DNA of 64,000 bases, taken from contig DASWRM010000010.1 of the NCBI GenBank assembly GCA_036403155.1, positions 33,618 through 97,617 of the forward strand, written 5' to 3'. The position numbers were made by a program, and so were the translations under genes. Origin of the DNA: Gaiellales bacterium (lineage in GTDB: Bacteria; Actinomycetota; Thermoleophilia; Gaiellales; JAICJC01). Below, piece after piece: positions 1 to 64,000 of this stretch (position 1 is the first letter of the stretch; the number at the start of each line of letters is the position of its first letter). The notes under the pieces were generated by a model that saw only the letters and a list, made by a program, of their open reading frames with translations, had not been told where the DNA came from and did not search any database.

Positions 1-280
1 AGTCGATCTCCCGGTCTCGCGTGGGCAGCCGGACGGTCTTGACCCAGCCGGGACGGTGCTTGGGCGCCTGCTTCTGGTAGAAGACCTCGCCGTCGACGCC
101 GTTGGGGTAGCGCTTGAGCGTCAGCGGCCGGCCGCGAAGGTGCGGCATGAGGACGGGCGCGACGCGGCGGTAGTACTCGATCACCTCGCGCTTGGTGAAC
201 CCCGCGGCGGGATACAGCACCTTGTCCAGGTTCGTCAGCTTCAGCCGACGCCCGCCGACGGTCGCGAGCTCCTCGGTCAC
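1..280 (-). CDS. LigD-type polymerase/primase domain protein (NHEJ PolDom), N-terminal part only; the gene runs off the window
   Basis: Absent from the ORF track because no stop lies in the window. Reverse translation from GTG at 280 gives VTEELATVGGRRLKLTNLDKVLYPAAGFTKREVIEYYRRVAPVLMPHLRGRPLTLKRYPNGVDGEVFYQKQAPKH. This is the typical N-terminus of LigD polymerase domains. The GTG overlaps the ligase stop as GTGA. Confidence 0.75.
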   Translation of the reverse strand, partial: MTEELATVGGRRLKLTNLDKVLYPAAGFTKREVIEYYRRVAPVLMPHLRGRPLTLKRYPNGVDGEVFYQKQAPKHRPGWVKTVRLPTRDREID

Positions 281-1218
281 CGGTCGATCTGGTCGGTCGT
301 GCACTCCTCGGGCGGCTTGTCGTCGCGGAAGCGAAGCAGGCGCGCGCCGTGGCGGATACGGCCGCCGCTCGTGTGCTCGATCTGCACCTCGCAGACGAGC
401 TCGCGGCGCATGCTGTGCCAGGCGGACTCACGCTCACGCGACCACCGGCTCGGCCCCGGCTCGGCGTACTCGCCGGTGTCGTACTGCCGCACCACGTCCA
501 TCAGCTCGCGCGCCCGCTTGGCCGTGAACCCCGAGGTGTGGCCGACATGCCGGATGCTGCCGTCCGGCTCGTAGAGGCCGAGGATCAGCGACGCGACCGC
601 GCCCTTGGCCTCGCGCTCCCGCCAGCCGATGGCGACCGTGTCGATGGTGCGCTGACGCCGCACCTTGACCATGCCGACGCGCTCGCCCGGGCGGTAGGGG
701 GCGTCCAGCTGCTTGGCGACGACGCCCTCGCGGGTCTGCAGCCATGTCGCGGCGACCGAAGCGTCGGTGGTGTGCTCGATCAGGATCACGGGATCCCTGG
801 CAACCCGCTCCAGCTGCTCCCGCCGGGCGGTGAACGGCTCGTCCATCAGCGACCGGCCGTCCAGGGCGAGCAGGTCGAACGCGACGTAGCGTGCGGGCGT
901 CTCCTCCGAGAGCATCTTCACGCGCGAGGCGGCCGGGTGGATGCGCTGCTGCAGCGCCTCGAAGTCCTCATGCTCCCCGTCGGGAATGATCAGCTCGCCG
1001 TCCAGCACGTAGTCGCCGGGCGGGAAGCGCAGCTCGGGGAAGTACCGGTCGAGCGGCCGTCCGTTGCGCGACTGCACGGTGTGCGAGGCGCCGTCGACGA
1101 CGATGATCGCCCGGAAGCCGTCGAGCTTGGGCTCGTAGCCCCAGCCCTCGCCGTCCGGCAGCGCCGGAGCGGGGTTGGCGAGCTGTGGCTTGATCGGGCC
1201 CGGCGCTGTTCCGCTCAC
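277..1218 (-). CDS. ATP-dependent DNA ligase (stand-alone LigD/LigC-type ligase domain)
   Basis: Taken from ORF 277..1566, with the start re-set to GTG 1218 (VSGTAPGPIKPQLA). The adenylation motif KLDGFR is present, as is the OB-fold tail ending RLLRFRDDKPPEECT. The Arg/Ser-rich 116-aa 5' extension in the track looks like a high-GC artefact. Confidence 0.85.
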   Translation of the reverse strand: MSGTAPGPIKPQLANPAPALPDGEGWGYEPKLDGFRAIIVVDGASHTVQSRNGRPLDRYFPELRFPPGDYVLDGELIIPDGEHEDFEALQQRIHPAASRVKMLSEETPARYVAFDLLALDGRSLMDEPFTARREQLERVARDPVILIEHTTDASVAATWLQTREGVVAKQLDAPYRPGERVGMVKVRRQRTIDTVAIGWREREAKGAVASLILGLYEPDGSIRHVGHTSGFTAKRARELMDVVRQYDTGEYAEPGPSRWSRERESAWHSMRRELVCEVQIEHTSGGRIRHGARLLRFRDDKPPEECTTDQIDR

Positions 1219-1247
1219 GGTTTCACTCGTACACTGGTTGACACGAT

Positions 1248-2327
1248 ATGGCTCCCGGCCCTCTCTCTCAGACGATGGCCGCCGCCACGGCTGCGCGCGA
1301 GCCGGGTGGCGTGCCGAAACCGACGCGACTGGTCGCGATGGTACTCGACCGCTTCGAGCGCCTCGACGGCTCGCAGGCCGCGCGCGGCCGCGTGGGCGGG
1401 GGGATGCGGGTCGGCCTCGCCCTGCTGTTTGTCGCGAGCGCGCTCGCCGGTACGGTGCGCGCGCTGTCGGGCGGCGGCCTTCCCGGGCCGTCCATCGTGC
1501 TCCTCCTGATGTTCGCGGCCGTGCTGATGATGAACCGCATTGGCCGGTTCCTTCGCGACTGGTCACCCGTGCTGGTCATCCTGTTCCTGTACCTGGTCGG
1601 CTTCACCCTTGTGCAGCGTTTTCATATGCCGGTGTTCTACCGGCCGCAGTTCGACGCCGATCGCCTGATCGGCCTTGGGCAGCTTCCGACACTGCGCCTT
1701 CAGCACGCGATCGGGACGCCGCCCACGTGGCTCGGCGCCTATGCGGTCGGCACGTACCTGACACACTTCTTCTTCCCGCTGCTGGTCGGCTTCTATCTCT
1801 GGTGGCGCCGGAGCGAGGGTTTCACCCGGCTGATGTATGCGGATATCGTCGTCAGCGCGCTCGCATGTGTGACCACCGTACTGGCACCGACCGCGCCTCC
1901 GTGGCTGGCGGCGGAGCACGGGCTCGCTCCGGGAGTGCACGACGTCCTGCGGCACGCTCTGACGCAGATCGGCCTGAACGACCTGGCGCACTACAAGGGC
2001 GACGCGAAGGCCTACAACACGGTTGCCGCATTCCCCTCGATCCACGCCGCGTTCCCGGTGCTCGGATTGATCGCCCTCGTTCGCTACCGCGCCCCTCGAT
2101 GGGCGCAGGCGGCCCAGCTCGTGCAGCTGCTCTCCGTCTGGTTCGTGATCGTGTGGACGGGCGAGCACTACGTCGTCGACATCGTGGGCGGCGTGGCCTA
2201 CGCAGCCATCTCGTGGGTGGTCGTGAGCCGCCTCGCGATGGCGATCGACCGCTCGAGAGTCGCGAGCGCCGCAACGCTGGGGGCGGTCGGTCCGCCGCTG
2301 CGCCCGGCCGCCACCGCCGGCGACTGA
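1248..2327 (+). CDS. PAP2-superfamily membrane phosphatase / phosphotransferase-like protein
   Basis: The protein is polytopic. PAP2 C2/C3-like motifs are present (AFPSIHAAF and GEHYVVDIVGG). The exact start is uncertain. Confidence 0.6.
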   Translation: MAPGPLSQTMAAATAAREPGGVPKPTRLVAMVLDRFERLDGSQAARGRVGGGMRVGLALLFVASALAGTVRALSGGGLPGPSIVLLLMFAAVLMMNRIGRFLRDWSPVLVILFLYLVGFTLVQRFHMPVFYRPQFDADRLIGLGQLPTLRLQHAIGTPPTWLGAYAVGTYLTHFFFPLLVGFYLWWRRSEGFTRLMYADIVVSALACVTTVLAPTAPPWLAAEHGLAPGVHDVLRHALTQIGLNDLAHYKGDAKAYNTVAAFPSIHAAFPVLGLIALVRYRAPRWAQAAQLVQLLSVWFVIVWTGEHYVVDIVGGVAYAAISWVVVSRLAMAIDRSRVASAATLGAVGPPLRPAATAGD

Positions 2328-2346
2328 GTCCGAACTAGACTCAGCC

Positions 2347-3441
2347 ATGGCTGCGACCGACCGGACGGCCCGGCACCTCGAGCTGCTGATCGACACGATT
2401 GCGGCCGTCAACTCCTCGCTGGACATCGACGAGGTGTTCGAGCAGATCGCTTCGCGCGTCGCCGAGGCGCTCGATACGGACGCGTGCTTCGTCTACATCT
2501 ACGATCAGGCCGACGATCTGCTCGAGTTGCGGGCGACGCACGGCACCCGCTTCGACGACCCGGCGCACCGGCCGCGCATGCATCTCGGCGAAGGCATCAC
2601 CGGGACTGCCGCCGCACTCGGGCGGCCGATCATGATCGCCGAGGCCGCTCATCTCGATGCGCGCTTTGTTCGGTTCCCGAACCTGCCGGAGGAGGAGTAC
2701 GAGTCGATCCTCGCCGTGCCGGTGATGGCCCGCGACCGGCTCGAGGGCGCGCTCAACGTGCGCACCCGGCTGCCGCGGGCGTTCGGCGACGACGAGGTGG
2801 CTCTCCTGACTGCGATCGCGGGCCAGGTCGGCCAGGCGATCGAGAACGCAAAGCTCTACGAGCAGACGCGCGCGCGGGTCTCCGAGCTCGAGTCGCTGGC
2901 CGTCCAGGAGATCCACCACAGGGTCAAGAACAACCTCCAGACCGTCGCCTCGCTGCTTCGCTTACAGGCGCGCTCGCTCGCAAACGACGCCGCCGGCCGC
3001 GCGCTCGACGAGAGCGTGAACCGCATCCTCTCGATCGCGGCCGTCCACGACCTGCTGACGACGGCGCACCGCGACGACGTCGACATCGCCGGCCTGATCG
3101 GCAGGCTCGAGGCGATGCTCGCCCAGGATCTGGACGGCCGTGAGGTGGTCAGCTCGCTGGAGGCGGTGGTGCTCCCCGGCGAGCGCGCCACGGCGGTCGC
3201 GCTGGTCTTCTGTGAGCTGTTCCAGAACGCGATCGAGCACGGCAGGGGACGCATCGACGTCCGGCTTCACCGCGACGGGACGAGCGCCGTGCTCTCGGTT
3301 GCCGACGAGGGGATCGGGCCGCAGCCGGGCCGGCGGGAGGGACTCGGGCTGACCATCGCCGGCGCGCTCGTGCGCGAGGAGCTGCGCGGGCGGCTGGAGC
3401 TGCTGGGAAGGGCGGTGGCACGGTTTCCGGTCGCGTCCTGA
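2347..3441 (+). CDS. pdtaS: Soluble GAF-domain sensor histidine kinase, HisKA_2 type (PdtaS-like)
   Basis: An N-terminal GAF-like region is followed by the H-box HHRVKNNLQTVASLLRLQ, diagnostic of HisKA_2. A HATPase tail follows (VADEGIGP). The gene sits directly upstream of an ANTAR regulator. Confidence 0.85.
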   Translation: MAATDRTARHLELLIDTIAAVNSSLDIDEVFEQIASRVAEALDTDACFVYIYDQADDLLELRATHGTRFDDPAHRPRMHLGEGITGTAAALGRPIMIAEAAHLDARFVRFPNLPEEEYESILAVPVMARDRLEGALNVRTRLPRAFGDDEVALLTAIAGQVGQAIENAKLYEQTRARVSELESLAVQEIHHRVKNNLQTVASLLRLQARSLANDAAGRALDESVNRILSIAAVHDLLTTAHRDDVDIAGLIGRLEAMLAQDLDGREVVSSLEAVVLPGERATAVALVFCELFQNAIEHGRGRIDVRLHRDGTSAVLSVADEGIGPQPGRREGLGLTIAGALVREELRGRLELLGRAVARFPVAS

Positions 3442-4010
3442 TCGCCGAGGACGAGACGATCATCCGGCTGGACGTCCGGGCCATGCTCGAGCGGGCAGGC
3501 TTCGACGTCGTCGCCGAGGCACGCGACGGGCTCGAGGCCGTTCGCCTCGCGACCGCGCACGAGCCGGATCTCGCCGTGATGGACGTCAAGATGCCGAATC
3601 TGGACGGCATCGACGCGGCGCGTCAGATCATCGAGCGCCGGCCGATCCCGATCGTGATGCTCACGGCCTTCTCGGAAGCTGCGCTGGTCGGGCGCGCCGT
3701 CGACGCCGGCGTCTTCGGATATCTCGTCAAGCCGTTTCGCGAGAGTGACCTGCTTCCGGCGATCGAGGCAGCCCGCGCGAGGCACGCCGAGCTCGAGGAG
3801 GTTCGCGGCGAGGCAGGGTCCCTGCGAGCCGCGCTCGAGGCGCGGAAGGCGATCGAGCGCGCAAAGGGGCTGCTCATGGAGAAGGACGGGCTCAGCGAAG
3901 CGGACGCCTTCGCACGGCTGCGGGCCGCCAGCCAGCGGACGGGAAAGCCGCTGCGCGAGGTGGCCGACGCGGTGGTCGCGGCGTTCACTGCGAACGACCG
4001 TCCGGCATAA
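3438..4010 (+). CDS. pdtaR: ANTAR-domain response regulator (PdtaR-like); probable non-canonical CTG start
   Basis: Receiver plus ANTAR domains (KAIERAKGLLMEKDGLSEADAFARLRAASQRTGKPLREVA). The track ORF starts at ATG 3483, which removes the conserved beta1 strand and acidic pair (RVLIAEDETIIRLD) that is encoded in frame upstream. No ATG/GTG/TTG exists in this frame between the stop at 3143 and 3483. Confidence 0.8.
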   Translation: MIAEDETIIRLDVRAMLERAGFDVVAEARDGLEAVRLATAHEPDLAVMDVKMPNLDGIDAARQIIERRPIPIVMLTAFSEAALVGRAVDAGVFGYLVKPFRESDLLPAIEAARARHAELEEVRGEAGSLRAALEARKAIERAKGLLMEKDGLSEADAFARLRAASQRTGKPLREVADAVVAAFTANDRPA

Positions 4011-4085
4011 CGTGTAGTGTCAGCTCAAGGCGGGGTATCGCCCGACCGATAGTCCGAAGCAACGTCTCTGGAAGGGAAGCCCGGC

Positions 4086-4385
4086 ATGTTGCTTGCACTC
4101 GCGATCGTCGTGGCGGCTGCGCTGCTGTCGATGTGGATCTTTGCCCGGTTCGAGGACCGTGCCCCGAGCGACTTTCGGCGCAGCCTGCTGCACATGGGGC
4201 TGTCGCTGGTCGTCTTCTACATCGCGCGGCCGCTGCTGACGCCGGCCGTCGAGACGCTGGCATTTCCGCTCGACCGGTACGTCCTCGTGTTCCTCGTCGT
4301 GGTCCCCGCGCTGACGTACCGGTTCGTCAGCACGCTCTGGCTCCTGAACCTGGCGCAGCGCTCCGCGCGCTCTCGTTTCGGCTGA
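4086..4385 (+). CDS. Small hydrophobic membrane protein, function unknown
   Basis: This 99-aa ORF has about 3 predicted TM stretches. GGAAGGGAAG lies 6 nt upstream of the ATG. I recognise no family. Confidence 0.45.
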   Translation: MLLALAIVVAAALLSMWIFARFEDRAPSDFRRSLLHMGLSLVVFYIARPLLTPAVETLAFPLDRYVLVFLVVVPALTYRFVSTLWLLNLAQRSARSRFG

Positions 4386-4392
4386 CCGCGCC

Positions 4393-5313
4393 TCAGTGGT
4401 GGACGTGGTGGAAGGTCTGAGCGAACGTGTAGAACGAGGGGAACATCAGCACCACGAACATGGCGGGGAAGATCAGGAAGATGAGCGGGAAGAGCATCTT
4501 GATCGGCGCCTTCTGCGCCCGCTCCTCTGCCGTCGCCTTGCGCAGCAGCCGGCTCTCACGCGCCAGGTTACGCATGATCTGCCCGATTGAGACACCCAGC
4601 TGCTCGCCTTGGAGCACAGCGCGAACGAATGCCCGCACGCCCGGCGTGTCGCAGCGCAATAGGAGGTTGCGGAGCGCCTCCTCCGACGACAGGCCGAGGC
4701 TCTGCTCGCGGAGCGTCAGCCGCAGCTCTGCACCGAGCGGCCCGTCCACGTGCTGCGAGGCCATCTTCAGCGATGCGTTGAAGCTGAGGCCGCCCTCAAC
4801 GGTGACGACCAGCAGGTCGACGAGGTCGGGGAGCGACCGGTCGATCGCCGCGAACCGGTTGCGCGCCCGGCTCCGCACGACCGTCAGCGGGCCGAACCAG
4901 CCGATGTAGAAGGCAAGCGCGATGAATGCCAGCGTGAGCACGAACGGCGGCTGTGCCACCACGCCCAACCACACGGCCAGCCCCATCAGCGCGACGGTGC
5001 CAAGCACTCGGTAGCCGAGCAGCTTGGCTGGGGAGGTGTCGTACATGCCGGCGCCCATGAGCTGCGCGCGCATGTCCATCCGCATCTTCTCGTTCACCCG
5101 CCCGAACATGCGCTCGCCGAAGGAGTTCGCGAGCCGGTCGACTGCCGTCCGCACCGGGCTTGCACCCGCGGCCGCCTCGGGGGCGACGACGTAGCCGTAC
5201 GCCGGGATCTGCTCCAGCGTCTGCGCGGTTCGCGCACGAGGGAGGGCCAGCGCTCGCAGGAGCAGAACGATCGCGAGCCCGACGCATCCGAGTCCCAGTA
5301 GCAGCAGTGTCAT
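4393..5313 (-). CDS. tadC: Tad pilus platform protein TadC (T2SS F-domain family)
   Basis: T2SSF-type domain (LPDLVDLLVVTVEGGLSFNASL ... GVSIGQIMRNLARESR) with C-terminal TM helices. TAGGAGGG lies upstream of the ATG. Confidence 0.85.
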   Translation of the reverse strand: MTLLLLGLGCVGLAIVLLLRALALPRARTAQTLEQIPAYGYVVAPEAAAGASPVRTAVDRLANSFGERMFGRVNEKMRMDMRAQLMGAGMYDTSPAKLLGYRVLGTVALMGLAVWLGVVAQPPFVLTLAFIALAFYIGWFGPLTVVRSRARNRFAAIDRSLPDLVDLLVVTVEGGLSFNASLKMASQHVDGPLGAELRLTLREQSLGLSSEEALRNLLLRCDTPGVRAFVRAVLQGEQLGVSIGQIMRNLARESRLLRKATAEERAQKAPIKMLFPLIFLIFPAMFVVLMFPSFYTFAQTFHHVHH

Positions 5314-5325
5314 GTCGGCGCCCTC

Positions 5326-7218
5326 CTAGAGCTCGATCTTGACGATCTTCTTGATCAACAGCGACCCCGCCACGACCATCACGGAGGCCATGCAGAAGAA
5401 CACGACGCCGACCGTGGTGTGGAACAGCGGGTGCAGGTATCCCGGGTTCAGCACCGAGATTGCGAGGAGCAGGAAGACTGGCAGTGCGGTCACGATCCAG
5501 CGCGACAACCGGCCCTGCGCGGTCAGCGTCTTCACCATTCGCCGGAGTTCAGCCCGTGCGCGGATGTTCTCAGTCACCCGGTCGAGCACCTCGGCGGTGT
5601 TCCCACCTGCTTGTCGCTGGATCTGCGCCACGATTGCGATCTGACGAAGGTCGGCGTTCTGCATGCGGCGTACGGTGTCCTCAAATGCCTGATCGATGTG
5701 CATGCCCGCCTGCTCGTCGTTGACGACGCGGCTGAACTCGCTCCGCGACGGCTCGGACGCGTCCTCGATGACGACCTTCAGCGCGCCCGTCAGGCTGTGT
5801 CCCGACCGAAGCGCCGAGGCGAGCACCTCGAGGTTGATCGGCAGTTGCTCGGCGAACCGGGTCCGTGCCGATTCGGCACGCTGGTCGATCCAGGCCCTGG
5901 CAACGATGGGACCAGCCAGGCCGACCACCGCCAGTGCGGTCGCCCCGGTGAGCACGGCGAGCGCCAGACCGGCCGCGATGCCGCCGATGGTGCTCACCAC
6001 CATCAGTTGGGCGGCGCCGACGCTCACCCCGGCAACGTCGACCTCCTCCTTGAACCGCTCCCACCGCGGCTTGCCGGCAAGGGTGCGCTCCGTACGGTCG
6101 TAGATCGTCTCCGCGATGGCGGTGACGGCAGGCGTGCCGTCCTCGGGCTGCGTGAGGGCGTCCGGGTCGACGTAGCGGGTGACGCGGCGCCGCATCGCCC
6201 GACGGCCCGGCTGGACGACGACGATCACCGCGTAGGCGATCAGCATCGCGCACAGCGCCGCTACCGCGACCAGCGCAATCCATGAGGTCAGCAGCCGCTG
6301 CCACACGGTCGGGTTGTAGGAGGCGGTCGTGTCCTTGATCTCGGGCGCCCGGTAGCGGAACACCGGCGCCGTGCCATAGCCGTCGACCGACACCTGCACG
6401 TCGACGTCGGCGCCGGCGCGCGAGGGGGAGACGTACCGAAGCACGTACTGGTTGGCCAGCTGCACCCCGAGCTGGTTGAAGATCCCTCCCAGCTGCCTCG
6501 AGGTCGGCGCGTCAGTGTACGTGCCCCCGGCCCCTTGGGCCAGATCGGTCAGCGTGGTGGCATCGAAGCCCTTCCCCTCAAGCCCGACCGTGAAGATCCG
6601 CACGCCACCGTTCACGGCGTTGCCGGTGACCTCGTTCAGCGACCCCGTGCTCCCCGTATCAGCGCCGTCCGAGAGCAGGACGACCGATCCGGACTTGATG
6701 TGCGCGGAGGTGAGCATCGAGATCGCCTGGTCGGCGGCGTCGAAGATGTGCGTCCCGCTGTGTAGGGCCGGTTCGTGCGCCAGCGCGGCTGCGATCTCGC
6801 TCGCGTCGGTCGTGAACGGCAGCAGCGTCTGCGGCGTACGGCTGAACGCGACGACTGCGATCGGCTGGTTCGGCGTCCGCTGTGCGACGAAGGCACGGGC
6901 GGCCTTCATGGCGTCGGCGATCGGCGCTCCGTGCATGCTCTCGCTGGCATCGATCACGAGCACGACGCCGAAGCGATTGGAGCTCGCGTCGCCACCTGCG
7001 ACCGTGATGCCCGAGACCGGGGAGTCGTTCTCGGTGACATGGACCTCGGTCGAATCGAGCTTGGCGCCGGGCGGCAGCGTGAGCACGTAGCTGCGGCTCG
7101 GCCAGCCGAGCGAGCTGGCGCCCGAAACCGACAGGCCCGTGTCGCCGGCGAATGCCGGAGTCGCCGCGAGCCCGGCGCAGATGGTGACGATCAGGGCAGT
7201 GAGGATGCGACGTTTCAT
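5326..7218 (-). CDS. tadB: Fusion protein: signal peptide, extracytoplasmic von Willebrand A domain, then TadB platform (T2SS F) domain
   Basis: Signal peptide MKRRILTALIVTICAGLAATPAFAG. VWA domain with MIDAS-like VVLVIDASESMHG. A TM helix follows, then the T2SSF domain (LPINLEVLASALRSGHSLTGAL ... IAIVAQIQRQAGGNTAEVL). The ATG overlaps the tadA stop (ATGA). Confidence 0.85.
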   Translation of the reverse strand: MKRRILTALIVTICAGLAATPAFAGDTGLSVSGASSLGWPSRSYVLTLPPGAKLDSTEVHVTENDSPVSGITVAGGDASSNRFGVVLVIDASESMHGAPIADAMKAARAFVAQRTPNQPIAVVAFSRTPQTLLPFTTDASEIAAALAHEPALHSGTHIFDAADQAISMLTSAHIKSGSVVLLSDGADTGSTGSLNEVTGNAVNGGVRIFTVGLEGKGFDATTLTDLAQGAGGTYTDAPTSRQLGGIFNQLGVQLANQYVLRYVSPSRAGADVDVQVSVDGYGTAPVFRYRAPEIKDTTASYNPTVWQRLLTSWIALVAVAALCAMLIAYAVIVVVQPGRRAMRRRVTRYVDPDALTQPEDGTPAVTAIAETIYDRTERTLAGKPRWERFKEEVDVAGVSVGAAQLMVVSTIGGIAAGLALAVLTGATALAVVGLAGPIVARAWIDQRAESARTRFAEQLPINLEVLASALRSGHSLTGALKVVIEDASEPSRSEFSRVVNDEQAGMHIDQAFEDTVRRMQNADLRQIAIVAQIQRQAGGNTAEVLDRVTENIRARAELRRMVKTLTAQGRLSRWIVTALPVFLLLAISVLNPGYLHPLFHTTVGVVFFCMASVMVVAGSLLIKKIVKIEL

Positions 7219-8576
7219 GCCCGCACGCCCGCGAGCTTTCCGGCCGGGACGCCGCCCGGCTCGTGGAACGTGCCGTCCGGCAGCTCGACACCGTGCTTCC
7301 GGAACTTGTCGACGAAGCTCGGCCGAAGCCCGGTGGCCTCGAGCCGGCCTGTGACCACCCGGTCGGTGGTGACGCGGTCGAACCGGAACGCAAAGATGTC
7401 CTGGAGCGTGACGACATCGGACTCCATCCGCTGAACCTCCGTGATGGCGGTGACGCGGCGTGAGCCGTCCTCCAGCCGCTCGAGGTGGACGAGCAGGTCG
7501 AGCGCTCCTGCCACCTGCTGGCGGATCGCTCGCACCGGCAGGTCGAAGCCGGCCATCAGCACCATCGTCTCGATGCGCGCGAGTGCGTCGCGCGTGCCGT
7601 TGGCGTGCACGGTCGACAGCGACCCGTCATGGCCGGTGTTCATTGCCTGCAGCATGTCCAGGGCCTCGGCCCCGCGGACCTCGCCGACGATGATTCGGTC
7701 CGGCCGCATCCGCAGCGCGTTGCGGACCAGCTCGCGGATCGGGACCTCGCCCTCGCCCTCGATGTTCTTGGGGCGGGCCTCAAGGCGGAGCACGTGCCGC
7801 TGGCCGAGCTTCAGCTCGGCGGCGTCCTCGATGGTGACGATGCGCTGGTCGTTGGGCACGGCCTGGCTGAGCGCATTGAGCAGCGTCGTCTTCCCAGAGC
7901 CGGTACCGCCGGAGATGAGGATGTTCAGCTCCGCGCGGACGCAGCGGTGGAGGAAATCGACGGTCTCCTCGGACAGCGAGCCGAGGCCGACCATGTCCTC
8001 CAGTGACAGCCGCCGCTCGCCGAACTTGCGGATCGTGACGAGCGGGCCCGACAAGGAGAGCGGCGGGATCACCGCGTTGACGCGCGAGCCGTCGGGCAGG
8101 CGGGCGTCCACCATGGGTGAGGACTCATCGATGCGACGCCCGACCTGGGCGACGATCTTGTTGATGATGCGCCGCAGGTGCGACTCGTCCTGGAAGCGGA
8201 TCGGCACCTCGTAGAGACGGCCGGCGCGCTCAACCCAGACGTCGAGCGGCCCGTTGATCATGATCTCCGTCACAGAGTCGTCGGCCAGCAGTCGCTCGAT
8301 CGGGCCATGCCCGAGGATGTCGTCGGCAACCGCCTCGGCCACGAGTGCGCGGTCTTCTCGCGACAGGCCCGGCTCGGCGCGCAGGTGTCCGTCGATCGAG
8401 GACGCGACGTGGTCGCGCAGCGCGTCGCGATCTATCGCGGTGTTCGACAGCTTCGGCCCGACCTCCGAGATCACCGCCATGTGCACGCGGTTCTTGATGT
8501 CGGCGAAGGGGTCGGCCTCGAAGCTGCGCTCGTGCTGCTCGCGGCCGGCCGTGAGTCGTTCGTGGAGTTCCATCAA
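7215..8576 (-). CDS. tadA: Tad pilus secretion ATPase TadA/CpaF
   Basis: T2SSE-family ATPase with Walker A ISGGTGSGKTTLLNAL and conserved RPDRIIVGEVRGAEALDMLQAMNTGHDGS. Confidence 0.95.
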   Translation of the reverse strand: MMELHERLTAGREQHERSFEADPFADIKNRVHMAVISEVGPKLSNTAIDRDALRDHVASSIDGHLRAEPGLSREDRALVAEAVADDILGHGPIERLLADDSVTEIMINGPLDVWVERAGRLYEVPIRFQDESHLRRIINKIVAQVGRRIDESSPMVDARLPDGSRVNAVIPPLSLSGPLVTIRKFGERRLSLEDMVGLGSLSEETVDFLHRCVRAELNILISGGTGSGKTTLLNALSQAVPNDQRIVTIEDAAELKLGQRHVLRLEARPKNIEGEGEVPIRELVRNALRMRPDRIIVGEVRGAEALDMLQAMNTGHDGSLSTVHANGTRDALARIETMVLMAGFDLPVRAIRQQVAGALDLLVHLERLEDGSRRVTAITEVQRMESDVVTLQDIFAFRFDRVTTDRVVTGRLEATGLRPSFVDKFRKHGVELPDGTFHEPGGVPAGKLAGVRA

Positions 8577-9775
8577 CCCTTCCTTCGGAGCAGCCGGCGG
8601 CCGTCGGAGCCGCCGTCGGTGGTGGTCTGGGTGGAGACGACGTCCGGCTGGTAGATCGCGGCCAGCTTTGCAAACACGGCCGCCGCCTCGGACTTCGGCT
8701 TGGCGAGCACGATCGGCTCGCCCTCGTTGACTGCTTTGGGGATCTCGCGGTCGCTGGGAATGAAGATCCCGGGCTCTCGGCCCACGATGGTCGCCACGTC
8801 GGCGTGCGTGATGCCGACCCGGCTGTCGGCGCGGTTCAGCACCAGCGACACCTGATCCTGGGGGTAGCCCATGAGATCGAGCGTCTCAAGCCCCAGCCGG
8901 GTGTTCTTGAGCGAGAGGGTGTCCAGCATGCCGACGAGGGCCACGTCGCTGGAGACGTCGATCGAGGCGATCACCTCCGGCGTAAACCCGGGGGGCGTGT
9001 CGACGATCACGTATTGGTGCCGCTCGCGGAGCGCCCGGTACATCTCGGACAGGAACTCCACCGTGACAGCCGATGCCTGATCCGGCCGGCCGGGAGCGAG
9101 CAGCACGCGCAGCCCGGATCGATGGGTGCTCAGGTATCCCTCGACCTTGTCTCCGTCGATCGTTCCGGCGGCGGTGGCGAGGTCGAAGATGGTTCGGTCG
9201 GGCTTCATCCCCAGCGAGAGCCCCACGTCGCCGAACTGCAGGTCGAGGTCGACCAGCACCGCGGACGCGCCGGTCTGAGCGAGCTTCACCCCGAGGTTGC
9301 ATGCGGTGAGCGTCTTGCCCGTGCCTCCTTTCGGGCCGAGCACGACGATCATGCGCTTGGCCGCCGGCGGGACGCCATCGGTTCCCTCGCCGGGGACGTC
9401 GCGCCGCGTGATCGCCTTGTCGATCATGAACCGCAGCTGATCCGGAGTGAGCGGAAGGGTCGCGATGTCGTCCGCCCCGGCCGCGAAGGCGCGGCGGACG
9501 AAGCCGTTCGGCGATCCCGTGCAGAGAACGAGGACGGGACGATCCGGGTACTGGCGCCGCGACTCCTCGACGAGCAGCACCGCGCCGTCCGAGTCGGGCC
9601 CGCACGCCACGATCAGCAGATCGGTGCGGTTCCGCAAGGACGCCTCGCGCACGCCGCCGTAGCCGTCGACCATGGCCACGACCTCGACCTCGTCGTCCAT
9701 CGGCATTGCCGCCTTGACGGCACCGCGGTCGATCGCCGGATCGACGGCGACGAGCGCCCGGATCGTCCCCTCCAT
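8573..9775 (-). CDS. tadZ: TadZ/CpaE: atypical receiver domain fused to a MinD/ParA-like ATPase
   Basis: An N-terminal receiver-like domain is followed by the deviant Walker A VLGPKGGTGKT. It is coupled to both neighbours by 1-4 nt overlaps. Confidence 0.85.
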   Translation of the reverse strand: MEGTIRALVAVDPAIDRGAVKAAMPMDDEVEVVAMVDGYGGVREASLRNRTDLLIVACGPDSDGAVLLVEESRRQYPDRPVLVLCTGSPNGFVRRAFAAGADDIATLPLTPDQLRFMIDKAITRRDVPGEGTDGVPPAAKRMIVVLGPKGGTGKTLTACNLGVKLAQTGASAVLVDLDLQFGDVGLSLGMKPDRTIFDLATAAGTIDGDKVEGYLSTHRSGLRVLLAPGRPDQASAVTVEFLSEMYRALRERHQYVIVDTPPGFTPEVIASIDVSSDVALVGMLDTLSLKNTRLGLETLDLMGYPQDQVSLVLNRADSRVGITHADVATIVGREPGIFIPSDREIPKAVNEGEPIVLAKPKSEAAAVFAKLAAIYQPDVVSTQTTTDGGSDGRRLLRRKG

Positions 9776-10587
9776 TACTTCCCTCCGAACGAGCGCTCGA
9801 CGGCGACCGGCTTGACGCCGAAGAGCACGGTCTCGAGGGTGACGAAGTTGTCGCGGCTGTTCAGATCGAACGAGTTCTTCGCGTCCGCGCCGCGGACGGT
9901 CACCCAGAGTTTGCCGTTCTGGGAGGCGAAGGCCACGTTGGATGCCTGCGCATCGGTCAGCGCCACGACGATGTTGTCATCGCTCGTCCCGACCGTGCCC
10001 GCGTCGCCCGGCTTGACTCCCGGGGGCACGAACAGCACCGGCACGTCCTGAGCGATGATCTTCAGCACGGGACGCTGCTGGGCGCCCTGCTTCGGCACGC
10101 CGTTGCTGTCGAGCGGGATCACGTTGAAGCCGCCCAGGATGTCGACGTGGTCGCCGGCGTGCACGTAACCGATCGCGCCTGTGGCCGCATCCAGCGGGAT
10201 CGCGATCGCGCGCATGTCGTCCTTGACCTTGACCGCCGCCGCGTCGCTGGGCGCCGTCGTGAACTCCGTTGTCGTCAGCTGCGTGCCGGGGTAGACGGTC
10301 GCCGAGGCGACGCGGCCGGCGATCTGCGACGGATCTGTGATGGCGCCATCCTGGAGATCTCCGCGACGCACCTCCATCTGCTTGAACATGTGCTGGGAGG
10401 CGACGGTGTCGCCGGACGTGCCCTGTGAGATCTGCTGGTTGGCGACCAGCACCGGCACGCTCTCGTTGTCGTTGTTCAGGCTGTCGCGGTACTGCGCCAG
10501 GTAGACGAGCAGCAGGGCTACCGCGACTGCCGCGACCACCCCGCCGACCAGGACGGTTCCTCCGCGGCTCTGCATGATTCGTTGCAC
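9775..10587 (-). CDS. cpaB: Flp pilus assembly protein CpaB/RcpC (SAF-domain)
   Basis: N-terminal TM anchor, SAF-like segment (VLVANQQISQGTSGDTV) and position in the tad operon. GAAGGAGAG lies upstream of the ATG. Confidence 0.8.
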   Translation of the reverse strand: MQRIMQSRGGTVLVGGVVAAVAVALLLVYLAQYRDSLNNDNESVPVLVANQQISQGTSGDTVASQHMFKQMEVRRGDLQDGAITDPSQIAGRVASATVYPGTQLTTTEFTTAPSDAAAVKVKDDMRAIAIPLDAATGAIGYVHAGDHVDILGGFNVIPLDSNGVPKQGAQQRPVLKIIAQDVPVLFVPPGVKPGDAGTVGTSDDNIVVALTDAQASNVAFASQNGKLWVTVRGADAKNSFDLNSRDNFVTLETVLFGVKPVAVERSFGGK

Positions 10588-10609
10588 GACGTCTCTCCTT
10601 CGTTCTCGA

Positions 10610-12460
10610 TTACTGGGTGAGCACGAGCTCGCACGGGCTCAGATCGGTGAAGTCGCACTGCTGGGTCGCAGGTGCGTTGTCAACTTTGTCAACATACTTG
10701 ATGAAGTAGCCGGCCACCTGGCCCTTGCCGGGATGCTCGTCGCCCGCGCAGGGGTCCTGGTTGCCGCCATTCGATCCACCCCAGCCGGTCACGTAGAACG
10801 AGGCGAAACCGAGCACGGGGAACGTCTGGTTGCCCGGCGACTGGAACGAGTCGAACGGCACGCGGAAGATGGTGATCACCCGGCGCGGATCGGTGATGGC
10901 CGGGTACGTGCTGGGACTCGCGCAGCCGCTGGTGTTGCCCGTGCGGCCGGCCATGCCGTCCTCGACCTGGCTGGGTGAGACGCTGGCCGTCTGTACCGGA
11001 ACGCACTGCCACGGCTGGGCGGGGAAGCTCTGCACCTTGCTCGGGCACGGGTACCACGGGGAGACGAAGCCGTTGACGGCGTAGCCGGGCGCGCAGCCGC
11101 TGATGATCTCGTCCTTGAGATTCGGGATGCCCGGGTCGCAGTCGAGTGCATGGGTCTGCGACGAGCTGGAGCTGAGGTCGATGATCTTGTGCGTCCCCGG
11201 CGTGATGTCGGCTTGGACGCCGATCTGAGCGACCGCCGAGTAGGTGGCCGGCGCGATCAGGTACGGGCCGTTGTAGGACATGCCGTTGAGGCTGAACTGC
11301 GCCAGCTCGACCGGCTCGATCGTGCCTCCCAGCACGCGTGCGGCCGTGCCGAGGTCTGTCATGCACTTCACCTTGCTGCAGCCGTTCGGGACGCTGTAGA
11401 CGTCGAACCAGTCGAGCCCCGACGGGCCGGGGATGGTGACCGCCCAGTCGCTGGTCGAGCCGACGCGCGTCATCGTGCAGCCGGTTCCCGTGCACGTGTT
11501 CGACCCGATCAGCCGCAGGGCGGTCGGGGCGGTGCCCGCGACCGTCACGGTGACGACGGGCGAGCAGGCGCCGTCCGTGTACTGGCCGTCGTACGCGCAG
11601 TTGTTGGCCGACATCACCGAGCTCGACAGCGTCGTCGCGCCGCCGCCCCCGGGCCGGCCCCGGACGCCGGAGTACCCTCCGGTCGCGCTGGAGCTCGCCG
11701 TGCAGCTGACCGGGGCGGTGCAGATCTGAGCGAGCGTCCCGTTGATCGAGAACGACGTTGGCGCCGTCGCGATGATCATCCCCACCGACACGCCGGCTCC
11801 GACCGGCAACGACACGGACGACGAACTGTTGTCCCATCGGGTCAGTCCGTTGGTCGTCCCGTCGCGGGTGAGCTGCGTCTTGGCGAGCACCGCGCCGGTC
11901 GACTCGTTCACCCAGATCGCCGCGGCGTTGGTGAACGTCGGATCCGGGAAGCCGATGGGCAGGAGCCCCTCGCCGACGTCCGGCTTGAGGATCTCGGCCC
12001 GGGCATGGGCGGTGATGTCCGGATTCGCGAGCCCGGCCAGGTTGGCGACCTTGATGAACCACGGAGCCCCGGTTTCGCTGACCGTGGCGTCGACCCACTT
12101 CGTGCCGCACGGAGCCCCCGCGCTGCCGGGCGCCGCGCCGCCGTTCAGGACGACGTGGACGCTTCCGGCGGCCACACCCCCGACCTGCGGGTTGTACGGA
12201 GCGCCCGGGTTCGTCGCGCTCGGGCCGGCGTACTTCAGCGCCTCCGAGTAGACCGCGCTGTCGACGCTGGCGGTGCACGGAAAGGCGTAGACGCCGCCAC
12301 CCGCAAGCACGGCGGCATCCGCCTCGATCTGGAGGTGGCGCTTGTGCTCCCACCAGTTGCCGATGTCGATCGCGAACGACGCCATCATCAGGATGACAGG
12401 GAGGAACACGGCCACCATCACGAGCACGCCGCCGTGGTCATGCTGCCGGGCGTAGGTCAC
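10610..12460 (-). CDS. tadG: TadG-like pseudopilin/tip protein with a large Cys-rich extracellular region
   Basis: Start re-set to GTG 12460, in a GTGA overlap with the tadE-like stop. The N-terminal Tad (PF13400-type) motif is HDHGGVLVMVAVFLPVILMMASFAIDIGNWW. About 570 aa follow, containing 18 Cys by my count. Confidence 0.75.
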   Translation of the reverse strand: MTYARQHDHGGVLVMVAVFLPVILMMASFAIDIGNWWEHKRHLQIEADAAVLAGGGVYAFPCTASVDSAVYSEALKYAGPSATNPGAPYNPQVGGVAAGSVHVVLNGGAAPGSAGAPCGTKWVDATVSETGAPWFIKVANLAGLANPDITAHARAEILKPDVGEGLLPIGFPDPTFTNAAAIWVNESTGAVLAKTQLTRDGTTNGLTRWDNSSSSVSLPVGAGVSVGMIIATAPTSFSINGTLAQICTAPVSCTASSSATGGYSGVRGRPGGGGATTLSSSVMSANNCAYDGQYTDGACSPVVTVTVAGTAPTALRLIGSNTCTGTGCTMTRVGSTSDWAVTIPGPSGLDWFDVYSVPNGCSKVKCMTDLGTAARVLGGTIEPVELAQFSLNGMSYNGPYLIAPATYSAVAQIGVQADITPGTHKIIDLSSSSSQTHALDCDPGIPNLKDEIISGCAPGYAVNGFVSPWYPCPSKVQSFPAQPWQCVPVQTASVSPSQVEDGMAGRTGNTSGCASPSTYPAITDPRRVITIFRVPFDSFQSPGNQTFPVLGFASFYVTGWGGSNGGNQDPCAGDEHPGKGQVAGYFIKYVDKVDNAPATQQCDFTDLSPCELVLTQ

Positions 12461-12936
12461 GCGCACCCCGCGCCGTACACGCCGGCCGGCAGCCGCTCGA
12501 GGCGCATCGTCGCGCTGCTGGTGAACGTCGTCTGGGTCGCGCCGAGCGCGAGGAACGGGATCCACTGGTACGTTCCGCTCACGGTGACCGTCACCGGATC
12601 ACCGACGTTCGAGGTGCCGTTGGGAAAGCTGATGCAGACCTTGGCCTTGCCGGTCACGGACGACGAGCCGTTGAGGAACTCGGCGGTGTCGGCCTGCTGC
12701 CTGATCTGGTTCTGCAGAGTGCCGCCCCCGCTGCTGGGCAGCCGTGCGACGACCGCCCAGCGGGCGCCCTCGTTCGCCATCTGCTGGGCGTCCTGCCAGT
12801 AGTTGATCGCGCGGCCGAAGTCGAAGATGCCGAGGATGATGAGCAGCAGCAGCGGCAGCACGAGCGCGAACTCGACCAGTGCGACGCCGGACTCGCCGGC
12901 GTGTCGCCGTGTGCGTGGGCGGTGCCGGGCGCTCAT
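12457..12936 (-). CDS. tadE: TadE-like minor pilin
   Basis: Start re-set to ATG 12936 (MSARHRPRTRRHAGESGVALVEFALVLPLLLLIILGIFDFGRA), which is the TadE N-terminal motif. The ATG shares one nt with the stop of the upstream flp gene. Confidence 0.8.
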   Translation of the reverse strand: MSARHRPRTRRHAGESGVALVEFALVLPLLLLIILGIFDFGRAINYWQDAQQMANEGARWAVVARLPSSGGGTLQNQIRQQADTAEFLNGSSSVTGKAKVCISFPNGTSNVGDPVTVTVSGTYQWIPFLALGATQTTFTSSATMRLERLPAGVYGAGCA

Positions 12937-13094
12937 CAAAGCTTGGATGCGACGGACGCGAAGATCGCGTTCAGGTCGGGGCCGAGGGCGACGAGCGTGA
13001 TCACGCCGACGAGCGCAACGAACAGCAGCACGAAGCCGTACTCGACCATCGTCTGGCCGCTGTCGGGATGATCGGAATGCTGGATGGTGTCCAT
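12936..13094 (-). CDS. flp: Flp-family type IVb pilin (second copy, 52 aa)
   Basis: Absent from the ORF track because it is under 60 aa. Manual translation: MDTIQHSDHPDSGQTMVEYGFVLLFVALVGVITLVALGPDLNAIFASVASKL. It carries the Flp G/xxxxEY processing motif. GAAGGA lies upstream. Confidence 0.85.
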   Translation of the reverse strand: MDTIQHSDHPDSGQTMVEYGFVLLFVALVGVITLVALGPDLNAIFASVASKL

Positions 13095-13112
13095 GACGAT
13101 CCTTCGGTGAAT

Positions 13113-13131
13113 GGGCCGCCTCGCGCGGCCC
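13113..13131 (-). terminator. Second GC hairpin between the two flp genes (GGGCCGC-N5-GCGGCCC)
   Basis: A 7-bp perfect stem read directly from the sequence. No U-tract follows. Confidence 0.25.
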
Positions 13132-13138
13132 GGGGTGC

Positions 13139-13165
13139 GGCACGCCCCGTGGTTCGGGGCGTGCC
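13139..13165 (-). terminator. Strong GC hairpin immediately downstream of flp-1; possible attenuator or mRNA-stabilising stem
   Basis: Perfect 11-bp stem GGCACGCCCCG with a 5-nt loop and CGGGGCGTGCC. It starts 13 nt after the flp-1 stop. There is no U-tract. Confidence 0.45.
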
Positions 13166-13177
13166 GCCGTGCCGGTG

Positions 13178-13348
13178 CTACAGGTGGGTGGCGACGCTCG
13201 TGAAGATCGCCTTGAGGTCGGTGCCGACCGTGATGAGCGTGGCAATCGCCACGATCGAGACGATCGCGAGGATGAGGCCGTACTCGACCATCGTCTGGCC
13301 GTCCTCGCTGTCGCGGCGAGCCGCGAGCTCGAGCATGAAGTCACGCAT
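13178..13348 (-). CDS. flp: Flp-family type IVb pilin (first copy, 56 aa)
   Basis: This is the C-terminal part of track ORF 13178..13579. The sequence is MRDFMLELAARRDSEDGQTMVEYGLILAIVSIVAIATLITVGTDLKAIFTSVATHL. A strong AAGGAGGGAAG lies upstream of ATG 13348. Confidence 0.9.
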   Translation of the reverse strand: MRDFMLELAARRDSEDGQTMVEYGLILAIVSIVAIATLITVGTDLKAIFTSVATHL

Positions 13349-13425
13349 GACTTCCCTCCTTGGGGCAGTGCCCCGTCGATGTGCGCCCGCACCGTGCGGG
13401 CCTCTCCGTCCGTGCGCCATGACCG

Positions 13426-13833
13426 TCACCGCTCCGCCACCACTCGTAGGCCGGAGCCGGACGCGAGCCGGGTGAGACCGGCGACGCTCGCGTCCTCGAG
13501 GGGTCCTGACTCGACCGACCCAAGGTCGTCGATCCAGGCCTGCCGCTGATCCGACAGGTAGACCACCATCGACGTACATGCAGCGAAGCGGTGGGTGATC
13601 AGCGGGCGGACGACTGTTTCGTCCAGGTAAGTGACGTCGACCACGACCAGGTCGGGGTCGAACTGCTCAGCCGCCGCGTCGAACGACGCCCCCGGGAAGG
13701 GCACGCTGATCACGTCGGCCACCTCGCGAAAGGCGGGCTCGAGCGCGCTCAGCATGAGCGGCGGGAACCCGACGAGCAGCACGCGCCGCGGTGAGCGGGC
13801 ACGTCGTGATCGTCGGATTCGGCGCACGTCCAT
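13426..13833 (-). CDS. Small receiver-like (CheY-fold-like) protein, paralog A; function unknown
   Basis: ORF 13426..13875. The start is probably ATG 13833, by alignment with paralog B and by the GACACT-N7-ATG arrangement. It shares the block PDLVVVDVTYLDE and VPFPG with the 15442..15837 protein. It lacks the N-terminal acidic pair of true receivers. Confidence 0.65.
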   Translation of the reverse strand: MDVRRIRRSRRARSPRRVLLVGFPPLMLSALEPAFREVADVISVPFPGASFDAAAEQFDPDLVVVDVTYLDETVVRPLITHRFAACTSMVVYLSDQRQAWIDDLGSVESGPLEDASVAGLTRLASGSGLRVVAER

Positions 13834-13840
13834 GTCGGTC

Positions 13841-13846
13841 AGTGTC
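13841..13846 (-). promoter_or_regulatory. -10-like box GACACT 7 nt upstream of ATG 13833 (leaderless-type)
   Basis: Read from the sequence. It parallels the GAGAAT-N6-ATG arrangement of paralog B. Confidence 0.3.
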
Positions 13847-13891
13847 CGGCCGCTCCCAACCGCCGGCCATCGCACGAAGCGATGATTCCGG

Positions 13892-13912
13892 CGGGTGATT
13901 TTTTCTCACCCG
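13892..13912 (-). terminator. Hairpin after luxR-A (CGGGTGA-GAAAAAA-TCACCCG on the minus strand)
   Basis: A 7-bp stem with an A6/T6 run, which is unusual in this GC-rich DNA. It starts 8 nt after the luxR-A stop. Confidence 0.35.
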
Positions 13913-13919
13913 GGGTGCG

Positions 13920-14594
13920 TCAGACGCCGGCGGCCGCGCGCAGCTGCTGGTAGCGAGCCGCGGCGGCCGAGCGGTTCGGTGCCTCGAGCTTCGCGAGAAT
14001 GTGCGACACGTGCGTGCGGACGGTCTCCACCGAGATGCTGAGTTCCGCCGCCACGCCGCGGTTGGTCATGCCCGACGCGATCCGCTCGAGCACGTCCCAC
14101 TCCCGCTCGGTCAGGCGCCGCTGCGACGGCAGCAGCTCAGCGAGCGGCGCCGACGCGGCCTGCGCCCGGAACTCCGCCAGCAGCTCGGCTGTCATCCTCC
14201 GCGTCAGCGTCGCCTCGCCGCGCGCCGCGGCACGGATCGCGTCCGTGAACGTCTGCACGGGCATGTCCTTGGTCAGGTAGCCCATCGCGCCCGCCCGGAT
14301 CGCGCTCAGCATCGGCTCGGCAGCACCGTCCACGCCGGTCGCGATCACCGTCCCGCCGGCTCCGGCGATGGCCTGGATCGCGAACAGCGCACCGCGAGGG
14401 GCCGGCTCGAGCGACAGGTCGACCAGCACGACCGCGCCCTTCGCGCGCGCGGCCAGCCCGATCGCCGATTCGGCGCGTGTCGCCGTGCCGACGATCTGAA
14501 ATCCGCTGTCGCGCAGCGACCACTCGAGCCCTCGCAGCGAAAGCTCTTGTGAGTCGCAGATGCTGACAGCGATCGTGTCGGGAGCCCCATGCAT
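13920..14594 (-). CDS. LuxR/NarL-family response-regulator-like transcription factor, paralog A (orphan)
   Basis: Start re-set to ATG 14594, because MHGAPDTIAVSICD aligns with MDTAPNTPSAGICD of paralog B. It has a receiver-like domain (VLVDLSL, GYLTKD) and a GerE HTH (LTEREWDVLERIASGMTNRGVAAELSISVETVRTHVSHILAKL). Confidence 0.85.
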   Translation of the reverse strand: MHGAPDTIAVSICDSQELSLRGLEWSLRDSGFQIVGTATRAESAIGLAARAKGAVVLVDLSLEPAPRGALFAIQAIAGAGGTVIATGVDGAAEPMLSAIRAGAMGYLTKDMPVQTFTDAIRAAARGEATLTRRMTAELLAEFRAQAASAPLAELLPSQRRLTEREWDVLERIASGMTNRGVAAELSISVETVRTHVSHILAKLEAPNRSAAAARYQQLRAAAGV

Positions 14595-14595
14595 C

Positions 14596-14631
14596 TGCAA
14601 TGCCCGCCCCATTCGTTTTGTGGGCATTGCA
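14596..14631 (-). promoter_or_regulatory. Perfect 10-bp inverted repeat TGCAATGCCC-N16-GGGCATTGCA between the predicted -10 box and the luxR-A start codon
   Basis: Read directly from the sequence. The repeat begins right after the TATCGT box, and its right arm ends 1 nt before the ATG. The spacer is AT-rich relative to its surroundings. Confidence 0.6.
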
Positions 14632-14660
14632 ACGATACGTGCATGCGGCACGGCCGTCAA
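14632..14660 (-). promoter_or_regulatory. Sigma-70-like promoter TTGACG-N17-TATCGT for luxR-A
   Basis: The hexamers and the 17-nt spacer were read from the minus strand, in the 94-bp gap after the luxR-B stop. Confidence 0.5.
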
Positions 14661-14688
14661 CGCGGCCAGACGACGTCGTGCCGCGCGC

Positions 14689-15351
14689 TCAGGGCGTGTG
14701 CAGCGCGTGCAGCCGGTGGTAGGCCGCGGCTGCGGCGGACCGGTTCGGCGCCTCGAGCTTGGCGAGGATGTTCGAGACGTGCGTCCGCACGGTTTGCACC
14801 GAGATGCTGAGGTCGCCTGCGACACCGCGGTTGGTGCGGCCCTGAGCGACCAGCTCGAGCACCTGCCATTCGCGTCGCGTCAGCCGCCGGTCTGACGGCA
14901 GCAGCTCCGCGGACGGCGTCCGGGCGGCCAGCGCGCGGAACTCGTGGACGAGCGCGCTGGTCATAGAGCGCGATATCGGCGCTTCGCCGCGCGCTGCGGC
15001 GCAGATCGCCTCCGTCCAGGCGTGGAGCGGCAGATCCTTCGTCAGGTAGCCGGTCGCCCCCCAGCGGAGCGCCCGGAACAGCGCCGCCGGTTCGCCGCTG
15101 GTGCCCGTGGCGATCGCCGTGCCGCCGACAGCGGAGACCGCGGCAACCACGTCGCCGGCGCCCTCGAGATCAACGTCGACCAGCACGACGCACCCGCGTG
15201 CGCGGCCCGCGAGCGCCAGCGCCCCCATGCGTGTCCGCGCCGTCGCGAAGACGGGGATCGATGCCGCCTGGAGGGCGGCGGTCAGCCCTGCGAGCGCGAT
15301 CTCGTTCGCGTCGCAGATGCCTGCCGAGGGCGTGTTGGGAGCCGTGTCCAT
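14689..15351 (-). CDS. LuxR/NarL-family response-regulator-like transcription factor, paralog B (orphan)
   Basis: ORF 14689..15372, with the start at ATG 15351 or TTG 15372. Its architecture and GerE HTH (LTRREWQVLELVAQGRTNRGVAGDLSISVQTVRTHVSNILAKL) match paralog A. Confidence 0.85.
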   Translation of the reverse strand: MDTAPNTPSAGICDANEIALAGLTAALQAASIPVFATARTRMGALALAGRARGCVVLVDVDLEGAGDVVAAVSAVGGTAIATGTSGEPAALFRALRWGATGYLTKDLPLHAWTEAICAAARGEAPISRSMTSALVHEFRALAARTPSAELLPSDRRLTRREWQVLELVAQGRTNRGVAGDLSISVQTVRTHVSNILAKLEAPNRSAAAAAYHRLHALHTP

Positions 15352-15392
15352 ACCACCTTGGTGAAGCCGCAACAGAAGTGGAACGTATTGCC

Positions 15393-15421
15393 ACCGTACG
15401 GGCGCGCCGGGCTGCTGTCAA
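15393..15421 (-). promoter_or_regulatory. Sigma-70-like promoter TTGACA-N17-TACGGT for luxR-B
   Basis: A consensus -35 hexamer and a TANNNT -10 with a 17-nt spacer, in the gap between 15442 and 15351. Confidence 0.55.
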
Positions 15422-15441
15422 CGCAGCGGAGGCGCCGTGCA

Positions 15442-15837
15442 TCAGCGGCCGACGAGCCGCAGCGCCCGCTGCGGGAGCAGCCCGAGCAGCGCATCCGGGC
15501 TGACGTCGTCGGCCGGGCCCGACCAGCCATGGCCGAGGTCGTCCACCCACCTTCCTCCGCCCTCCGACAGGAACACCAGGACGGATCCGAGGTGGCGGAA
15601 CCGCTCCATCAGCAGCGGCCGCACCCGCCGCTCGTCGAGGTACGTCACGTCGACCACCACGAGGTCGGGCCGCACGGCCGTCACCGCCCGGTCGAACGCC
15701 GTTCCGGGAAACGGCACCGCCGAGACATCGATGGAGTCGCCCAGCGGGCCCTCCAGCGCGCGCATCATCAGCGGGGTCAGCCCCACCAGCAGCGCGCGCC
15801 GCCGCCGTGACGTGCGAGGGCTGCGGCGGTCGTGCAT
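15442..15837 (-). CDS. Small receiver-like protein, paralog B; function unknown
   Basis: This 131-aa protein is MHDRRSPRTSRRRRALLVGLTPLMMRALEG...VPFPGTAFD...PDLVVVDVTYLDERRVRPLL. By eye, roughly half of the aligned positions are identical to paralog A. Confidence 0.7.
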   Translation of the reverse strand: MHDRRSPRTSRRRRALLVGLTPLMMRALEGPLGDSIDVSAVPFPGTAFDRAVTAVRPDLVVVDVTYLDERRVRPLLMERFRHLGSVLVFLSEGGGRWVDDLGHGWSGPADDVSPDALLGLLPQRALRLVGR

Positions 15838-15843
15838 GCAGCG

Positions 15844-15872
15844 ATTCTCCGGGCGTCGCCCGACCGCGTCAA
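15844..15872 (-). promoter_or_regulatory. Promoter-like TTGACG-N17-GAGAAT-N6-ATG (leaderless) for small receiver-like protein B
   Basis: Read from the minus strand. The -10 box ends 6 nt before ATG 15837. Confidence 0.45.
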
Positions 15873-15888
15873 TCCGCCGCTGCAGCCG

Positions 15889-17735
<1,847 letters not shown>

Positions 17736-17751
<16 letters not shown>

Positions 17752-18725
17752 TCGAGCACCACCTTGCCGAACCGCCCGGGCTGCTCCAGCCGTTCGTGCG
17801 CCGCCGCCGCCTGCTCCAGCGGGAACACGGTGTCGACCACGGGCCGCCACTCCGCGCCGGCCACATGCGCCAGCAGGGCGTCGAACTCGCGCGGGCTGCC
17901 CATCGTCGTGCCGAGCAGGTTCCACTGTCCGTAGAACAGCGACGGCAGGTCGATCTCCGCGGTGTTTCCGGCCGTGCGGCCGAAGCTGACCAGCGTGCCG
18001 CCGCGGCGCAGGCAGCGAAGCGCTCCCGCCCAGGCCGGGGTGCCGGCGCTGTCCACGATCAGGTCGACCTCGCCCACCTGCTCCGCCCAGTCCGCATCGG
18101 TGTAGCGCACTCCGCTGTCTGCACCCAGCTCGATCGCGTGGTCGATGGTCGCGTCGCTCGACGAGGTGACGACCACGTCGGCGCCGTGCGCGCGGGCGAT
18201 CTGGATCAGGAAGGTCGCCGCCCCGCCGCCGGCCCCCGTGATCAGCACCCGCATGCCTGGCTCCACTCGCCCGCGCGTCACCAGTGCCCGCCACGCTGTC
18301 AGGCCGGCCAGCGGCAGGGCTGCGGACTCGTGCCAGGTGAGGCGCTGCGGTCGTGGCCGCACGTCGTCGGCCGGGATGGCGATGCGCTCGGCGTACGTTC
18401 CCTGGCGCGGCACGCCGAGGATCGCCCATCCCGGCGCCGGCGCATCTTCGCGGGCGCCCCAGCCGACGCTGGGATTGATGACGACCTCCTCCCCGATGTC
18501 CACGCCGGTGACGCCGTCGCCCAGCTGCGAGACCACCCCCGCACCGTCCGAGCCGAGCACGGCGCCGTGGTTTCCGGGGGCCGTCCGCTGCCAGACGTCC
18601 CGGTGGTTGAGCGCCGCGGCCACGAGGTCGACGACGACCTCGCCCGGGAGCGGCTCCGGGTCAGGAACGTCGGCGGCGACCAGATGGTCGGGGCCGCCGT
18701 GGTCGTTGAGGATGACCGCGCGCAT
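17736..18725 (-). CDS. Zinc-type alcohol dehydrogenase / quinone oxidoreductase (MDR family)
   Basis: Start at ATG 18725 (MRAVILNDHGGPDHL). GroES-like and Rossmann regions are present (VLITGAGGGAATFLIQIARAHGA). Confidence 0.85.
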
Positions 18726-18744
18726 GGCCGTATGATGCCGCGTC

Positions 18745-19794
18745 GTGCCCGTGACCAGCACCGCCTTCCGCTACCTCTCGCAGGAGGACGTCGTGGCGGC
18801 GGGCGGGCTGGACATGGCGGCGATCGTGGACGTGATCGAGCGGGCGTTCCGCGTCAAGGCAGCCGGGCAGGTGTTCATGCCGCCGAAGGTGATGATCACG
18901 TGGTCGGACGAACCGGGCACCGAGGAGACGCACGGGCGGATCATGACCATGCCCGCCTACGTCGGCGGCGAGTTCGACGTGGCCGGGCTGAAATGGATCC
19001 CCAGCGTGCCCGACAACCCTGCCCGCCGGGGGCTTCCGCGAGCGAACGCGCTCGTTCTGCTGAGTGACCGCGAGACGGGGCTGCCGCTCGCCGTCATGGA
19101 CGGCACGGTCGTGTCCGCCATGCGAACGGGCGCCGTGACGGGCGTGGCCGTCCGGCACCTTGCCCGCGGCGACGAGCGCCGCGCCTGCCTGCTGGGCGCG
19201 GGCGTGCTCGCGCACACCCAGCTCTCGGCGCTGCGGGTGGTGATGCCCTCGCTCGAGACCGTGACGGTGTACGACCCCGACCTCACCCGCGCCGAGCGGT
19301 TCTGCCGCGGGCAGTCACACGAGACGGGGCTCGACGTTCGCCGCTGCGAGTCGGCCGAGCAGGCCGTCCGCGGCGCCCAGGTCATCGTCCCGGCGACGAT
19401 GGCGGTCGAGCCGACGTTCGACCCCGGTTGGCTGGACGAGGGCGTCACCATCGTGCTCGTCTCGAGCCTCGACGGGCCGACCGGCCTTCACGCCCTCACG
19501 GATCTGCTCGTGGTCGACGACTGGGAGCACGAGTCGACCCATTCCGGCCGCTACGCGGAGCGGCTCGTGGCGGAGGGCCTGACCCCGGCCGACGGATCGG
19601 GTGCGGTCGAGCTGGCCGCGGTGGTGGCGGGAAGCCACCCGGGACGCACCGCTGCCGCTCAGCGCGTCGTCGTCTCGCCCGTGGGGTTGGCGATGGACGA
19701 CATCACGACGGCCCACCACGTGCTGCAGAACGCCGATCGCCTCGGCATCGGCACCGAGCTGCGGCTGCGCTCGGGGCCCCCCGTGTGGGAGTAG
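18745..19794 (+). CDS. Ornithine cyclodeaminase / mu-crystallin family protein
   Basis: The length and pattern (FRYLSQEDVVAAGGLDM ... AMRTGAVTGVA ... LGAGVLAHTQL) are typical of the OCD/mu-crystallin family. Confidence 0.75.
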   Translation: MPVTSTAFRYLSQEDVVAAGGLDMAAIVDVIERAFRVKAAGQVFMPPKVMITWSDEPGTEETHGRIMTMPAYVGGEFDVAGLKWIPSVPDNPARRGLPRANALVLLSDRETGLPLAVMDGTVVSAMRTGAVTGVAVRHLARGDERRACLLGAGVLAHTQLSALRVVMPSLETVTVYDPDLTRAERFCRGQSHETGLDVRRCESAEQAVRGAQVIVPATMAVEPTFDPGWLDEGVTIVLVSSLDGPTGLHALTDLLVVDDWEHESTHSGRYAERLVAEGLTPADGSGAVELAAVVAGSHPGRTAAAQRVVVSPVGLAMDDITTAHHVLQNADRLGIGTELRLRSGPPVWE

Positions 19795-19795
19795 G

Positions 19796-20473
19796 TCAGG
19801 CCGGCGGTGTCGCTTCGCCGCCCGCGGTGACGGGCACGGGCTCGGCTCCGGATGCGGACGCCAGCTCGTCGATCCGGTGCTGCGTCTGGATCGGCAGCTG
19901 GACGAACTGGCAGCCGACCCGCCAGCGGCCGAAGGCCATACGGGACGCCTGCATCGCGACCAGCTCACCGAGCACGCGGATCCCGTGCACGGAGGTGTCG
20001 ATCTCGAGCCGGTCGCCGACCTCGAGCGGCGTCTCGAGGCTCACGCCGACTCCGCTGGACGAGATGTCGAGCAGCCGTCCGAGCAGCCGCGTGCCGGGCG
20101 GCATTGAGGACGCGCTCACCGTTCGCAGCGTCGCGGTGCAGTCGGTGGCCACGCGGTCCTTCAGGCGGTAGGGCTTGCGCCGGAGGACTTCGTCCACGTG
20201 CAGCATGGCGCCGCTCTCCAGCCCGCCCAGGAAGTACACCTCCCTGATCGTGCAGCCGACCGAGTACCCGCCGCGCTCCTCCTTCTCGATGGGGATCGTG
20301 AGCTTGACGCCCTTCTCGGCGTCGAGTGAGGAAAGTGAGCCGTACAGCTCGCCGTCGCGCACCTCGAGCAGCGACAGGCGGAGCTGACCACCGTCATCGC
20401 GCACGCAGCTGACGTCGTGGGGCAGCTCGGGAAGCACGCCGAGGGCGATCGTGAGCCAGTCGGTCTGGGACAT
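19796..20473 (-). CDS. PilZ-domain protein (c-di-GMP receptor-like), paralog 1
   Basis: Start re-set to ATG 20473 (MSQTDWLTIALGVLPELPHDV). The PilZ motifs are RRKPYR (RxxxR) and DISSSG (DxSxxG). An N-terminal domain of about 100 aa is shared with paralog 2. Confidence 0.8.
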   Translation of the reverse strand: MSQTDWLTIALGVLPELPHDVSCVRDDGGQLRLSLLEVRDGELYGSLSSLDAEKGVKLTIPIEKEERGGYSVGCTIREVYFLGGLESGAMLHVDEVLRRKPYRLKDRVATDCTATLRTVSASSMPPGTRLLGRLLDISSSGVGVSLETPLEVGDRLEIDTSVHGIRVLGELVAMQASRMAFGRWRVGCQFVQLPIQTQHRIDELASASGAEPVPVTAGGEATPPA

Positions 20474-20563
20474 CCTGTGCAGAGGTATCGGCACCGGGCC
20501 GTGTCGCTTGATGCCGTCGAAACCGCTCCAGTTTCGCCGCGCCGCCGCCGATTATCCCGACGT

Positions 20564-21229
20564 ATGACGGATCAGACCCCAGCTGAGCTCGCGGAGCTGA
20601 GCGTTTCCGTGCTGCCCGCGCTGCCGCACGGGGTGACATCCCCGCTTCCGGACGACCCGGCCCGCACCGAGCCGGTCGTCCTCGAGGCACTGGAAGGTGA
20701 GCTGTTCGTCGCGCGCTGGCAGTCCGTCCAGCCGGATATCGGCACCGAGCGCGAGCTCCGCCTGACCGGTCAGCACGCGGTCTACCTGCTCACCGTCGAG
20801 GTGGCCGCCCACGGGCCGGACTCCGGCTCTCGCCTGCTTCGTGTCACGAATCTTCGGCGCAGGCGTCAGCGGCGCGCGGCTCCGAGGGCGGAGGTGCGCG
20901 ACCTGGTCCTGGTTACGACCGACCGCGACGTCGATGCGGAGCTGGTCGACGTCTCCTCAGGCGGCGTCGCGTTCATCCTCGACCGGCCGCTCCAGGTGGA
21001 AGAGGTGATCCGCGCGGTCCTGAACGTCCACGGCCGCGTCATGCCGACCGAGGCGTGCGTCAAGCAGGTCACGAGCGTTGCCGACGGCTACCGGATCGGC
21101 TGCGTCTTTACCGAGATCTCGGATGCCCATCGTGCCGAGCTCGGCAGGCACGCCGCGCTCAACCCGGTCGACCGCCGCACGCAGACCGGTGACCGCAGCC
21201 TGCGCGACCGGCTGTTCCTCTCGGACTAG
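20564..21229 (+). CDS. PilZ-domain protein (c-di-GMP receptor-like), paralog 2
   Basis: Start at ATG 20564 (MTDQTPAELAELSVSVLPALPHGV). The PilZ motifs are RRRRQRR (RxxxR) and DVSSGG (DxSxxG). Confidence 0.8.
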   Translation: MTDQTPAELAELSVSVLPALPHGVTSPLPDDPARTEPVVLEALEGELFVARWQSVQPDIGTERELRLTGQHAVYLLTVEVAAHGPDSGSRLLRVTNLRRRRQRRAAPRAEVRDLVLVTTDRDVDAELVDVSSGGVAFILDRPLQVEEVIRAVLNVHGRVMPTEACVKQVTSVADGYRIGCVFTEISDAHRAELGRHAALNPVDRRTQTGDRSLRDRLFLSD

Positions 21230-21297
21230 CGCCCGCGCGGCCGGGTTGCCGGGCAGCCGGCTGTTCGCCGAGTGGGCCGCGCCTAGCATGCTCGCCG

Positions 21298-22497
21298 GTG
21301 CGCAACGTCATCCTCACCACCGCCGACGGCCGCCGGTTCCTGTTCGCGCAGCTGATGGACTCCCTGGGCGCCGGCCTCTCGTCCGTCGTCCTGCCGTGGC
21401 TGGTGCTGGACGCGGGAGGATCGGGAGCCGAGGCCGGGGCGGCGTTCCTCGTCAGCACCGTCCCCTACGTCCTGCTTGGACTGCCCGCCGGTGATGTCGG
21501 CGACAGGCGGCCGCGCCGGCGGGTGATGGAGGTCGGCGTCGCCTGCCAGCTGGCGGCCGCCCTCGTCATCCCCCTGACGGTGGTGGCCGGCGTGCAGGCG
21601 CATGAGCTGCCGCTGGTCCTCATCTACGCGGCGGGCTTCGGTGTCACCGCCGGCCGCGTATTCGTCGACGCTGCGGCGTTCGGGGCCATCGCCCGGCTGG
21701 TCGGCGAGGGTCACTTCGTGGAGGGTCAGGCCGCGCTGTCGTTCGTCTGGTCGCTCGGATTTCTGATCGGGCCGGCCATCGGGGGAGCGCTGATCGGCCT
21801 GGTCGGAGCCGACGACGCGCTGTGGGTGCAGGCGGCCGGATTCCTGCTCGCGCTCGTGCTGATCGCCTCCATGAGGGTCGACCTGGGCCCCGGCGATGAG
21901 CGGCCCACCGGCCGCACCGGCCTGGTCTCCGGCTTGATGCTGGTTGCCCGCCACCCGATGCTTCGGGTGCTGACGGCGGTCGGGATGGCGTGGAACCTGA
22001 CCGTCAACATGATCTATGCGCTGCTGGTCGTGTTCGCGCGGGCCGAGCTCGGCGCCGGCGGGCCGGAGACCGGGTGGATGCTTGCGGTGGGCGGCGGCGC
22101 GGGGCTGCTCGGCGGGCTGACCGCCCCCGCAATCCATCGGCGAATCGGCGCTGCCAACGCGCTGCGCGGTGGTCTGCTTGCCAGCGCGGCGGGCTCCGTG
22201 CTGCTCGCGCTCTCGACGAACGTCTGGGAGGGGACGGTCGCGTTCGCCGCGGTGGAGGCGGCCGGTCTGCTGTTCGTGACGCTGCTGATCGGCGAGCGCC
22301 AGACGGTGGCGCGGCCTCACGAACAGGCGCGCGTCGGCATCACCGGGCGCATGGCCGCCCTGCTCGCATCGAGCCTCGGCGCCCTGGCGGCAAGCGCGCT
22401 GGTTCTCCATATGCGGCCGTCGGCCGTGTTCGCCATCTCGGCGGGCGGGACGGTGCTGGTCGCGCTAGCGGGGCAGCGGCTGCTCGGCCGCATCTGA
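21298..22497 (+). CDS. MFS transporter
   Basis: A 12-TM-like profile with a typical MFS N-terminus (FLFAQLMDSLGAGLSSVVLPWLVL). Confidence 0.8.
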   Translation: MRNVILTTADGRRFLFAQLMDSLGAGLSSVVLPWLVLDAGGSGAEAGAAFLVSTVPYVLLGLPAGDVGDRRPRRRVMEVGVACQLAAALVIPLTVVAGVQAHELPLVLIYAAGFGVTAGRVFVDAAAFGAIARLVGEGHFVEGQAALSFVWSLGFLIGPAIGGALIGLVGADDALWVQAAGFLLALVLIASMRVDLGPGDERPTGRTGLVSGLMLVARHPMLRVLTAVGMAWNLTVNMIYALLVVFARAELGAGGPETGWMLAVGGGAGLLGGLTAPAIHRRIGAANALRGGLLASAAGSVLLALSTNVWEGTVAFAAVEAAGLLFVTLLIGERQTVARPHEQARVGITGRMAALLASSLGALAASALVLHMRPSAVFAISAGGTVLVALAGQRLLGRI

Positions 22498-22659
22498 GGG
22501 CGCACGATCCTTCGACCGCTGGGCGTGCCACTCGGCCAGTTCCTCGTCCGAGAGGTGCGCGGGCGGCAGGCGCCTGACATAGAGGGCGAAGCGGGTGAGG
22601 AACGCCAGGCCGATCAGCGGCGCGAGGATGTGCGGCAGGTGGGTGAGGATCAGGCGCAT
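22465..22659 (-). CDS. Small single-TM protein (64 aa), unknown function
   Basis: Third-position GC is very high throughout. One hydrophobic helix is followed by a charged tail. Its 3' end overlaps the convergent MFS gene by 33 nt. Confidence 0.4.
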   Translation of the reverse strand: MRLILTHLPHILAPLIGLAFLTRFALYVRRLPPAHLSDEELAEWHAQRSKDRAPSDAAEQPLPR

Positions 22660-22736
22660 GACCTGCTCGCATCATGCCACGCGGCCGGGACCCGCAACCA
22701 TCCTGCGAGCCGGGACACACGCGGCGCAGGTCGGCT

Positions 22737-22765
22737 TTGCCCTCGTCTCCCCACTTCCCTAGAAT
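22737..22765 (+). promoter_or_regulatory. Promoter-like TTGCCC-N17-TAGAAT upstream of oxidase operon 1
   Basis: Read from the sequence, about 50 nt upstream of the coxB1 TTG start. Confidence 0.4.
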
Positions 22766-22815
22766 GCGCCGGCGGCGCCTCAGCCCGGGGCGACGGCCGG
22801 TCGAGGGAGACAGCT

Positions 22816-23547
22816 TTGTCTGCATTCAAGGTTGGGATCGTCTCGGTGATCGTGGGCGCGATCGGAACGGTCGCCATCCTCGTCACTCCCTCATGGTTCC
22901 CCGTCGCGGCCGCCACCCAGGCCGACCGTCAGGACGCGCTCTACCTGGCCCTGATGATCATGTCCGCGTTCATCATGGCGATCGTCACGACGTTCCTGGT
23001 GTACTCGGTCTGGCGCTTCCGCGCGCGGCCGGGCGACGAGGACCGGGACGGCCCACCGCTGCACGGCAACACGACGCTCGAGATCGTCTGGACGGTGGTC
23101 CCGACGATCCTGGTGGTCGCCTTCGCCATCGCGGGCGGCGTCGTGCTCGTGCGCAACGAGAAGACCTACAGCAACGAGCTGGACGTGCACGTCATCGGCC
23201 AGCAGTTCGCGTGGACGTTCTCGTACCCGAACGGCGTCAAGAGCACCGAGCTCGTGCTGGAGAAGGACCGCGCGACCCGGTTCGACATCTACTCCAAGCT
23301 GCACGACGTCATCCACTCGTTCTACGTGCCGCAGTTCCGGGTCAAGGCGGACGCGGTTCCCGGCCAGGTCAACCACACGTACGCGACGCCGACCCGCGTC
23401 GGCACGTACTCGTTGATCTGCACCGAGCTGTGCGGCCCCGGGCACTCGCTGATGCGGGCGCCGGTACGGGTGCTGTCGCACAACGACTTCGAGCAGTGGC
23501 TCTCGCAGCAGCAGAGCCAGCAGTCATCGACCCAGGGAGGGGCGTAG
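22816..23547 (+). CDS. ctaC: Cytochrome c oxidase subunit II (CuA), operon 1
   Basis: Start re-set to TTG 22816, preceded by GAGGGAGA. It has two N-terminal TM helices and the CuA site CTELCGPGHSLM. There is no CxxCH haem-c motif. Confidence 0.85.
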   Translation: MSAFKVGIVSVIVGAIGTVAILVTPSWFPVAAATQADRQDALYLALMIMSAFIMAIVTTFLVYSVWRFRARPGDEDRDGPPLHGNTTLEIVWTVVPTILVVAFAIAGGVVLVRNEKTYSNELDVHVIGQQFAWTFSYPNGVKSTELVLEKDRATRFDIYSKLHDVIHSFYVPQFRVKADAVPGQVNHTYATPTRVGTYSLICTELCGPGHSLMRAPVRVLSHNDFEQWLSQQQSQQSSTQGGA

Positions 23548-23550
23548 CCA

Positions 23551-25989
23551 ATGGCCGTCGCGCACGGAGCTGAACTGCCGGGCCACGGTCACGGTCACGG
23601 GGCGGCCGAGCGGCCGCCGCACAGCGTCTGGCTGCGGGGCAGCTGGGTGCGCGCGGTGTGGGTGTCGATGCTGTTCGCGGGGATCGCGTGCGGCATGGTG
23701 GCGCTGATCCGCCACCTGCTCGGCTTCACCGCGGTGAGCGGGCTGTCGGCCCACGAGGTGCTGCTGACGTTCGGCCTGACGTTCTGGGCGATCGGCTTCA
23801 CGGTCGGCATCGGCTGCTTCGACTACTGGTGGGGCTACCTGATCGGCAGCCATACCTGGCAGCAGGAGGATCACTCCGCCCACGGTGCGTACTCGTGGCG
23901 CGACTACTTCAAGGTGAACACCGACCACAAGGTGATCGGCGTCCAGTACCTGGTGCTGACGTTCATCTTCTTCCTGATCGGCGGCGCGCTGGCCGAGGGC
24001 GTGCGCGCCGAACTGGCGACGCCCGGCACGCAGGTGGTGTCGCCCGGCACGTACAACGGCCTGTTCTCCGCGCACGCGACGCTGATGATCTTCCTGTTCA
24101 TCATCCCGTCCTTCGCGGGCCTTGCGAACTTCGTCGTCCCGCTGATGCTGGGAGCGCAGGACATGGCCTTCCCGCGGCTGAACGCCCTGTCGTTCTGGCT
24201 GCTGCTGCCGGCGGGCCTGATCTTCCTGGCGTCGTTCCTTGTCGGCCCGTTCGACGCCGGGTGGACGAACTACGCACCGCTCTCCGAGCGCACGACAATC
24301 GGCGACACCTTCTTCACCATCGGCGTGCAGTTCGCCGGCGCCTCATCGATCGCCACGGCCGTGAACTTCCTGGTCACGATCGTCACGATGCGCGCGCCGG
24401 GCATGAGCTTCTGGCGGATGCCCTTGCTCGTGTGGGCGAACCTGGCAACGTCCTCGCTGGTCGTGCTCGGCACGCCGTTCATCGCCGGGTCGCAATTCAT
24501 GGTGCTCTACGACCGGGTGATGCACACGCACTTCTTCGACCCGGGAGAGGGCGGCAACGTCGTCCTCTACCAGCACATCTTCTGGTTCTACTCGCACCCG
24601 GCCGTCTACATCATGATGCTGCCCGGGTTCGGGATCATCAGCGAGGTGATCTCGATCCATTCGCGCAAGCCGATCTTCGGCTACCGCCTGATCGCGTTCT
24701 CGACCGTCGCGATCGGCGTGCTCGGATTCACCGTGTGGGCGCACCACATGTTCGTGTCCGGCATGGCGCCGTGGCTGCGCATCCCGATGATGGCCACCAC
24801 GATGCTGATCGCCGTGCCGACCGGAATCAAGATCTTCTCGTGGGTTGCGACGCTGTGGGACGGCGTCATCCACCTGACGACCGCCATGCTGTTCGCGCTC
24901 GGGTTCATCTTCACGTTCGTCATCGGCGGCCTGTCCGGCGTGTTCCTGGCGGTGATTCCGGTGGACGTGAACGTGTCGGATACGTACTTCGTCGTGGCGC
25001 ACATCCACTACGTGCTGTTCGGCGGCTCGGTGTTCACGATCTACGCCGGCATCTACCACTGGTTCCCGAAGATGACGGGGCGGATGTACGACGAGCGCCT
25101 GGGCCGGCTGCACTTCTGGCTGACCTTCGTCGCCTTCAACGCCACGTTCATGCCGATGCACTGGCTGGGGCTGCAGGGCATGCCGCGCCGGGTTGCGGAC
25201 TACGACCCGCGCTTCGGCGACCTCAACTTCATCATCTCCATCTTCGCGTTCATCCTCGGCGCCTCGACGCTGGTCTTCCTCTACAACATCGTCCACAGCT
25301 GGGCGCGCGGCGCGATCGCGCCGGCGAACCCCTGGCGGGCGCTGTCGCTGGAATGGCAGGTCAGCTCGCCGCCGCCGATCTTCAACTTCGACGAGCCGCC
25401 GCAGGTCGTGGGCGGGCCGTACGAGTTCGGCGTGCCGGGGGCGCGTCACGCGATCGTCACGGTGCACGAGCCGGATCCTCAGTTCGTGGGGACTGCCGGC
25501 GCCACCGCCGTGGCGACGGCCCCGGCGCCCGAGTCGCGCGAGGCCCTGCGCGGTGCGATGAAGCACATCCTGGTGGTGGCGAACCAGACGGTGGCCGGCG
25601 ATGCGCTGATCGACGCCGTGCGTGACCGTGCCGGGGGCCAGCCGGTGCGCGTGACCGTGATCTGCCCGCAGAACGACCCGAGCGGCGAGTGGGTGGTGGA
25701 TGACCGGGAGGTGGCCGAGGCCACGCGGGCGCGGCTCGATGCGACGCTTCAGCGGCTGCGCTCGGCGGGCATCGAGGCCACGGGCGGCGTCGTCGACCGC
25801 GATCCGTACACCGCCGTGATGGACGAGGTCGAGAGCGATCCGCCCGCAGAGATCATCATCTCGACGCTTCCGCAGACCCGATCCGGCTGGCTGCGGCGTG
25901 ACCTGGTCGAGCGGGTTCGGCAGGATGCCAAGATCCCCGTCCAGCACGTGGTGGTCGACGTGCGGGCGAAGCCGACGGCGGGCGCATGA
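23551..25989 (+). CDS. ctaD: Haem-copper oxidase subunit I, A2-type, with an N-terminal 2-TM extension and a C-terminal soluble USP-like domain (812 aa)
   Basis: The COX1 core runs from TDHKVIG to PWRALSLEWQVSSPPPIFNF. The motif is FYSHPAVY (YSHPxV), not GHPEV. About 100 extra N-terminal residues include GHGHGHG and two hydrophobic helices. About 190 extra C-terminal residues include MKHILVVANQTVAGDALIDAV...VTVICPQ... Confidence 0.9.
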   Translation: MAVAHGAELPGHGHGHGAAERPPHSVWLRGSWVRAVWVSMLFAGIACGMVALIRHLLGFTAVSGLSAHEVLLTFGLTFWAIGFTVGIGCFDYWWGYLIGSHTWQQEDHSAHGAYSWRDYFKVNTDHKVIGVQYLVLTFIFFLIGGALAEGVRAELATPGTQVVSPGTYNGLFSAHATLMIFLFIIPSFAGLANFVVPLMLGAQDMAFPRLNALSFWLLLPAGLIFLASFLVGPFDAGWTNYAPLSERTTIGDTFFTIGVQFAGASSIATAVNFLVTIVTMRAPGMSFWRMPLLVWANLATSSLVVLGTPFIAGSQFMVLYDRVMHTHFFDPGEGGNVVLYQHIFWFYSHPAVYIMMLPGFGIISEVISIHSRKPIFGYRLIAFSTVAIGVLGFTVWAHHMFVSGMAPWLRIPMMATTMLIAVPTGIKIFSWVATLWDGVIHLTTAMLFALGFIFTFVIGGLSGVFLAVIPVDVNVSDTYFVVAHIHYVLFGGSVFTIYAGIYHWFPKMTGRMYDERLGRLHFWLTFVAFNATFMPMHWLGLQGMPRRVADYDPRFGDLNFIISIFAFILGASTLVFLYNIVHSWARGAIAPANPWRALSLEWQVSSPPPIFNFDEPPQVVGGPYEFGVPGARHAIVTVHEPDPQFVGTAGATAVATAPAPESREALRGAMKHILVVANQTVAGDALIDAVRDRAGGQPVRVTVICPQNDPSGEWVVDDREVAEATRARLDATLQRLRSAGIEATGGVVDRDPYTAVMDEVESDPPAEIIISTLPQTRSGWLRRDLVERVRQDAKIPVQHVVVDVRAKPTAGA

Positions 25990-26606
25990 CGTCGATCGCC
26001 GCAACCCACGGCACGCCCGCGCCCGCACACGGCGACGGGCACGCCGTCTCCGCGTACCACGAGAACCTGCTGCGATCTCCGGTGTTCCTCGGCATGGTGA
26101 TGTTCATCGGGTCGGAGATCATGCTGTTCGGCTCGTTCTTCACCGCCTTCTTCTACGTGCGGTTCAGCCATGGCCACTACCCGTTCGGCGACTTCGAGAT
26201 CCCGAAGGCGACGACCGGCGTCAACACCGCGATCCTGGTTGCCTCCTCGTTCACGATGCACTGGGCGCTGGTGTCGGCCAAGCGAGGCCGTCGCCTGGGG
26301 CTCGTCCTCGGGCTCGGGATGACGCTCGTGATGGGACTCACCTTCCTCGGGCTGCAGATGCGCGAGTACCACGACCTCGGGTTCGTGCCGTCGGACGGCG
26401 CGTTCCCGACCACCTTCTTCGCGCTGACTGGCCTGCACGGCATGCACGTGTTTGTCGGCGCGACGCTGCTGACGATCGCCTTCGTCCGGTCGATCCGCGG
26501 CCATTACTCGCCGGACGCCCATCTCGGGCTCGAGGTGACCGGCCTCTACTGGCACTTCGTCGACGTGGTGTGGATCTTCCTCTACACCGTCGTCTACCTG
26601 CTCTGA
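25986..26606 (+). CDS. ctaE: Cytochrome c oxidase subunit III (5-TM form)
   Basis: COX3 signature FIGSEIMLFGSFFTAFFYVRF ... GLHGMHVFVGATLL ... YWHFVDVVWIFLY. The start forms an ATGA overlap with subunit I. Confidence 0.9.
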   Translation: MTSIAATHGTPAPAHGDGHAVSAYHENLLRSPVFLGMVMFIGSEIMLFGSFFTAFFYVRFSHGHYPFGDFEIPKATTGVNTAILVASSFTMHWALVSAKRGRRLGLVLGLGMTLVMGLTFLGLQMREYHDLGFVPSDGAFPTTFFALTGLHGMHVFVGATLLTIAFVRSIRGHYSPDAHLGLEVTGLYWHFVDVVWIFLYTVVYLL

Positions 26607-26742
26607 GCCGGGCGGGCGTGAGGCCCGCAGCGCTCAGCCGGCTCCGAGCCGGTCGGCGCACCGATGTGCAACGGCCGGCGGTGCCACAGGATCGGCAACG
26701 TTCGTGACGGCACATGCACGGGCGGGGGTGTGACGCCGGCCG

Positions 26743-27021
26743 TCACGCTTCGAGGGTGCCGCCGGGCTCCAGGTACGCCGCATCGGCGAGCTCCACCACC
26801 AGCGCCGCCCACTGGCGGTTCCGCACGTCGACGCGAACGGTGCGTCGGCCGTCCTGCTCGGGGAATGCGCCCAGCAGTGACCGCGCTCGCTCAGAGAGCC
26901 CGGTCGGTTCGGCCGCCATCACCAGCGTGACGGCCAAGTACCCCTCCCGGCGGTCGACCGACGCGCCGGGCAGCCGCGCGCACGCGCGCTCGACCTCGGC
27001 GAGGAAGGCCGGGTCGCTCAG
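26743..27021 (-). CDS. Hypothetical protein (about 92 aa); start probably CTG in a CTGA overlap
   Basis: Track ORF 26743..27066. GC3 is high only downstream of about 27021. The 5' 45 nt have low GC3 and overlap the upstream gene. I recognise no family. Confidence 0.4.
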   Translation of the reverse strand: MSDPAFLAEVERACARLPGASVDRREGYLAVTLVMAAEPTGLSERARSLLGAFPEQDGRRTVRVDVRNRQWAALVVELADAAYLEPGGTLEA

Positions 27022-27239
27022 TCGTCGGGGAGGTTGCGGTACTCGTCCACGGCGTCCGACACCCACAGCCAGACGCCGATCACCAGGATCGTGGCGCCGG
27101 TCGAGATCAGGGCCATCCGCCAGAGCCGCGAATCCGGTACCAGGCCGGCCAGCATCAGCGCCGCGCCCAGCGACGTGATCACCGGGTGCGCGGAGGGTCC
27201 CGGCAGGTGGAAGGGGTTGCTGTGATCCGGCTCAGACAT
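27018..27239 (-). CDS. 2-TM micro-protein resembling the N-terminal two helices of 7-TM oxidase subunit III
   Basis: The sequence is MSEPDHSNPFHLPGPSAHPVITSLGAALMLAGLV...VIGVWLWV. Compare the COX3 N-terminal pattern H-x-V-x-PSPWP-x3-A-x-S-x6-GL. An alternative TTG start lies at 27245. Confidence 0.6.
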   Translation of the reverse strand: MSEPDHSNPFHLPGPSAHPVITSLGAALMLAGLVPDSRLWRMALISTGATILVIGVWLWVSDAVDEYRNLPDD

Positions 27240-27348
27240 TGACAACCAGCAGTCCGATCACGATGGTCGCGATGAACAGGGCGGCGACGAACACGGCGAG
27301 CAGCAGGCCCAGCTTGATGTTGGCGTTGGCGGTCTTCTTGTCGAGCAT
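27232..27348 (-). CDS. 38-aa single-TM micro-protein in the oxidase operon
   Basis: Absent from the ORF track. Manual translation: MLDKKTANANIKLGLLLAVFVAALFIATIVIGLLVVNV. A TAGGAG Shine-Dalgarno sequence lies 8 nt upstream of ATG 27348. The 3' end overlaps the next start by 8 nt. Confidence 0.55.
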   Translation of the reverse strand: MLDKKTANANIKLGLLLAVFVAALFIATIVIGLLVVNV

Positions 27349-27360
27349 CGTCGGTGGCTC

Positions 27361-28263
27361 CTAAAAGGTGATCCGGTCGGCGCCGATTGCGGCGAACATC
27401 AGCGCCAGGTAGGCGAGAGAGTAGAGGAACACGGCGCGCGCGTTCGCCCGGCTGGTATCGCGCACCAGCCGCGCCGCAAGCAGGAGAAACCATGCGCCCA
27501 GCACGACGCTCGACACGAGGTACACCGCGCCGAACGTCTGCGAGAGAAACGGGAGCAGGGACAACCCGACGAGCAGCACCGTGTAGAGCAGGATCTGCCG
27601 AGCCGTCTCGTCGTCCCCGCGCACGGCCGGCAGCATGGGCACGCCGGCCGCCGCGTAGTCGTCCTTCGTCAGGATCGCGAGCGCCCAGAAGTGCGGCGGC
27701 GTCCAGTAGAACACCAGGGCGAACATGAACACGGCCGGCAGGCCGAGATCGCCCGTCACGGCCGCCCACCCGACGAGGGGCGGTACGGCGCCGGCGGCGC
27801 CGCCGATGACGATGTTCTGCACGGTCCGGCGCTTCAGCCACCAGGTGTAGACGACCACGTAGAAGAGCGCGCCGGCCAGCGCCAGCGCGGCCGTCAGCGC
27901 GTTGACGTACAGCAGGAGCACCGCAACCGACGCCACGATCAGCCCGATCCCGAAGCCGGCGCCGGCCTCGGGCGACACCCGCCCGGACGCCACCGGTCGC
28001 GCCGCGGTGCGACGCATCCGCGCGTCGATGTCGCGGTCGAGCACGTGGTTGAGCGCGCTGGCGCCGCCGGACGACAGGCCCAGGCCGAACAGCGTGGCGA
28101 GCGCCAGGCCCATCCGCGGCAGTCCGTCCGTCGCAAAGGCCATCGCACCGTACGCCGTGATCAGGATCAGCAGCATGATCCGCGGCTTCGTCAGCGTCGC
28201 GTAGTCCGCGACGGCCGTCCGCAGGGACGGGCGCAGCTGCTCGGGTGCGGTCGCCATGCTCAT
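27361..28263 (-). CDS. ctaB: Protohaem IX farnesyltransferase (haem O synthase)
   Basis: Start re-set to ATG 28263 (MSMATAPEQLRP). UbiA-family motifs are present (ALNHVLDRDIDARMRRTAARP and YWTPPHFWALA). Confidence 0.9.
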   Translation of the reverse strand: MSMATAPEQLRPSLRTAVADYATLTKPRIMLLILITAYGAMAFATDGLPRMGLALATLFGLGLSSGGASALNHVLDRDIDARMRRTAARPVASGRVSPEAGAGFGIGLIVASVAVLLLYVNALTAALALAGALFYVVVYTWWLKRRTVQNIVIGGAAGAVPPLVGWAAVTGDLGLPAVFMFALVFYWTPPHFWALAILTKDDYAAAGVPMLPAVRGDDETARQILLYTVLLVGLSLLPFLSQTFGAVYLVSSVVLGAWFLLLAARLVRDTSRANARAVFLYSLAYLALMFAAIGADRITF

Positions 28264-28271
28264 CGGCGGCC

Positions 28272-29900
28272 CTAGTCTCCCGACACCGCGAGCACCTCCG
28301 CCTCGCTGCGCAGGTCTGCGAGCGGCCGCTCGCTGCGCACCGGGGGCAGGGCGTCGAAGTTGTGCGCCGGCGGGGGCGACGTCGTGTACCACTCGAGCGT
28401 GTTTGCCTCCCACGGGTCGTTGCCGGCGATCCGGCCGGTGCGCAGTGACGTCAGGCAGTTCCACGCGACCATCAGCACGCCGACGGAGAGGACGACCGAG
28501 CCGAGCGTGGCGATCTGGTTCATCAGCTCCCAGCCGGGATGCGCCTGGTAGCTCGCTATCCGCCGTGGCATGCCCGAGAGGCCGAGCGCGTGCATCGGGA
28601 AGAAGGTCAGGTTGAAGCCGATGAACAGCACCCAGAAGCTGCGGATCGCAAGGCCGCGGTCGAGCATGCGGCCCGTCATCTTCGGATACCAGTAGTGGAG
28701 GCCGCCCAGCACCGCGAAGACGGGGACGGAGCCCATCACGTAGTGGAAGTGGGCGATCACGAAGTAGCTGTCGGTGACCTGCAGGTCGATCGGGAACACG
28801 GCCAGGAAGATGCCCGAGAGCCCGCCGATCATGAACAGCAGGATGAAGCCGATCGCGAACAGCATGGGCGGCTCGTAGCGGATCCGCCCCATCCACATGG
28901 TGCCGATCCAGTTGAAGATCTTGACGCCCGTCGGCACCGCGATCGCCAGCGATCCCAGCATGAACCACGAGTCGACCGCCGTCGGGAAGCCGGTCGCGAA
29001 CATGTGGTGGCCCCAGACCAGGAAGCCGAGGAAGCTGATGGCGGCGACCGAGTAGACCAGCGCGCGGTACCCGAACACGGGCTTGCGCGAGAAGACGGGC
29101 ACGATCTCGGAGATCATGCCGAATCCCGGCAGTGCGACGATGTACACCTCCGGGTGCCCGAAGAACCAGAACAGGTGCTGGTAGAGGATCGGGCTGCCGG
29201 ACGCCGTGAAGAAGTTCGTGCCGTAGTTGCGGTCGAGCAGGAGCATCGTCAGCGCGCCCGAGAGCACCGGCAGGGCGCCCAGGATCATGATCGAGTAGAA
29301 GTCGATGCACCAGGTGAACAGCGGCATCCGCGTGAGCCGCATGCCGGGCGCGCGCATGTTGTGGATCGTGCAGATGAAGTTGATCGCGCCGAGGATGGAC
29401 GACAGCGACAGGATGTGCAGCCCGACGATCCAGAAGTCCATGCCGTGGCCGGCGGACTGGATCGAGAGCGGCGGGTACCCCGTCCAGCCCGTGTCCGGGG
29501 CGCTGCCGAACGCGAAGCTGGAATACATCGTCAGCCCGCCGAACAGCAGCAGCCAGAACGATGCCGCGTTCAGCTTCGGGAAGGCCATGTCCCGCGCGCC
29601 GATCTGCAGCGGCACGATGTAGTTGCCGAACGCGGCCATCACGGGCACGACGAAGAGGAACACCATGGTGGTGCCGTGCATGGTGAAGATCTGGTCGTAG
29701 CGCTCGGGCGAGACGACGGTGCCGTTCGCGCTCTCCAGCTGCAGGCGGATGACGAGAGCCATCAGCCCGCCGGTGAGGAAGAAGAACAGCGTGACCAGCA
29801 GGTACATGACGCCGATGCGCTTGTGGTCGACCGTGGTCAGCCAGGACCGCAGACCGGTGCGGCCGGGCAGCGAGGCGCCGGGGGCGGCGGCGGTCGCCAT
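28272..29900 (-). CDS. ctaD: Haem-copper oxidase subunit I, A1-type (542 aa)
   Basis: Start re-set to ATG 29900 (MATAAAPGASLPGRTGLRSWLTTVDHKRIG). The canonical FFGHPEVY motif is at 29142..29159. Confidence 0.95.
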   Translation of the reverse strand: MATAAAPGASLPGRTGLRSWLTTVDHKRIGVMYLLVTLFFFLTGGLMALVIRLQLESANGTVVSPERYDQIFTMHGTTMVFLFVVPVMAAFGNYIVPLQIGARDMAFPKLNAASFWLLLFGGLTMYSSFAFGSAPDTGWTGYPPLSIQSAGHGMDFWIVGLHILSLSSILGAINFICTIHNMRAPGMRLTRMPLFTWCIDFYSIMILGALPVLSGALTMLLLDRNYGTNFFTASGSPILYQHLFWFFGHPEVYIVALPGFGMISEIVPVFSRKPVFGYRALVYSVAAISFLGFLVWGHHMFATGFPTAVDSWFMLGSLAIAVPTGVKIFNWIGTMWMGRIRYEPPMLFAIGFILLFMIGGLSGIFLAVFPIDLQVTDSYFVIAHFHYVMGSVPVFAVLGGLHYWYPKMTGRMLDRGLAIRSFWVLFIGFNLTFFPMHALGLSGMPRRIASYQAHPGWELMNQIATLGSVVLSVGVLMVAWNCLTSLRTGRIAGNDPWEANTLEWYTTSPPPAHNFDALPPVRSERPLADLRSEAEVLAVSGD

Positions 29901-30631
29901 CAGGAGATCGCCTTCTGTGACATGTAGCTGCTGAACTCGTCCTTCGAGACCACCCGCACGGTGATCGTCATCGTGGCGTGGCCGGGGCCGCAGAACTCGG
30001 CGCACTGTCCCTGGTACTTGCCGGTCGTCCGCGCGTCGAACCACGTATGCGTGGTCTTGTTGGGGAACACATCCTGCTTCTGTCCCAGCGGCTCGACCCA
30101 GAAGTCGTGGATGACGTCCTTGGAGCGCATGTTCAGGTGGACGGGCGTGTCGACCGGGACAACGAGGGTGTTCGGGCCCGCCGGATGCTTGCCGTTCGGA
30201 TAGGTGAACGTCCAGCCGTACTGCTGCGCCAGCACCTTCACCTCCATCGCCCCCTTCGGCACGTCGTTCACGTCCGGAAGCTTGTAGAAGGTGAACGCCG
30301 ACAGGCCGACGAGGATCAGGATCGGGACGATCGTCCAGCCGATCTCGAGCTGCGTCGAGCCGCGCACCTGCGGGGGTGGCGGATACGTCCGCCCCGGCCG
30401 CTCGCGGAATCGGATCGCCGAGTAGACCAGCCAGCCGCCGACGAGCACGAAGATGGTGACCGTCACCCCGAGCACCGCCCGGTACGTGCCGTCGATGGCC
30501 TCGCTGTTCGGTGACACCGGCTCGTTGAACGTCGCGGTTCCGGCGAACGCCGGCGCGGCGGCCACGAGCATCGCCACTGTCCCGACCAGGGCGGCGGCGA
30601 AGAACCAGCGTCGTCGGTGGGGTCGGGTCAC
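29900..30631 (-). CDS. ctaC: Cytochrome c oxidase subunit II (CuA), operon 2
   Basis: Signal/TM N-terminus and the CuA site CAEFCGPGHATM. GTG start at 30631. Confidence 0.9.
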   Translation of the reverse strand: MTRPHRRRWFFAAALVGTVAMLVAAAPAFAGTATFNEPVSPNSEAIDGTYRAVLGVTVTIFVLVGGWLVYSAIRFRERPGRTYPPPPQVRGSTQLEIGWTIVPILILVGLSAFTFYKLPDVNDVPKGAMEVKVLAQQYGWTFTYPNGKHPAGPNTLVVPVDTPVHLNMRSKDVIHDFWVEPLGQKQDVFPNKTTHTWFDARTTGKYQGQCAEFCGPGHATMTITVRVVSKDEFSSYMSQKAIS

Positions 30632-30641
30632 GGGCGCCCGG

Positions 30642-30647
30642 ATTCTA
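30642..30647 (-). promoter_or_regulatory. -10-like TAGAAT 10 nt upstream of the coxB2 GTG start
   Basis: The same hexamer occurs upstream of oxidase operon 1. No clear -35 is present. Confidence 0.3.
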
Positions 30648-30682
30648 CAAGCGACAACCGAGGACCGCTGCCGTGACCGGCC

Positions 30683-31681
30683 TCACGTGCCGTCCGTCTG
30701 CGGCGGCGGCGGCGGGTTGCCGTCGCCCTCCCGCCGCGGCTTCGGCTTCGGGCGCGGCGTGGGCTCGGCCGCCCCCTCGGTGAAGGCGGCGCCGAGCCCG
30801 GCGATCGCGCTCATCGCGTTCGATGCGCCGCTCGGCAGGAGCAGCAGCTTGTTCGCGTCGCCGGCAGCGACCGCGGGCAGTGCGTCGAGGTACTTGTACC
30901 CGAGCATGTCGCTCGGGGACGTGCCGCTCTCCCGCACCATCGTGAACACCTTGGACAGCGCCTCCGCCTCGCCCTCCGCGCGCAGCGCGCGGGCCTTCTT
31001 CTCGCCCTCCGCGCGCAGCACGTTGGCCTGCTGCTCGGCCTCCGCGTTGAGGATCTGCGCCTGCCGGAGGCCCTCGGCGCGCAGGATCGCGGACTGCTTC
31101 TCGCCCTCCGCCATCAGGATGGCGGCGCGCTTTGCCCGGTCGGCGCGCATCTGCTGCTCCATCGCCTCCTGGATCGTGCGGGGCGGGTCGATGCTCTTCA
31201 GCTCGACGCGCGTGACACGCACGCCCCACTTCTCGGTCGCCTCGTCCAGGACGAACCGCAGCTGCGAGTTGATCTGGTCGCGGCTGGTCAGCGTCTCCTC
31301 GAGCGTCATCGCGCCGACCACGTTGCGCAGCGTGGTGATGGCCAGCTGCTCCATCGCGACGAGGACGTTCGCGACCTCGTACGTGGCCCGGAACGGATCC
31401 GTCACCTGGTAGTAGACGACCGTGTCGATGCCGATGGTCACGTTGTCCTGTGTGATGACCGGCTGAGGGGCGAACGCCTGCACGGTCTCGCGCATGTCGA
31501 CGATCGAGGAGATGCGGTCGAGCATCGGCACGATCAGGTGCAGGCCCGGTGCGAGCGTCGCACGGTACTTGCCCCAGCGCTCGACGATGCCGACGCGCGC
31601 CTGCCGCACGATTCGCACGGACGATGCAACGACGAGCACGGCGAACAGCGCCAGCACGATTGCCACGATGAGAGCTGCCAT
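30683..31681 (-). CDS. SPFH/band-7 (stomatin-like) protein
   Basis: Start re-set to ATG 31681 (MAALIVAIVLALFAVL). Band-7 core, with an AEGE-rich coiled coil and a Pro-rich tail. Confidence 0.9.
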   Translation of the reverse strand: MAALIVAIVLALFAVLVVASSVRIVRQARVGIVERWGKYRATLAPGLHLIVPMLDRISSIVDMRETVQAFAPQPVITQDNVTIGIDTVVYYQVTDPFRATYEVANVLVAMEQLAITTLRNVVGAMTLEETLTSRDQINSQLRFVLDEATEKWGVRVTRVELKSIDPPRTIQEAMEQQMRADRAKRAAILMAEGEKQSAILRAEGLRQAQILNAEAEQQANVLRAEGEKKARALRAEGEAEALSKVFTMVRESGTSPSDMLGYKYLDALPAVAAGDANKLLLLPSGASNAMSAIAGLGAAFTEGAAEPTPRPKPKPRREGDGNPPPPPQTDGT

Positions 31682-32154
31682 CAGGTCTCCTTGGGAAGTT
31701 CGGTTCGCTCGGTCGGCGCGGCGATCACCAGCGCCGTCACGCCCTTGATCTCGACCACCTCGACGCGCGAGCCCTCGGCGATCGGCTCGTGCTCGAAGTA
31801 GCTCCGTGCCGTCCATGTCTCGCCGCCCACCTTCACGAGCCCGGGTTCGAGCTCGCCGATCGGCTTGGTGACCGTTCCTATCCGCCCGCGCATCGCGTCG
31901 ACGCCGGTCGCGACGGCGGGCGTGTCCGTGCCGGCCATACGCAGAAGCGCCGGTCGTGTCAGCACGAGGCCCGCCACGGAGAGCACCGCGAACGCCAGCA
32001 CCTGGCCGGCGGCGGGGACTCCGACGAGCGCCAGCACGGCCGCGAGGGCGGCGGCGACGCCGAAGTAGATGGTGAAGAAGGACGTCGTGGTTGCCTCGAC
32101 CGCCAGCATGGCGACCGCGACGACCGCCCACACGGCCCAGGCTGGGAGATCCAT
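31681..32154 (-). CDS. NfeD-family membrane protein
   Basis: Three TM helices plus a C-terminal OB-like domain (GRIGTVTKPIG...GLVKVGGETWTARS). It overlaps the SPFH gene by 1 nt. Confidence 0.85.
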   Translation of the reverse strand: MDLPAWAVWAVVAVAMLAVEATTTSFFTIYFGVAAALAAVLALVGVPAAGQVLAFAVLSVAGLVLTRPALLRMAGTDTPAVATGVDAMRGRIGTVTKPIGELEPGLVKVGGETWTARSYFEHEPIAEGSRVEVVEIKGVTALVIAAPTERTELPKET

Positions 32155-32216
32155 GTCCGGGTATCGTAGGCGGTGTGGGCGGTCACGGTGGGGGAGCGCG
32201 CTACCGTGACCCGTCG

Positions 32217-33380
32217 ATGAGCACCGTCGAGGAGATCACGGACGCGGCCGGCGTCGAGTCGCTGCTCGCCGACGCCCGCAGCGAGGGCCGCTGCGCGCTG
32301 GACACCGAGTTCGTCTGGGAGCGCACGTACGCGCCGGTGCTCTGCCTCGTCCAGATCGCGACCGCCCACCGGCTCGCCGTGGTCGACCCCCTGCGCGGCG
32401 CGCCGCTGGCGCCCGTCGCGGAGCTCGTTTCCGATCCCACGGTCGTCAAGGCGATGCACGCCCCGGGCGCCGACCTGACCGGCTTTGCCCTCCACTTCGG
32501 GACCGGCTCGGCCGCGGTCTTCGACGCCCAGCTCGCGGCCGGCTTTGCGGGCCTGGGCGGCTCCCTGTCGCTCGAGCGGATGCTCGACCAGGCGGTCGGC
32601 GTCAAGCTCAAGCACCACGAGGGGTTCACCGACTGGTCGAAGCGGCCGCTCACGCCGGTGCAGGTCGCGTACGCCGCCGACGACGTCCGCCACCTGCTCG
32701 CGGCCATGGACGCCCTGCGCGCGTCGCTCGACCGCCTCGGCCGAGCTGGGTGGGCTGACGAGGAGATGGATCGCCGCTACGGGCCGGGTGCCCCGCACGT
32801 CCAGGATCCCGACCAGGCGTGGCGACGCGTGTCCGGGCGGGGCAAGCTCCGCGGCGAGCAGCTGACCGCGCTCGTCGCCGTGGCGGCATGGCGCGAGCGC
32901 GAGGCGCGGCGCCGCGACATCCCGACGAGCTGGCTGGTTCGCGACCCGACCCTGATCGAGCTCGCCCGCCGCCGCCCGCGGACGGCCGACGATGCGGCCG
33001 CGGTGCGCGGGCTGCAGGTGAAGCGGGGGCCGCAGATGGACGCGCTGCTGCAGACCCTGGCCGCCGCCGGCGGCCCGGCGCCCGAGCGGGCCGCCGAGCT
33101 GCCGGCCGAGCTGCGGAACCGTGTGCGTGTCGTGCTGCCGCTGGCGAGCTCGGTGCTGCAGGCCGCGTGCGCGAGCGCGGGCATCGCGTCGGAGCTGGTG
33201 GCAACCCGCGACGATCTCGAGTCCCTGATCCGCGTCGTCGCCGAGGGCGGCGAGGACCATCCCCTGCTCGCCGGCTGGCGGCGCGAGCTTGCCGGCGAAG
33301 CGCTGCTTCGGCTCCTGCGTGGCCAGGTCGCGATCAGCGTCGTGCCGGGGCCGCCGCACGTCGCCGAACGTGCTGTCTGA
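32217..33380 (+). CDS. rnd: Ribonuclease D
   Basis: Start at ATG 32217. DEDD 3'-5' exonuclease motifs (ALDTEFV, HAPGADL, YAADDVRHL) and an HRDC-like region. Confidence 0.85.
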   Translation: MSTVEEITDAAGVESLLADARSEGRCALDTEFVWERTYAPVLCLVQIATAHRLAVVDPLRGAPLAPVAELVSDPTVVKAMHAPGADLTGFALHFGTGSAAVFDAQLAAGFAGLGGSLSLERMLDQAVGVKLKHHEGFTDWSKRPLTPVQVAYAADDVRHLLAAMDALRASLDRLGRAGWADEEMDRRYGPGAPHVQDPDQAWRRVSGRGKLRGEQLTALVAVAAWREREARRRDIPTSWLVRDPTLIELARRRPRTADDAAAVRGLQVKRGPQMDALLQTLAAAGGPAPERAAELPAELRNRVRVVLPLASSVLQAACASAGIASELVATRDDLESLIRVVAEGGEDHPLLAGWRRELAGEALLRLLRGQVAISVVPGPPHVAERAV

Positions 33381-34521
33381 CGACGCGCGGATCCGTCCCG
33401 CCGTGGCGCTCTTCCTGGGCGCGTCCGCGATGTTCGCGAACATGTATGCGACGCAGGCCATCCTGCCGGAGATCGAACGGGCGCTGCACGTGTCGCCCGC
33501 CGCCGCCGGCCTCTCGATCACGGTCGTGGTGGTGGGCGTGGCGGTCGGAGGCTGGCTGCACGGTCCGCTCTCCGACCGCGTCGGACGAGCCCGCGTGATG
33601 ACGGCCTCCGCGTCGCTGCTGGTGATCCCCACGGCGCTGCTCGCGGCATCGCCCAATCTGGCCACGCTGCTCGCACTGCGCACGCTGCAGGGGCTGCTCA
33701 TGCCCGGGCTGCTCGTCGTGGCCGTTCCGTACGTGTCCGACCGGTTTCGCGGGCGCACGGCCGGGGCGGCGATGGGCGCCTACACCTCGTCGCTCGTCTT
33801 CGGAGGCTTCGTCGGCCGCGTCGGCACCGCGCTGCTGACCGACGTCTGGGGCTGGCGGCTCTCGCTGGCGCTGCTCGCCGTCCCCACGGCCCTGGGTGCG
33901 ATCGCCATGTGGCGGTGGCTTCCGCGCGATCCGCCCGCCCATGCCGGCAGCCGGCTCGGCGGCGTGATCGTCCAGCACCTCCACAACCGGCGTCTGCTGG
34001 TCAACGCCATGTGCGCGTCCAGCGTGTTCTTCGGCTTCGTCGGCATCTTCACGTACGCGACGTACCGGCTGACCTCGCCGGCGATCGGCCTGGGGCTCGC
34101 GGGTGCAGGCCTGGTCTACGGCGTGTGGCTGGTCGGTATCGCCGTCCCGGCGGTTGGTGCGGTCGCGCAGCGCATGGGGCCGCAGCGGCTGCTGCCCGTG
34201 CTGGTCGGTTGCTCGCTGGCGGGTGCTCTGCTCACGCTGGTCGACTCGCTGCCCGTCGTGGTCGCCGGCCTGGCGCTGATGGCGTTCGCGATGTTCTCGA
34301 CCGTGACGGTGTGCCAGCTCCTGATCCCTCGCCTGGTCGACCACCACCGCGGGACGGCGACGAGCATCCATCTCACCCTCTACTACCTGGGCGGCGGCCT
34401 CGGCGCGTACCTGCCCGGCCTGTGGCTCGATTCCGGCTGGCGCACGCTCGTCGCGGTGTGCGCGGCGAGCATCGCGTGCGGCCTGGCCGCTGCGCTGATG
34501 GTGCGGCTGCGGGTCGCCTGA
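33370..34521 (+). CDS. MFS transporter
   Basis: Polytopic. The start is tentatively GTG 33370, overlapping the rnd stop. Confidence 0.7.
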   Translation: MLSDDARIRPAVALFLGASAMFANMYATQAILPEIERALHVSPAAAGLSITVVVVGVAVGGWLHGPLSDRVGRARVMTASASLLVIPTALLAASPNLATLLALRTLQGLLMPGLLVVAVPYVSDRFRGRTAGAAMGAYTSSLVFGGFVGRVGTALLTDVWGWRLSLALLAVPTALGAIAMWRWLPRDPPAHAGSRLGGVIVQHLHNRRLLVNAMCASSVFFGFVGIFTYATYRLTSPAIGLGLAGAGLVYGVWLVGIAVPAVGAVAQRMGPQRLLPVLVGCSLAGALLTLVDSLPVVVAGLALMAFAMFSTVTVCQLLIPRLVDHHRGTATSIHLTLYYLGGGLGAYLPGLWLDSGWRTLVAVCAASIACGLAAALMVRLRVA

Positions 34522-34528
34522 CCCCCGA

Positions 34529-35851
34529 TCAGCGGGTGAGTGCGCCCATCTTCCGGCAGGCGTACAGCGTGAAGTCGAGGCCGTATGCGAGGTCGTCGAC
34601 GTGGATGCGCTCGTCGCGGTTGTGGATGCCGGACGAGAGCACCTCGGTGGGCGTCGTCCGCACCGGCCACAGGCCGTACGCCACCGTGCCGAACGCCTGG
34701 CGGATGAAGTGCGAGTCCGTGAAGCCGGTCGAGATCATCGGCATCAGCACTGCCCCCGGGTCGCGCTCGTCGAAGAACTCCTGGCACACGCGGTAGAGCT
34801 CCGTGTCGACCGGCGCGACGGTGCCTCCCACGGGATCCTCGACGAACTCGATCTCGTACGGGATGTCGTTTCCGAGCGCCGTCCGCAGCTCGCGCTCCAG
34901 CCGTTCCGGCGTGTCGCCCGGCAGCACACGACAGTCGACTTCGACGCTGGCTCTGCCCGGCATGACGTTTCGTGCGCTGGAGCCGTACAGTCGGGTGGGC
35001 GCGAGCGTGGCCCCAAACAGTGCCGGTATCACGTCCGGGAAGCTGGGGTGAAGCGGCAGCGCACGCTCGATGGCCGCGTCCAGGTCGTTGCCGATCGGGC
35101 CGACGAGGCTCTCGAGCATCGCGGCCGACTCGGGAAGCGCCCGGCGCTCGGGGCGGTAGGCAGCGAGCCGCTGGATCAGCGTCGCCAGCCGCGGCACCGC
35201 GTTCGCTCCCGCCGTCGGGGTCGAGGCGTGGCCGGCCTCGCCAAGCGCGGTCACCATCGTCGGCAGACAGGCCTTCTCTCCGACGCAGATCGGGATGACG
35301 ACGCGGCCGTCGGCGAGCACGGTGCGGTCGCCGCCGCCCTCGTTCAGCGCGTAGTCGGTGGCGAGATCCGGTCGCTCCTGCACCAGCCAGACCATGCCGA
35401 CCGGGTGCGTACCGTCCTCCTCGTCGGCCTCGGCGATGTAGAGCAGATCGCCGTTGGGTTGGAAGCCCTCCCGCGCCAGCGCCGCCATGGCGACGGCCCT
35501 GGTGGCCGTCTCGTTCTTCATGTCGACGGCGCCGCGGCCCCACAGGTAGCCGTCGTCGTCGACCTCGCCCGAGAACGGGGGGCGCTTCCAGTCCTGCGCG
35601 TCGGCCGGAACGACGTCGGTGTGCCCGACCAGGGCCATCGACGGGCCGGTGCCCTTCCCGGGAATCCGCGCGACCAGGTTTGCGCGGTCCGGGTCTCGGG
35701 CGATCAGCTCGCATTCGAGCCCGTTCGCCTCCAGGTAGGTCTTCAGCACCAGCGCCGCCGGCGTCTCGTTGCCGGGCGGGTTGGAGCTGTCGACGCGGAT
35801 CAGGTCCTGGGTGAGGCCGATGGCCTCCTGGTGCAGGCTGGTGTCGATCAT
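34529..35851 (-). CDS. M20-family metallopeptidase (ArgE/DapE/dipeptidase-like)
   Basis: Start at ATG 35851 (MIDTSLHQEAIGLTQDLIRVDSSNPPGNE). Metal-site motifs GHTDVVP and RGAVDMK are present. Confidence 0.85.
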   Translation of the reverse strand: MIDTSLHQEAIGLTQDLIRVDSSNPPGNETPAALVLKTYLEANGLECELIARDPDRANLVARIPGKGTGPSMALVGHTDVVPADAQDWKRPPFSGEVDDDGYLWGRGAVDMKNETATRAVAMAALAREGFQPNGDLLYIAEADEEDGTHPVGMVWLVQERPDLATDYALNEGGGDRTVLADGRVVIPICVGEKACLPTMVTALGEAGHASTPTAGANAVPRLATLIQRLAAYRPERRALPESAAMLESLVGPIGNDLDAAIERALPLHPSFPDVIPALFGATLAPTRLYGSSARNVMPGRASVEVDCRVLPGDTPERLERELRTALGNDIPYEIEFVEDPVGGTVAPVDTELYRVCQEFFDERDPGAVLMPMISTGFTDSHFIRQAFGTVAYGLWPVRTTPTEVLSSGIHNRDERIHVDDLAYGLDFTLYACRKMGALTR

Positions 35852-35906
35852 GGCCGCGGAGCGTACACGCTGCCCGGGTTGCGCCGAAGCCGTTGGGTGA
35901 GGCACC

Positions 35907-36323
35907 ATGCACGGCATGGCATGGCAGCGCGGCAACCGGCTTCAGCGCCTGGTCTTCACGTGGGCGATCAGCGCCGTCGCACTCGGCGTTGCCGCCTGGC
36001 TGGTCGGCCGCGTGACCTACACGAGCTACGGCGCGCTGGCGGTCGCGGGGCTCGTCTTCGCACTGGTCAACGCGTACCTGAAGCCGCTGCTGATCATGCT
36101 CGGGATCCCGTTCATCATCATCACGCTCGGAATCGGCCTGTTCCTGATCAACATGGCGCTGGTCTGGCTCACCGCGGCGGTCGTTCCCGGCTTCGATGCC
36201 TCGGGGTTCTGGCCGATCGCGAAAGCGGCGATCGTGGTCTGGCTGGTCAACATGCTGCTGCAGGGGTTCTGGCCCGACGACCGCCGCCGTGGCGGCGCGG
36301 TGTACTTGGGGCCTGTCGGCTGA
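35907..36323 (+). CDS. YvlD / Phage_holin_4_2-family small membrane protein
   Basis: Four TM helices, with the pattern WAISAVALGVAAWLV...LVFALVNAYLKPLL. Confidence 0.6.
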   Translation: MHGMAWQRGNRLQRLVFTWAISAVALGVAAWLVGRVTYTSYGALAVAGLVFALVNAYLKPLLIMLGIPFIIITLGIGLFLINMALVWLTAAVVPGFDASGFWPIAKAAIVVWLVNMLLQGFWPDDRRRGGAVYLGPVG

Positions 36324-36329
36324 CGCTCG

Positions 36330-37466
36330 CTAGGCGTGGGCCATCACCAGGTCGCGCTCGGGCTGGATGCCCCAGCGCGCTGCGGTAGAGCGCAGGTCAT
36401 CGTCGAGCGGCCACGCGTCGGCCCGTGCGTCGCCCTCGTGTGCGGGAGACCCGCCCTTGAGTGCCATGCAGCCGGTGTTGTCGCCGACCGCGTCGATCGA
36501 CCGCAGCTCGTCCGCGGTGAGCGGCGGGGGCTCCGGCACCGACGCCAGCTCGCGCCGCTTCTCCTCGACCGGCCGTGCGTCGTGGCCGGCCTCCTGGATC
36601 AGCGTGGGCGCGACGCAGGCGACCGGCGGCTGGGCCAGTGTCCAGGCTGCGGCGAGCTGGAGCGGCGTCAGGCCGTGGCGCTCGCCGATCGGCCGGATGC
36701 GCTCGAGCTTCGCCCTCGCTTCCGCGACCCAGCCGGCCGGCCGGAACCGGCGATGATCGTGCTCCGGGAACCCTTCCTCATCGACGACGTCGTCCCAGAA
36801 GATCCCGCCGTAGTCCACGACCCGCGCGATCACCCGCACGCCGGCCCGCTCGCAGGCCGGGAGCGCGAGCCGGCCAGGCCACGGTTCGAAGGGGTTCAGG
36901 ATCAGCATCGCCCAGTCGATGCGGTCGCCGAACCGCTCCAGGCAGGAGATGACGTCCAGGGTGAAGCCGTTGGCCGGGCCCGGCGCAACCCCGATCGCGC
37001 CGGCCAGCCCGGCGTCGCGCAGCGCTGCCATGGCGTCCCAGACCGCCGGCGAGGTGTAGCCCGTGTGGTCGGGGTTGTGGAGCAGCAGGACGTCGAAGCG
37101 GTCGACGCCGCACCGCTCGAGACTGGCCTCGGTGGCCGCACGCAGGTACGCGGCGTAGTCCTGCGGGGCGCGGAGCGAGGGATCCGTGAAGCGGGGGAAG
37201 CCCTTGGCTCCGGCGCGCTCGCCGGTCGTGAAGTCGTGCCCGACCATGCCCACCAGGCGGTAGCTCGACCGGTCGAGACCACGCAGCGCCGCGCCCACGT
37301 CGCGGTCGGCATCGCCGGTTCCGTAGACGTCCGCGGTTATGACGGTCGAGACGTCGTCGCCGGGGCGCAGGAGCCGGGCCATCCGCTGATCGCCGATCGG
37401 CACGCCGAACCGCATGTGCTGACCGCCGCTCCACGAGCCGAGCGCCGTGTGGCCGAGACTGGTCAT
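36330..37466 (-). CDS. Aldo/keto reductase family oxidoreductase
   Basis: AKR-like pattern (ITADVYGTGDADRDVG ... LLLHNPD). Confidence 0.75.
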   Translation of the reverse strand: MTSLGHTALGSWSGGQHMRFGVPIGDQRMARLLRPGDDVSTVITADVYGTGDADRDVGAALRGLDRSSYRLVGMVGHDFTTGERAGAKGFPRFTDPSLRAPQDYAAYLRAATEASLERCGVDRFDVLLLHNPDHTGYTSPAVWDAMAALRDAGLAGAIGVAPGPANGFTLDVISCLERFGDRIDWAMLILNPFEPWPGRLALPACERAGVRVIARVVDYGGIFWDDVVDEEGFPEHDHRRFRPAGWVAEARAKLERIRPIGERHGLTPLQLAAAWTLAQPPVACVAPTLIQEAGHDARPVEEKRRELASVPEPPPLTADELRSIDAVGDNTGCMALKGGSPAHEGDARADAWPLDDDLRSTAARWGIQPERDLVMAHA

Positions 37467-37498
37467 GAGCCTAGAGTAGCTAGGCTAGGGCCTCCCCG

Positions 37499-37571
37499 GC
37501 CCTCGTAGCTCAGGGGATAGAGCGCGGCTCTCCTAAGGCCGGCGTCGCAGGTTCGAATCCTGCCGAGGGCA
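37499..37571 (+). tRNA. tRNA-Arg (anticodon CCT)
   Basis: The cloverleaf was folded by hand. Acceptor stem GCCCTCG/CGAGGGC, D arm GCTC-AGGGGATA-GAGC, anticodon loop CTCCTAA (CCT at 37532..37534), T arm GCAGG-TTCGAAT-CCTGC, discriminator A. CCA is not encoded. Confidence 0.9.
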
Positions 37572-37601
37572 TCCCGTCACCCGCCGCCGGGACGTGGAGG
37601 G

Positions 37602-37646
37602 TCGGCCGGCCGCGGGGTGCAAGAGGTCCCAGTCACGGCCGGCCGA
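37602..37646 (+). terminator. 11-bp GC inverted repeat downstream of the tRNA (TCGGCCGGCCG-N23-CGGCCGGCCGA)
   Basis: Read from the sequence. It may be a tRNA transcript terminator or processing stem. There is no U-tract. Confidence 0.3.
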
Positions 37647-37767
37647 TCGGCGTGCACTCTAGCCCCGCCCGCCGCGCCGCCGCCGGCCGTGATTCGGATC
37701 TGGTGTTTGTCCGGTTCACAACGCGTTAAGAAGAGGATTCCGCTAAAGAATCCGTGAAAACGGACGA

Positions 37768-37773
37768 TATACT
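37768..37773 (+). promoter_or_regulatory. -10 box TATACT 6 nt upstream of ATG 37780 (leaderless-type promoter)
   Basis: The box lies in the only markedly AT-rich patch of the window. The 9-mer ATATACTCC recurs at 40834..40842 upstream of the amidotransferase gene. Confidence 0.45.
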
Positions 37774-37779
37774 CCAACC

Positions 37780-37941
37780 ATGATCAATATTCTTCCGATA
37801 TATACGGCTACCAAGCCGTCGCATACCCGCCGCGAGAGCGAGCGGGACTATCTGATCCGGATGGCGCGCATGCGCGATCTGGAGGAGCGCCGGGCCAACC
37901 GGCGCGGCGTTCTGCGCCGCATCCGCGACCGCGCCGCCTGA
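37780..37941 (+). CDS. 53-aa Arg-rich small protein, unknown function (candidate leaderless gene)
   Basis: Absent from the ORF track. Manual translation: MINILPIYTATKPSHTRRESERDYLIRMARMRDLEERRANRRGVLRRIRDRAA. The first 9 codons are AT-rich and the rest show normal high GC3. Confidence 0.4.
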   Translation: MINILPIYTATKPSHTRRESERDYLIRMARMRDLEERRANRRGVLRRIRDRAA

Positions 37942-37998
37942 GACAGCAGTCTCGGCGGCCGGTCGCGAACCGGCGGCCCGCCCGCGAAGCGTTCCGGT

Positions 37999-39444
37999 CT
38001 ACTCGGTGGAGATGAAGACGCTCTTCAGCTCGGTGTTGTGCTCCAGCGCCTGCATGCCGAGCTCCTTCCCGACGCCGGACTGCTTGTAGCCGCCGAACGG
38101 CGTCTGCACGAAGACGCTCGAGTTGGTGTTGACGCCCAGGACGCCGGTCCTGAGCGCGCGGGCCACCCGGAGCTGCCGCGCGCCGTCGCGCGTCCACAGC
38201 GATCCGGATAGCCCGTAGGGCGTGTCGTTTGCGATTTCGACGGCTTCCCGCTCCGTGTCGAACGGGATCACCGTCACGACCGGTCCGAAGATCTCCTCGC
38301 GCGCGACGGTCATCTGGTTGGTGGCGTCGTCGAGCACGACCGGGCGGAGGAAGAAGCCCCGACCGAGCTCGCCGTTCGGCCGGTCGCCGCCGGTGACGAT
38401 CCGGGCCCCCTCGTCGACGCCCGTGCGGATGTAGCGCTCGACGGTCTCACGCTGCCCGGCCGAGATCATCGGCCCGACCTGTGTGTCGGGATCCTCCGGC
38501 ATGCCGACCCGCATCGCCCGGGTCGTGGCGGCGTAGCGCTCCACGAGCTCGTCCTTGACCGAGCGCTCGACGATCAGGCGCGACCGGGCGCAGCAGTCCT
38601 GCCCGCAGTTCTCGAACACCGCGAACGGCGCCAGCCGCCCCACCTTGTCGAGGTCGGCATCCGCGAACACCACGCACGCCGACTTGCCGCCCAGCTCCAG
38701 CGTCACGCGCTTGATGGTGGCCGCGGCCTTGCGGGCGATCGACCCGCCCACCTCCGTGGAGCCCGTGAAGCCGATCTTACCGACGGCTGGACGCCCGACC
38801 AGGGCGTCGCCGACGGTGCTGCCCGGCCCGGGGACGACGTTCAGCGCGCCGGCCGGCAGGCCCGCCTCGCCCGCCAGCTCGGCGTAGCGCAGCACGGAAA
38901 GGGGCGTCAGGCTGGCCGGCTTCAGCACGACCGTGTTGCCCGCGGCCAGCGCGGGCGCGATCTTCCAGTTCGCGATGTTGAGGGGGAAGTTCCAGGGCGT
39001 GATCAGGCCGACGACCCCGATCGGCTCGCGGAAGGTCATGGCCACCCCGTCGCGCTCGACCGGGATCGTGTGCCCGAAGAACTTGTCGACGGCGCCGGCG
39101 TAGTAGCGGATCACGTCGACGATCATGGCGAGCTGCCCGCGCGCGTCCGAGATCGGCATGCCGACGTTCCGGCACTCGAGCAGCGCCAACTCCTCGGCGT
39201 GCTCTTCCACGAGCGCCGCGAACCGGTGCATCACCCGCCCCCGCGTGACGGGGGACAGCGCGCCCCACCGCTCGTACGCTGCAACCGCCGCGGCGACCGC
39301 CCGGTCGATGTCCTCGACGCCGCCCTCCGCCACGGTCGCGAGCTGCTCGGCCGTCGCGGGGTTGACCACGGCGAACGTCCTGCCCTCCGCGGCGGCGACG
39401 CGATCGCCGGCGATCAGCAGCCCCTCGGCGGCGGTCGCGGTCAT
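37999..39444 (-). CDS. NAD(P)-dependent aldehyde dehydrogenase
   Basis: Start at ATG 39444 (MTATAAEGLL). ALDH motifs are present: ELGGKSACVV, the catalytic Cys region FENCGQDCCARSR, and PFGGYKQSGVG. Confidence 0.9.
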   Translation of the reverse strand: MTATAAEGLLIAGDRVAAAEGRTFAVVNPATAEQLATVAEGGVEDIDRAVAAAVAAYERWGALSPVTRGRVMHRFAALVEEHAEELALLECRNVGMPISDARGQLAMIVDVIRYYAGAVDKFFGHTIPVERDGVAMTFREPIGVVGLITPWNFPLNIANWKIAPALAAGNTVVLKPASLTPLSVLRYAELAGEAGLPAGALNVVPGPGSTVGDALVGRPAVGKIGFTGSTEVGGSIARKAAATIKRVTLELGGKSACVVFADADLDKVGRLAPFAVFENCGQDCCARSRLIVERSVKDELVERYAATTRAMRVGMPEDPDTQVGPMISAGQRETVERYIRTGVDEGARIVTGGDRPNGELGRGFFLRPVVLDDATNQMTVAREEIFGPVVTVIPFDTEREAVEIANDTPYGLSGSLWTRDGARQLRVARALRTGVLGVNTNSSVFVQTPFGGYKQSGVGKELGMQALEHNTELKSVFISTE

Positions 39445-39454
39445 GGCGTGGATC

Positions 39455-40831
39455 CTACAGCCGCTCGAAGCCGCGGAACTTCTCCCAGTCGGTGACCGCG
39501 GCGTCGAACGCCCGCTGCTCGGTGCGCGCGTAGTGGAGGTAGTGGTCGACCACCTCACCGCCGAACGCCTCGCGCGCCAGCTCGGAGCCCTCGAGTCCCG
39601 CGATCGCGTCCCGCAGCGAGGTCGGGATGCGCGGCTTCTCGGGCGGCGCGGTGTAGGCGTTGCCACGGTATGGCTCCTCGAGCGCCAGCTGCTCGTCGAT
39701 GCCCTTGAGCCCGGCGGCGATCATCGCGGCGAATGCGAGATACGGGTTGCAGTCGGCGCCGGGCATGCGGTTCTCGAGCCGCAGGCCGTTGCCATGTCCG
39801 ACGACGCGCAGCGCGCACGTCCGGTTGTCGGTGTCCCACACCAGCGTCGTGGGCGCGAACGACCCGGACGCGAAGCGCTTGTAGGAGTTGACGTTCGGGG
39901 CGAAGAAGTACGTCAGCTCCCGGGTGTACGCCAGCTGACCGGCGATGAAGTGCCTGAACGTGTCGCTCATGCCCTGCCCCTCCTCCCCGGGGAAGAGGCT
40001 CCCGTCGGCGTCCCAGAAGCTGCAGTGGATGTGGCAGGAGTTGCCCTCGCGCTCGTCCCACTTCGCCATGAAGCTGATGGAGCTGCCGTGCTGCCAGGCG
40101 ATCTCGCGCGCGCCGTTCTTGTAGATGCTGTGGTTGTCGGCCATGGTGAGGGCGTCCGCGTAGCGGAAGTTGACCTCGTGCTGGCCGAAGTTGCACTCGC
40201 CCTTCGAATCCTCCACGGGGACGCCGGCGGCCGCCATCCCGAGCCGGATCGGCCGGATCACGTCTTCGACGACGGTCGTGCCGAAGATCGAGTAGTCGAC
40301 GTTGTAGGGGTTGGCACCCGTGAGGCCGTGGTACCGCTTGGCGCGGGCCTCGTCGTAGGTCTCGCGGAACAGCATGAACTCGAGCTCGGAGCCGACGTTC
40401 GCCGTCCACCCGCGCTGGGCCAGGCGGTCGAGCTGGCGGCGCAGGATCTGGCGTGGCGAGGCCACCACCGGCCGGCCGTCCTGCCACTCGAGGTCCGCGA
40501 CCACCAGTGCGGTCGCCTCGAGCCATGGAACTCGGCGCAGCGTCGCCATGTCCGGCTTGAAGACGAAGTCGCCGTACCCGGTGTCCCAGGAGCCCATCTG
40601 GAACCCCTGCACGGTCGCCATGTCGACGTCGACGGTCAGCAGGTAGTAGCACCCCTCCGCTCCGTGCTCGGCGATCTCCGACAGGAAGAACGGCGCGTGC
40701 AGCCGCTTGCCCATCAGACGTCCCTGCATGTCGGTCATCACCAGCAGGACGGTGTCGATGTGCCCGCCCTCGACCTCGCCGCGTAGCTCATCGATCGTCA
40801 CGTGCGCCCCTCCGTCGTGGATTGCGGCCAT
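39455..40831 (-). CDS. Glutamine synthetase family protein, gamma-glutamyl-polyamine synthetase-like (PuuA/GlnA3-like)
   Basis: GS catalytic-domain motifs are present (GSELEFMLF, KGECNFGQHEVNF, NSCHIHCSFW, NSYKR). AGGAG lies 7 nt upstream of the ATG. Confidence 0.8.
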   Translation of the reverse strand: MAAIHDGGAHVTIDELRGEVEGGHIDTVLLVMTDMQGRLMGKRLHAPFFLSEIAEHGAEGCYYLLTVDVDMATVQGFQMGSWDTGYGDFVFKPDMATLRRVPWLEATALVVADLEWQDGRPVVASPRQILRRQLDRLAQRGWTANVGSELEFMLFRETYDEARAKRYHGLTGANPYNVDYSIFGTTVVEDVIRPIRLGMAAAGVPVEDSKGECNFGQHEVNFRYADALTMADNHSIYKNGAREIAWQHGSSISFMAKWDEREGNSCHIHCSFWDADGSLFPGEEGQGMSDTFRHFIAGQLAYTRELTYFFAPNVNSYKRFASGSFAPTTLVWDTDNRTCALRVVGHGNGLRLENRMPGADCNPYLAFAAMIAAGLKGIDEQLALEEPYRGNAYTAPPEKPRIPTSLRDAIAGLEGSELAREAFGGEVVDHYLHYARTEQRAFDAAVTDWEKFRGFERL

Positions 40832-40849
40832 TCATATACTCCTGCCGGT

Positions 40850-41566
40850 ATGCACCGCAACCGCCCGCTGATCGGCATCACGGCGTACGAGGTGCCGGCC
40901 AGCTTCTCGCACTGGCGTGACGTGGCGAGCACCATGGTGCCGGCCGGGTACGCGCACGCCGTCGCGGCGGCCGGTGGCATGCCGGTGGTGATCCCTCCGT
41001 TCGATGGCACGTCGGAGCTGCTCGACCGTCTGGACGGCCTGGTGCTCAGCGGTGGCTCTGACATCGACCCCGAGCTGTACGGGCAGGAGCGCCGGCCGGA
41101 GACCGTGGGCATCGTCCGCCGCCGCGACGACTCGGAGCTCGAGCTGCTGCATGCCGCGCTCGGACGCGGCACGCCGGTGCTGGCGATCTGCCGGGGGATG
41201 CAGCTGCTGAACGTGGCATGTGGCGGCACGCTGGTGCAGCACCTGGCCGAGTCGCCCGGCGTGGTGCACAAGGGCCCGCCCGGGACGTTCGCGACCCACG
41301 ACGTCTCGGTGGGCGGCGGCACGCGGTTGCATGGGCTGGTTGGCGACGCCGTGGAGGTGCACTCCTGCCATCACCAGGGCATCGACCGCCCGGGCGATGG
41401 CGTCGTCGTGACCGCCCACGCGTCGGACGGGGTCGTCGAGGGCATCGAGCTCGACGGTGAGCGCTTTGCGGTCGGCGTGCTGTGGCACCCGGAAGAGCAC
41501 GCGGAGCTGGGCGGTCCGCTGTTTCGCGGCCTGGTCGAGGCAACCCAGCCCGCTGCGGCTGTCTGA
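40850..41566 (+). CDS. Class-I glutamine amidotransferase, peptidase C26 / gamma-glutamyl-GABA hydrolase-like (PuuD-like)
   Basis: Start at ATG 40850 (MHRNRPLIGITAY). The nucleophile elbow is AICRGMQLLN and the His region is GVLWHPE. Confidence 0.8.
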   Translation: MHRNRPLIGITAYEVPASFSHWRDVASTMVPAGYAHAVAAAGGMPVVIPPFDGTSELLDRLDGLVLSGGSDIDPELYGQERRPETVGIVRRRDDSELELLHAALGRGTPVLAICRGMQLLNVACGGTLVQHLAESPGVVHKGPPGTFATHDVSVGGGTRLHGLVGDAVEVHSCHHQGIDRPGDGVVVTAHASDGVVEGIELDGERFAVGVLWHPEEHAELGGPLFRGLVEATQPAAAV

Positions 41567-41577
41567 GGGAGCCGGCG

Positions 41578-41958
41578 TCAGCCGGCCGGCCGCCGCTGTG
41601 CCGCGCGGATCGCCTCGATCAGCTCGTCCAGCCCCACGCCCTTCTTGAGGCAGCTCGTCGCTCCGGCGGCCAGCGCCGCCTCGATCATCTGCGGCTCGTC
41701 GTAGGCCGACAGCACGACCACCGGCATCGCCCAGGCGGCGCGCGCGATCTGCTCGGTCGCCTCGATCCCGTCGACGTTGGGCATGCGCATGTCCATGACC
41801 ACCACGTCGGGCGTGGACTGCTCGGCCAGCGTCACAGCCTCGGCGCCGTCGCTGGCCTCCGCCACCACGGTCATGCCGGCCTCTGCCAGCGCGTCCCGGA
41901 GAACGCCCCGGAGCAGGGCGTTGTCCTCCGCGATCAGGATCCGAATCGACTCCGTCAC
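41578..41958 (-). CDS. Single-domain CheY-like response regulator
   Basis: Start at GTG 41958 (VTESIRILIAEDN). Canonical receiver residues are present (ED pair, VVMDMRMP, VLSAY, CLKKG). Confidence 0.85.
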   Translation of the reverse strand: MTESIRILIAEDNALLRGVLRDALAEAGMTVVAEASDGAEAVTLAEQSTPDVVVMDMRMPNVDGIEATEQIARAAWAMPVVVLSAYDEPQMIEAALAAGATSCLKKGVGLDELIEAIRAAQRRPAG

Positions 41959-42004
41959 GTTGGTCGGCAAGCCTACGTGGTCGTGCGGCGAGCGTGCAAC
42001 CGGT

Positions 42005-42724
42005 TCAGCCCTGCTCGGCCGGATACAGCTGCTCGACCCCGTCCTGGGCGAACCGGCCCGCGGCCGCCGGCCCCAGTCCGCGGGTGCGGGCCAGGCAGTA
42101 GAGCGCACCGAACGTGTCGCCGGCGCCCGTCGGGTCGGCCAGCCGCCTCCCGCTCCCGGCGATGACGTGCCGCCGACCATCCGCGGTCACGACGGCGCCG
42201 CGCTCGGCGCGCGTGACCAGCAGCTCGGCGGCGTCGAGGCCCGGCGAGGCCTCCGCCTCGGCCTCGTTCACCTTGAGGGCGGCGACCCCGGCCAGGCTCG
42301 CGGCCGGGATCGCGCGCAGGGACACCGGCCCGGCGTCCGCGCCTCTGGCCAGTCCCTGTCCGTCGAGGCACAGAAGGTGCCCCGCGTCCACGAGCAGCTG
42401 CACCGTCTCGGCCGGGAAATCGCCGGCCGTCTGTCCGCCGAGCAGCACCCACCGGCACCCGGCGAGCCGGGGAAGCAGCGCTCGCGCGTCCTCCGGGAGG
42501 AGCGGCTCGGGCACCGTGACGATCTCCTGTTCGGTGCCCGACGCCGTGTGCCGGAGGCGTGAGACCAGCCGGCCCGTCTCGATCGCGACCGGCATTGCGC
42601 CCACCGCGCGCAGCGCCCGCCCGGCGTAGTGCGGCGTGCCACCCGGACGGCGCTTCGCCGGGCCGTCTCCGAGCGTGATCTCGTCGACCGTGGCCGGGCC
42701 GAGCACTCCCACCAGCTCGCTCAC
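42005..42724 (-). CDS. PfkB-family (ribokinase-like) kinase, short form (239 aa)
   Basis: The start is GTG 42724, in a GTGA overlap with the upstream kinase stop. It has the GG dipeptide (RRPGGTPHYAG) and the ATP/anion-hole motif DPTGAGDTF. Confidence 0.75.
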   Translation of the reverse strand: MSELVGVLGPATVDEITLGDGPAKRRPGGTPHYAGRALRAVGAMPVAIETGRLVSRLRHTASGTEQEIVTVPEPLLPEDARALLPRLAGCRWVLLGGQTAGDFPAETVQLLVDAGHLLCLDGQGLARGADAGPVSLRAIPAASLAGVAALKVNEAEAEASPGLDAAELLVTRAERGAVVTADGRRHVIAGSGRRLADPTGAGDTFGALYCLARTRGLGPAAAGRFAQDGVEQLYPAEQG

Positions 42725-43368
42725 CGCGCGGGCGCCGTCAGCCGCACCCCGACCGGCTCGCCTTCCCGCACCTCGAGCCTCCCGCCGATGCGGGCGGCTC
42801 GCTCCTGGAGCAGGAGCTCGGTGCCGCGCTCGTGACCCGCGCACCCATGCGCCCGCACCTCGAGCGCGACCGTCCCCGGGGACGCGCTGAGCGCGATCTC
42901 GATCGACCGCGCGCCTGCGCGCGCCGCTTCCAGGCACGATTCCCTCGCCACCTGGTAGATCGCCGTGTCGCGGTCGGGGTCGCCCGCGGGCCACGTTCCG
43001 TCGACCCCGAGGGAGGCGCGGACATGGTGCTCCGCCTCGAGCGTCTCGACGAGCGAGCTGAGCGCCTGCAGCAGCCCGCGCTGCTCCATGACCACCGGAT
43101 GCAGGCCGCCGGACATCCGGCGCAGGTCGTCCGCCGCCTCGGCCGCGAGCTGCTCGAGCCGTGCCAGGCCGGCACGCGCCCCCTCGACGTCTCCCTGCTC
43201 GAGCGCGTGGCGGGCGCCGTCGGCCACGAGCCGGATCGCCGTCATCACCTGTTGTGGCCCGTCGTGCAGGCGGTGCGCAAGGTCCTGTCGCTCGGCGTCG
43301 GCCGTGCGCAGGACGTGGTCGAGCAGCACGCCGCGATCGTTCGCCTCACCCGTCCGTCGGCGGAACAT
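42721..43368 (-). CDS. Sensor-less HisKA_3-type histidine kinase-like protein (215 aa)
   Basis: Start at ATG 43368. The H-box DLAHRLHDGPQQ comes almost immediately after the N-terminus, with no TM or sensor domain. By eye, the C-terminal HATPase-like region has non-consensus N, G1 and G2 boxes. Confidence 0.75.
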   Translation of the reverse strand: MFRRRTGEANDRGVLLDHVLRTADAERQDLAHRLHDGPQQVMTAIRLVADGARHALEQGDVEGARAGLARLEQLAAEAADDLRRMSGGLHPVVMEQRGLLQALSSLVETLEAEHHVRASLGVDGTWPAGDPDRDTAIYQVARESCLEAARAGARSIEIALSASPGTVALEVRAHGCAGHERGTELLLQERAARIGGRLEVREGEPVGVRLTAPAR

Positions 43369-44036
43369 CAATCGATCAGCGCGTACCGGAGCGCCAGTGC
43401 CACCGCCTGCGTCCGGGTGTCCGCCTCGAGCTTCGTCATCGCGTTGCGGACGTGCGTGCGGACGGTCTCCGGGCTGATGAAGAGCCTGGACGCGATCTCC
43501 GGGTTGGAGTAGCCGTTGGCGAGCAGTCCCAGGATCTCCCGCTCGCGCGTGGAGAGTGCCGGGAGCCGTTCCGTCGCCTTGGGAGACACCAGCTCGGACG
43601 CGAGCGTCGGATCCACGTATGCACCGCCTTCGGCCACGCGCTTCACCGCGCGCACGATGTCGTCGGGAGGCGCGTCCTTGAGCACGTAGCCGCGCGCCCC
43701 GCAATCGAGGCCCTCAGCCAGCAGTCCGCGCTCGCCGTGTGCGGTGTAGAGGATCACCGCCATCCCCGGATGCGCCGCCGTGATCCGGCGCGTCGCCTCG
43801 AACCCGTCCATGCCGCGCATGCGCACGTCCATGAGGATCACATCCGGTCGCCTGCGCTCGGCCATCTCGATCGCGGCATCGCCGTTCGAGCTCTCGCCGA
43901 TCACCGCGATCTCCCGGTCGCGGGCGAGGATCATCTTCACGCCCTCCCGGACAGCCGCGTGGTCGTCGACGATGAGAACCCGGACCTGCTCGGTCTTCCG
44001 ATCCTCGGCCGTCTCAGAATCCCGGCTGGAGCTCAT
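43368..44036 (-). CDS. NarL/FixJ-family response regulator
   Basis: Canonical receiver (VLIVDDHAAV, VILMDVRMRGMDG, VLKDAP) plus a GerE HTH (LSTREREILGLLANGYSNPEIASRLFISPETVRTHVRNAMTKL). Confidence 0.9.
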   Translation of the reverse strand: MSSSRDSETAEDRKTEQVRVLIVDDHAAVREGVKMILARDREIAVIGESSNGDAAIEMAERRRPDVILMDVRMRGMDGFEATRRITAAHPGMAVILYTAHGERGLLAEGLDCGARGYVLKDAPPDDIVRAVKRVAEGGAYVDPTLASELVSPKATERLPALSTREREILGLLANGYSNPEIASRLFISPETVRTHVRNAMTKLEADTRTQAVALALRYALID

Positions 44037-44086
44037 GGCCCTCCAAATCGTGCTGGCGCGGGGGAACGATTGGAAACACCCTCCCG

Positions 44087-44092
44087 TACAAT
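44087..44092 (+). promoter_or_regulatory. -10 box TACAAT 7 nt upstream of ATG 44100 (leaderless-type)
   Basis: Read from the sequence. The same TACAAT-N7-ATG arrangement occurs upstream of hemB. Confidence 0.45.
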
Positions 44093-44099
44093 CGCCCGC

Positions 44100-45449
44100 A
44101 TGTCAACCGCGCGACGCACGGCGCTGGTCTCGGTTCTGGCGGCGCTGGCCCTGACCCTCACGAAGCTGGTCGTCGGGCTCGCCACGTCAAGCCTCGGCAT
44201 CCTCGCGGAGGCAGCCCACTCCGGCCTCGATGCGGCCGCCGCGCTGCTCTCGCTGTACGCGGTGGGCGTGGCCGAGCGCCCACCCGACGCCCAGCACCAG
44301 TACGGGCACGGCAAGGCGCAGAACCTGGCCGCGCTGACCGAGTCGGTCGTGCTCGCAGGCGTCGCGATCTGGATCGGCGTCGAGGCGGTGCTGCGGCTCC
44401 GCTCCGGCGGGGGCGACGTCCAGGCGCACTGGTACGCGTTCGTCCTGCTCGGTGGCGTGCTGGCCGTGGACGCGGGTCGCTCGATCCTGTCCTACCGCGT
44501 CGGCCGGAGGGAGCGGAACGCGGCGCTGGTGGCGAGCGCGCTGCACTTCGCGTCGGACTTCGCCGGCACGACGGCCGTGATCGTCGGCCTGGTGGCGGTC
44601 GCCGCCGGCTATCCGCGCGGCGACGCCGTCGCGGCGCTGACCGTCGCCGTGCTCGTGCTGGTTGCGGCCCTGCGCCTCGCGGCACGCAACGTCGACACGC
44701 TCATGGACCGCGCGCCGAGCGGCCTGACGAGGATGATCGAGCAGGCCGCACGGGCGGTGCCGGGCGTGACCGATGTGCGGTCGGTGCGCGTCCGCGAGGC
44801 CGCCGGCGAGAGCTTCGCGGACGTGGTCATCGGCGTGTCCCGGCTGGCGGGGCTCGAGCGCAGCCACCAGACGATGGACGACGTGGAGGAGGCCGTCCGC
44901 TCGCGGATCGGCCCCGCACAGGTCACGGTGCACGTCGAGCCCAGCGCGGGCGGCGAGGCGCCGAACGAGCGCGTCGCCGCGGCCGCCCTCCGCGTCCCGG
45001 GTGTTGTCGAAACGCACAACATCACCGTCCTCGAGGGCTCGGACGGCCGGGCGATCACGCTGCACGTCCGGCTCGACCAGGACATGCCGATGCGCGAGGC
45101 CGCGGACATCGTCGAGCGGCTCAAGGACGAGATCCGCACGGAGTTCGGCGTTGCGCGCGTGTACGCACACGTGGAGCCGTCCGCGCTCGGTGCGCACCCG
45201 GCGCGCGACGTGGCGGTGGAGGAGCCGGACGTCGTCGCGGCGGCGACGCGCGCCGTGCGGTCGCTTGCGGGGGACGCCGCCGAGGTGGTCGTCTACAGGC
45301 AGGGGGAGCGGCTGCTCGTCGTCACGTCGCTGCCGGCGCGGGCCGGCCAGACCGTGCGCGAGGCGCACAATCTCGCCAGCCGGGTCGAGGACGCCGTGCG
45401 CGACGCCCTCGACCCGGTCGACGATGTGATCGTCGAAGTCCTGAGGTAG
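44100..45449 (+). CDS. Cation diffusion facilitator (CDF) transporter with three tandem C-terminal cytoplasmic domains
   Basis: Start at ATG 44100 (MSTARRTALVSVL). HxxxD pairs lie in TM2 (HSGLD) and TM5 (HFASD). Three successive alpha-beta-beta-alpha-beta repeats follow; the first two end in ..VHVEP and ..AHVEP and the third in ..VIVEV. Confidence 0.85.
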   Translation: MSTARRTALVSVLAALALTLTKLVVGLATSSLGILAEAAHSGLDAAAALLSLYAVGVAERPPDAQHQYGHGKAQNLAALTESVVLAGVAIWIGVEAVLRLRSGGGDVQAHWYAFVLLGGVLAVDAGRSILSYRVGRRERNAALVASALHFASDFAGTTAVIVGLVAVAAGYPRGDAVAALTVAVLVLVAALRLAARNVDTLMDRAPSGLTRMIEQAARAVPGVTDVRSVRVREAAGESFADVVIGVSRLAGLERSHQTMDDVEEAVRSRIGPAQVTVHVEPSAGGEAPNERVAAAALRVPGVVETHNITVLEGSDGRAITLHVRLDQDMPMREAADIVERLKDEIRTEFGVARVYAHVEPSALGAHPARDVAVEEPDVVAAATRAVRSLAGDAAEVVVYRQGERLLVVTSLPARAGQTVREAHNLASRVEDAVRDALDPVDDVIVEVLR

Positions 45450-46628
45450 CTACCGCGCGGCCAGGGTGACCGTCACGCTCAGCTGCTTGCCGTCGCGAAG
45501 GATGCCGAGCTGCACCGTGTCGCCGGGCTTCTTCGCGCTGATGGCGCCCGACAGGTCGTCGAACGTGCGGATCTGCTTCCCGTCGACGGTGGTGATGATG
45601 TCACCGCCGAGCGTCAGCGTCTCGCCGTTGATGGTTGCCTGCGTCGAGCCTCCGTGCAGCCCCGCCTTGGCGGCCGGCGAGCCGGACTCCACCTTGCCGA
45701 CCAGGACGCCGTGGTCGACGTTGAGGTTCAGCGCCTTCGCGAGGCTGGGAGTGACCGGGGAGCCGAGGATGCCCAGGTAGGTGTGCTCGGCCTTGCCGTT
45801 GGCGATGATCTGGTCAGCCACGTTCTTCACCGTGTTCACCGGAACCGCGAACCCGATGCCGATGCTGCCGCTCTGAGGGTTGTTCGGATCGTCGGACAGA
45901 ATCTGGCTGGTGATGCCGATCACCTGACCGCGGCCGTTCAGGAGCGGGCCGCCGGAGTTGCCGTGGTTGATCGCCGCGTCGGTCTGGATCGCGCCGCGGA
46001 TCTGCACGTTGCCCTGGAGCGACCCGATGTCGCGGTTGACGGCCGAGACGATGCCGGTGGTCGCGGTGCGGGTCTCGCCGAGCGGATTGCCGATGGCGAC
46101 GACAGGATCGCCCACCCGCACCTCCGAGGAGTTGCCGAGCGGCAGCGGGGTGAGCGCCTGCGCCGGTGCATCGACCTGCAGGACGGCGACGTCCGTGCTG
46201 CGGTCGGCGCCGAGCACCTTCGCCGTGTAGGTCTTGGCCGTGGTCTCGCTGCCGAAGGCGACCTGCACCTTGCTCGCGTTCAGCACGACGTGCGCGTTGG
46301 TGAGGATGTGGCCGCTCCGGTCGATCACGAACCCGGATCCGAGCGCCTGAGCCTGCTGCTTCTGAGGGGCGCCGAACGGGTTGAGCGGGTCGGAGGTGGT
46401 CGTCGTGGTGGTGGCCGTCACGACCACGACGCCGGGCGCGTCCTTGCGGTAGATCTGGTTGACCGAGAGTCCCTGGCGCGGCGATGCCGAGACGGCGCTG
46501 GCCGCCGGGGAGGTGGTGCGGATGATGGTGCGTGACGCGGGATGGGTCGAGTCAACCGCGAATGCCGAGGCGCCGCCGGCGACGACCGCCGTCACGACGA
46601 TGGCTATGGCTTTGGGGTACGTGTTCAT
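45450..46628 (-). CDS. htrA: HtrA/DegP-family serine protease (trypsin-like plus PDZ)
   Basis: Catalytic motifs are present (TNAHVV, GNSGGPLL) with a C-terminal PDZ domain and an N-terminal TM anchor. Confidence 0.9.
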   Translation of the reverse strand: MNTYPKAIAIVVTAVVAGGASAFAVDSTHPASRTIIRTTSPAASAVSASPRQGLSVNQIYRKDAPGVVVVTATTTTTTSDPLNPFGAPQKQQAQALGSGFVIDRSGHILTNAHVVLNASKVQVAFGSETTAKTYTAKVLGADRSTDVAVLQVDAPAQALTPLPLGNSSEVRVGDPVVAIGNPLGETRTATTGIVSAVNRDIGSLQGNVQIRGAIQTDAAINHGNSGGPLLNGRGQVIGITSQILSDDPNNPQSGSIGIGFAVPVNTVKNVADQIIANGKAEHTYLGILGSPVTPSLAKALNLNVDHGVLVGKVESGSPAAKAGLHGGSTQATINGETLTLGGDIITTVDGKQIRTFDDLSGAISAKKPGDTVQLGILRDGKQLSVTVTLAAR

Positions 46629-46662
46629 GCCCTACTTCTACGCGCGGCGAATTGGCGCGCGA

Positions 46663-47085
46663 TTACAGGCTTGGAGGCGGATTGGACCGCGCCCGCCTGG
46701 CCTCCGCGCGCGCGACGGCGATCGACGCGACCGCGACGACGACCAGCGCCCCGACGTGCGACGCCGTGAGGCCGAAGCGGTAGAGCGGGTTCGACCCGTC
46801 GCGCCACAGGCGCGCCATGTCTGCCAGCACTGCGACGGTGCCGATGACGGCGACGGTGTCGGCCAGCGGGGCACCGGCGCCCGACTCCAGATGCATCGCG
46901 ACACGGCTGGCGATGAGGAGCGCGCACAGCAGCACCGCAAGCGCGACGCCGTGGCTGAAGGCCAGATCGCGGCGCGCGGCGAAGCCGTCTTCGCGGTTCC
47001 ACTCGACGGCCAGATGGCCGAGCACGACGGCTGCCGCGGGGACTGCCGCGGCGGCGGTGGAGGTTCGCAGGCTGGCTGCCGTCAC
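46663..47085 (-). CDS. Small membrane protein (about 140 aa), unknown function
   Basis: This is the C-terminal part of track ORF 46663..47691. The start is GTG 47085, with TACGAT 7 nt upstream. It has about 4 hydrophobic helices. Confidence 0.5.
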   Translation of the reverse strand: MTAASLRTSTAAAAVPAAAVVLGHLAVEWNREDGFAARRDLAFSHGVALAVLLCALLIASRVAMHLESGAGAPLADTVAVIGTVAVLADMARLWRDGSNPLYRFGLTASHVGALVVVAVASIAVARAEARRARSNPPPSL

Positions 47086-47091
47086 GCGGAT

Positions 47092-47098
47092 TATCGTA
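47092..47098. promoter_or_regulatory. Overlapping back-to-back -10 boxes (TATCGT on plus, TACGAT on minus) in a 19-bp divergent intergenic region
   Basis: Each box lies exactly 7 nt from a GTG start (47105 on plus, 47085 on minus). Confidence 0.4.
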
Positions 47099-47104
47099 GC
47101 CAGC

Positions 47105-48064
47105 GTGCGCGTCCGCCTGATCGCAAACCCCCACGCCTCCGGCGTGACCGCCGAGCTCGTGCAGGGGGTCGCCGGTAGGCTGGCGACCGTCGCGGAGGTC
47201 GACCTCCGCCGGACGGAGCGCGCCGGACATGCGACGGAGCTCGCCGCCGAGCCGGGCGCCGATGCCGTCATCGGGATGGGCGGCGACGGGACCGCCAACG
47301 AGGTCGTGAACGGCGTCCCGCACGGGGCGCTGGTGGGCGTCGTGCCCGCGGGCGCGACGTCGGTGCTGGGCAGGCAGCTGGGCCTGCCGCACCGGCCGCT
47401 GGCCGCCGCCGCCGCGCTCGCCGCAGCCATCGCCGAGGGGCGGGCGCTGCCGATGGGCCTCGGCGAGGTCGACGGCCGGCTGTTCACCTTCTCCGCCGGT
47501 CTCGGCCTCGAGGCGGAGGCGATGCGCCTGGTCGAGGAGCGCCGCCGGCGGAGGCCCGACGGGCGCCGCCCGGGCGATCTGGCGGTGGTCGCGACAGCGA
47601 TCTCCGTGCTCCGTGCCGATGGCTTCTCGCTGCCCGAGCGGATGACCGTCCGCGTGGACGGCGCCGAGGCGCGTGCGGGATACGTCGCCATCGCGAATGG
47701 GCACCCCTACACGTATCTCGGCCGCATCCCCGTGCGCACGGCTCCCCGGGCGGGCTTCGACACGGCGCTCGACGCCGTCGCGGTCGGGCAGCTGCGGCCG
47801 CGCGACCTCTGGCGATTCGCGGTCTACGGGCTGGTCTGGCCGCGCCACGCGAGCGGGCGCGACGCGCGCGTCCGCTACCTGCACGACGTCGCCGCCCTCG
47901 AGGTCGTGTGTGACGAGCCGGTCGCGCTGCAGGTGGACGGCGAGTACCTCGGCCGCGTGGAGCGCGTTACGGTCGGCTACCGGCCGGCCGCGGTACGCAT
48001 GCTCATGCCTCCGTTCGCGGCGGCATCCTTCCCGGCCCGGGAACCGGCAGCGGAAGGTAGGTGA
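47105..48064 (+). CDS. Diacylglycerol/lipid kinase catalytic-domain protein (DAGK_cat, YegS-like)
   Basis: Start at GTG 47105 (VRVRLIANPHASG). The GGDGT motif is present (GMGGDGTANEVVNG). Confidence 0.8.
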   Translation: MRVRLIANPHASGVTAELVQGVAGRLATVAEVDLRRTERAGHATELAAEPGADAVIGMGGDGTANEVVNGVPHGALVGVVPAGATSVLGRQLGLPHRPLAAAAALAAAIAEGRALPMGLGEVDGRLFTFSAGLGLEAEAMRLVEERRRRRPDGRRPGDLAVVATAISVLRADGFSLPERMTVRVDGAEARAGYVAIANGHPYTYLGRIPVRTAPRAGFDTALDAVAVGQLRPRDLWRFAVYGLVWPRHASGRDARVRYLHDVAALEVVCDEPVALQVDGEYLGRVERVTVGYRPAAVRMLMPPFAAASFPAREPAAEGR

Positions 48065-48848
48065 CGCTCGGCCGCCCGCGGGTCGGCTGTGGGAAGAGCG
48101 CCATCAGCTCGTAGACGATCTCGGGAAGCGCGGTCGAGACGGGCAGGCCGAGCTCGTTCGCCCGCTCGACGGTGATCGGGAAGTCGTGGGTGAAGTAGCC
48201 GCCGGCGAGAAGGTCGGCGAGCCGCTGCGCCGCCTCCGGCTCCATCCGGTCGTCGAGCAGGTCGGTCACCAGCGAGAGCACCTGCCGCCGCGCCTTGGCG
48301 GCGATGTCGGCCATCACCAGGAACCGGTCGTCCACCTGTGCCGGCTCCTTCGTCTGCACGACGCGAAGGATCGATGCCGCCGGCATGTCCCCCAGCTGCG
48401 GGTCGACGGGCCCGAGCACCGCATGCGGATCCATCACGATCTCGTCCGCCGCGAGGGCAACCAGCGTCCCGCCGCTCATCGCATAGTGCGGGACGAGGAC
48501 GGTCACCTTCGCGGGATGGGCGCGCACGGCGTGCGCGATCTGCTCGGCCGCGAGCACCAGGCCGCCCGGCGTGTGCAGGACGAGATCGATCGGCGTGTCG
48601 TCGGGCGTCAGCCGGATCGCCCGCAGCACCTGCTCCGAATCGTCGATGTCGATGAAGCGCACGAGCGGCACGCCGAGCAGGCCGATCTGCTCCTGGCGGT
48701 GGATCATCGTGATCACCTGCGTTCCTCGTTCGCGCTGCAGGCCGGCCAGCCGTCGCGCGCGTGCGCCGAGCAGCGCGCGCTGCCGCAGGAGCGGCGCGAT
48801 CACCGTCAGGAACACCAGGATCACGAGCACGAGGAGCGCCAGGCCCAT
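48003..48848 (-). CDS. SDH-family (ClpP-fold) membrane-anchored serine protease
   Basis: N-terminal TM helix, with LHTPGGLVLAAEQIA and HYAMSGGTLVALAADE, typical of the SppA/SDH ClpP-fold family. Confidence 0.7.
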   Translation of the reverse strand: MGLALLVLVILVFLTVIAPLLRQRALLGARARRLAGLQRERGTQVITMIHRQEQIGLLGVPLVRFIDIDDSEQVLRAIRLTPDDTPIDLVLHTPGGLVLAAEQIAHAVRAHPAKVTVLVPHYAMSGGTLVALAADEIVMDPHAVLGPVDPQLGDMPAASILRVVQTKEPAQVDDRFLVMADIAAKARRQVLSLVTDLLDDRMEPEAAQRLADLLAGGYFTHDFPITVERANELGLPVSTALPEIVYELMALFPQPTRGRPSVTYLPLPVPGPGRMPPRTEA

Positions 48849-48907
48849 GCCTCAACCGTAGTCGATCGGCGGCGGCGCGGATCACGCGCTGCGTATGATC
48901 CCCGCCG

Positions 48908-49453
48908 ATGGATCTCGTCTACGCGGTCAGCCAGGGGCTCGGGCTCGCGGTCGCGGCCGGCTTCTTCGCCTCCGTACCGCTCGCCGTCGGCGCGTCGGTG
49001 GCCGCGCTCGGGTTCGCCGACGGCTCGATCGGCCTCGCGGACGACGGCCAGACCGTCGTCGCGCTCTGGGTGCTGGCGGCGGTCGAGTTCGTCGCCGATG
49101 CCGTGTGGCCGGGGGCCGAGGCCGGCGCGCGGCTGCTGCGGCGCATCGTCGGCGGCGGTCTGGCGTTCGAGCTGGTCGCCGGGGACGAGGTGCCCTACGT
49201 GGGGCTGGCGATCGGAGCGGCGGTCGCCGCGGGTGTCGCGCTGTCGCTGCGGCAGATGCGGACGCGCGCGATCCGAGGCGGCGGGGACGTCCGCGGCACG
49301 GCGATCATCGAGGATGGCGCGGGGGTGGTCATGGCCGCGGTCGGCGCCGTGCCGCTGGTCGGCTTCGTGCTCGCGGCGGCCGCTGCGGCGCTCTTCGGCC
49401 GCACCCGCCGGCGCGAGCAGGAGAAGTACAAGGGGCTGCGCGTCCTGCGCTGA
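48908..49453 (+). CDS. DUF4126-like membrane protein
   Basis: Gly/Ala-rich polytopic pattern. The family assignment is from memory only. Confidence 0.5.
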   Translation: MDLVYAVSQGLGLAVAAGFFASVPLAVGASVAALGFADGSIGLADDGQTVVALWVLAAVEFVADAVWPGAEAGARLLRRIVGGGLAFELVAGDEVPYVGLAIGAAVAAGVALSLRQMRTRAIRGGGDVRGTAIIEDGAGVVMAAVGAVPLVGFVLAAAAAALFGRTRRREQEKYKGLRVLR

Positions 49454-49491
49454 CCCGGCCGGCCGCGAGCCGACCTCCTAGAATCCCGCGG

Positions 49492-50925
49492 ATGCCCAAG
49501 AAGCTGATCCTGGCCGTGATCGACGGGCTCGGCCCGGCGGTGCTCGACCGGGCCATCGCGGCGGGACGGGCGCCGACCCTGGCGCGCCTGCAGGAGCTGG
49601 GCGGCCGCACCGACGCGTGCGTCTCGACGTTTCCCTCGCTGACACCGGTCTGCCTGTCCGCGCTCATCACCGGTCAGCACCCGGTTGGCACGCGGATCCC
49701 GAGCATGACCTGGTACCACCGCGGCGAGGGCCGCTTCGTCGAGTACGGATCGTCGTTCCCGGCGACGCTGGCCGAGGGCACGAAGCAGATGGTCGACGAC
49801 GTCATGGTGAACCTGAACCTCCTGCACCTGTCGCCGCGCGTGACGACGGTGTTCGAGGCGCTCGAGGACAGGGGGCTCGTCACCGCGGCCGTCAACACGT
49901 ACATCTGCCGTGGCCGCGTGCGCCATCCCATCGCTCGCGAGGCGGCCAGGCGGGTCGCCCGCCGGGTCGGGATCGTGGACGCGGTGTACGGCCCGCGCCG
50001 GTACTTCTTCGGCGAGCTGTTCTGGTCGGACGAGACCGGCGCGCCGCGCAACTTCGGCGGGTCGGTCGACCGCCACGGCGGCCACGTCGCCCGCTGGCTG
50101 GTAACGCGCGACGGATTCGATTTCCTCTTCCTCTACCTCTACGAGACCGACGCGGCCGGCCACCGCGGCGGCGACGTCCTGGCTGCCGTCGAGCAGGCCG
50201 ACCACAGCCTCGCGCTGATGGTCGAGGCGGCGGGCGGCTGGAGCGACTTCCTCGAGCGCTACGCGATCGCGGTCGTGGCCGACCACGGGCAGAGCGCGGT
50301 CACGCGCGGGGTCGACGCCAGCGAGCCGTTCGACGACCTGCGCCTGTTCCGGTCGAGCCGGCACTCGAACCCCGAGGAGTGCGACCTGGCCCTCGCAGCG
50401 AGCAATCGGGTAGCCATGGCGTACCTTCTGCCCGGCGGCCGGCTGACCGCGAGCGAGGTCGCTCACCGGTTCGCCCGGCACCCCTCCGCCGACGTGGTGA
50501 TCTGGCGCGAGGGCGCGTGGTACGCCGTTCGCCGCGACGGCGGCGAGCTCCGCTTCCGTCCGGGGGCCGAGCACCGGGACGAGCGCGGCAACGGATGGGA
50601 CCTGGCGGGCGAACGCGACCTGCTCGACCCGGCGCTGTACCCGAACGCGCTCGAGCGGATCGCCGGCGCGGCAGCCTGCGAGACGGCCGGCGACGTGATC
50701 GTCTCGGCGTGCCTGGGCGACGAGTTCGCAGATGCCGGCGGCCAGCACCACGCCGGCGGCGGCAGCCATGGGTCGCTGCACGCTGACGACTCGCTCGTAC
50801 CGCTGATCACCGCCGGCTTCGAGCCGGCGCCGGAGCTCGGGGAGGTGCCGTCGATCACCGATCTCACCCCGCTGGCGCTCCGGCGGCTCACGGCGGTTGG
50901 CGAGCCCGCGCGCGCGGGTACGTGA
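49492..50925 (+). CDS. Alkaline-phosphatase-superfamily enzyme (type I phosphodiesterase / nucleotide pyrophosphatase-like)
   Basis: Start at ATG 49492 (MPKKLILAVIDGLG). Nucleophile region TFPSLTPVCLSALITGQHP and late metal site VVADHGQS. The Arg/Gly-rich 199-aa extension in the track is an artefact. Confidence 0.75.
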   Translation: MPKKLILAVIDGLGPAVLDRAIAAGRAPTLARLQELGGRTDACVSTFPSLTPVCLSALITGQHPVGTRIPSMTWYHRGEGRFVEYGSSFPATLAEGTKQMVDDVMVNLNLLHLSPRVTTVFEALEDRGLVTAAVNTYICRGRVRHPIAREAARRVARRVGIVDAVYGPRRYFFGELFWSDETGAPRNFGGSVDRHGGHVARWLVTRDGFDFLFLYLYETDAAGHRGGDVLAAVEQADHSLALMVEAAGGWSDFLERYAIAVVADHGQSAVTRGVDASEPFDDLRLFRSSRHSNPEECDLALAASNRVAMAYLLPGGRLTASEVAHRFARHPSADVVIWREGAWYAVRRDGGELRFRPGAEHRDERGNGWDLAGERDLLDPALYPNALERIAGAAACETAGDVIVSACLGDEFADAGGQHHAGGGSHGSLHADDSLVPLITAGFEPAPELGEVPSITDLTPLALRRLTAVGEPARAGT

Positions 50926-50962
50926 TACGCGCTGGGCGGGCACCCGGAGGGATTGATCTAGT

Positions 50963-51421
50963 GTGTCGCCGATGAAGGATGCAGGGACGGACGCGGCCGG
51001 CGTAGGCTTCCGGGGGCACGCCGAGCGCGTGAACCTCGGACTTCGCAGCCACCACAACTGGCTCGAGCTGATGCGGTTCTGCGTCGTCGGAGGATCCGGC
51101 TACGTCATCAACGTCGGCCTGTTCACCCTGGCCTACCGCGACCTGCCGTATCCGATTGCCTTCGTGATCGCCTTCGGCGTGGCTGCCACGAGCAACTTCG
51201 TCTGGAACCGGGTGTGGACGTTCCGGATCGAGCACGGGGTGCCACACATGCAGTACGCGCGCTTCCTCGCGGTCAGCCTGCTGGCGCTCGCCATCGACCT
51301 GGTGGCGCTGGCGCTGCTGGTGGAAGAGGCGGGCGTCCACAAGCCGGTCGCCGCAGCCATCGCCATCGTGGTCGCCACCCCCATCAGCTTCCTTGGCAAC
51401 AAGCTCTGGAGCTTTCGCTAG
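50963..51421 (+). CDS. GtrA-family membrane protein
   Basis: Four TM helices, with RFCVVGGSGYVINVG ... NFVWNRVWTF ... SFLGNKLWSF. Confidence 0.8.
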   Translation: MSPMKDAGTDAAGVGFRGHAERVNLGLRSHHNWLELMRFCVVGGSGYVINVGLFTLAYRDLPYPIAFVIAFGVAATSNFVWNRVWTFRIEHGVPHMQYARFLAVSLLALAIDLVALALLVEEAGVHKPVAAAIAIVVATPISFLGNKLWSFR

Positions 51422-53288
51422 AGCGCTCATCGCCGCCCTGCTGGCGCTGATGGTGGCGCCGGCGGGCGCGCACGCCGCCGGCCGGCAACTCGACCGCCGC
51501 GAGGTGGTCGCCATCGCCAGGGCCCAGCCGGACGTCGCGGCCCTCCTGCGCCGTAACGCCGGCGCTCACTGGGAGGTCGTCTACGACAGGCGGACGGCCA
51601 CCTGGACGGCGGCCCTGGAACGGGCAGGCCGTCACACGGTGCTTGCGACGGTCAAGGTGAGCGACAGGACGTCGAACGTGCTCTCGACGATCCGCGCGCC
51701 GACCACGTCCGGGCCGCGGCTGACCGCCGACGAGGCGATCCGGATCGCGAACCGCTCGCGGGCACTGCGAGCCTGGGTGCACCAGTACCGGGGCGTCACG
51801 ACGGAGGCCACGCTCGGGAGCGACCGGGTGTGGACCGTCCGCTACGACGACGCACACGGCGACGACGTCGCCGAGGGGCGGGTGGACGACGGCGCCATGG
51901 CGCTCGCCGGCACGCGCACCGGCCCGCAGGTGGGCTGGCAGCTGGCCCGCGGAGAGCCCAACTCCTACGGGCGGCTGGTCAACCGCTGGTGGCTGTTCCT
52001 GCCGCTCTGCGTGCTCTTCGTCGCCGGGCTGACCGACTGGCGCCGGCCATCCGCCATGCGGACGCTCGACCTGCTCGCGCTCCTGTCGTTCGGCATCTCG
52101 CTGCACTGGTTCAACCAGGGCGACCTGTTCGTGTCCACGCCGCTGATCTATCCGCCGATGGTGTACCTGCTCGTGCGGATGATCTGGATCGGCTGGACGC
52201 GGCCGCCGCGCCGCTTCGACATCGGGTCGACGCACGCCCTGATCCTGGTCGCGCTCACCTTTGCGCTGATCGGGTTCCGGTTGGGGCTGAACAACCAGGA
52301 CTCGAACATCCTCGACGTCGGCTACGCCGGCGTGGTCGGTGCCGACCGGCTGATGAACGGTACAGTTCCCTACGGGCACATGCCGGTGAAGACCGCTCGC
52401 CCCTGCCACGGCCGCTACAGCAACGGCGATCCGGTCGCCTACGTCCAGGTGACGAACGGCAGGTGCGAATCGGCCATCGAGAGCGGCGACACGTACGGCC
52501 CCGCCGTCTACGCGGCGTACGTGCCGTTCGTCGAGACGCTCGGCTGGTCGGGCCTGTGGGACGACCTGCCTGCGGTGCACGTGGCGGCCTCGGCGTTCGA
52601 CCTGCTCGCCATTGCCGGCCTGTTCGTCGCCGGTTGGCGCTACGGGTCCGCGCGGTTCGGCATCCTGCTCGCGTTCGGGTGGGCGGCCAATCCGTTCACG
52701 CTGTACTCGCTCAACATGAACACGAACGACGCGCTGGTCGGCGCGCTGCTTGCGTGGTTCATGGCCGCGCTCTCGTGGCCGGCGGCGCGCGGGCTCCTGC
52801 TCGCGGCGGCGGGGCTGACCAAGCTGGGCCCCTTCGCACTCGTGCCGATGCTCGCCTCGCTGCGCGGACGGCGCTGGACCTTCGTCGGGTTCGCGGCCGG
52901 CCTTGCCCTCCTGCTCTCGCTGGTGCTCCTCGACGGGACGGGCGGGCTGCGGCTGTTCTACGACCGCACCTTCCACTTCCAGCTGAACCGCGTGACGCCG
53001 CTCTCGGTCTGGACGATCGGCAGCTTCCACCCCGGGTGGCCGCACCTGCACTGGCTGCAGCAGGCTCTGCAGGTGGCCGTGATCCTCGGCTGCACGCTGC
53101 TGGCCGTGCTCCCCCGGCGACGCAAGGATGCGGCCGGCGTGGCGGCTCTCGGCGGAGCGGCGCTGATCGCCACGCAGATCGCATCGAGCTACTGGTTCTA
53201 CCCCTACATCTGCTGGTGGCTGCCGATGGCGCTGCTCGCCATCCTCCTGCCGCGCGAGCCGGAGCAGCGCACCCTCATGGCGCGCTGA
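51393..53288 (+). CDS. Polytopic GT-C-type glycosyltransferase (DUF2029/GT87-like) with an N-terminal extracytoplasmic tandem PepSY-like region
   Basis: Signal-like N-terminus (TTG start). Two modules of about 70 aa end in ...V.V.D.T..VL-type strands. Ten or more TM helices follow. Confidence 0.55.
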   Translation: MATSSGAFARALIAALLALMVAPAGAHAAGRQLDRREVVAIARAQPDVAALLRRNAGAHWEVVYDRRTATWTAALERAGRHTVLATVKVSDRTSNVLSTIRAPTTSGPRLTADEAIRIANRSRALRAWVHQYRGVTTEATLGSDRVWTVRYDDAHGDDVAEGRVDDGAMALAGTRTGPQVGWQLARGEPNSYGRLVNRWWLFLPLCVLFVAGLTDWRRPSAMRTLDLLALLSFGISLHWFNQGDLFVSTPLIYPPMVYLLVRMIWIGWTRPPRRFDIGSTHALILVALTFALIGFRLGLNNQDSNILDVGYAGVVGADRLMNGTVPYGHMPVKTARPCHGRYSNGDPVAYVQVTNGRCESAIESGDTYGPAVYAAYVPFVETLGWSGLWDDLPAVHVAASAFDLLAIAGLFVAGWRYGSARFGILLAFGWAANPFTLYSLNMNTNDALVGALLAWFMAALSWPAARGLLLAAAGLTKLGPFALVPMLASLRGRRWTFVGFAAGLALLLSLVLLDGTGGLRLFYDRTFHFQLNRVTPLSVWTIGSFHPGWPHLHWLQQALQVAVILGCTLLAVLPRRRKDAAGVAALGGAALIATQIASSYWFYPYICWWLPMALLAILLPREPEQRTLMAR

Positions 53289-54057
53289 AGCGGAACGGCG
53301 CCACGGCCGTGGCGCGGCCCGTGGCGCTGTCGCAGTCGATCAGCGCGCCCTCGATGCGGACATCGCCCTCCGCCGGCTCGAACCGGACCGGCAGGCCTGT
53401 CTGGAAGCGGCGCAGGACGAGCTCGGCCCTGACGCCGATCACCGAATCGTGCGGCCCCGTCATGCCGGCGTCGGTCAGGTAGGCGGTGCCGCCGGGGAGC
53501 ACCGCCGGGTCGTTCGTCTGGATGTGCGTGTGGGTGCCGATCACCGCCGTGACGCTTCCGTCCAGCAGTCGGCCCATCGCGACCTTCTCGCTGGTCGCCT
53601 CGGCATGGAAGTCGACGATCACCACCGGCGTTTGCTCACGCGCCTCCGAGACCAGCCGTGGCCCCATCTCGAACGGGCTCTGGGCGGCGTCCAGGAACAG
53701 CTGACCGATCAGGTTGACGACCGCGATGCGCGTTCCGTCCGCCGCCTCCACCACCGTCAGCCCGCGGCCCGGCGCGGTCGCCGCATGGTTCGCCGGTCGG
53801 ACGATGCGCTCGTTCGTCTCGAGGAACGGATAGACCTCCTTCTGCCGGTACGCGTGGTTGCCGAGGGTGATCGCGTCGACGCCGGAGGCATAGAGCCGCG
53901 TGGCGATGCGGCTGGTCACGCCGACCCCGTCCGCAGCGTTCTCGGCGTTCGCGATCACCGCGTCGACGCCGTGCTCCTCGCGGATGGCGGGCAGGTGCTG
54001 CTCGACGGCACGCCTGCCGGGAGCGGCGAAGATGTCGGCGAGGAACAGGATGCGCAC
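53275..54057 (-). CDS. ymdB: YmdB-family metallophosphoesterase (2',3'-cyclic-nucleotide phosphodiesterase-like)
   Basis: Start at GTG 54057 (VRILFLADIFAAPGRRAV). Conserved NAENAADG, GNHAY, DFHAEATSEK and GTHTHIQTND. Confidence 0.9.
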   Translation of the reverse strand: MRILFLADIFAAPGRRAVEQHLPAIREEHGVDAVIANAENAADGVGVTSRIATRLYASGVDAITLGNHAYRQKEVYPFLETNERIVRPANHAATAPGRGLTVVEAADGTRIAVVNLIGQLFLDAAQSPFEMGPRLVSEAREQTPVVIVDFHAEATSEKVAMGRLLDGSVTAVIGTHTHIQTNDPAVLPGGTAYLTDAGMTGPHDSVIGVRAELVLRRFQTGLPVRFEPAEGDVRIEGALIDCDSATGRATAVAPFRFSAP

Positions 54058-54077
54058 GCCGCGGATGGTACGCGGCT

Positions 54078-54866
54078 CTAGAGCAGCGGGCTCGCCCCGG
54101 GCGCGGGGCCGACCTGCATGGAGACGTGGTTGCCGGCGCCCGAGGTGTAGTGCGAGACCGTCTGGTCGAGCAGCTTCGAGAGGTCGACGACGGTGCCGAG
54201 CTTCGTGACCGACGCCTGAACGGGCGTCCCGACGTCCACGTCGAGGTGCTTGCCGAGGTTGCCGACCGTGACGATCACGGCGGCAAGGCTGCTCGGCCTG
54301 ATCTGCACGATGCTCCCTCGAACCTGGCCATTCAGGACGTACGGCTGGACGCTGACGACGACGCCGTCCACCGGCGAGTAGACGTTCGTCCCGCTGGGAG
54401 CGCCCACGTCGACCGCGCTGGTATCCGGGCCGGACCCGTGGCTGTCGACGTAGTAGCGCGGCCCTGGGCTGCTGCCTCCGCCGAACAGCCTGTCGCCCAA
54501 CCGTGCGAGGAACCCGGCGTTCCGCTGCTTGCCCGCCGGGGTGAGCGGGATGCCGTCGGCCACGCCGGTCGCGTGGTAGACGATCGCCGTCACGCGGCGC
54601 TGCGAGACCGGCAGCTCGAGCGTGAGCGAGCTGACCGTCGCCAGCGTCTCGGGCGGCGATGGCGGGCCGTTCGGGGCGATCTCGGCCGAGTTGCCGAGCG
54701 GGATGCCGCTGGAGCTGGTGCCCGACGAGCCGCCGCGCAGCAGCGTCACGGCCACCGCGCCGAGCGCGAGCAGCACGCCGAGCGCGACCAGCCGCCGAAG
54801 CCGGTGCGGTGAGCGCCGGCGAACGGTGCGGCGTCGCCGGCGCTGTCGCTGCCGGGTGGCGATCAT
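54078..54866 (-). CDS. Membrane-anchored M23/LytM-like domain protein (probably degenerate active site)
   Basis: Arg-rich N-terminus plus a TM helix. The C-terminal beta-rich region has VYSPVDGVVVSV, but GNHVSMQV stands where HxH is expected. Confidence 0.45.
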   Translation of the reverse strand: MIATRQRQRRRRRTVRRRSPHRLRRLVALGVLLALGAVAVTLLRGGSSGTSSSGIPLGNSAEIAPNGPPSPPETLATVSSLTLELPVSQRRVTAIVYHATGVADGIPLTPAGKQRNAGFLARLGDRLFGGGSSPGPRYYVDSHGSGPDTSAVDVGAPSGTNVYSPVDGVVVSVQPYVLNGQVRGSIVQIRPSSLAAVIVTVGNLGKHLDVDVGTPVQASVTKLGTVVDLSKLLDQTVSHYTSGAGNHVSMQVGPAPGASPLL

Positions 54867-54922
54867 CGGGGCAGGGTAGCCCCCGGCGCCGCGGCCCTGT
54901 GCCGGCTGGACCGGTCGGTAGC

Positions 54923-56149
54923 ATGGTCCGGATGGCCCCCGACACGCCGCGCAAGCTGGTGATCCCCCGCTGGGTGCAGCTGATCGGGCTCCCGCTGATT
55001 CTGGTCGGCGCCTGGCAGTTCGTCGCGGCGGTGAACCACGCGGTCTTCATCTTCATCGTGGCCGCGCTGATCGCGATCCTGCTGAACCCGATCGTCCGCG
55101 CGTTCGCCGCCCTGCGGATTCCGCGCCCCGTTGCCGTGCTCCTCGTCTACCTGCTGTTCGCGCTCACGTTCGTCGCAGCGGGCGTGCTCGCAGGCACGGT
55201 GATCGCGACCCAGGTGCAGGCGGCCAGCGGCGTCGTCGAGCGGGAGTTCAGCACGGCGCCCGGGCAGACCGAGACTCCGGCCCAGAAGCGCCTCGACCGC
55301 CTCCAGCGCTGGCTGGACGGCCACGGACTGTCCCAGGTCGACGTGCGGAACCTCGGCGACAAGGTGCAGGAGAAGATCGACTCGCTGGACATCCAGAGCG
55401 TGTCGGGCAAGGCGGTGACCGTCGCCCAGGGCGTCCTGATCGGGGTGGTGGAGAGCCTCTTCAACGTGGTGCTGGTGATCGTGGTCTCGGTCTACATGTT
55501 GCTCGACGCGCCGCGGTTGTCGCGCTTCCTGCGCCGGCTGTTCCCGCCCGGTGAAGGGGAACAGGACCTGATGACGCGGTGTGAGCGGGCGCTGATCTCC
55601 TATGTGCGGGGCCAGACCATGGTGTCGCTCGTGATCGGCGCCAGCGCGGGCGCGTTCATGTGGGTGCTCGGGGTGACCGGCATCTTCCAGAGCGGCGACG
55701 ACTACGCCATCGCGTTCGCCGCGTTCGCCGCGCTGGTCGAGGTGATCCCGTACGTGGGGCCGTGGATCGGGGCGATCCCGCCGCTCGCGGTGGCGCTCGC
55801 CGAGTCGCCGGGCGCGGCCCTCGCCGTCGCGATCGCGTTCCTGATCATCCACCAGATCGAGGGCCACATCGTCATCCCGAAGCTGATGGGGGGCGCGGTC
55901 GGCGTGCACCCGCTGCTCGTCATCTTCGCGCTGCTCGCGGGCGAGCAGCTGTACGGGGTGCCCGGCGTGCTGGTCACGCTGCCGCTGGTCGCGGTCGGCC
56001 GGGAGGTGGTGGCCTTCCTCCGCGACCGGATCGGCCTCGAGACGTGGCACGGTGCGGCGATCCCGGTCGAGGTTCCGGTCGAGGTGCGTGCCGATGCGCC
56101 GCCGCCGGTGCCTCCGGCGGGCGGAGCCGGCCCCGCTACGGCTGGCTGA
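54923..56149 (+). CDS. AI-2E family transporter (PerM/UPF0118)
   Basis: Start at ATG 54923. Eight-TM pattern with the conserved EVIPYVGPWIGAIPP and HPLLVIFALLAG. Confidence 0.85.
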   Translation: MVRMAPDTPRKLVIPRWVQLIGLPLILVGAWQFVAAVNHAVFIFIVAALIAILLNPIVRAFAALRIPRPVAVLLVYLLFALTFVAAGVLAGTVIATQVQAASGVVEREFSTAPGQTETPAQKRLDRLQRWLDGHGLSQVDVRNLGDKVQEKIDSLDIQSVSGKAVTVAQGVLIGVVESLFNVVLVIVVSVYMLLDAPRLSRFLRRLFPPGEGEQDLMTRCERALISYVRGQTMVSLVIGASAGAFMWVLGVTGIFQSGDDYAIAFAAFAALVEVIPYVGPWIGAIPPLAVALAESPGAALAVAIAFLIIHQIEGHIVIPKLMGGAVGVHPLLVIFALLAGEQLYGVPGVLVTLPLVAVGREVVAFLRDRIGLETWHGAAIPVEVPVEVRADAPPPVPPAGGAGPATAG

Positions 56150-57518
56150 CCGTCGTTCCCACGCCCGACTGCGGCGTGGGGGCGAGTGCGTCCTGGTTGG
56201 AGGGAGCGAGGTCGGCGGCCAGCTCGAACGCCTCGAGCGCCGCCTCGGCCCGGCCCATCCGCTTCAGGAACTTGCCGTACCACCGGTATGCCTTGGCCAG
56301 CTCTCGCGCCCAGCCATTCTGCTGGCGGATGGCGTCGATCGCCGCGGTGTAGGCCCACTCGGCCCGCTCGCCGTGGCCGAGCTCGTCGTAGACGCGCGCC
56401 AGCACCAGGTAGGCGTCGCCGAGCTGGCCGGGAAGCGCGCCGTTTGCCAGCAGCTCCACGCCCTCCTTGGCCTTCGCCGAGGCAAGCTCGTGGTCGCCGC
56501 GCTGGAGCGCGCAGCGCGCCTCCTCGACGACGACGAACCCGAGGTCGAGCGGGCTCGGCCGTGCGCCCAGCAGTCCCCGCGCGGCCGTGAGGTGCTCGCT
56601 GGCGCGCTCCGTCTCGGAGTTGTCGAGCAGGTTCTGCGCGTACAGCAGGTGGGCGTCCGAGAGGGCGACGTTGTCGTCCATCAGCTCGAAGATGGCAAGC
56701 GCGCGATCGGCGTATGCGATCGCCTGGCCGATCTGGCCTGTGGTCGCGTACAGGCGGGAGAGCGAGTAGTACGCGCCGGCGCGGCTGCGCAGGTCGACCT
56801 CCTCGGCACCGTCGCGCAGCGCCTCGGCCAGGACGCCGGCAGCGCTGCCGTAGTCCCCGGCATCCGTGTAGGCGCGGCTCAGCATCAGCGTGTAGCGGAC
56901 AAGCTTTGCCAGATCGCGGCCCGGCTGGTCGCGAAGGCGCTCGGCGCAGTCGTTCAGCAGCGCGATGGCACGCGCCGGATCGCCGGCGTTGACGTGGAGG
57001 CGCGCCAGCTCGATGTAGAGGTCGGGGCGCTGGGCGGGGTGCGGCGGGTCGCCGATCTCGAGCGCCCGCTGGAACAGCTCGAGCGCCTGCGGCTCGCGGC
57101 CGCGGCGCGACGCGATCAGCGCGAGCCCCTCGAAGCACTCGCTCATGCGCTCGGCGTCGGCGTCCACCTCGGACTCGCGAAGCACGCCGCGCAGCAGCTC
57201 CTCGGCCTCGTCGTACTGCTCGAGCCGAATCATCATCATCGCGTCGAGCACCTCGAGCGACCGGGCGCGCTGCTCGCTGCTGACCTCGCCGGTCAGCTCC
57301 TCGGGCGTGACGTCGAGCCGGCGCGCGATCTCGATCAGGACGCGCGGGCTGGGCCGGCGGTCGCCCGCTTCGATCCGCGCCAGGTAGCTGTAGGAGCATC
57401 CGTCGAACGACAGGTCGCGCTGCGTCATCGCGCGCTTGCGGCGCATATGGCGGATCCGGGCGCCGAGCTTGCGGAGCGCCTCGTTGGAATAGTCAAGTTC
57501 CTGCTGCTCGTCGAGCAT
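56136..57518 (-). CDS. XRE-family HTH regulator fused to a long TPR array (460 aa)
   Basis: Start at ATG 57518, preceded by GGGAGGGG. The HTH is LGARIRHMRRKRAMTQRDLSFDGCSYSYLARIEAGDRRPS. About 380 aa of TPR-like helical repeats follow. Confidence 0.8.
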   Translation of the reverse strand: MLDEQQELDYSNEALRKLGARIRHMRRKRAMTQRDLSFDGCSYSYLARIEAGDRRPSPRVLIEIARRLDVTPEELTGEVSSEQRARSLEVLDAMMMIRLEQYDEAEELLRGVLRESEVDADAERMSECFEGLALIASRRGREPQALELFQRALEIGDPPHPAQRPDLYIELARLHVNAGDPARAIALLNDCAERLRDQPGRDLAKLVRYTLMLSRAYTDAGDYGSAAGVLAEALRDGAEEVDLRSRAGAYYSLSRLYATTGQIGQAIAYADRALAIFELMDDNVALSDAHLLYAQNLLDNSETERASEHLTAARGLLGARPSPLDLGFVVVEEARCALQRGDHELASAKAKEGVELLANGALPGQLGDAYLVLARVYDELGHGERAEWAYTAAIDAIRQQNGWARELAKAYRWYGKFLKRMGRAEAALEAFELAADLAPSNQDALAPTPQSGVGTTVSQP

Positions 57519-57589
57519 GTTCGCCCCTCCCGCGATGTCCATTCGTGGCAAGCCTACTGAGCGCGTGGGGGCATGTAAAGGCCCGGCGA

Positions 57590-57595
57590 TACAAT
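57590..57595 (+). promoter_or_regulatory. -10 box TACAAT 7 nt upstream of the hemB ATG (leaderless-type)
   Basis: Read from the sequence. Confidence 0.45.
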
Positions 57596-57602
57596 CCGCC
57601 GC

Positions 57603-58574
57603 ATGGCATTTCCGGTTACGAGGCTCCGCCGGCTGCGGCGCACAGACGCCCTGCGCGGCATGGTTCGCGAGACGCGCCTGGCCGCGGCAGACCTGATCCA
57701 GCCGCTGTTCGTGCGGGCGGGCAGCGGGCCGGCCACGCCGATCCCGTCGCTCGCCGGACAGTTCCACCACTCGATCGAGACGCTGGTGGCCGAGGCTGAG
57801 CTGGTGCATGCGGCGGGCGTGCCCGCCGTGATCCTCTTCGGCCTGCCCGACCACAAGGACGACGCCGCCAGCTCGGCGTACGACGATGAGGGGATCGTCC
57901 AGATGGCAGTGCGCGCGCTGCGGGCTCAGGTGCCCGAGCTGGTCCTGGTCACCGACGTCTGTCTATGCCAGTACACATCGCATGGACATTGCGGGGTGCT
58001 GCGCGACGGTGCCGTGGACAACGATCTGACGCTCGACCTGCTCGCCCAGACCGCAGTGTCGCATGCCGCCGCCGGCGCGGACATCGTCGCGCCGAGCGAC
58101 ATGATGGACGGCCGGGTGGCGGCGATCCGCTCGGCGCTCGACGCCGAATCGCTGACATCCACGGCGATCCTCGCCTACAGCGCCAAGTTCGCCTCCGCCT
58201 TCTACGGCCCGTTCAGGGAGGCCGCGCACTCCACGCCTGCCGAGGGCGACCGGCGCGGCTACCAGATGGATCCCGCCAACGGAACCGAGGCGCTGCGCGA
58301 GGTGCTGCTCGACATCGAGGAGGGGGCGGACATGGTGATGGTGAAGCCCGCCATGCCGTACCTCGACGTGATCCGGCGCGTGCGCGAGCGGACGCTCGCG
58401 CCGATTGCCGCCTACCAGGTGAGCGGCGAGTACGCGATGCTCACGGGCGCCGCGCGAGCGGGCCTGCTGGACGAGCGCGCCGCCGCACTCGAGGCGTTGA
58501 CCGCGATCAAGCGCGCCGGAGCAGACATGATCATCACCTACCACGCGACCCGGGCGGCTGGGTGGCTGTCGTAG
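57603..58574 (+). CDS. hemB: Porphobilinogen synthase (delta-aminolevulinate dehydratase)
   Basis: Full-length HemB pattern (RLRRLR...PLFV ... VMVKPAMPYLDVI ... YQVSGEYAM). Confidence 0.95.
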   Translation: MAFPVTRLRRLRRTDALRGMVRETRLAAADLIQPLFVRAGSGPATPIPSLAGQFHHSIETLVAEAELVHAAGVPAVILFGLPDHKDDAASSAYDDEGIVQMAVRALRAQVPELVLVTDVCLCQYTSHGHCGVLRDGAVDNDLTLDLLAQTAVSHAAAGADIVAPSDMMDGRVAAIRSALDAESLTSTAILAYSAKFASAFYGPFREAAHSTPAEGDRRGYQMDPANGTEALREVLLDIEEGADMVMVKPAMPYLDVIRRVRERTLAPIAAYQVSGEYAMLTGAARAGLLDERAAALEALTAIKRAGADMIITYHATRAAGWLS

Positions 58575-59845
58575 GCGGCCCGCGGACCGAGGCCGCCTCC
58601 GAGCGCCTGTACCGCGAGGCCTCCGCCATCATCCCCGGCGGCGTCAGCAGCCCGGTGCGCGCGATGCGCTCGGTCGGCCGCGACCACCCCCTCTTCGCCG
58701 CGCGGGGAGAGGGCGGCTGCCTGATCGACGCGGACGGGAACCGGTACGTCGACTGGGTGCTCTCCTGGGGTCCGCTGATCGCCGGGCATGCACACCCGCG
58801 CGTGGTCGAGGCGGTGAGCCGGGCGGCGGCGGACGGGACCTCGTTCGGAGCGCCGACGGAGCTCGAGCTGCGGCTGGCCCGCGAGGTTGTCGCCGCGGTG
58901 CCGTCGGTCGACATGGTGCGATTCGTCTCCTCGGGCACCGAGGCCACCATGAGCGCCGTGCGCCTCGCCCGGGCGTTCACCGGGCGCACGAAGCTGCTCA
59001 AGTTCGCGGGCGGCTACCACGGACACGTGGACGCCCTGCTCGCGCAGGCCGGATCCGGGTTGGCGACGCTGGCGATCCCCAGCACTCCCGGGGTGCCGGC
59101 GGCCGTCACGGCGGACACGCTGATCTGCCCGTACAACGACCTCGATGCGGTGCGTACGCTGGCCGAGCGGCACGGCGACGACCTCGCCTGCGTGATCGTC
59201 GAGCCGGTGGCCGGCAACATGGGCGTCGTGCCTCCGCGGCCCGGGTTCCTCGAGGGGCTGCGCGCGGTGTGCAACGGAACGGGCGCTCTGCTCGTGGCGG
59301 ACGAGGTGATCACGGGGTTTCGCGTCGCCTACGGCGGCGCGCAGGAGCGCCTGGCCTTCCGGCCGGACCTGACATGCCTCGGGAAGATCCTCGGCGGCGG
59401 GGTGCCGGCCGCCGCCTTCGGCGGGCGCGGCGATGTGATGGAACGGCTGGCGCCGATCGGCGACGTCTACCAGGCGGGGACGCTGTCCGGGAACCCGCTT
59501 GCGATGGCGGCCGGCCTGGCGACGCTCGAGCTGCTCCGAGGGGACGGTGCGTACGACCGTCTGGAGGCGGTCTCCGCAGCGCTCGCCGAGGGGCTTGCCG
59601 CGCCCGGCGTCACGGTCAACCGGGTGGGCGCGATGTTGACCGGGTTTTTCACCGACGCCCCGGTGACCGACTTTGCGGGCGCGGCGGCCTCGGACACCGA
59701 ACGCTATGCCCGGTTCCACGCGCACATACTCGACCGCGGCGTCTACATCGCGCCGTCGCAGTTCGAGGCGATGATGCCGTCCCTCGCACACACCGACGAG
59801 CAGGTGGAGCTGACGGTCGCGGCCGCCCGCGAGTTCGCGGGCTGA
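58562..59845 (+). CDS. hemL: Glutamate-1-semialdehyde 2,1-aminomutase
   Basis: The start is tentatively GTG 58562, overlapping the hemB end. HemL pattern IPGGVSSPVRA ... DEVITGFR ... the PLP-Lys region CLGKILGGG. Confidence 0.9.
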   Translation: MAVVGGPRTEAASERLYREASAIIPGGVSSPVRAMRSVGRDHPLFAARGEGGCLIDADGNRYVDWVLSWGPLIAGHAHPRVVEAVSRAAADGTSFGAPTELELRLAREVVAAVPSVDMVRFVSSGTEATMSAVRLARAFTGRTKLLKFAGGYHGHVDALLAQAGSGLATLAIPSTPGVPAAVTADTLICPYNDLDAVRTLAERHGDDLACVIVEPVAGNMGVVPPRPGFLEGLRAVCNGTGALLVADEVITGFRVAYGGAQERLAFRPDLTCLGKILGGGVPAAAFGGRGDVMERLAPIGDVYQAGTLSGNPLAMAAGLATLELLRGDGAYDRLEAVSAALAEGLAAPGVTVNRVGAMLTGFFTDAPVTDFAGAAASDTERYARFHAHILDRGVYIAPSQFEAMMPSLAHTDEQVELTVAAAREFAG

Positions 59846-60234
59846 TGGCCGAGGTGATGGAGCAGATCCGTGCGCGGGCACTGGCCGAGAGCCCGCTGCT
59901 CGCGGGGGCCCTGCGTCCGGATGGCGACGCGCGCGCGGAGTACGCCGGCCGCTGCGGCGACCGGTACCTGCTGGGCGTCGAGATGATCCGCGAGGGCTAC
60001 CTCCTGCATCACGGCAGCTCCCGGCTGTTCACTCAGGAGGATCGCGACCTGGCGCTCCTGACCGGCGACTACCTCTACGCCGCCGGGCTCGTCGAGATCT
60101 GTGCGACGGGCGACCTCGACGCGGTGCGAACGCTCGCGCTGCTGATCGCAGAGTGCTCCGCGCGGCGCGGCGAGCTCGCGGCCGAGAGCGACGAGCCGCT
60201 CTGGGATGCGGCGGTCACTGCCCTGGCACGCTGA
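59845..60234 (+). CDS. Hypothetical 129-aa protein translationally coupled to hemL
   Basis: The ATG overlaps the hemL TGA (TGATG). GC3 is high. I recognise no family. Confidence 0.5.
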   Translation: MAEVMEQIRARALAESPLLAGALRPDGDARAEYAGRCGDRYLLGVEMIREGYLLHHGSSRLFTQEDRDLALLTGDYLYAAGLVEICATGDLDAVRTLALLIAECSARRGELAAESDEPLWDAAVTALAR

Positions 60235-60237
60235 GAG

Positions 60238-60900
60238 CTAGGGCGTCCACCGGTCGGCGACCGGCGTCACGACGAGCTCGTGCGTCCAGGCCGAGCGTCC
60301 CTGCTCGTGCAGGTACCGCGCTGCTTTCGCCAGCTCGACCGTGTCGATCCGTTCGCCGCCGCCGTCGTCGCCCGGGCCGCCGAACGTCCCGTCGCAGACC
60401 AGCAGGCAGACGTGCACGCCTTTCGGCTTCAGCTCGTTCGCCGCCGCCTGCGAGAGCGCTCGGGTGCCCGCGGCACCGGCTGCCCACGGGGCGCGTCCGG
60501 GGAGGGCCCGCCGCGCCGAACCCCCGGTCACCTGGATCACCGTTCCCGACCCGCGGGCGGCCATCGACGCCCCGGCGGTCCGCAGGAACGCGAACACCTC
60601 AGGCAGCAGCTGCTCGAGGTACGGCTCCATCGCCGCGTCGTCGGTCGTGATCAGGTCGCCGCCGCCGAACCGGCCCTTGGGTGACATCGCGTTCACCGCC
60701 AGGTCGATCGCGCCCGCCTCCGAGACCACGCGCTGCATCTCGTCGGCCCGCGTCAGGTCGGCGGCCACGCCGGTGCCCGGGAACGCCGACGCCGTCTCCT
60801 CGCTTCGCGCCACGCCCGTGGCCTCCCATCCGAGCGCGAGGAAGTGCTCCGCGATCACCCTGCCGAGGTTCCGCGCGCCGAGGACGAGCAGGTGCGGCAT
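60238..60900 (-). CDS. Short-chain dehydrogenase/reductase-like NAD(P)-binding protein
   Basis: Start at ATG 60900 (MPHLLVLGARNLGRVIA), with a Rossmann N-terminus. It overlaps the lemA stop by 1 nt. Confidence 0.65.
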   Translation of the reverse strand: MPHLLVLGARNLGRVIAEHFLALGWEATGVARSEETASAFPGTGVAADLTRADEMQRVVSEAGAIDLAVNAMSPKGRFGGGDLITTDDAAMEPYLEQLLPEVFAFLRTAGASMAARGSGTVIQVTGGSARRALPGRAPWAAGAAGTRALSQAAANELKPKGVHVCLLVCDGTFGGPGDDGGGERIDTVELAKAARYLHEQGRSAWTHELVVTPVADRWTP

Positions 60901-61565
60901 CAGGAGCCCGCGGGCGGCGGCTCGTCCGCCGGTGGCGGAACGGCCGGGGGCGCTGCGGCCGGCGGCTCGGGGGCCGCGGCCGGGCCGGTGGCGGCAACCG
61001 ACGGTGGCGTGGAGAAGTCGACCCGCACCGGCTCGCGGTCGCCCGGGTCCTCGATCTCGAAGTACTCGCGCGGCGTGAACCCACCCATGCCCGCGATGAT
61101 CGAGTTCGGGAACACCTGGATCCGCGTGTTGTACGACTGGACGTTGCCGTTGTAGATGCGACGTGCCGCCGCGATCTGGTCCTCGGTGTTCGTGAGCTCG
61201 CCCTGCAGCTGCTGGAAGTTCTCGGTCGCCCGCAGCTGCGGATACGCCTCGGCAACCGCGAACAGGCGCCCGAGCGCCTGCGACAGCATGCCTTCGGCCA
61301 CGCCCGCCTGGGCCGGCCCGCTGGCGCCCATCGCCCTGCTGCGAGCGTCGGTGACGGCCTGGAAGGTCTCTCGCTCGTGAGCGGCGTAGCCCTTGACCGT
61401 CTCCACCAGGTTGGGGATCAGGTCGTGCCGCCGCTTCAGCTGCACGTCGATGCCGCTCCAGGCCTCGTCGACCTTGTTCCGCGCACGGACCATGCTGTTG
61501 TACGCGCCGATCAGGAACAGCGCGAGCACGATGACGACGACGATGACGATGATGGCAACGACCAT
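60900..61565 (-). CDS. lemA: LemA-family protein
   Basis: N-terminal TM helix, with YNSMVRARNKVDEAWSGIDVQLKRRHDLIPNLVETVKGYAAHE and a Pro/Ala-rich tail. Confidence 0.9.
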   Translation of the reverse strand: MVVAIIVIVVVIVLALFLIGAYNSMVRARNKVDEAWSGIDVQLKRRHDLIPNLVETVKGYAAHERETFQAVTDARSRAMGASGPAQAGVAEGMLSQALGRLFAVAEAYPQLRATENFQQLQGELTNTEDQIAAARRIYNGNVQSYNTRIQVFPNSIIAGMGGFTPREYFEIEDPGDREPVRVDFSTPPSVAATGPAAAPEPPAAAPPAVPPPADEPPPAGS

Positions 61566-61646
61566 GTTCCGTGCGCTCCTTGGGTGGAAGGCGTACCGCG
61601 GATCGGATTCTACGCATCCGCCGGCGTGTCCTCCTCCCCGCTGGGG

Positions 61647-62363
61647 TCAGACGGGGTCGGGGCGGTGCAGCAGGCCCTCGGCCAGCACCGCCTTCGCCAT
61701 GCGCTGAGCGGTGTCCAGCAGCGCCTCGTACTCGGCATCGGTCGTGCAGGGGTGCCGCGAGCTGACGACCAGCGTGCCCATCCCGTACTCGATCGCCGGG
61801 GCGGTATCGCCGAGCTGGAGGAACCAGACGATCGTCTCGGGCGCGAACAGCCGCAGGAGCGCCTCCCGGTCGCCGTCGCGTCCGGCCAGCAGCCGGAACC
61901 GCCGGCCGAACTCCACCGACTCGAGGTCGATCTGCTCCTCGTCCCAGCCGGCCGCCGGTGCGACGAATCCATGCCGGGGCACGACGCGGAAGTGCGGAAA
62001 GCCCGCGGCGAGCAGCGCCTGGATCACCGTCGTGCGCCCGAGCCGGAGGCCCACGGACACGCCCAGCTCGCGCTGCGTCAGGCTGCGGTCATCCTCCAGC
62101 ACCCAGGTCCAGGCATACAGCGTGCCGGTGCCGTCCCCGACCGGCACCTCCCAGCAGTCGCCGGCCTCCCCGCCGGGCAGCTCCAGCGTCGGCGTCGAGG
62201 CGGGCGGCGGCGGTTCCGCGGGCAGCAGGCCCTTGCGGACGGCCCAGTCCGCCGCGTCGTCCGCCGCCGCCGGCGACCGGCCGATCAGGCGGTAGCCCGC
62301 GACCGCGACGAACAGGAGCGGCATCAGGTAGGGCAGGAGGACCGCATGCGCCATGACGCCCAT
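61647..62363 (-). CDS. Membrane-anchored hypothetical protein upstream of lemA (possibly DUF3137-like)
   Basis: N-terminal TM helix. The position upstream of lemA matches the common LemA/DUF3137 pairing. The family is unverified. Confidence 0.45.
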   Translation of the reverse strand: MGVMAHAVLLPYLMPLLFVAVAGYRLIGRSPAAADDAADWAVRKGLLPAEPPPPASTPTLELPGGEAGDCWEVPVGDGTGTLYAWTWVLEDDRSLTQRELGVSVGLRLGRTTVIQALLAAGFPHFRVVPRHGFVAPAAGWDEEQIDLESVEFGRRFRLLAGRDGDREALLRLFAPETIVWFLQLGDTAPAIEYGMGTLVVSSRHPCTTDAEYEALLDTAQRMAKAVLAEGLLHRPDPV

Positions 62364-62416
62364 GTATCGGCGGGCGCGAAGCCCGCCTCAAGCCGCTTGC
62401 ATACACTGCCCGGCTG

Positions 62417-63880
62417 ATGCCCTTCAGTGACCTGCGCGACTGGCTCGACCATCTCCGCCGCGAGGGCGAGCTGCACGAGGTCACCGCCGAGGTGGATCCG
62501 CACCTGGAGATCACCGAGATCACCGACAGGGTGACGCAGGCGGGCGGCCCGGCCCTGCTCTTCCGCAACGTCCGGGGAAGCTCGCTGCCGCTGCTCATCA
62601 ACCAGTTCGGCACGGAGCGGCGGATGTGCATGGCGTTCGGGGTGGATCGCCTGGACGACCTCGCCGCGCGCGTCCAGAGCGTGCTCGAGATGACGCCTCC
62701 GGAGGGAATCGGAGACAAGATTCGCGCGCTCGGCCGGCTCAAGTCCCTGGCCGACTCGCGCCCGAAGACCGTCCGCAGCGGCCCGTGCCAGGAGGTCGTC
62801 CTGGAACCGCCCAGCCTCGATGCGCTGCCGGTGATGACGTGCTGGCCGAAGGACGGCGGGCCGTTCATCACGCTGCCGGCGGTCATCACCCGCGACCCGC
62901 GCACCGGCATGCGGAACGTCGGCATGTACCGGATCCAGAAGTTCGACGCGACGACCAGCGCGATGCACTGGCAGATCCACAAGGACGCGGCGGCCGACTG
63001 GCGCGGCATGGGCGACCGCATGGACGTCGCCGTCGCGCTCGGCCTCGACCCCATCAGCGCCTATACGGCCTCGGCGCCACTGCCGAAGCACATCGACGAG
63101 TTCATGCTGGCCGGGTTCCTGCGCGGCGAGCCGGTCGAGATGGTGCGCGCCCGCACGGTCGACCTGGAGGTGCCCGCGCGCGCCGAGATCGTCATCGAGG
63201 GATACATCGAGAAGGGCGAGCTGGCCGACGAGGGGCCGTTCGGCGACCACACCGGCTACTACACGCCGGTGGAGCCGTTTCCCGTGCTGCACGTCACGGC
63301 CGTGACGATGCGGCGCGACGCGATCTACCCGTCGATCATCGTCGGCGTGCCGCCGCAGGAGGACGTCTGGCTGGGCAAGGCGACGGAGCGGCTGTTCCTC
63401 CCCGCGATCCGCATGACGATGCCCGAGGTCGTGGACTACGACCTGCCGTTCCAGGGGGCGTTCCACAATCTCGCGATCGTCTCGATCCGCAAGGCCTTCC
63501 CCGGCCACGCCCGCAAGGTCATGCACGCGATCTGGGGGACCGGCCTGCTCTCGCTGACCAAGGGCGTCGTGGTGGTCGACGACTGGGTCGACGTCCACGA
63601 CTACGGGCAGGTGATGTGGCAGGCCGGGGCGAACGTCGATCCCGCCCGCGACGTCGTCCTCACCGAGGGGCCGCTCGACCACCTCGACCATGCACCGTCC
63701 CGCCAGTTCCTGGGCGGAAAGATCGGAATCGACGCCACCGCCAAGTGGGAGTCCGAGGGCTATCATCGCGGCTGGCCCGAGGTGATCGAGATGAGCCCCG
63801 AGGTGCGCGATCAGGTCACCGCCCGGTGGGCCGAATATGGCATTCCTGTTACGAAGACACCTGACCGAGAGGCGCGATAG
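62417..63880 (+). CDS. UbiD-family decarboxylase (menaquinone-biosynthesis decarboxylase type)
   Basis: Full-length UbiD pattern (GGPALLFRNV ... NVGMYRIQ ... EGPFGDHTGYY). Confidence 0.9.
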   Translation: MPFSDLRDWLDHLRREGELHEVTAEVDPHLEITEITDRVTQAGGPALLFRNVRGSSLPLLINQFGTERRMCMAFGVDRLDDLAARVQSVLEMTPPEGIGDKIRALGRLKSLADSRPKTVRSGPCQEVVLEPPSLDALPVMTCWPKDGGPFITLPAVITRDPRTGMRNVGMYRIQKFDATTSAMHWQIHKDAAADWRGMGDRMDVAVALGLDPISAYTASAPLPKHIDEFMLAGFLRGEPVEMVRARTVDLEVPARAEIVIEGYIEKGELADEGPFGDHTGYYTPVEPFPVLHVTAVTMRRDAIYPSIIVGVPPQEDVWLGKATERLFLPAIRMTMPEVVDYDLPFQGAFHNLAIVSIRKAFPGHARKVMHAIWGTGLLSLTKGVVVVDDWVDVHDYGQVMWQAGANVDPARDVVLTEGPLDHLDHAPSRQFLGGKIGIDATAKWESEGYHRGWPEVIEMSPEVRDQVTARWAEYGIPVTKTPDREAR

Positions 63881-63910
63881 TATGGCGCCGCTGGATTGAC
63901 TGGAGGACCT

Positions 63911-64000
63911 GTGGCGGACACTCCCGCCGGCTCGCACGCCCACGCATACACGGCGCCACAGGCGCCCGACTCCGCCGTCACGCGCGGCCAGTTCCTGACC
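63911..64000 (+). CDS. 5' end of an unidentified gene (runs off the window)
   Basis: GTG at 63911 is preceded by GGAGGA 4 nt upstream. The 30 codons visible have high GC3. Confidence 0.4.
   Translation, partial: MADTPAGSHAHAYTAPQAPDSAVTRGQFLT

Follow-up and report, generated by a model that had tools for sequence, protein, structure and literature searches.

We identified a fusion between a TadB platform protein and a von Willebrand A (VWA) domain that is predicted to lie outside the cytoplasm. It is encoded within a Tad (Flp) pilus operon in the genome of a soil actinobacterium (Gaiellales), on the minus strand of the 64,000-nucleotide stretch of DNA that we analysed (hereafter, the window). 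This is a genuine fusion, and a common one in three deep actinobacterial classes, namely Thermoleophilia, Acidimicrobiia and Nitriliruptoria. A platform with an external VWA domain appears to be a variant of the known Tad system, and we infer that the outside domain most likely works close to the membrane, docking components of the pilus or of the machine in a metal-dependent way. Of the core parts of type IV filament machines, platform proteins such as PilC, GspF and TadB/TadC are the least well understood, and the fusion bears on how these proteins engage pilins at the outer face of the membrane.

The fused gene and its operon

The fused gene, VWA-tadB, is flanked by the genes of a Tad locus, all on the same strand:

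4393..5313, minus strand: tadC, the paralogous platform subunit, 306 aa
5326..7218, minus strand: VWA-tadB, 630 aa from an ATG start, a single continuous open reading frame
7215..8576, minus strand: tadA/cpaF motor ATPase (PF00437, E 4.7e-69)
8573..9775, minus strand: tadZ/cpaE-like ParA/MinD ATPase (CbiA, AAA_31 and ParA matches)
9775..10587, minus strand: cpaB/rcpC (PF16976, E 7.7e-17)
10610..12460, minus strand: tadG-like gene for a pilin-like protein of 616 aa, with a Tad N-terminal helix and a Cys-rich, mostly beta body
12457..12936, minus strand: tadE-like minor pilin (PF07811, E 4e-17)
12936..13094, minus strand: flp pilin 1, 52 aa, with the motif GQTMVEYG (phmmer match to the flp2 reading frame, E 1.4e-12)
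13178..13348, minus strand: flp pilin 2, also with GQTMVEYG; flp homologues lie upstream in most related loci

The start ATG of VWA-tadB overlaps the stop codon of tadA (ATGA), and the GGAGG ribosome-binding site of tadC overlaps the stop codon of VWA-tadB. These overlaps indicate operon coupling: translation of VWA-tadB is coupled to that of tadA, and tadC follows immediately downstream. The true start of the tadE-like gene is well within a mechanically called reading frame of 311 aa. A search with the TadV of a related locus detected no prepilin peptidase in the window, and this enzyme is presumably encoded elsewhere in the genome. No secretin gene was found in the window operon, nor in related loci among the genes with Pfam annotation.

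The fusion is genuine and widespread

The first-pass annotation of this DNA had proposed a single fusion polypeptide of 630 aa, and both of its domains were indeed detected by Pfam in the same protein, each above its gathering cut-off. VWA (PF00092) matches aa 85-249 (E 2e-15, 57.9 bits against a cut-off of 23.8) and T2SSF (PF00482) matches aa 463-587 (E 1.9e-15, 57.4 bits against 25.2). The NCBI protein P0001, from a Gaiellales MAG, is identical to the window protein. All 120 best homologues carry both domains (44-69% identity; all but one are 621-634 aa long), and 115 of the best 150 representatives of 50%-identity clusters are full-length. Matches were found in 167 GTDB species genomes; among the best 80 of these 167, every genome carries an essentially full-length fusion.

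It is next to impossible that a secreted VWA gene and tadB were joined by a sequencing or assembly error. The reading frame is continuous, the same collinear architecture recurs in hundreds of independent assemblies as well as in the best 80 GTDB genomes, and the first transmembrane helix and the linker before it align without gaps across the junction (homologue alignment A1). We therefore rejected a frameshift or misassembly that would split two genes.

Many genomes of Gaiellales and Solirubrobacterales from soil metagenomes carry the fusion, as do MAGs of Acidimicrobiia and of Nitriliruptoria; in the latter class the protein has two modules. Wherever the contig is long enough, the gene order is identical (flp-flp-tadE-tadG-like-cpaB-tadZ-tadA-VWA-tadB-tadC). 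Among 72,556 plasmid records, none carries the fusion. In two rare variants (P0247 and P0262) the VWA domain is absent, and the beta segments that normally precede and follow it are joined directly. Their contigs, inspected for a relocated VWA, extend only a short way upstream.

Our literature searches on TadB, T2SSF and platform proteins with VWA domains, and on Tad pili of Thermoleophilia, returned no description of the fusion in the searchable literature, and the 2019 survey of the TFF superfamily does not mention VWA. Automated annotation already records the architecture, under the names 'type II secretion system F family protein', 'VWA domain-containing protein' and 'tight adherence protein B'. 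We know of no experimental study of the pili of Gaiellales, Solirubrobacterales, Acidimicrobiia or Nitriliruptoria.

Anatomy of the fused protein

By combining Pfam and Foldseek matches, hydropathy and an AF2 model, we divided the protein into the following regions, from the N-terminus to the C-terminus:

7147..7218, minus strand: predicted Sec-type signal peptide, aa 1-24 (MKRR, hydrophobic core, AFA|G)
6973..7146, minus strand: N-terminal beta-strands of the ectodomain, aa 25-82 (AF2 strands 30-33, 41-47, 59-63 and 72-75)
6454..6972, minus strand: VWA domain, aa 83-255 (PF00092 and Foldseek)
6937..6951, minus strand: MIDAS D90-A-S92-E-S94, with T156 at nt 6751-6753 and D184 at nt 6667-6669
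6343..6453, minus strand: C-terminal beta-strands of the ectodomain, aa 256-292 (AF2 strands 257-263, 271-278 and 287-290)
6283..6342, minus strand: linker, aa 293-312, poorly conserved and of low confidence
6214..6282, minus strand: predicted transmembrane helix TM1, aa 313-335, running from outside to inside (hydropathy, RRAMRRRVTR flank, AF2 helix 313-335)
6016..6213, minus strand: N-terminal part of TadB, predicted to be cytoplasmic, aa 336-401 (a disordered stretch at 337-365 and after it two helices)
5878..6015, minus strand: predicted TM2/TM3 hairpin, aa 402-447, aligning with the equivalent hairpin of TadC
5512..5877, minus strand: helical bundle of T2SSF, predicted to be cytoplasmic, aa 448-569, with the highest conservation of all regions (59% identity)
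5326..5511, minus strand: predicted TM4, short outside loop NPGYLHPL, TM5 and stop codon, aa 570-630

The signal peptide, which had been proposed from the outset, was read from sequence features alone: an n-region (MKRR), a hydrophobic h-region at aa 4-25 and the cleavage motif given above. A hydrophobic segment at the N-terminus is present throughout alignment A1. We considered a lipoprotein signal and rejected it, as VTIC is a poor lipobox and its Cys is not conserved in the same alignment; the sequence was accordingly taken as an SPase I signal. The extracytoplasmic location of the VWA module, also part of the initial proposal, is supported by its position between the signal peptide and TM1, and by the fit of the RRAMRRRVTR stretch after TM1 to the positive-inside rule.

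The VWA fold is recognizable in the AF2 model as alternating strands and helices at aa 83-255 (pLDDT 80 for the whole protein, 85-95 for the ectodomain), with a Foldseek probability of 1.0 and target-normalised TM-scores of 0.7-0.8 to ANTXR2, vWF A3 and integrin I domains. The domain had been estimated at roughly 200 aa; its presence was upheld, and its length is rather about 170 aa. Likewise, the beta-rich segment expected after it is there (aa 257-290), and strands also precede it (aa 30-75). In the module formed by residues 25-292, the VWA domain is thus flanked on either side by beta-strands, and a variable linker of about 20 residues connects this module to TM1. This linker has a pLDDT below 50 at aa 296-303 and the lowest mean identity of all regions (15%, compared with 49% for VWA, the second most conserved region after T2SSF, and about 26-28% for the TM helices).

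The MIDAS is complete. The DxSxS motif noticed in the first reading lies within VVLVIDASESMHG at aa 85-97 and is accompanied by the distal T156 and D184. Conservation of these residues among 341 members is 95-99% (D90 in 338, S92 in 333, S94 in 325, T156 in 325 and D184 in 336), and all 111 members of the Acidimicrobiia/Nitriliruptoria-type group keep them. This conservation suggests that the domain is competent for ligand binding. An E63-N-G loop in the N-terminal beta segment is also conserved, with E63 found in 335 of 341 members.

Downstream of the ectodomain, residues 305-630 correspond to a complete canonical TadB, collinear with TadC. The helix followed by T2SSF and C-terminal helices that had been described at first glance resolves into five predicted TM helices, the last two being TM4 at 570-590 and TM5 at 602-626 (hydropathy and AF2). 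The protein has a single T2SSF domain, is polytopic with a bundle predicted to be cytoplasmic, and is encoded beside tadC and downstream of tadA/cpaF in an flp locus, as expected of TadB.

Origin of the VWA module

Described Tad systems carry VWA domains on pilin-like proteins of the TadG/CpaL type (PMC12607857, PMC13170226), as the first-pass annotation had stated. It had further noted that the TadG-like protein of this operon lacks an obvious VWA domain, and this was confirmed: Pfam detects VWA in none of 46 orthologues, and TadG-like VWA is absent from the fused loci that we examined. The AF2 model of the TadG-like protein (pLDDT 84, pTM 0.78) begins with a helix and continues as a mostly beta body, and shows no significant match in the PDB. 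The PF13400 match of the locus falls in this separate gene.

We then looked at two plasmid Tad loci with a plain TadB of typical length (about 310 aa). In the Arthrobacter locus (TadB of 316 aa) the TadG-like protein carries a VWA domain; in the Pseudarthrobacter locus (309 aa) VWA is found nowhere. With one of two loci having a TadG-like VWA, a complementary placement of the domain on either TadB or TadG is unsupported. The Pseudarthrobacter locus also implies that actinobacterial Tad machines do not in general require VWA.

The proposal that VWA had moved to the platform from TadG was not supported either. In comparisons with protein families, homologues and known structures, the best matches were generic secreted cassettes of beta-sandwich and VWA, and the closest relatives found for the module are free-standing secreted proteins. 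P0260, a protein with three VWA domains and a T9SS tail, repeats the module three times and is 34% identical to the window protein over the whole module. The family TIGR03436 (acidobact_VWFA) matches the VWA domain and the C-terminal strands with an E-value of 1.8e-17, at 63.8 bits below its cut-off of 81.25, which makes it a related module and not a family to which the window protein belongs. At the level of the fold, 4fx5, ArnB and ITIH1 match over 313-468 columns, beyond the VWA domain (Foldseek E 2.5e-11 to 5e-10).

A candidate docking module on the platform

We tentatively favour the reading that the protein is an N-terminally extended TadB subunit of a secretin-less Tad machine, whose ectodomain docks or retains pilus components above the platform. 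The first-pass annotation had suggested that it could gate or anchor the fibre, which we likewise regard as a hypothesis. Each TadB would contribute a single module on the outer face of the membrane. If the arrangement modelled for CpaG/CpaH of C. crescentus, a trimer of heterodimers, also holds for TadB and TadC, about three copies would ring the site of pilin entry into the fibre. A divalent cation bound at the MIDAS could be completed by a carboxylate of a conserved endogenous partner; candidates are the priming complex of TadE- and TadG-like proteins, the Flp fibre at its base, and the CpaB ring. Pilus components may in this way be held directly over the platform, and the VWA domain would be the stationary counterpart of the TadG/CpaL VWA domain of other Tad systems.

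A conserved endogenous partner is favoured over a variable external ligand because VWA is the second most conserved region while the linker and TM helices drift, and because a tether of no more than about 20 residues keeps the module close to the membrane. To compare the candidate partners, we used a mirror-tree analysis of 43 loci, controlling for TadA and comparing the ectodomain with CpaB, TadC, TadZ, TadG-like and TadE-like proteins. The partial correlations differ little (CpaB 0.44, TadC 0.41, TadG-like 0.30, TadE-like 0.20), and do not single out the minor pilins. Some observations count against docking. There are fused loci with no adjacent tadG-like gene, and if the platform rotates, as in rotary models, attachment of its large ectodomain to an immobile partner would be problematic. 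The variants P0247 and P0262, which keep only the beta-strands, imply that VWA is not indispensable.

A stronger version, which we consider unlikely, is that about three MIDAS modules form a metal-dependent collar or clutch round the nascent Flp fibre. This collar would keep the priming complex, or the base of the fibre, in place, and would take over from the tip or base VWA domain of TadG/CpaL and from parts of the diderm alignment complex. If so, the platform of a type IV filament would not be purely intramembrane and cytoplasmic but would have, in these Actinomycetota, an extracytoplasmic working part of its own, and the TadG/CpaL VWA domains of model organisms would be predicted to contact TadB/CpaG directly.

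It is unlikely that the ectodomain is instead a sensor or regulator, which would bind an environmental ligand or divalent cation and tune the TadA motor (extension or retraction, on or off) through TM1 and the cytoplasmic helices. The conserved MIDAS is compatible with this role, and TM1 runs straight into a conserved cytoplasmic segment that includes W386, R388 and F389. VWA domains are allosteric and mechanosensitive, and PilY1 and CpaL have been discussed as mechanosensors (PMC12607857). However, the low-confidence linker of about 20 residues, the least conserved part of the protein, would be a floppy tether and a poor conduit for signals, and dedicated regulators are already present at these loci, namely response regulators of the LuxR type, joined in some related loci by histidine kinases.

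Quite unlikely, in our view, is an anchor to the cell wall, in which the MIDAS would bind carboxylates of peptidoglycan stem peptides or anionic wall polymers and fix the machine in the wall of a monoderm, where both secretin and an outer-membrane alignment complex are lacking. The lack of a detected secretin gene is in line with this, the conserved VWA domain suits a ligand that, like the cell wall, is itself conserved, and the two-module variants of Nitriliruptoria could reach deeper into it. Against it, no peptidoglycan-binding domain was detected (LysM, SPOR, OmpA-like or PG_binding), CpaB, the usual alignment component, is present, and anchoring of TadB conflicts with models of a rotating platform. 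To our knowledge, there is no precedent for a VWA domain that binds peptidoglycan.

Finally, the VWA domain could be a tethered adhesin or passenger that binds external substrates and is merely co-expressed with and anchored by TadB, with no part in assembly. The pilus-associated VWA proteins PilB of S. sanguinis, PilC1, SpaC and RrgA are adhesins (PMC8179133, PMC12607857), and the module has free-standing secreted relatives such as P0260. This role is nevertheless very improbable: the module is kept under the cell wall by its tether of about 20 residues, out of reach of external surfaces, the conservation of its VWA domain, which ranks just behind T2SSF, is not that of a fast-evolving adhesin, and strict one-to-one fusion with synteny over three classes argues for integration into the machine.

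Whether docking or another role applies, a natural, ancient and strongly conserved fusion places a predicted ligand-binding VWA/MIDAS module on the extracytoplasmic N-terminus of the platform, and by doing so fixes the side of the TadB N-terminus. As a Rosetta-stone hint, it suggests that Tad-associated VWA domains of the TadG/CpaL type act at the platform, and it may point to how the outer face of monoderm, secretin-less Tad machines is organised.

Comparison with known systems

Several known proteins combine VWA with features of the window protein. BatA and BatB share a VWA domain tethered by TM helices, with fold matches to 3ibs and 4jdu. Membership in this group was rejected, with 16.7 bits for NF047508 against a cut-off of 380, and a Tad operon in place of a Bat operon context. 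TIGR03436 proteins, 4fx5 from Catenulispora, ArnB (Sec23/24-like) and ITIH1 share the combination of VWA and beta-sandwich, but are free-standing or cytosolic and unrelated to the Tad platform. PilB of S. sanguinis and PilY1/PilC1 share a MIDAS-bearing VWA domain on a type IV filament machine (PMC8179133, PMC12607857); theirs is at the pilus tip and serves adhesion or mechanosensing, whereas that of the window protein would be at the base, on the platform.

With TadB/CpaG, whose paralogue in the type IVc platform is TadC/CpaH, the window protein shares a five-TM subunit with a single T2SSF domain, encoded between tadA/cpaF and tadC. Compared with a plain TadB, it adds a signal peptide of 24 aa and a module of about 290 aa, predicted to be extracytoplasmic and made of beta-strands and VWA, before TM1.

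TadG of A. actinomycetemcomitans and CpaL of C. crescentus also have a VWA domain with a canonical MIDAS, encoded in a Tad locus and located on the extracytoplasmic side. In CpaL, beta-domains are inserted in the VWA domain (PMC12607857), whereas in the window protein VWA lies between N- and C-terminal beta-strands; the latter also differs in having a Sec-type signal peptide and no match to PF13400 or PF07811. CpaJ, CpaK and CpaL have been modelled atop the CpaG/CpaH platform before assembly (PMC13170226, PMC12607857). Unlike the VWA domain of TadG/CpaL, that of the window protein is covalently fixed to the platform through a predicted TM helix, and would stay there when the fibre leaves.

A single gene encodes a VWA domain and a whole TadB

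VWA-tadB is one ORF of 630 codons with an ATG start, lying at 5326-7218 on the minus strand of the window. Its product matches both VWA (PF00092, aa 85-249, E 2e-15) and T2SSF (PF00482, aa 463-587, E 1.9e-15) well over the curated Pfam cut-offs, and Pfam matches to VWA_2, VWA_3 and VWA_CoxE overlie the PF00092 stretch. The two domains, unrelated to each other, thus share a single polypeptide, as the first-pass annotation had claimed, and the VWA motif that it quoted, VVLVIDASESMHG, is present at aa 85-97. The sequence ATGA holds both the VWA-tadB start codon and the stop codon of tadA, the ATPase gene upstream, and a GGAGG ribosome-binding site overlaps the VWA-tadB stop codon, 7 bases ahead of the tadC ATG. 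VWA-tadB is therefore an integral, translationally coupled member of the operon.

We derived the layout of the product from hydropathy analysis and an AlphaFold2 model built from 45 homologues (mean pLDDT 80, ectodomain 85-95).

Layout of the VWA-TadB protein (aa)
1-24, putative signal peptide (MKRR, hydrophobic core, AFA, then G)
30-75, N-terminal beta-strands
83-255, alpha/beta VWA fold
257-290, C-terminal beta-strands
293-312, linker, low confidence
313-335, TM1, then RRAMRRRVTR
337-365, disordered segment
364-396, two cytoplasmic helices
402-447, TM2/TM3 hairpin
448-569, T2SSF helical bundle
570-590, TM4
591-601, uncharged loop of 11 residues
602-626, TM5

Since the T2SSF bundle must stay cytoplasmic, and by the positive-inside rule, the protein spans the membrane five times with its N-terminus out and its C-terminus in, and this predicted topology places the module outside the membrane. 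Residues 305-630 are collinear in alignment with the adjacent 306-aa TadC and match plain TadB in length (309-316 aa). It is thus a complete TadB, extended by approximately 310 residues at the outer end of TM1.

Sequence comparison and modelling indicate that the two beta segments of the ectodomain form one unit into which the VWA would be inserted. In the rare homologues P0247 (locus L082) and P0262 (locus L081) the VWA is cleanly excised, and the beta segments are joined directly and are still followed by TadB. Moreover, Foldseek aligned 313-468 columns, far past the VWA, to the VWA and beta-sandwich proteins 4fx5, ArnB (described as a Sec23/24 orthologue) and ITIH1.

The fusion is widespread in Actinomycetota

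That VWA and TadB had been joined by error deserves practically no credence, as an identical protein is deposited from a Gaiellales MAG, all 120 best relatives carry both domains (44-69% identity, 621-634 aa except one) and 115 of the top 150 50%-identity representatives are full-length (590-680 aa). Most of the shorter representatives begin part-way through the VWA and resemble gene calls that were cut short. Overall, 1,586 of 1.84 billion such representatives matched at E <= 1e-30. In GTDB, with one genome per species, 167 genomes contain a relative; in the best 80 the match is essentially full-length, and every one of these is a Thermoleophilia-type MAG (Gaiellales, Gaiellaceae, Solirubrobacterales). 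A further search, started from a divergent member, recovered the fusion also in Acidimicrobiia/Acidimicrobiales and in the Euzebyales and Egibacteraceae (Nitriliruptoria). All named sources are Actinomycetota, and none of 72,556 plasmid records bears the fusion, only plain TadB occurring there.

Wherever the contig is long enough, the order is invariant: (LuxR regulator, small protein) flp-flp-tadE-like-tadG-like-cpaB-tadZ-tadA-VWA-tadB-tadC. Acidimicrobiia and Nitriliruptoria-type loci share the order of the Thermoleophilia type. In Nitriliruptoria proteins of about 890-900 aa, the entire beta/VWA module is doubled (Egibacteraceae and Euzebyales; protein P0265, locus L083). Together with the VWA-less forms, these variants are ready-made deletion and duplication experiments.

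The rest of the Tad locus

The pilin and pilin-like genes of the window are the following:

12936-13094, minus, flp pilin (…GQTMVEYG…)
13178-13348, minus, flp pilin (…GQTMVEYG…)
12457-12936, minus, tadE-like minor pilin
10610-12460, minus, tadG-like protein, 616 aa

The TadG-like protein lacks a VWA, in agreement with the first-pass annotation. It has an N-terminal PF13400 match and no further domain even at E <= 10, and Pfam VWA is found in 0 of 46 orthologues. Its AlphaFold2 model (pLDDT 84, pTM 0.78) consists of a long pilin-like N-terminal helix and a mostly beta body rich in cysteines, many of them invariant (13 in alignment A2), and nothing in the PDB matches it at E <= 1e-3. This may be a fold not yet described for a Tad minor pilin or tip protein. 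The operon has no secretin gene, and searching the 64-kb window with TadV of a related locus yielded no prepilin peptidase homologue.

Mechanically called ORFs over-extend badly at the 70% GC of the window. The 311-aa 'TadE' ORF (12457-13392, minus) is a real tadE-like gene of about 159 aa with a spurious N-terminal extension, and the 133-aa ORF (13178-13579, minus) is likewise an extended flp gene of about 56 aa. Directly upstream of flp lies a tandem doubled pair (13426-13875, 13920-14825, 14689-15372 and 15442-15837, all minus) in which a LuxR-type response regulator is joined by a small protein of 131-149 aa with no Pfam or NCBIfam match. The two small proteins match one another (E 1.8e-33), recur upstream of flp in related loci L001, L006 and L012 and, judged by eye, look like receiver domains (…DLVVVDV…). 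Just downstream of tadC and convergent with it, 4086-4385 (plus) encodes a hydrophobic 99-aa protein with no family match, whose homologues are equally placed, in opposite orientation, in L001, L003, L006 and L008. A KaiC/RecA-like ATPase gene (AAA_25, DnaB_C) directly follows tadC in the Nitriliruptoria/Acidimicrobiia-type loci L083 (11568-12590) and L087 (11717-12703); the window Tad locus has none. Downstream of the operon, 2347-3441 (plus) encodes a sensor protein whose C-terminus is histidine-kinase-like, and the adjoining response regulator (3483-4010, plus) looks ANTAR-type from its motifs. The window also encodes a LigD/NHEJ-type ATP-dependent DNA ligase (277-1566, minus; NF006078, E 1.9e-101).

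Conservation and possible function of the ectodomain

We measured conservation in an alignment of 341 full-length members from both major groups. The MIDAS residues are kept in 338 (D90), 333 (S92), 325 (S94), 325 (T156) and 336 (D184) of them, and all five in 111 of 111 Acidimicrobiia/Nitriliruptoria-type members. Members of its own group share with the window protein, on average, 59% identity in the T2SSF bundle, 49% in the VWA, 32-37% in the beta segments, approximately 26-28% in TM1-3 and 15% in the linker. A VWA nearly as conserved as the motor-coupling domain, on a drifting linker, would fit a conserved partner rather than variable external ligands.

We regard the fusion, the intact and conserved MIDAS, the operon coupling and the fixed synteny as established for VWA-TadB. 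In published work, CpaG/CpaH of C. crescentus, the TadB/TadC counterparts, were modelled as a trimer of heterodimers. About three ectodomains would ring the pilin insertion site, and their MIDAS cation would bind a carboxylate on a conserved component of the machine or pilus, candidates being the TadE/TadG-like priming complex, the fibre base or CpaB. The ectodomains would thereby dock or retain this partner above the platform of a secretin-less machine. We hold the docking proposal as a whole tentatively, as somewhat short of probable. In a mirror-tree analysis of 43 loci, the residual correlation of the ectodomain was 0.44 with CpaB (0.49 for the beta part), 0.30 with the TadG-like and 0.20 with the TadE-like protein, differences too small to carry weight.

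A sensor or regulator working through TM1 seems unlikely, because the linker is floppy and unconserved. A cell-wall anchor is a little less likely again, since we detected no peptidoglycan-binding domain and know of no precedent for a VWA binding peptidoglycan. A tethered adhesin is improbable for a module so near the membrane and so conserved.

Origin of the VWA module

In our sequence searches, the closest relatives of the module are generic secreted beta-sandwich/VWA cassettes. TIGR03436 matches it with a score under the cut-off, and a Bacteroidota-type protein with three module copies and a T9SS tail shares 34% identity across aa 50-302. One Arthrobacter plasmid Tad locus has a plain TadB and a VWA on a 489-aa TadG-like protein (27.1 bits), as would be expected if each machine had a single VWA at one or the other position. 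On a Pseudarthrobacter plasmid, a plain TadB is encoded among Tad genes that all lack a VWA, so the distribution is not strictly complementary. These data do not favour the earlier suggestion that the VWA moved from TadG; recruitment of a free-standing cassette appears at least as likely.

Comparison with known systems

In every testable respect, the C-terminal half agrees with TadB platform subunits and the N-terminal module with MIDAS-type VWA domains. CpaL and TadG are pilin-like proteins bearing a VWA (PMC12607857). VWA-TadB resembles them in this domain, but the pilin-like N-terminus is theirs only, and we therefore rejected a TadG/CpaL-type identity. Membership of TIGR03436 and of the Bat families was rejected because of scores under the cut-offs. 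Automated labels for these proteins read 'type II secretion system F family protein', 'VWA domain-containing protein' or 'tight adherence protein B', and the architecture is therefore already in databases. Our full-text search across 8 million papers and preprints found no description of a VWA-TadB fusion, and the principal comparative survey of type IV filament systems makes no reference to VWA. Being conserved and widespread, and informative on the outer face of the platform, the fusion merits moderate interest; the function proposed for its ectodomain is putative.

Follow-up and report, generated by a model that had tools for sequence, protein, structure and literature searches.

A candidate control region for the tad/flp locus of Gaiellales, with atypical NarL/FixJ-type regulators and a lineage-restricted small protein

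The region upstream of flp-1 in the window (the whole 64-kb stretch of DNA that was analysed) is the regulatory head of a tad locus, as proposed in a preliminary description, and the linkage of its LuxR-type and small-protein genes to flp/tad was conserved in related genomes (19 A-type loci). We tentatively put forward that it represents a Gaiellales-type tad/flp control region, which combines atypical NarL/FixJ-type regulators with a lineage-restricted small alpha/beta partner protein, a reading whose prospects appear nearly balanced. As judged from the sequence analyses, the small protein probably works with the LuxR regulator and modulates it. In the proposed mechanism, a LuxR dimer would bind a palindrome and activate the transcription of small-A, flp, and tad, and the two luxR copies present here would divide this task. 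The small protein would be a degenerate receiver-like domain retaining only the acceptor-position Asp, which would bind the regulator, most simply at its receiver domain, and tune its activity; inducible small-A would provide feedback, and constitutive small-B would set a basal state.

To our knowledge, the regulation of Tad/Flp pili is poorly understood in Gram-positive bacteria and undescribed in Thermoleophilia, a lineage that is abundant in soil and has few representatives in culture. The locus offers three handles on this question, namely a conserved operator-like palindrome, a C-D LuxR family, and an undescribed small protein that is always encoded at the head of the pilus operon. Should this protein be the partner of the regulator, a colonisation organelle would be controlled by a compact circuit that dispenses with a kinase. 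All members of the small-protein family derive from metagenome-assembled genomes, and thus heterologous hosts would be required for tests.

Organization of the locus and origin of its paralogous genes

As summarized in Table 1, the four genes located 5' of flp-1 were all found on the minus strand in the order small-B, luxR-B, luxR-A, small-A, just as had been described. A complete tad locus lies downstream. The source of the DNA is an uncultured soil actinobacterium (Gaiellales/Thermoleophilia). The start of flp-1 lies 77 nt downstream of small-A. The small proteins are 50% identical to each other (E 4e-34) and share the invariant block PDLVVVDVTYLDE noted previously, and the two LuxR proteins are 56% identical (E 4e-77). 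No histidine kinase is encoded between abcF and flp, also in agreement with the preliminary description; the nearest one is a GAF-HisKA_2 kinase (2347-3441) past tadC, which is accompanied by a REC-ANTAR partner (the pair spanning 2347-4010). No prepilin peptidase was recognised within the 64-kb window.

Table 1. Features of the tad/flp locus and its control region (positions in the window).
Feature	Position	Strand	Description
abcF	15889-17751	minus	ABC-F ATPase gene; Pfam ABC_tran x2, ABC_tran_Xtn, ABC_tran_CTD
small-B promoter	15844-15872	minus	TTGACG-N17-GAGAAT, 6 nt before ATG, leaderless type; promoter scan
small-B	15442-15837	minus	131 aa; ORF; B-type member of orphan family, family HMM E 6e-48
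luxR-B promoter	15393-15421	minus	TTGACA-N17-TACGGT; read from sequence
luxR-B	14689-15351	minus	220 aa from ATG; ORF extends to TTG at 15372
luxR-A promoter	14632-14660	minus	TTGACG-N17-TATCGT, resembles luxR-B promoter; scan
luxR-A	13920-14594	minus	224 aa; alternative ATG at 14627
Palindrome	13893-13911	.	GGGTGAG-AAAAA-ATCACCC, 19 bp, 7-5-7; candidate LuxR operator
GTGCGAT box	13869-13875	minus	Abuts -35 position of small-A promoter; alignment of 19 upstream regions
small-A -10-like element	13841-13846	minus	GACACT, 7 nt before ATG (GACACT-N7-ATG 13846-13831)
small-A	13426-13833	minus	135 aa; A-type; first cistron of flp-tad operon
GC-rich hairpin	13385-13401	minus	GCCCGCAC-G-GTGCGGGC, between small-A and flp-1
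flp-1	13178-13348	minus	Prepilin; leader ...EDG/QTMVEYG
flp-2	12936-13094	minus	Prepilin; ORF
tad machinery block	4393-12936	minus	Pfam matches
tadE	12457-12936	minus	Pfam
tadG-like gene	10610-~12460	minus	Pfam
cpaB	9775-10587	minus	Pfam
tadZ	8573-9775	minus	Pfam
tadA	7215-8576	minus	Pfam
VWA-tadB fusion	5326-7218	minus	Pfam
tadC	4393-5313	minus	Pfam

The gene order can be read as two paralog pairs, and the preliminary description accordingly took it for a mirror-duplicated module, i.e., a small+luxR unit duplicated in mirror orientation in this genome. This interpretation is barely tenable, being already refuted by the trees and synteny, according to which the A- and B-type small genes fall into two old clades that differ in their conserved neighbours and promoters. 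In particular, small-B is orthologous to the genes of a widespread clade that adjoin abcF and have a conserved promoter of their own. Close relatives possess a single luxR along with small-B and small-A. The two luxR genes are tandem, co-directional, and preceded by similar promoters, and the luxR-to-tadC block is an insertion/deletion unit beside small-B. Since relatives 80-84% identical carry one luxR and two luxR genes occur only in this window, the second luxR is a lineage-specific tandem copy.

The A-type small gene lies ahead of flp behind an activator-type promoter; in all 19 A-type loci, it opens the flp-tad operon as a putatively leaderless cistron, and the order is luxR, small-A, and then flp/tadE. 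The B-type gene lies after abcF, its conserved upstream neighbour by synteny, behind a canonical constitutive-type leaderless promoter with -35 and -10 elements. In two loci (L016 and L021), it occurs without adjacent luxR or tad genes and is strongly constrained (dN/dS 0.1-0.2), which speaks against the proposed partnership with LuxR. The dN/dS values of 0.24-0.26 for small-A indicated purifying selection, and those of small-B against its orthologs were 0.52-0.68.

Atypical regulators and promoter architecture

The two LuxR/GerE proteins, for which receiver-like N-domains had been suggested, were both identified as NarL/FixJ-family response regulators. Their C-terminal HTH matched GerE with 64.3 bits (luxR-A) and 66.4 bits (luxR-B) at a cut-off of 23.5, and the score for Response_reg (PF00072) was 35.2 bits for luxR-A, above the cut-off of 30.2, and 18.0 bits for luxR-B, below it. 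Full-length PDB matches of luxR-A were headed by NarL (E 9e-22), followed by ChrA, VraR, DesR, and DevR, the weakest having an E of 3.5e-14. The replacement of the D-D acidic pair by C-D was verified together with the retained VLVD acceptor context, T, and K (GYLTKD), and the phosphorylation pocket (DD, D, T/S, K) is incomplete in both proteins. The same exchange of the first pocket Asp for Cys, with D, D, T, and K retained, was found in 19 of the 20 tad-linked LuxR homologs. luxR-B further has a 4-residue deletion after beta3 and clusters with the single luxR of L001-3. The two genes are tandem paralogs with sigma70-like promoters, and their products are probably kinase-independent; phosphorylation may nevertheless occur, because four of the five pocket residues (D, D, T, K) survive.

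PprB, of the PprA-PprB pair that controls the flp-tad-rcp genes, possesses an HTH of the LuxR/GerE type, and its gene adjoins the tad locus. Control of type IVb/Flp pili by a response regulator has been described for the PprA-PprB system of Pseudomonas aeruginosa (PMC6821963). The likeness is one of analogy, in that a response regulator accompanies flp/tad pili in both cases, its control being predicted here. Unlike PprB, which has the cognate kinase PprA and a regular receiver, the present locus has no adjacent kinase and a C-D pocket, and its pilin operon begins with an interposed gene for a small orphan protein; homology was compared at the family level. A degenerate receiver pocket without a partner kinase also recalls atypical or orphan NarL/OmpR regulators of the type of HP1043, which is described as a phosphorylation-independent response regulator of H. 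pylori (PMC8345958), although the LuxR proteins here retain four of the five pocket residues.

All four promoter-like elements of the preliminary description were present with the same spacings, and the small-A, small-B, and luxR promoter elements were conserved across the orthologous loci. The promoter scan detected two TTGACG-N17 elements (those of small-B and luxR-A) against 0.1 expected. The layout TTGACC-N17-GAGAAT-N5-ATG was found in 9 of 9 B-type loci, and TTGACN-N17-TAnnnT was conserved upstream of luxR in most loci. The small-A promoter is of a leaderless, activator type having a -10 element only, and an nAnnnT hexamer precedes the aligned small-A ATG by 6-8 nt in 19 loci, suggesting that the small-A transcript would be leaderless.

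The upstream regions of all 19 A-type loci could be aligned, and the palindrome, the GTGCGAT box, the -10 element, and the ATG all coincided. The palindrome (consensus GGGTGAG-N5-CTCACCC) is single-copy in the window, at -78 to -60 from the small-A ATG with its centre near -69, and L026 and all 19 A-type loci share it at this position. Allowing up to one mismatch, 24 matches were obtained in 492 kb, all in small/luxR control regions, as compared with 0-4 in shuffled sequences. A perfect copy also lies upstream of luxR in L005 and L006, and the box-46 nt- -10-ATG layout recurs ahead of a third small copy in L023 and L024. The right arm is degenerate in several loci, and the palindrome could also serve as a terminator hairpin for the upstream gene.

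It might also be supposed that the small protein itself binds DNA via its basic tail and recognises the palindrome in place of LuxR, as the palindrome accompanies small genes that have no luxR neighbour (L023, L024, and L021). We consider this highly improbable, given that no DNA-binding fold was detected in the small protein, that a 7-5-7 inverted repeat is the obvious target for dimers with a GerE-type HTH, and that in L005 and L006 the box is located ahead of luxR.

The hairpin between small-A and flp-1 recurs at the corresponding site of other loci, where covariation is weak (4 of 6 pairs), and is followed by the Shine-Dalgarno sequence AAGGAGGG. The contrast between leaderless small-A and the strong Shine-Dalgarno sequence of flp suggests that small-A is made in regulator-like rather than stoichiometric amounts. 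An Rfam search of the conserved non-coding stretches gave no relevant RNA element.

Family and predicted fold of the small protein

The orphan family of the small proteins is tiny, 1.84 billion representatives containing 36 of its clusters, and literature searches retrieved no description of it. Its members match no characterised family, and hence none unrelated to signalling; small-A and small-B gave no Pfam family at E<1 and no NCBIfam match. Their presumed receiver-like character held only at the fold level, and there weakly, and homology to receivers was not demonstrable at the sequence level. The AF2 model of small-A (pLDDT 83) was in agreement with a second, independent one, and receiver domains were the best PDB matches in Foldseek (approximately 82 aligned columns, TM ~0.49, E ~0.009). 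The predicted fold resembles a receiver only over the first four beta-alpha units; past beta4, a beta-hairpin and a single helix are modelled in place of alpha4-beta5-alpha5, and the conserved Lys is absent.

D66, which is invariant in 34 diverse family members and sits at the end of predicted beta3, would be equivalent to the phospho-acceptor position by topology only. Together with the structural matches, this residue could point to a true phospho-accepting receiver that serves an unlinked kinase as phospho-sink or connector. Such a function, raised in the preliminary description, is scarcely credible for a protein with neither an acidic pair after beta1 nor a conserved Lys and with a deviating C-terminus. 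The lack of the pair, as reported before, was evident in the main clade (VLLVG-F/L-P/T-P) and in the distant clade (LLVS-x-x-P). Furthermore, no Pfam REC match was obtained at E<1, the REC matches in the PDB were non-significant, and hhalign gave a probability of 1% against the LuxR receiver domains of the same loci.

The N-terminal tail of the small protein is conserved and basic (MxxRxxRRxxxxRxxRR). Cle proteins bind c-di-GMP through an arginine-rich stretch, and PilG and PilH are single-domain CheY-like adaptors of motility organelles. The small protein resembles these proteins as a stand-alone protein of receiver-like fold that is encoded with a surface organelle and presumably acts on it, but they are bona fide REC proteins, whereas the small family has no detectable REC sequence homology, lacks the acidic pair and the Lys, and differs in its C-terminal third. 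Since Cle proteins are described as CheY-like c-di-GMP effectors (PMC5677366), a small protein that senses a second messenger such as c-di-GMP via its Arg-rich tail and relays it to LuxR or the Tad motor is conceivable. It is nonetheless very unlikely, as the tail is N-terminal, the Arg residues in it show little conservation in the distant clade, and such tails arise readily in high-GC genomes; in addition, no cyclase or phosphodiesterase gene was seen nearby, and neither REC nor PilZ homology was found.

Several other assignments were rejected. The N-terminus of TadZ/CpaE is an atypical receiver domain, and a degenerate receiver-like domain encoded in tad loci would thus be paralleled there, but profile-profile comparison with the TadZ N-domains of the same loci gave no relationship (hhalign probability 0.3%, E 0.22). 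A marginal match to the small GTPase ARF1 (E 0.002) obtained with a narrower profile (A1) disappeared with a broader one (A5), the P-loop GxxxxGK[ST] is absent, the position reading VGLPPLTLSAL, and the predicted topology is beta-alpha-beta throughout. VTYLDE of the small protein was compared with VTFIDS, which we take to be a motif of STAS/anti-sigma antagonists, but there was no Pfam match and no such protein among the top 50 Foldseek matches. SPRRVLLVG is not a plausible Tat signal, as this segment forms the buried beta1 strand (pLDDT >90 in two models) and the small domain lies on the cytoplasmic side of the prepilin in the fusions described below.

Association with the regulator and with the Flp prepilin

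The distances of small-A and luxR were correlated at 0.85 (partial 0.84), and those of either with the machinery only at 0.29-0.54 (small-A, 0.29-0.38), as compared with 0.94-0.97 among the machinery proteins themselves. In the recombinant locus L011, luxR and the small protein are 89% and 92% identical to those of L015, and the machinery only 30-62%. luxR and small-A are therefore inherited as one cassette that is separable from flp and the machinery. This behaviour fits a partner relationship, but physical co-evolution need not be involved, as shared linkage in a single recombination block could be the sole cause. Relative to L002, small-A of the window shows 84% identity and its LuxR proteins only 55-64%, and thus the two do not always change together.

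The small gene is tied to the pilin gene at least as deeply as to luxR, a connection overlooked in the preliminary description. In most loci, 75-78 nt separate it from flp, and in a distant clade (P0136, loci L027-L030) it directly precedes flp (11 nt in L027) with no adjacent luxR, an arrangement that likewise speaks against a partnership with LuxR. Furthermore, in-frame small-linker-Flp proteins with a Flp_Fap domain were found in seven clusters from about six lineages; two of these, P0094 and P0126, are 89% identical, so that a one-off error can be dismissed, and one fusion contig retains the upstream palindrome. The small protein, always first in the tad operon, could accordingly be a cytoplasmic accessory of pilus biogenesis that acts on the Flp prepilin, TadV, TadZ, or TadA rather than on the regulator, possibly by holding the prepilin leader, delivering it, or gating processing. 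We regard this as the less likely role, though one to be taken seriously. In L011, small-A goes together with luxR instead of flp or the machinery, neither the B nor the B' copies adjoin flp, and in two loci the small gene is followed directly by tadE without flp. The fused form was found in none of the 24 species-representative loci, and prepilin-peptidase cleavage would split its parts, so that fusing them may be almost neutral. The AF2 model of the natural fusion P0094 did not bear out docking of the small domain on the Flp leader, its linker being disordered (pTM 0.58).

The fusions also suggest a combination of both roles, namely that the small domain is a prepilin-coupled signalling module, which we consider unlikely. 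When fused, the domain would extend the Flp prepilin at its N-terminus by a folded cytoplasmic part of ~130-180 residues, linker included, to be freed by the prepilin peptidase cut at G/XXXXEY. In the split form, the small protein would sense the prepilin pool or its processing and signal to the C-D LuxR, and pilin supply would thus feed back on pilus-operon transcription without a kinase. We know of no prepilin with a folded domain in front of its leader and no transcription switch driven by pilin maturation, and literature searches found none. If functional, the fusions would widen what a type IV prepilin leader can be. As for the distant subfamily, a metagenome scan for more context yielded no further contig, and a 285-aa membrane protein having no Pfam match is encoded adjacent to the small gene of this clade.

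Gene arrangement of the regulator-tad region

As summarized in the table below, the small proteins (small-A and small-B) and the NarL/FixJ-type regulators (luxR-A and luxR-B) are encoded by four minus-strand genes at 13426-15872, 5' of flp-1, in agreement with the preliminary description, and the four promoter-like elements quoted there were all found in the window sequence, the G+C content of which is approximately 70%. Small-A and small-B are 50% identical and, as pairwise comparison confirmed, have the block PDLVVVDVTYLDE in common; luxR-A and luxR-B are 56% identical. The upstream neighbor of small-B is the gene of an ABC-F ATPase (abcF), and flp-1 is followed by flp-2, tadE, a tadG-like gene, cpaB, tadZ, tadA, a VWA-tadB fusion, and tadC. 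The stop codon of flp-2 overlaps the start codon of tadE, suggesting that the two are translationally coupled. In the TadB protein, the T2SSF domain is preceded by a signal-like segment at the N terminus and a fused von Willebrand A domain, and tblastn with this fusion as the query gave hits at the corresponding position of every tad locus examined. A rough search recognized no prepilin peptidase gene within the 64-kb window.

No histidine kinase adjoins the luxR genes, as had been noted before; the nearest one forms a pair with a REC-ANTAR regulator, convergent with tadC, and the domain layout of this pair resembles that of mycobacterial PdtaS/PdtaR. The pair is flanked by a DNA ligase gene, which is also its neighbor in L021 (one of the numbered loci from related metagenome-assembled genomes), where the kinase/REC-ANTAR pair directly adjoins small-B without a tad block between.

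Positions of the features discussed (window positions unless a related locus is named)
Feature	Position	Strand	Remark
ATP-dependent DNA ligase gene	277-1566	minus	DNA_ligase_A_M and A_C domains
GAF-HisKA_2-HATPase kinase	2347-3441	plus	nearest kinase to luxR genes
REC-ANTAR regulator	3483-4010	plus	pair with kinase, 2347-4010
VWA-tadB fusion	5326-7218	minus	TadB platform protein
TGATG	12934-12938		flp-2 stop/tadE start
flp-1	13178-13348		start 77 nt downstream of small-A
small-A/flp gap	13349-13425		
small-A	13426-13833	minus	135 aa
-10 element nAnnnT (GACACT)	13841-13846		6-8 nt before aligned small-A ATG
GTGCGAT box	13869-13875		small-A upstream region, after palindrome
19-bp palindrome GGGTGAG-N5-(C/A)TCACCC	13893-13911		upstream of small-A
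luxR-A	13920-14594	minus	
luxR-B	14689-15351	minus	
small-B	15442-15837	minus	131 aa
small membrane-protein gene	L002 8790-9054; L010 ~9590-9910; L004, L011, L015 (opposite strand)		
recombinant stretch	L011 10406-10592		
everted arms CTCCCCC-N5-GGGGGAG	L027 1375-1393		82 nt before distant small ATG

Small-protein family and tad-linked LuxR regulators

Neither Pfam (E < 1) nor NCBIfam contained a match for the small proteins, and thus no characterized non-signaling family was found to claim them. Among 5.8 billion proteins, 118 clusters were matched, all unnamed or annotated as hypothetical and one of them from a Gaiellales genome, and when 1.84 billion representatives were searched with a profile, no more than 36 clusters emerged, none of them linking the family to ordinary receivers. 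All 24 genome loci belonged to Gaiellales, Thermoleophilia or unclassified actinobacterial metagenome-assembled genomes. The dN/dS of small-A (0.24-0.26) indicated a real, constrained protein.

The AlphaFold2 model (pLDDT 83, pTM 0.78) comprises a disordered basic tail followed by beta1-alpha1-beta2-alpha2-beta3-alpha3-beta4, with a beta-hairpin and one helix predicted in place of the receiver alpha4-beta5-alpha5, and the same fold was obtained for a homolog of 55% identity (pLDDT 89-96). The top Foldseek matches in the PDB were the receiver domains of KdpE, NarL, PhoP, DivK, and PhyR, over only ~82 columns with TM ~0.49 and E ~0.009. Two beta1 hydrophobic residues and an Asp at the end of beta3 (D66) are invariant across the whole family, in which neither an acidic pair nor a conserved Lys was found, so that the earlier wording of receiver-like proteins without the acidic pocket is fair at the level of the fold; membership in the receiver family was not supported. 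The profile comparisons with the same-locus LuxR receivers and the TadZ N-domains were negative. A marginal first match to ARF1 disappeared with a broader profile, leaving only non-significant receiver hits.

Both regulators possess a GerE HTH domain (64-66 bits). The receiver domain of luxR-A scored 35 bits, above the Pfam cut-off, and that of luxR-B, with four residues deleted after beta3, 18 bits, below it; luxR-A aligned end to end with NarL (9e-22) and also with ChrA, VraR, DesR, and DevR. Of the pocket residues, the leading Asp of the acidic pair is exchanged for Cys; its partner Asp is retained, as are the acceptor Asp, Thr, and Lys, which confirmed the C-D (Cys-Asp) replacement described earlier. 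Occurring in 19 of 20 tad-linked homologs, C-D is a family trait.

Clade history and promoter layout

The neighbor-joining tree resolved the small family into two old clades. A-type copies lie between luxR and the tad operon in 19 loci, bearing out the linkage to tad/flp genes in relatives, with flp as the downstream gene in 17 and tadE directly in two. B-type copies directly follow abcF, and those of L016 and L021 have neither luxR nor tad genes within 10 kb. In L001-3, whose small-A is 81-84% identical to that of the window, the order is abcF, small-B, a small membrane-protein gene, one luxR, small-A, and flp; two luxR genes were found only in the window among the related loci compared. The proposed mirror duplication was therefore not upheld, the clades being old with distinct neighbors and the relatives having a single luxR. 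In the tree, luxR-B clusters with the single luxR of L001-3, with luxR-A placed immediately outside this group, and the mutually similar promoters of the two fit a second luxR arisen as a tandem copy. The window small-B has diverged unusually fast (dN/dS 0.52-0.68 against orthologs, compared with 0.11-0.23 among the orthologs themselves), and this genome is also the sole one with a second luxR.

L021 has the gene order of the window minus the entire luxR-to-tadC block, with only the palindrome left after small-B, and in two genomes (L023/L007 and L024/L009) the block is inverted relative to abcF/small-B, indicating an insertion/deletion unit next to small-B. Window and L002 are 84% identical in small-A but 59% in small-B, and L002 and L023/L007 93% in small-B but 65% in small-A; these incongruent identities suggest that the tad block moves or recombines as a unit. 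Many related loci, although not the window, have the small membrane-protein gene (~90-110 aa, no Pfam match), located in the small-B/luxR interval or in the luxR/small-A interval.

The small-A upstream region was alignable in all 19 A-type loci, which supports the start codon as annotated and, with it, the basic tail, and the putative promoter is of the leaderless, activator-dependent type. Its palindrome is unique within the window; at a tolerance of one mismatch, the 492 kb of related loci contained 24 copies, compared with 0-4 in shuffles. All 24 precede small-A, precede luxR (L005, L006), or lie immediately behind a B-type gene. After B-type genes the same layout recurs (palindrome, 46 nt, -10, ATG); in L023 and L024 this promoter drives a third copy of the small gene, and in L001-3 and L022 the membrane-protein gene, then luxR. 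In 9/9 loci, a canonical TTGACC-N17-GAGAAT promoter lies 5-6 nt ahead of the ATG of the B-type gene itself, and most luxR genes have TTGACN-N17-TAnnnT.

The gap between small-A and flp, 75-78 nt long in 13 of 17 loci, showed no evident promoter; it contains a weakly covarying GC hairpin and a strong Shine-Dalgarno sequence, and we infer that small-A and flp are co-transcribed. The fixed spacer of 75 or 78 nt places flp in frame with small-A, with two to three TGA codons between. The hairpin sequence varies between loci at the same gap (L003-L019), and the hairpin might mark mRNA processing or stabilization ahead of the pilin cistron. At L027, a locus of the diverged small-protein subfamily (distant clade), everted arms precede the small gene, with no luxR nearby.

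Candidate operator and candidate partner of the small protein

The LuxR regulator probably acts through the palindrome, a candidate operator, on small-A, flp, and the tad genes. That the small protein would be the partner of LuxR is a tentative proposal, somewhat short of an even chance, and the combined statement comes close to even.

The main rival reading, a pilus-biogenesis factor with the pilin or the machinery as its partner, is less likely. In its favor, the position ahead of flp is conserved, in the distant clade 11 nt separate the small gene from flp and luxR is absent from the vicinity, and an in-frame small-linker-Flp is encoded by seven clusters from about six lineages, one of the clusters having the same palindrome upstream. 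On the side of the regulator, pairwise distances of the five machinery proteins correlate with one another at 0.94-0.97, but small-A and luxR correlate with the machinery at only 0.29-0.54 and with each other at 0.85 (partial correlation 0.84 with the machinery signal removed). This separate co-variation is due to a cassette switch in L011, which shares 89% identity with L015 in luxR and 92% in small-A, while its flp and machinery are of the window type (45-74% identical to the window versus 30-62% to L015) and its small-flp gap is 184 nt versus 78. The small protein thus stays with the regulator when pilin and machine are exchanged. By eye, the L011 recombinant appears to switch from one type in its 5' half to the other in its 3' half. 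The natural fusion was also modeled as two independent parts with a disordered linker (pTM 0.58), and since prepilin-peptidase cleavage would separate them, fusing the two may carry little cost and is weaker evidence than at first sight. Signaling through the small protein coupled to pilin maturation is improbable, and a phospho-sink, a c-di-GMP receptor, or a small protein itself binding DNA are minor alternatives to partnership with LuxR.

PprB is a LuxR-type regulator, and LuxR-type control of Tad pili, proposed also for the Gaiellales locus, is of a known kind. Control of type IVb pili by PprA-PprB is the precedent (PMC6821963). The literature yielded no description of the C-D regulator family, the orphan small protein, or the prepilin fusions, and we regard as new the C-D family tied to these Gaiellales-type tad loci, the orphan small protein in its role of obligatory first cistron and its old A/B paralogs under inducible-type versus constitutive-type promoters, and the sporadic small-Flp prepilin fusions. 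In L027, a 285-aa multi-pass membrane protein lacking a Pfam match and bearing a GWGD motif is encoded divergently from the small gene.

Follow-up and report, generated by a model that had tools for sequence, protein, structure and literature searches.

How does a soluble domain come to sit on the catalytic subunit of a respiratory oxidase, and what might it do there? Bacterial A-type oxidases are usually described as having three or four membrane subunits, and a catalytic subunit with a soluble partner in the cytoplasm is, to our knowledge, outside the textbook picture. In the window (the whole 64-kb stretch of DNA that was analysed), a single open reading frame (ORF) joins an oxidase subunit I to a domain with the fold of the universal stress proteins (USPs). 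Our analysis points to a new kind of oxidase component, a USP-fold module that is either fused to subunit I or encoded by the gene directly after it, in abundant and mostly uncultured soil Actinomycetota (Gaiellales, Thermoleophilaceae and Solirubrobacterales). With it come an N-terminal extension of two helices, which is likewise new, and a cytoplasmic tail that is ultra-conserved. These proteins carry only the labels "cytochrome c oxidase subunit I" or "hypothetical protein", which amounts to a gap in annotation.

Architecture of the fused subunit I and its operon

The fusion protein is composed of a His/Gly-rich tail with two extra transmembrane (TM) helices, a complete A2-type COX1, a conserved 48-residue tail with an Ala/Pro-rich linker, and a 136-residue alpha/beta domain (Table 1). 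Its ATG lies 3 nt past the coxII stop codon, with a GGAGG-like sequence about 10 nt upstream, and its own stop codon shares the ATGA at 25986-25989 with the start of coxIII. The position of coxII upstream of an N-extended coxI is kept in 80 related loci, and coxIII follows directly after the domain in related loci as well. The CuA-binding motif CTELCGPGHSLM and the Pfam COX2 match in the coxII product mark the enzyme as a cytochrome c oxidase as opposed to a quinol oxidase. A cytochrome c domain is absent from this product; relatives of the window operon have one on subunit II and thereby share the caa3 arrangement of Thermus.

Table 1. Features of the fused subunit I and of the neighbouring oxidase genes (residues of the fusion protein; nucleotides of the window)
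Feature	Residues	Nucleotides	Strand	Basis and remarks
coxII (subunit II)		22819..23547	+	Pfam COX2_TM and COX2; CuA site CTELCGPGHSLM; start codon uncertain, maximal ORF from 22525
Fusion ORF		23551..25989	+	Uninterrupted, 812 aa (ORF list)
His/Gly-rich cytoplasmic N-terminal tail	1-30	23551..23640	+	Low complexity, predicted disordered
Two extra TM helices and cytoplasmic loop	31-122	23641..23916	+	AlphaFold2, conservation
A2-type core of heme-copper oxidase subunit I, 12 helices	123-592	23917..25326	+	PF00115, TIGR02891
Clade-specific tail after helix XII (…EWQVSSPPPIFNFDEPPQVVGGPYEFGVPGARHAIV)	593-640	25327..25470	+	dN/dS, conservation
Variable Ala/Pro-rich linker, short helix at end	641-669	25471..25557	+	
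Cytoplasmic USP-like (TT0030-like) alpha/beta domain	670-805	25558..25965	+	Orthologous to domain 1 of tandem proteins
coxIII		25986..26606	+	206 aa, short, with five helices; matches positions 65-255 of the 258 in Pfam COX3
Paralog COX1		28272..30044	minus	A1 form, GHPEVY

The core matches PF00115 over residues 129-568 (E 2.9e-155) and TIGR02891 over residues 123-619, at 688.4 bits against a cut-off of 670.75. In agreement with the original prediction of an A2-type subunit I, helix VI reads WFYSHPAVY, with the Glu of GHPEV replaced; F346-Y347-S348-H349-P350, which includes the YS motif, is invariant in the clade, and the paralog in the window, with FGHPEVY, is of the A1 type. The TDHK(V/R)IG motif starts at residue 124 (T124-D125-H126-K127-V-I-G), exactly where it had been placed, and is invariant in 78 homologs; in the paralog it lies at about residue 23-24, counting from an internal Met. 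Across 78 sequences there is no variation in the six His ligands (H175, H349, H398, H399, H484 and H486) or in Y353, the cross-linked Tyr, and we take the individual ligands to belong to heme a, heme a3 and CuB by homology. The residues of the D-channel and K-channel (D204 in GAQDMAFPR, N193, N211, and K427 in PTGIKIFSW) are invariant or near-invariant, with D204 and K427 among the invariant ones. Judged by the invariance of its ligands and channel residues, the core is predicted to be a functional A2 oxidase.

Structural comparison with Foldseek gave TM values of 0.8-0.9 between solved COX1 chains and the core. On the 812-residue model as a whole these chains align over about 500-550 residues (TM about 0.58 by query length), and they appear to cover neither the modelled N-terminal extension nor the C-terminal domain. 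The caa3 oxidase of Thermus thermophilus (2YEV) has the same A2 core (Foldseek E 4e-30) and shows that subunit I can bear a fusion partner at its C-terminus. There, however, it is the membrane subunit III that is fused; in the window protein a soluble USP-like domain takes that place, and subunit III is separate and short, with five helices.

The N-terminal two-helix extension that had been described from the sequence is real: AlphaFold2 models the extra helices at residues 32-56 and 65-87 with pLDDT above 90, and homologs have them too. In the loop that follows, the motifs GIGCFDYWWGYLIG and EDHSxHGAYSWRDYF are conserved, and R34, R54, G88, D91, W93, D107, H108, H111 and G112 are invariant across the extension. 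The His-rich GHGHGHG tract is also present, as PGHGHGHG at residues 10-17, but it turned out to be a feature of composition rather than a conserved motif; a His-rich N-tail recurs among homologs, while its exact sequence does not. Disorder is predicted for this tail, residues 1-18 of which have pLDDT below 50 in the full-length model, and dN/dS for residues 1-30 is 0.2-0.7. The extension occurs in 110 clade members whatever their C-terminal architecture, independently of a fused domain. Sequence searches returned no homolog of it in Pfam or the PDB. To read it as CtaF/subunit IV fused to subunit I, or as helices 1-2 that COX3 is missing, is speculation that these searches do not support. The extra helices of CyoB in E. 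coli bo3 are TM0 and TM13-14. This subunit (7CUB, 7N9Z) is a precedent for supernumerary TM helices on subunit I; the two N-terminal helices of the window protein differ in having no Pfam or PDB homolog and in being accompanied by a His-rich tail and an EDHSxHG loop.

For the C-terminal part, an Ala/Pro linker after …EWQVSSPPPIFNF and then a domain from 25558 had been proposed; tail, linker and domain are all found, the domain starting at M670 (nt 25558). The 48-residue tail is under constraint equal to that of the catalytic core (dN/dS 0.05-0.21), and P594, P607, P617, Q618-G621, P623, Y624, G627 and G630-A634 are invariant or near-invariant. With pLDDT below 50 it is left unplaced in the AlphaFold2 monomer model, and we regard it as a candidate docking element for the domain or for other subunits. 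The linker likewise has low pLDDT, and its identity among orthologs is 32-62%. Its dN/dS is 0.33-0.90 versus 0.15-0.42 for the C-terminal domain, which is under purifying selection. The linker lies at the position where split relatives have the coxI stop codon, with the start of the domain gene overlapping or abutting it.

Distribution of the domain across Thermoleophilia

The order coxII, N-extended coxI, one or two copies of the domain and coxIII was observed in 78 of 80 Thermoleophilia genome loci. When three contigs looked up earlier are added (83 loci), the domain is encoded by a separate tandem gene in 64, as a fused single domain in 14, one of which (L062) is a doubtful call, and as a fused tandem in one. 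In the split operons, coxI and the domain gene overlap by 1-4 nt or stand 1 nt apart. Surveyed for its spread, as the original prediction had suggested, the fused single-domain architecture is found in 13 species-level genome loci and about 25 protein clusters, within a coxI-domain-coxIII arrangement that is lineage-wide; numerous further protein clusters of about 920 aa carry the full tandem on subunit I. The fusion is thus a single variant within a lineage-wide oxidase arrangement. The claim of an unusual domain on the catalytic subunit therefore stands as regards the fusion, but not as an isolated oddity, since the domain is embedded in the operon across Thermoleophilia, mostly as a separate tandem gene.

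Gene linkage and fusions together form a Rosetta-stone pattern, which argues that the domain belongs to the oxidase. We conclude that the Thermoleophilia oxidase has in it a dedicated accessory module on the cytoplasmic side, a standard part that was previously undescribed. Our literature search found no paper on a USP-like component of heme-copper oxidases, and we know of no USP that is a subunit of, or fused to, such an enzyme.

No second copy of the domain was found elsewhere in the window. The Gaiellales lineage has kept only domain 1, in fused form, and has lost domain 2. Half of the tandem module is thus either dispensable there or replaced by dimerisation in trans, a point against the regulatory reading given below.

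Fold and family of the C-terminal domain

The domain opens with a relic start Met (MKHILVVANQT…) and aligns to positions 4-143 of the tandem profile. It was modelled by AlphaFold2 with pLDDT 85.5 on its own and about 90 in the full-length model, with strands at 2-8, 30-37, 74-79, 98-103 and 128-132 and four helices. Foldseek against the PDB placed 2IEL first (E 2e-8, TM 0.69-0.74, 27% identity), followed by many USPs; nearly all of the 39 PDB matches at E<=0.001 are USPs, and dozens of USP structures have TM of 0.5-0.69. The predicted USP-like nature of the domain is thereby borne out at the level of the fold. In the profile search against the PDB, 2IEL was the sole match, over the whole domain (hmmsearch E 3.5e-10). 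Apart from a weak match to Usp, there was no Pfam or NCBIfam match at E<=1, and no oxidase chain is among the listed top 50 Foldseek matches. The possibility that the domain is a known oxidase subunit after all was looked for in Pfam, NCBIfam and the listed Foldseek matches without success; there, neither sequence nor fold relates it to the subunits or assembly factors considered (subunit IV/CtaF, Cox11/CtaG, Sco and Surf1).

In domain numbering, N9, T11, P37, N39, P41, D80, P83, P105, R108-S109-G110-W111 and R113 are invariant, and C36, Q38, D82, S102, T103 and L112 are conserved in at least 90%. The invariant residues cluster after the C-terminal ends of strands b1-b4. The motif (S/A)T(L/F)P-x3-S-x-W is present in 73 of 75 family members, with T103, P105, S109 and W111 invariant across the oxidase-linked and the 2IEL branches. 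The domain is a divergent, TT0030-like branch of the USP/HUP fold with invariant motifs of its own. No Pfam or NCBIfam model exists for the TT0030-like (2IEL) branch, an orphan family solved in 2006, which here receives its first functional context. A profile built from alignment A4 had included 134 columns of the COX1 C-terminus; the counts of 6903, 2610 and 319 are inflated by COX1 and do not represent a family size.

TT0030 of Thermus thermophilus (2IEL) has T11, P37, P83, A86 and H130 in common with the window domain, and likewise the family hallmark (S/A)T(L/F)P…S(R/G)W(L/V)..D. Unlike the window domain, it is a stand-alone protein of 138 aa, annotated only as hypothetical, and it is without the residues that are invariant or near-invariant in the oxidase branch (N9, Q38-N39, D80-x-D82, R108 and R113). 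Its orthologs in Thermus are not beside oxidase genes; one (L084) adjoins lptF/G, and two (L085 and L086) have unrelated contexts. This confines the link with oxidase genes to the Thermoleophilia branch.

Possible roles of the module

Based on these findings, we propose that the protein is the catalytic subunit of a Thermoleophilia-specific A2 oxidase with a ligand-responsive, regulatory cytoplasmic module, a reading to which we give a probability of about 0.5. With both ends of subunit I expected to be cytoplasmic, the domain would sit under the cytoplasmic face of the oxidase, once per subunit I and on a flexible linker, probably docked via the ultra-conserved tail after helix XII. In USP-fold proteins, the region after the C-terminal strand ends is the crevice of ligands, and the position of the invariant residues there suggests that the domain binds a ligand. 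This ligand, we infer, may be small and phosphate-containing or related, bound in a non-canonical manner, and the ligand-bound domain would adjust the enzyme's activity, stability or uptake of protons to the state of the cell in energy, redox or stress. A module that does sense a metabolite would be a tractable means of studying how slow-growing, dormancy-prone soil bacteria match terminal respiration to their energy or stress state. The USP domain of KdpD (7JI4), which binds c-di-AMP, and TeaD of TeaABC (3HGM), both Foldseek neighbours of the domain, are cytoplasmic USP-fold modules fused to, or in the same operon as, a membrane machine for energy or transport. They provide the best functional analogy, although the window domain has another binding motif and is joined to a terminal oxidase through its catalytic subunit.

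The invariant residues of the domain could equally form a protein-protein interface. Possible, if doubtful, is accordingly a structural or assembly module that senses no ligand and serves as a scaffold for the cytoplasmic face, a link between subunits I and III, a means of forming dimers or supercomplexes via the USP interface, or a chaperone of subunit I. The domain gene always lies between coxI and coxIII, abutting or overlapping coxI; a nucleotide motif is absent; and the ultra-conserved tail resembles a binding partner. Tandem USPs (e.g., Rv2623, 3CIS) form intramolecular pseudo-dimers, and a single fused domain could dimerise two oxidases in the way that tandem USPs pair within one chain. 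PA0107 of Pseudomonas aeruginosa is a Cox11/CtaG-type factor. In its operon, coxBA-PA0107-coIII, an assembly factor has the corresponding slot between coxI and coxIII (PMC5436846). Against a scaffold, the invariant polar residues N9, T11, N39, D80, R108, S109 and R113, together with Q38 and D82 (at least 90%), are located at the classical ligand crevice, and such residues are found more typically where small molecules bind than at an interface. Furthermore, members of the wider domain family occur in fusions with AhpD-like CMD domains, with HEAT repeats and with bona fide USP domains. A sensor or adaptor module would be expected to behave in this way, and joining such unrelated partners speaks for a generic role of this kind. 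Transient assembly factors, in addition, are rarely fused permanently to their client.

The regulatory reading can be given a more specific form, which we consider unlikely in its full extent. The module would be a ligand-gated allosteric regulator, built into subunit I or stoichiometrically bound to it, that senses a nucleotide, a cyclic dinucleotide or another phosphate signal and throttles proton uptake and oxygen reduction in starvation or dormancy. The domain would then lie beside the entrances of the D- and K-channels, where the His-rich tail and the EDHSxHG loop would be as well. Given the low pLDDT of tail and linker, docking near the proton-uptake sites is conjecture. In mitochondrial cytochrome c oxidase, ATP/ADP sites have been proposed on subunit IV, and extra nuclear-encoded polypeptides on the matrix or cytoplasmic side adapt activity to the energy state. 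The likeness is one of analogy only, with no homology and a different fold; if the allosteric reading is true, the module would be an independently invented bacterial counterpart of the proposed mitochondrial ATP/ADP control.

It is improbable that the domain is a canonical ATP-binding USP of the MJ0577 or Rv2623 type that couples the oxidase to ATP/ADP, an idea close to the nucleotide-binding-like domain of the original prediction. The five-stranded alpha/beta fold and the occurrence of single and tandem forms are shared with the USPs of PF00582 (MJ0577, 1MJH; tandem Rv2623, 3CIS; UspE, 5CB0), ATP- or AMP-bound structures are among the neighbours (3TNJ, 2GM3, 3HGM, 1MJH and 3CIS), and 25 of 75 family members match Pfam Usp weakly at E<=0.01 (best 1e-9). 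However, the ATP motif G-x2-G-x9-G-(S/T), which is kept in USPs of the MJ0577 type, was found in none of the 75 members of alignment A2 and none of the 24 of A4. The equivalent loop of the window domain reads STLPQTRSGWLRRD, and the position is taken by the family-specific S-T-x-P-x2-R-S-G-W-L-R. The isolated domain scores 17.6 bits against Usp, and the whole protein 12.8, below the gathering cut-off of 24; hhalign of the domain with a bona fide USP gave a probability of 4%, and the nearest solved structure, 2IEL, is only a hypothetical protein. The canonical reading was set aside on the absence of the motif, and the nucleotide-binding part of the original claim finds no support in these results.

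The fusion itself is genuine, as had been supposed. Most relatives have overlapping or abutting separate genes, and frameshifts do occur in long-read assemblies of the operon (L001, P0533), but a MAG frameshift or lost stop codon that falsely joined coxI to a downstream USP-like gene is effectively refuted. The identical 812-aa protein is present in independent sources: HEY0387119.1, from a Gaiellales MAG, belongs to a 41-member cluster drawn from NCBI, JGI and ENA. Related fusions share its layout, the COX1 match and the domain match lying about 142 nt apart in 11 of 13 loci and 139 or 145 nt apart in the remaining pair. The lineage has specifically lost domain 2, with coxIII immediately next, and selection differs sensibly between linker and domain. 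The 1019-aa P0533, considered as a triple fusion of subunit I, USP and subunit III, has its domain region out of frame and is an assembly error.

The fusion gene and its authenticity

The A2 oxidase operon of the window comprises coxII, which carries the CuA motif, the coxI fusion and a short coxIII encoding five helices. The fusion is one single ORF of 812 aa; its ATG, preceded by a GGAGG-like sequence, lies 3 nt past the coxII stop, and its stop overlaps the coxIII start in an ATGA. As originally predicted, the T-D-H-K-V-I-G motif begins at residue 124, versus approximately residue 23–24 (counted from an internal Met) in the paralog, the A1-type coxI of the window, and a C-terminal part of ~143 residues starts at nt 25558 with M670. 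The motif is invariant in homologs.

Pfam COX1 spans residues 129–568 (E 3e-155) and TIGR02891 (CtaD/CoxA) residues 123–619, at 688 bits and above cut-off. Among 78 aligned clade members, the six His ligands (H175, H349, H398, H399, H484, H486), the cross-linked tyrosine Y353, the D-channel D204 and the K-channel K427 are invariant. The A2 hallmark is present in helix VI (WFYSHPAVY, with Y347-S348 invariant), in contrast to the A1 form of the paralog; the A2 assignment is therefore correct. Solved COX1 chains align only to a core of ~500–550 residues of the 812-residue model, so none of them appears to span the N-terminal extension or the C-terminal domain.

The original prediction that coxI is genuinely fused to a soluble domain held. 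Public records contain the identical protein as HEY0387119.1, annotated "cytochrome c oxidase subunit I [Gaiellales bacterium]", on a 174-kb MAG contig; at 90% it falls in a cluster of 41 sequences drawn from NCBI, JGI and ENA. A whole-protein search returned ~25 clusters of 795–820 aa sharing the architecture at 71–89% identity, and scanning one genome per species revealed 13 loci with a single-domain fusion as in the window, every one followed directly by coxIII. The COX1 match and the domain match are ~142 nt apart in 11 of these loci, and 139 and 145 nt apart in the remaining two. Pairwise dN/dS, computed per segment between the window gene and 11 orthologs, was 0.08–0.28 for the catalytic core, 0.05–0.21 for the tail (residues 593–640), 0.15–0.42 for the C-terminal domain, 0.41–0.63 for the N-extension and 0.33–0.90 for the Ala/Pro linker, indicating that the domain is kept by selection and that drift is confined to the linker. 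Frameshifts in long-read metagenome assemblies of this operon do produce false architectures, as in the homolog P0533 and the relative's contig L001, where coxI lies in three pieces, and length-based surveys of the fusion require frame checks; nevertheless, the direct tests leave an assembly artefact with practically no probability here. P0533 (1019 aa), considered as a "triple fusion" of subunit I, domain and subunit III, was rejected as one such false architecture.

Coordinates of the features in the window and in the loci of relatives (L numbers)
Feature	Locus	Position	Strand	Remark
PilZ-domain ORF	window	19796-20494	-	
PilZ-domain ORF	window	20417-21229	+	
MFS transporter ORF	window	21298-22497	+	
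coxI fusion	window	23551-25989	+	A2 operon
Tail after helix XII	window	25327-25470	+	residues 593-640
coxIII	window	25986-26606	+	A2 operon
Two-helix ORF	window	27018-27245	-	75 aa
Heme O synthase ctaB/UbiA	window	27361-28296	-	second cluster
A1-type coxI	window	28272-30044	-	second cluster; GHPEVY
A1-type coxII	window	29900-30631	-	second cluster
coxI in three pieces	L001	6086-8004		assembly frameshift
Very large multi-GAF/PAS sensor	L087	923-3817		upstream of A2 operon
Very large multi-GAF/PAS sensor	L088	1-3656		upstream of A2 operon
Cytochrome c, STAS-domain and TPR proteins	L087	9756-10118		downstream of A2 operon
Cytochrome c, STAS-domain and TPR proteins	L088	10602-10964		downstream of A2 operon
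Fourth gene	L087	8433-9089		
Fourth gene	L002	1619-2263		
Fourth gene	L088	8410-9063		
Fourth gene	L017, L035, L053		+	
Fourth gene	L026, L041, L068, L074		-	

Separate and fused forms in Thermoleophilia

The nearest non-fused relatives of the domain are proteins of ~290 aa consisting of two tandem copies, at ~55% identity. In locus L003 the order is coxII with a cytochrome c domain, coxI (636 aa), the tandem protein (295 aa), whose gene overlaps coxI by 4 nt, and coxIII; L002 and L001 share this order. Members of the COX1 clade of 645–655 aa that have no fused domain are followed by a gene of 277–282 aa without a Pfam match, beginning within one base of the coxI stop, and then by coxIII; the translation from L087 proved to be a tandem copy of the domain. 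Of the best 80 among at least 562 genome matches, 78 loci have coxII followed by N-extended coxI, the domain and coxIII; all 80 are labelled Thermoleophilia or unclassified Actinomycetota save two, which are probably mis-binned MAGs. When these 80 loci were combined with three contigs looked up earlier, the tandem gene was separate in 64 of 83, a single domain was fused in 14 (the call for L062 being doubtful), the tandem was fused in one, and four were other arrangements on truncated or frameshifted contigs. The protein database, in addition, holds many independent clusters of ~920-aa fused tandems, some on megabase contigs.

The window domain matches positions 4–143 of the tandem profile and, on this sequence match, is assigned as the ortholog of domain 1; no second copy was found within the 64 kb. 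A relic of the formerly separate gene is its start codon, now the internal Met at 25558 (MKHILVVAN…). Taken together, the fused and split forms, the strict gene order and the abutting or overlapping frames are strong evidence that this oxidase has the USP-like module as a dedicated component, one per subunit I. Known subunit I fusions differ, being to subunit III (Thermus caa3, 2YEV) or involving cytochrome c domains. Literature searches, which covered a 2022 review on the assembly proteins of oxidases, turned up no mention of a heme-copper oxidase with a USP-like component; the public entries for these proteins are titled "cytochrome c oxidase subunit I" or "hypothetical protein". What is new is a previously undescribed, lineage-wide accessory module on ordinary A2 oxidase chemistry.

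A fourth gene follows coxIII in many A2 operons of Thermoleophilia but is absent from the window. Its product of ~215 aa has a hydrophobic N-terminus with 1–2 helices and a paralogous single domain with its own motif, SPALNxxLRHWTSDED.

Extension, tail and C-terminal domain

Both termini of A-type oxidase subunit I are cytoplasmic. The extension adds two helices (32–56 and 65–87, pLDDT above 90 in an AlphaFold2 model from a 78-sequence alignment), so the His-rich tail, PGHGHGHG at residues 10–17, stays cytoplasmic; residues 1–18 are predicted to be disordered. All 110 clade members with a complete N-terminus have the extension, regardless of their C-terminal architecture, and it conserves W32..R34-A35, R54, GIGCFDYWWGYLIG and a cytoplasmic loop, EDHSxHGAYSWRDYF. 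The His-rich tail recurs in homologs as composition (HGHGH, HAHGH, HEHH) without a fixed sequence, and no homolog of the extension was found in Pfam, NCBIfam or the PDB. After helix XII, the 48-residue tail (FNFDEPPQVVGGPYEFGVPGARHA) is at least as constrained as the catalytic core despite a pLDDT below 50 and no placement in the monomer model, which suggests a segment folding only against a partner. The domain itself, cytoplasmic by topology, is tethered by the variable linker.

The domain was modelled as an alpha/beta fold of five strands and four helices (pLDDT 85.5, pTM 0.83). The top Foldseek match was 2IEL (E 2e-8, TM 0.69–0.74), the hypothetical protein TT0030 of Thermus thermophilus, also the sole solved structure matched by the family profile (E 3.5e-10), followed by dozens of universal stress proteins (USPs), among them TeaD, the KdpD USP domain and structures with bound ATP or AMP; no oxidase subunit occurred among the top 50 matches listed. 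The domain alone scored 17.6 bits against Pfam Usp, under the gathering score of 24, and 25 of 75 family members matched Usp at E ≤ 0.01. The ATP motif G-x2-G-x9-G-(S/T) was found in none of the 75, and hhalign, which set STLPQTRSGW against ATHGSSRLGR, gave a probability of only 4% against a bona fide USP domain. Of the original USP-like call the fold therefore stands and the canonical ATP-binding signature does not: the domain represents a divergent branch within the USP fold, one that resembles TT0030 and has no model in Pfam or NCBIfam. A canonical ATP-binding USP is accordingly very improbable, ATP/AMP-bound structural neighbours notwithstanding.

Residues invariant or at least 90% conserved in the 75-sequence alignment (numbered from M670) follow strand 1 (N9, T11), strand 2 (C36-P37-Q38-N39-x-P41), strand 3 (D80-x-D82-P83) and strand 4 (S102-T103-x-P105-x2-R108-S109-G110-W111-L112-R113). 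All map to the position of the ligand crevice in proteins of the USP fold, and we infer that they bind a ligand. Thermus TT0030 orthologs have no oxidase linkage. Among 1.8 billion representatives, searched with a profile whose additional COX1 tail columns inflated the counts, the domain sits N-terminally in proteins of 138–480 aa. Outside the oxidase setting, ten long proteins join it to AhpD-like carboxymuconolactone-decarboxylase domains (P0376, P0409, P0378, P0394, P0411, P0414), HEAT repeats (P0453, P0375, P0370) or tandem bona fide USP domains (P0383), and such varied partners mark a portable module, as typical of sensor or adaptor domains.

Based on these data, a dedicated oxidase-associated USP-fold module is very likely, and its role as a ligand-responsive regulator is proposed tentatively; for the two combined we estimate a probability of about 0.5. 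In such a regulator, the tail would dock the domain, the invariant crevice would bind a small ligand, probably one that bears phosphate, in a non-canonical mode, and its occupancy could modulate activity, proton uptake or stability. The main rival, a purely structural, dimerising or assembly role, is rather unlikely, although the missing nucleotide motif fits it. PA0107 of Pseudomonas is an assembly gene. In the operon described in PMC5436846, PA0107 occupies the slot corresponding to that of the domain gene, which likewise favours an assembly role.

Second oxidase cluster and neighbouring genes

The A1-type cluster, convergent with the A2 operon, contains no coxIII, N-extension or USP-like domain. 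As in the window, the A2 operon is followed after ~3 kb by an A1-type coxI-coxII pair in 11 of the 13 fused loci (L004–L012, L014, L016). Downstream of ctaB, the 75-aa two-helix ORF matches helices 1–2 (residues 3–62) of many solved COX3 chains (E 0.011–0.03), and the coxIII of the A2 operon covers Pfam positions 65–255 of 258, lacking exactly those helices. Judged from these alignments, subunit III appears to be encoded in two parts, by separate genes on opposite strands.

In Gaiellaceae relatives, the sensor, cytochrome c, STAS and TPR genes flanking the A2 operons may be regulatory neighbours. Just upstream of the A2 operon of the window lie an MFS transporter ORF and two overlapping, divergent PilZ-domain ORFs, both candidate c-di-GMP receptors.
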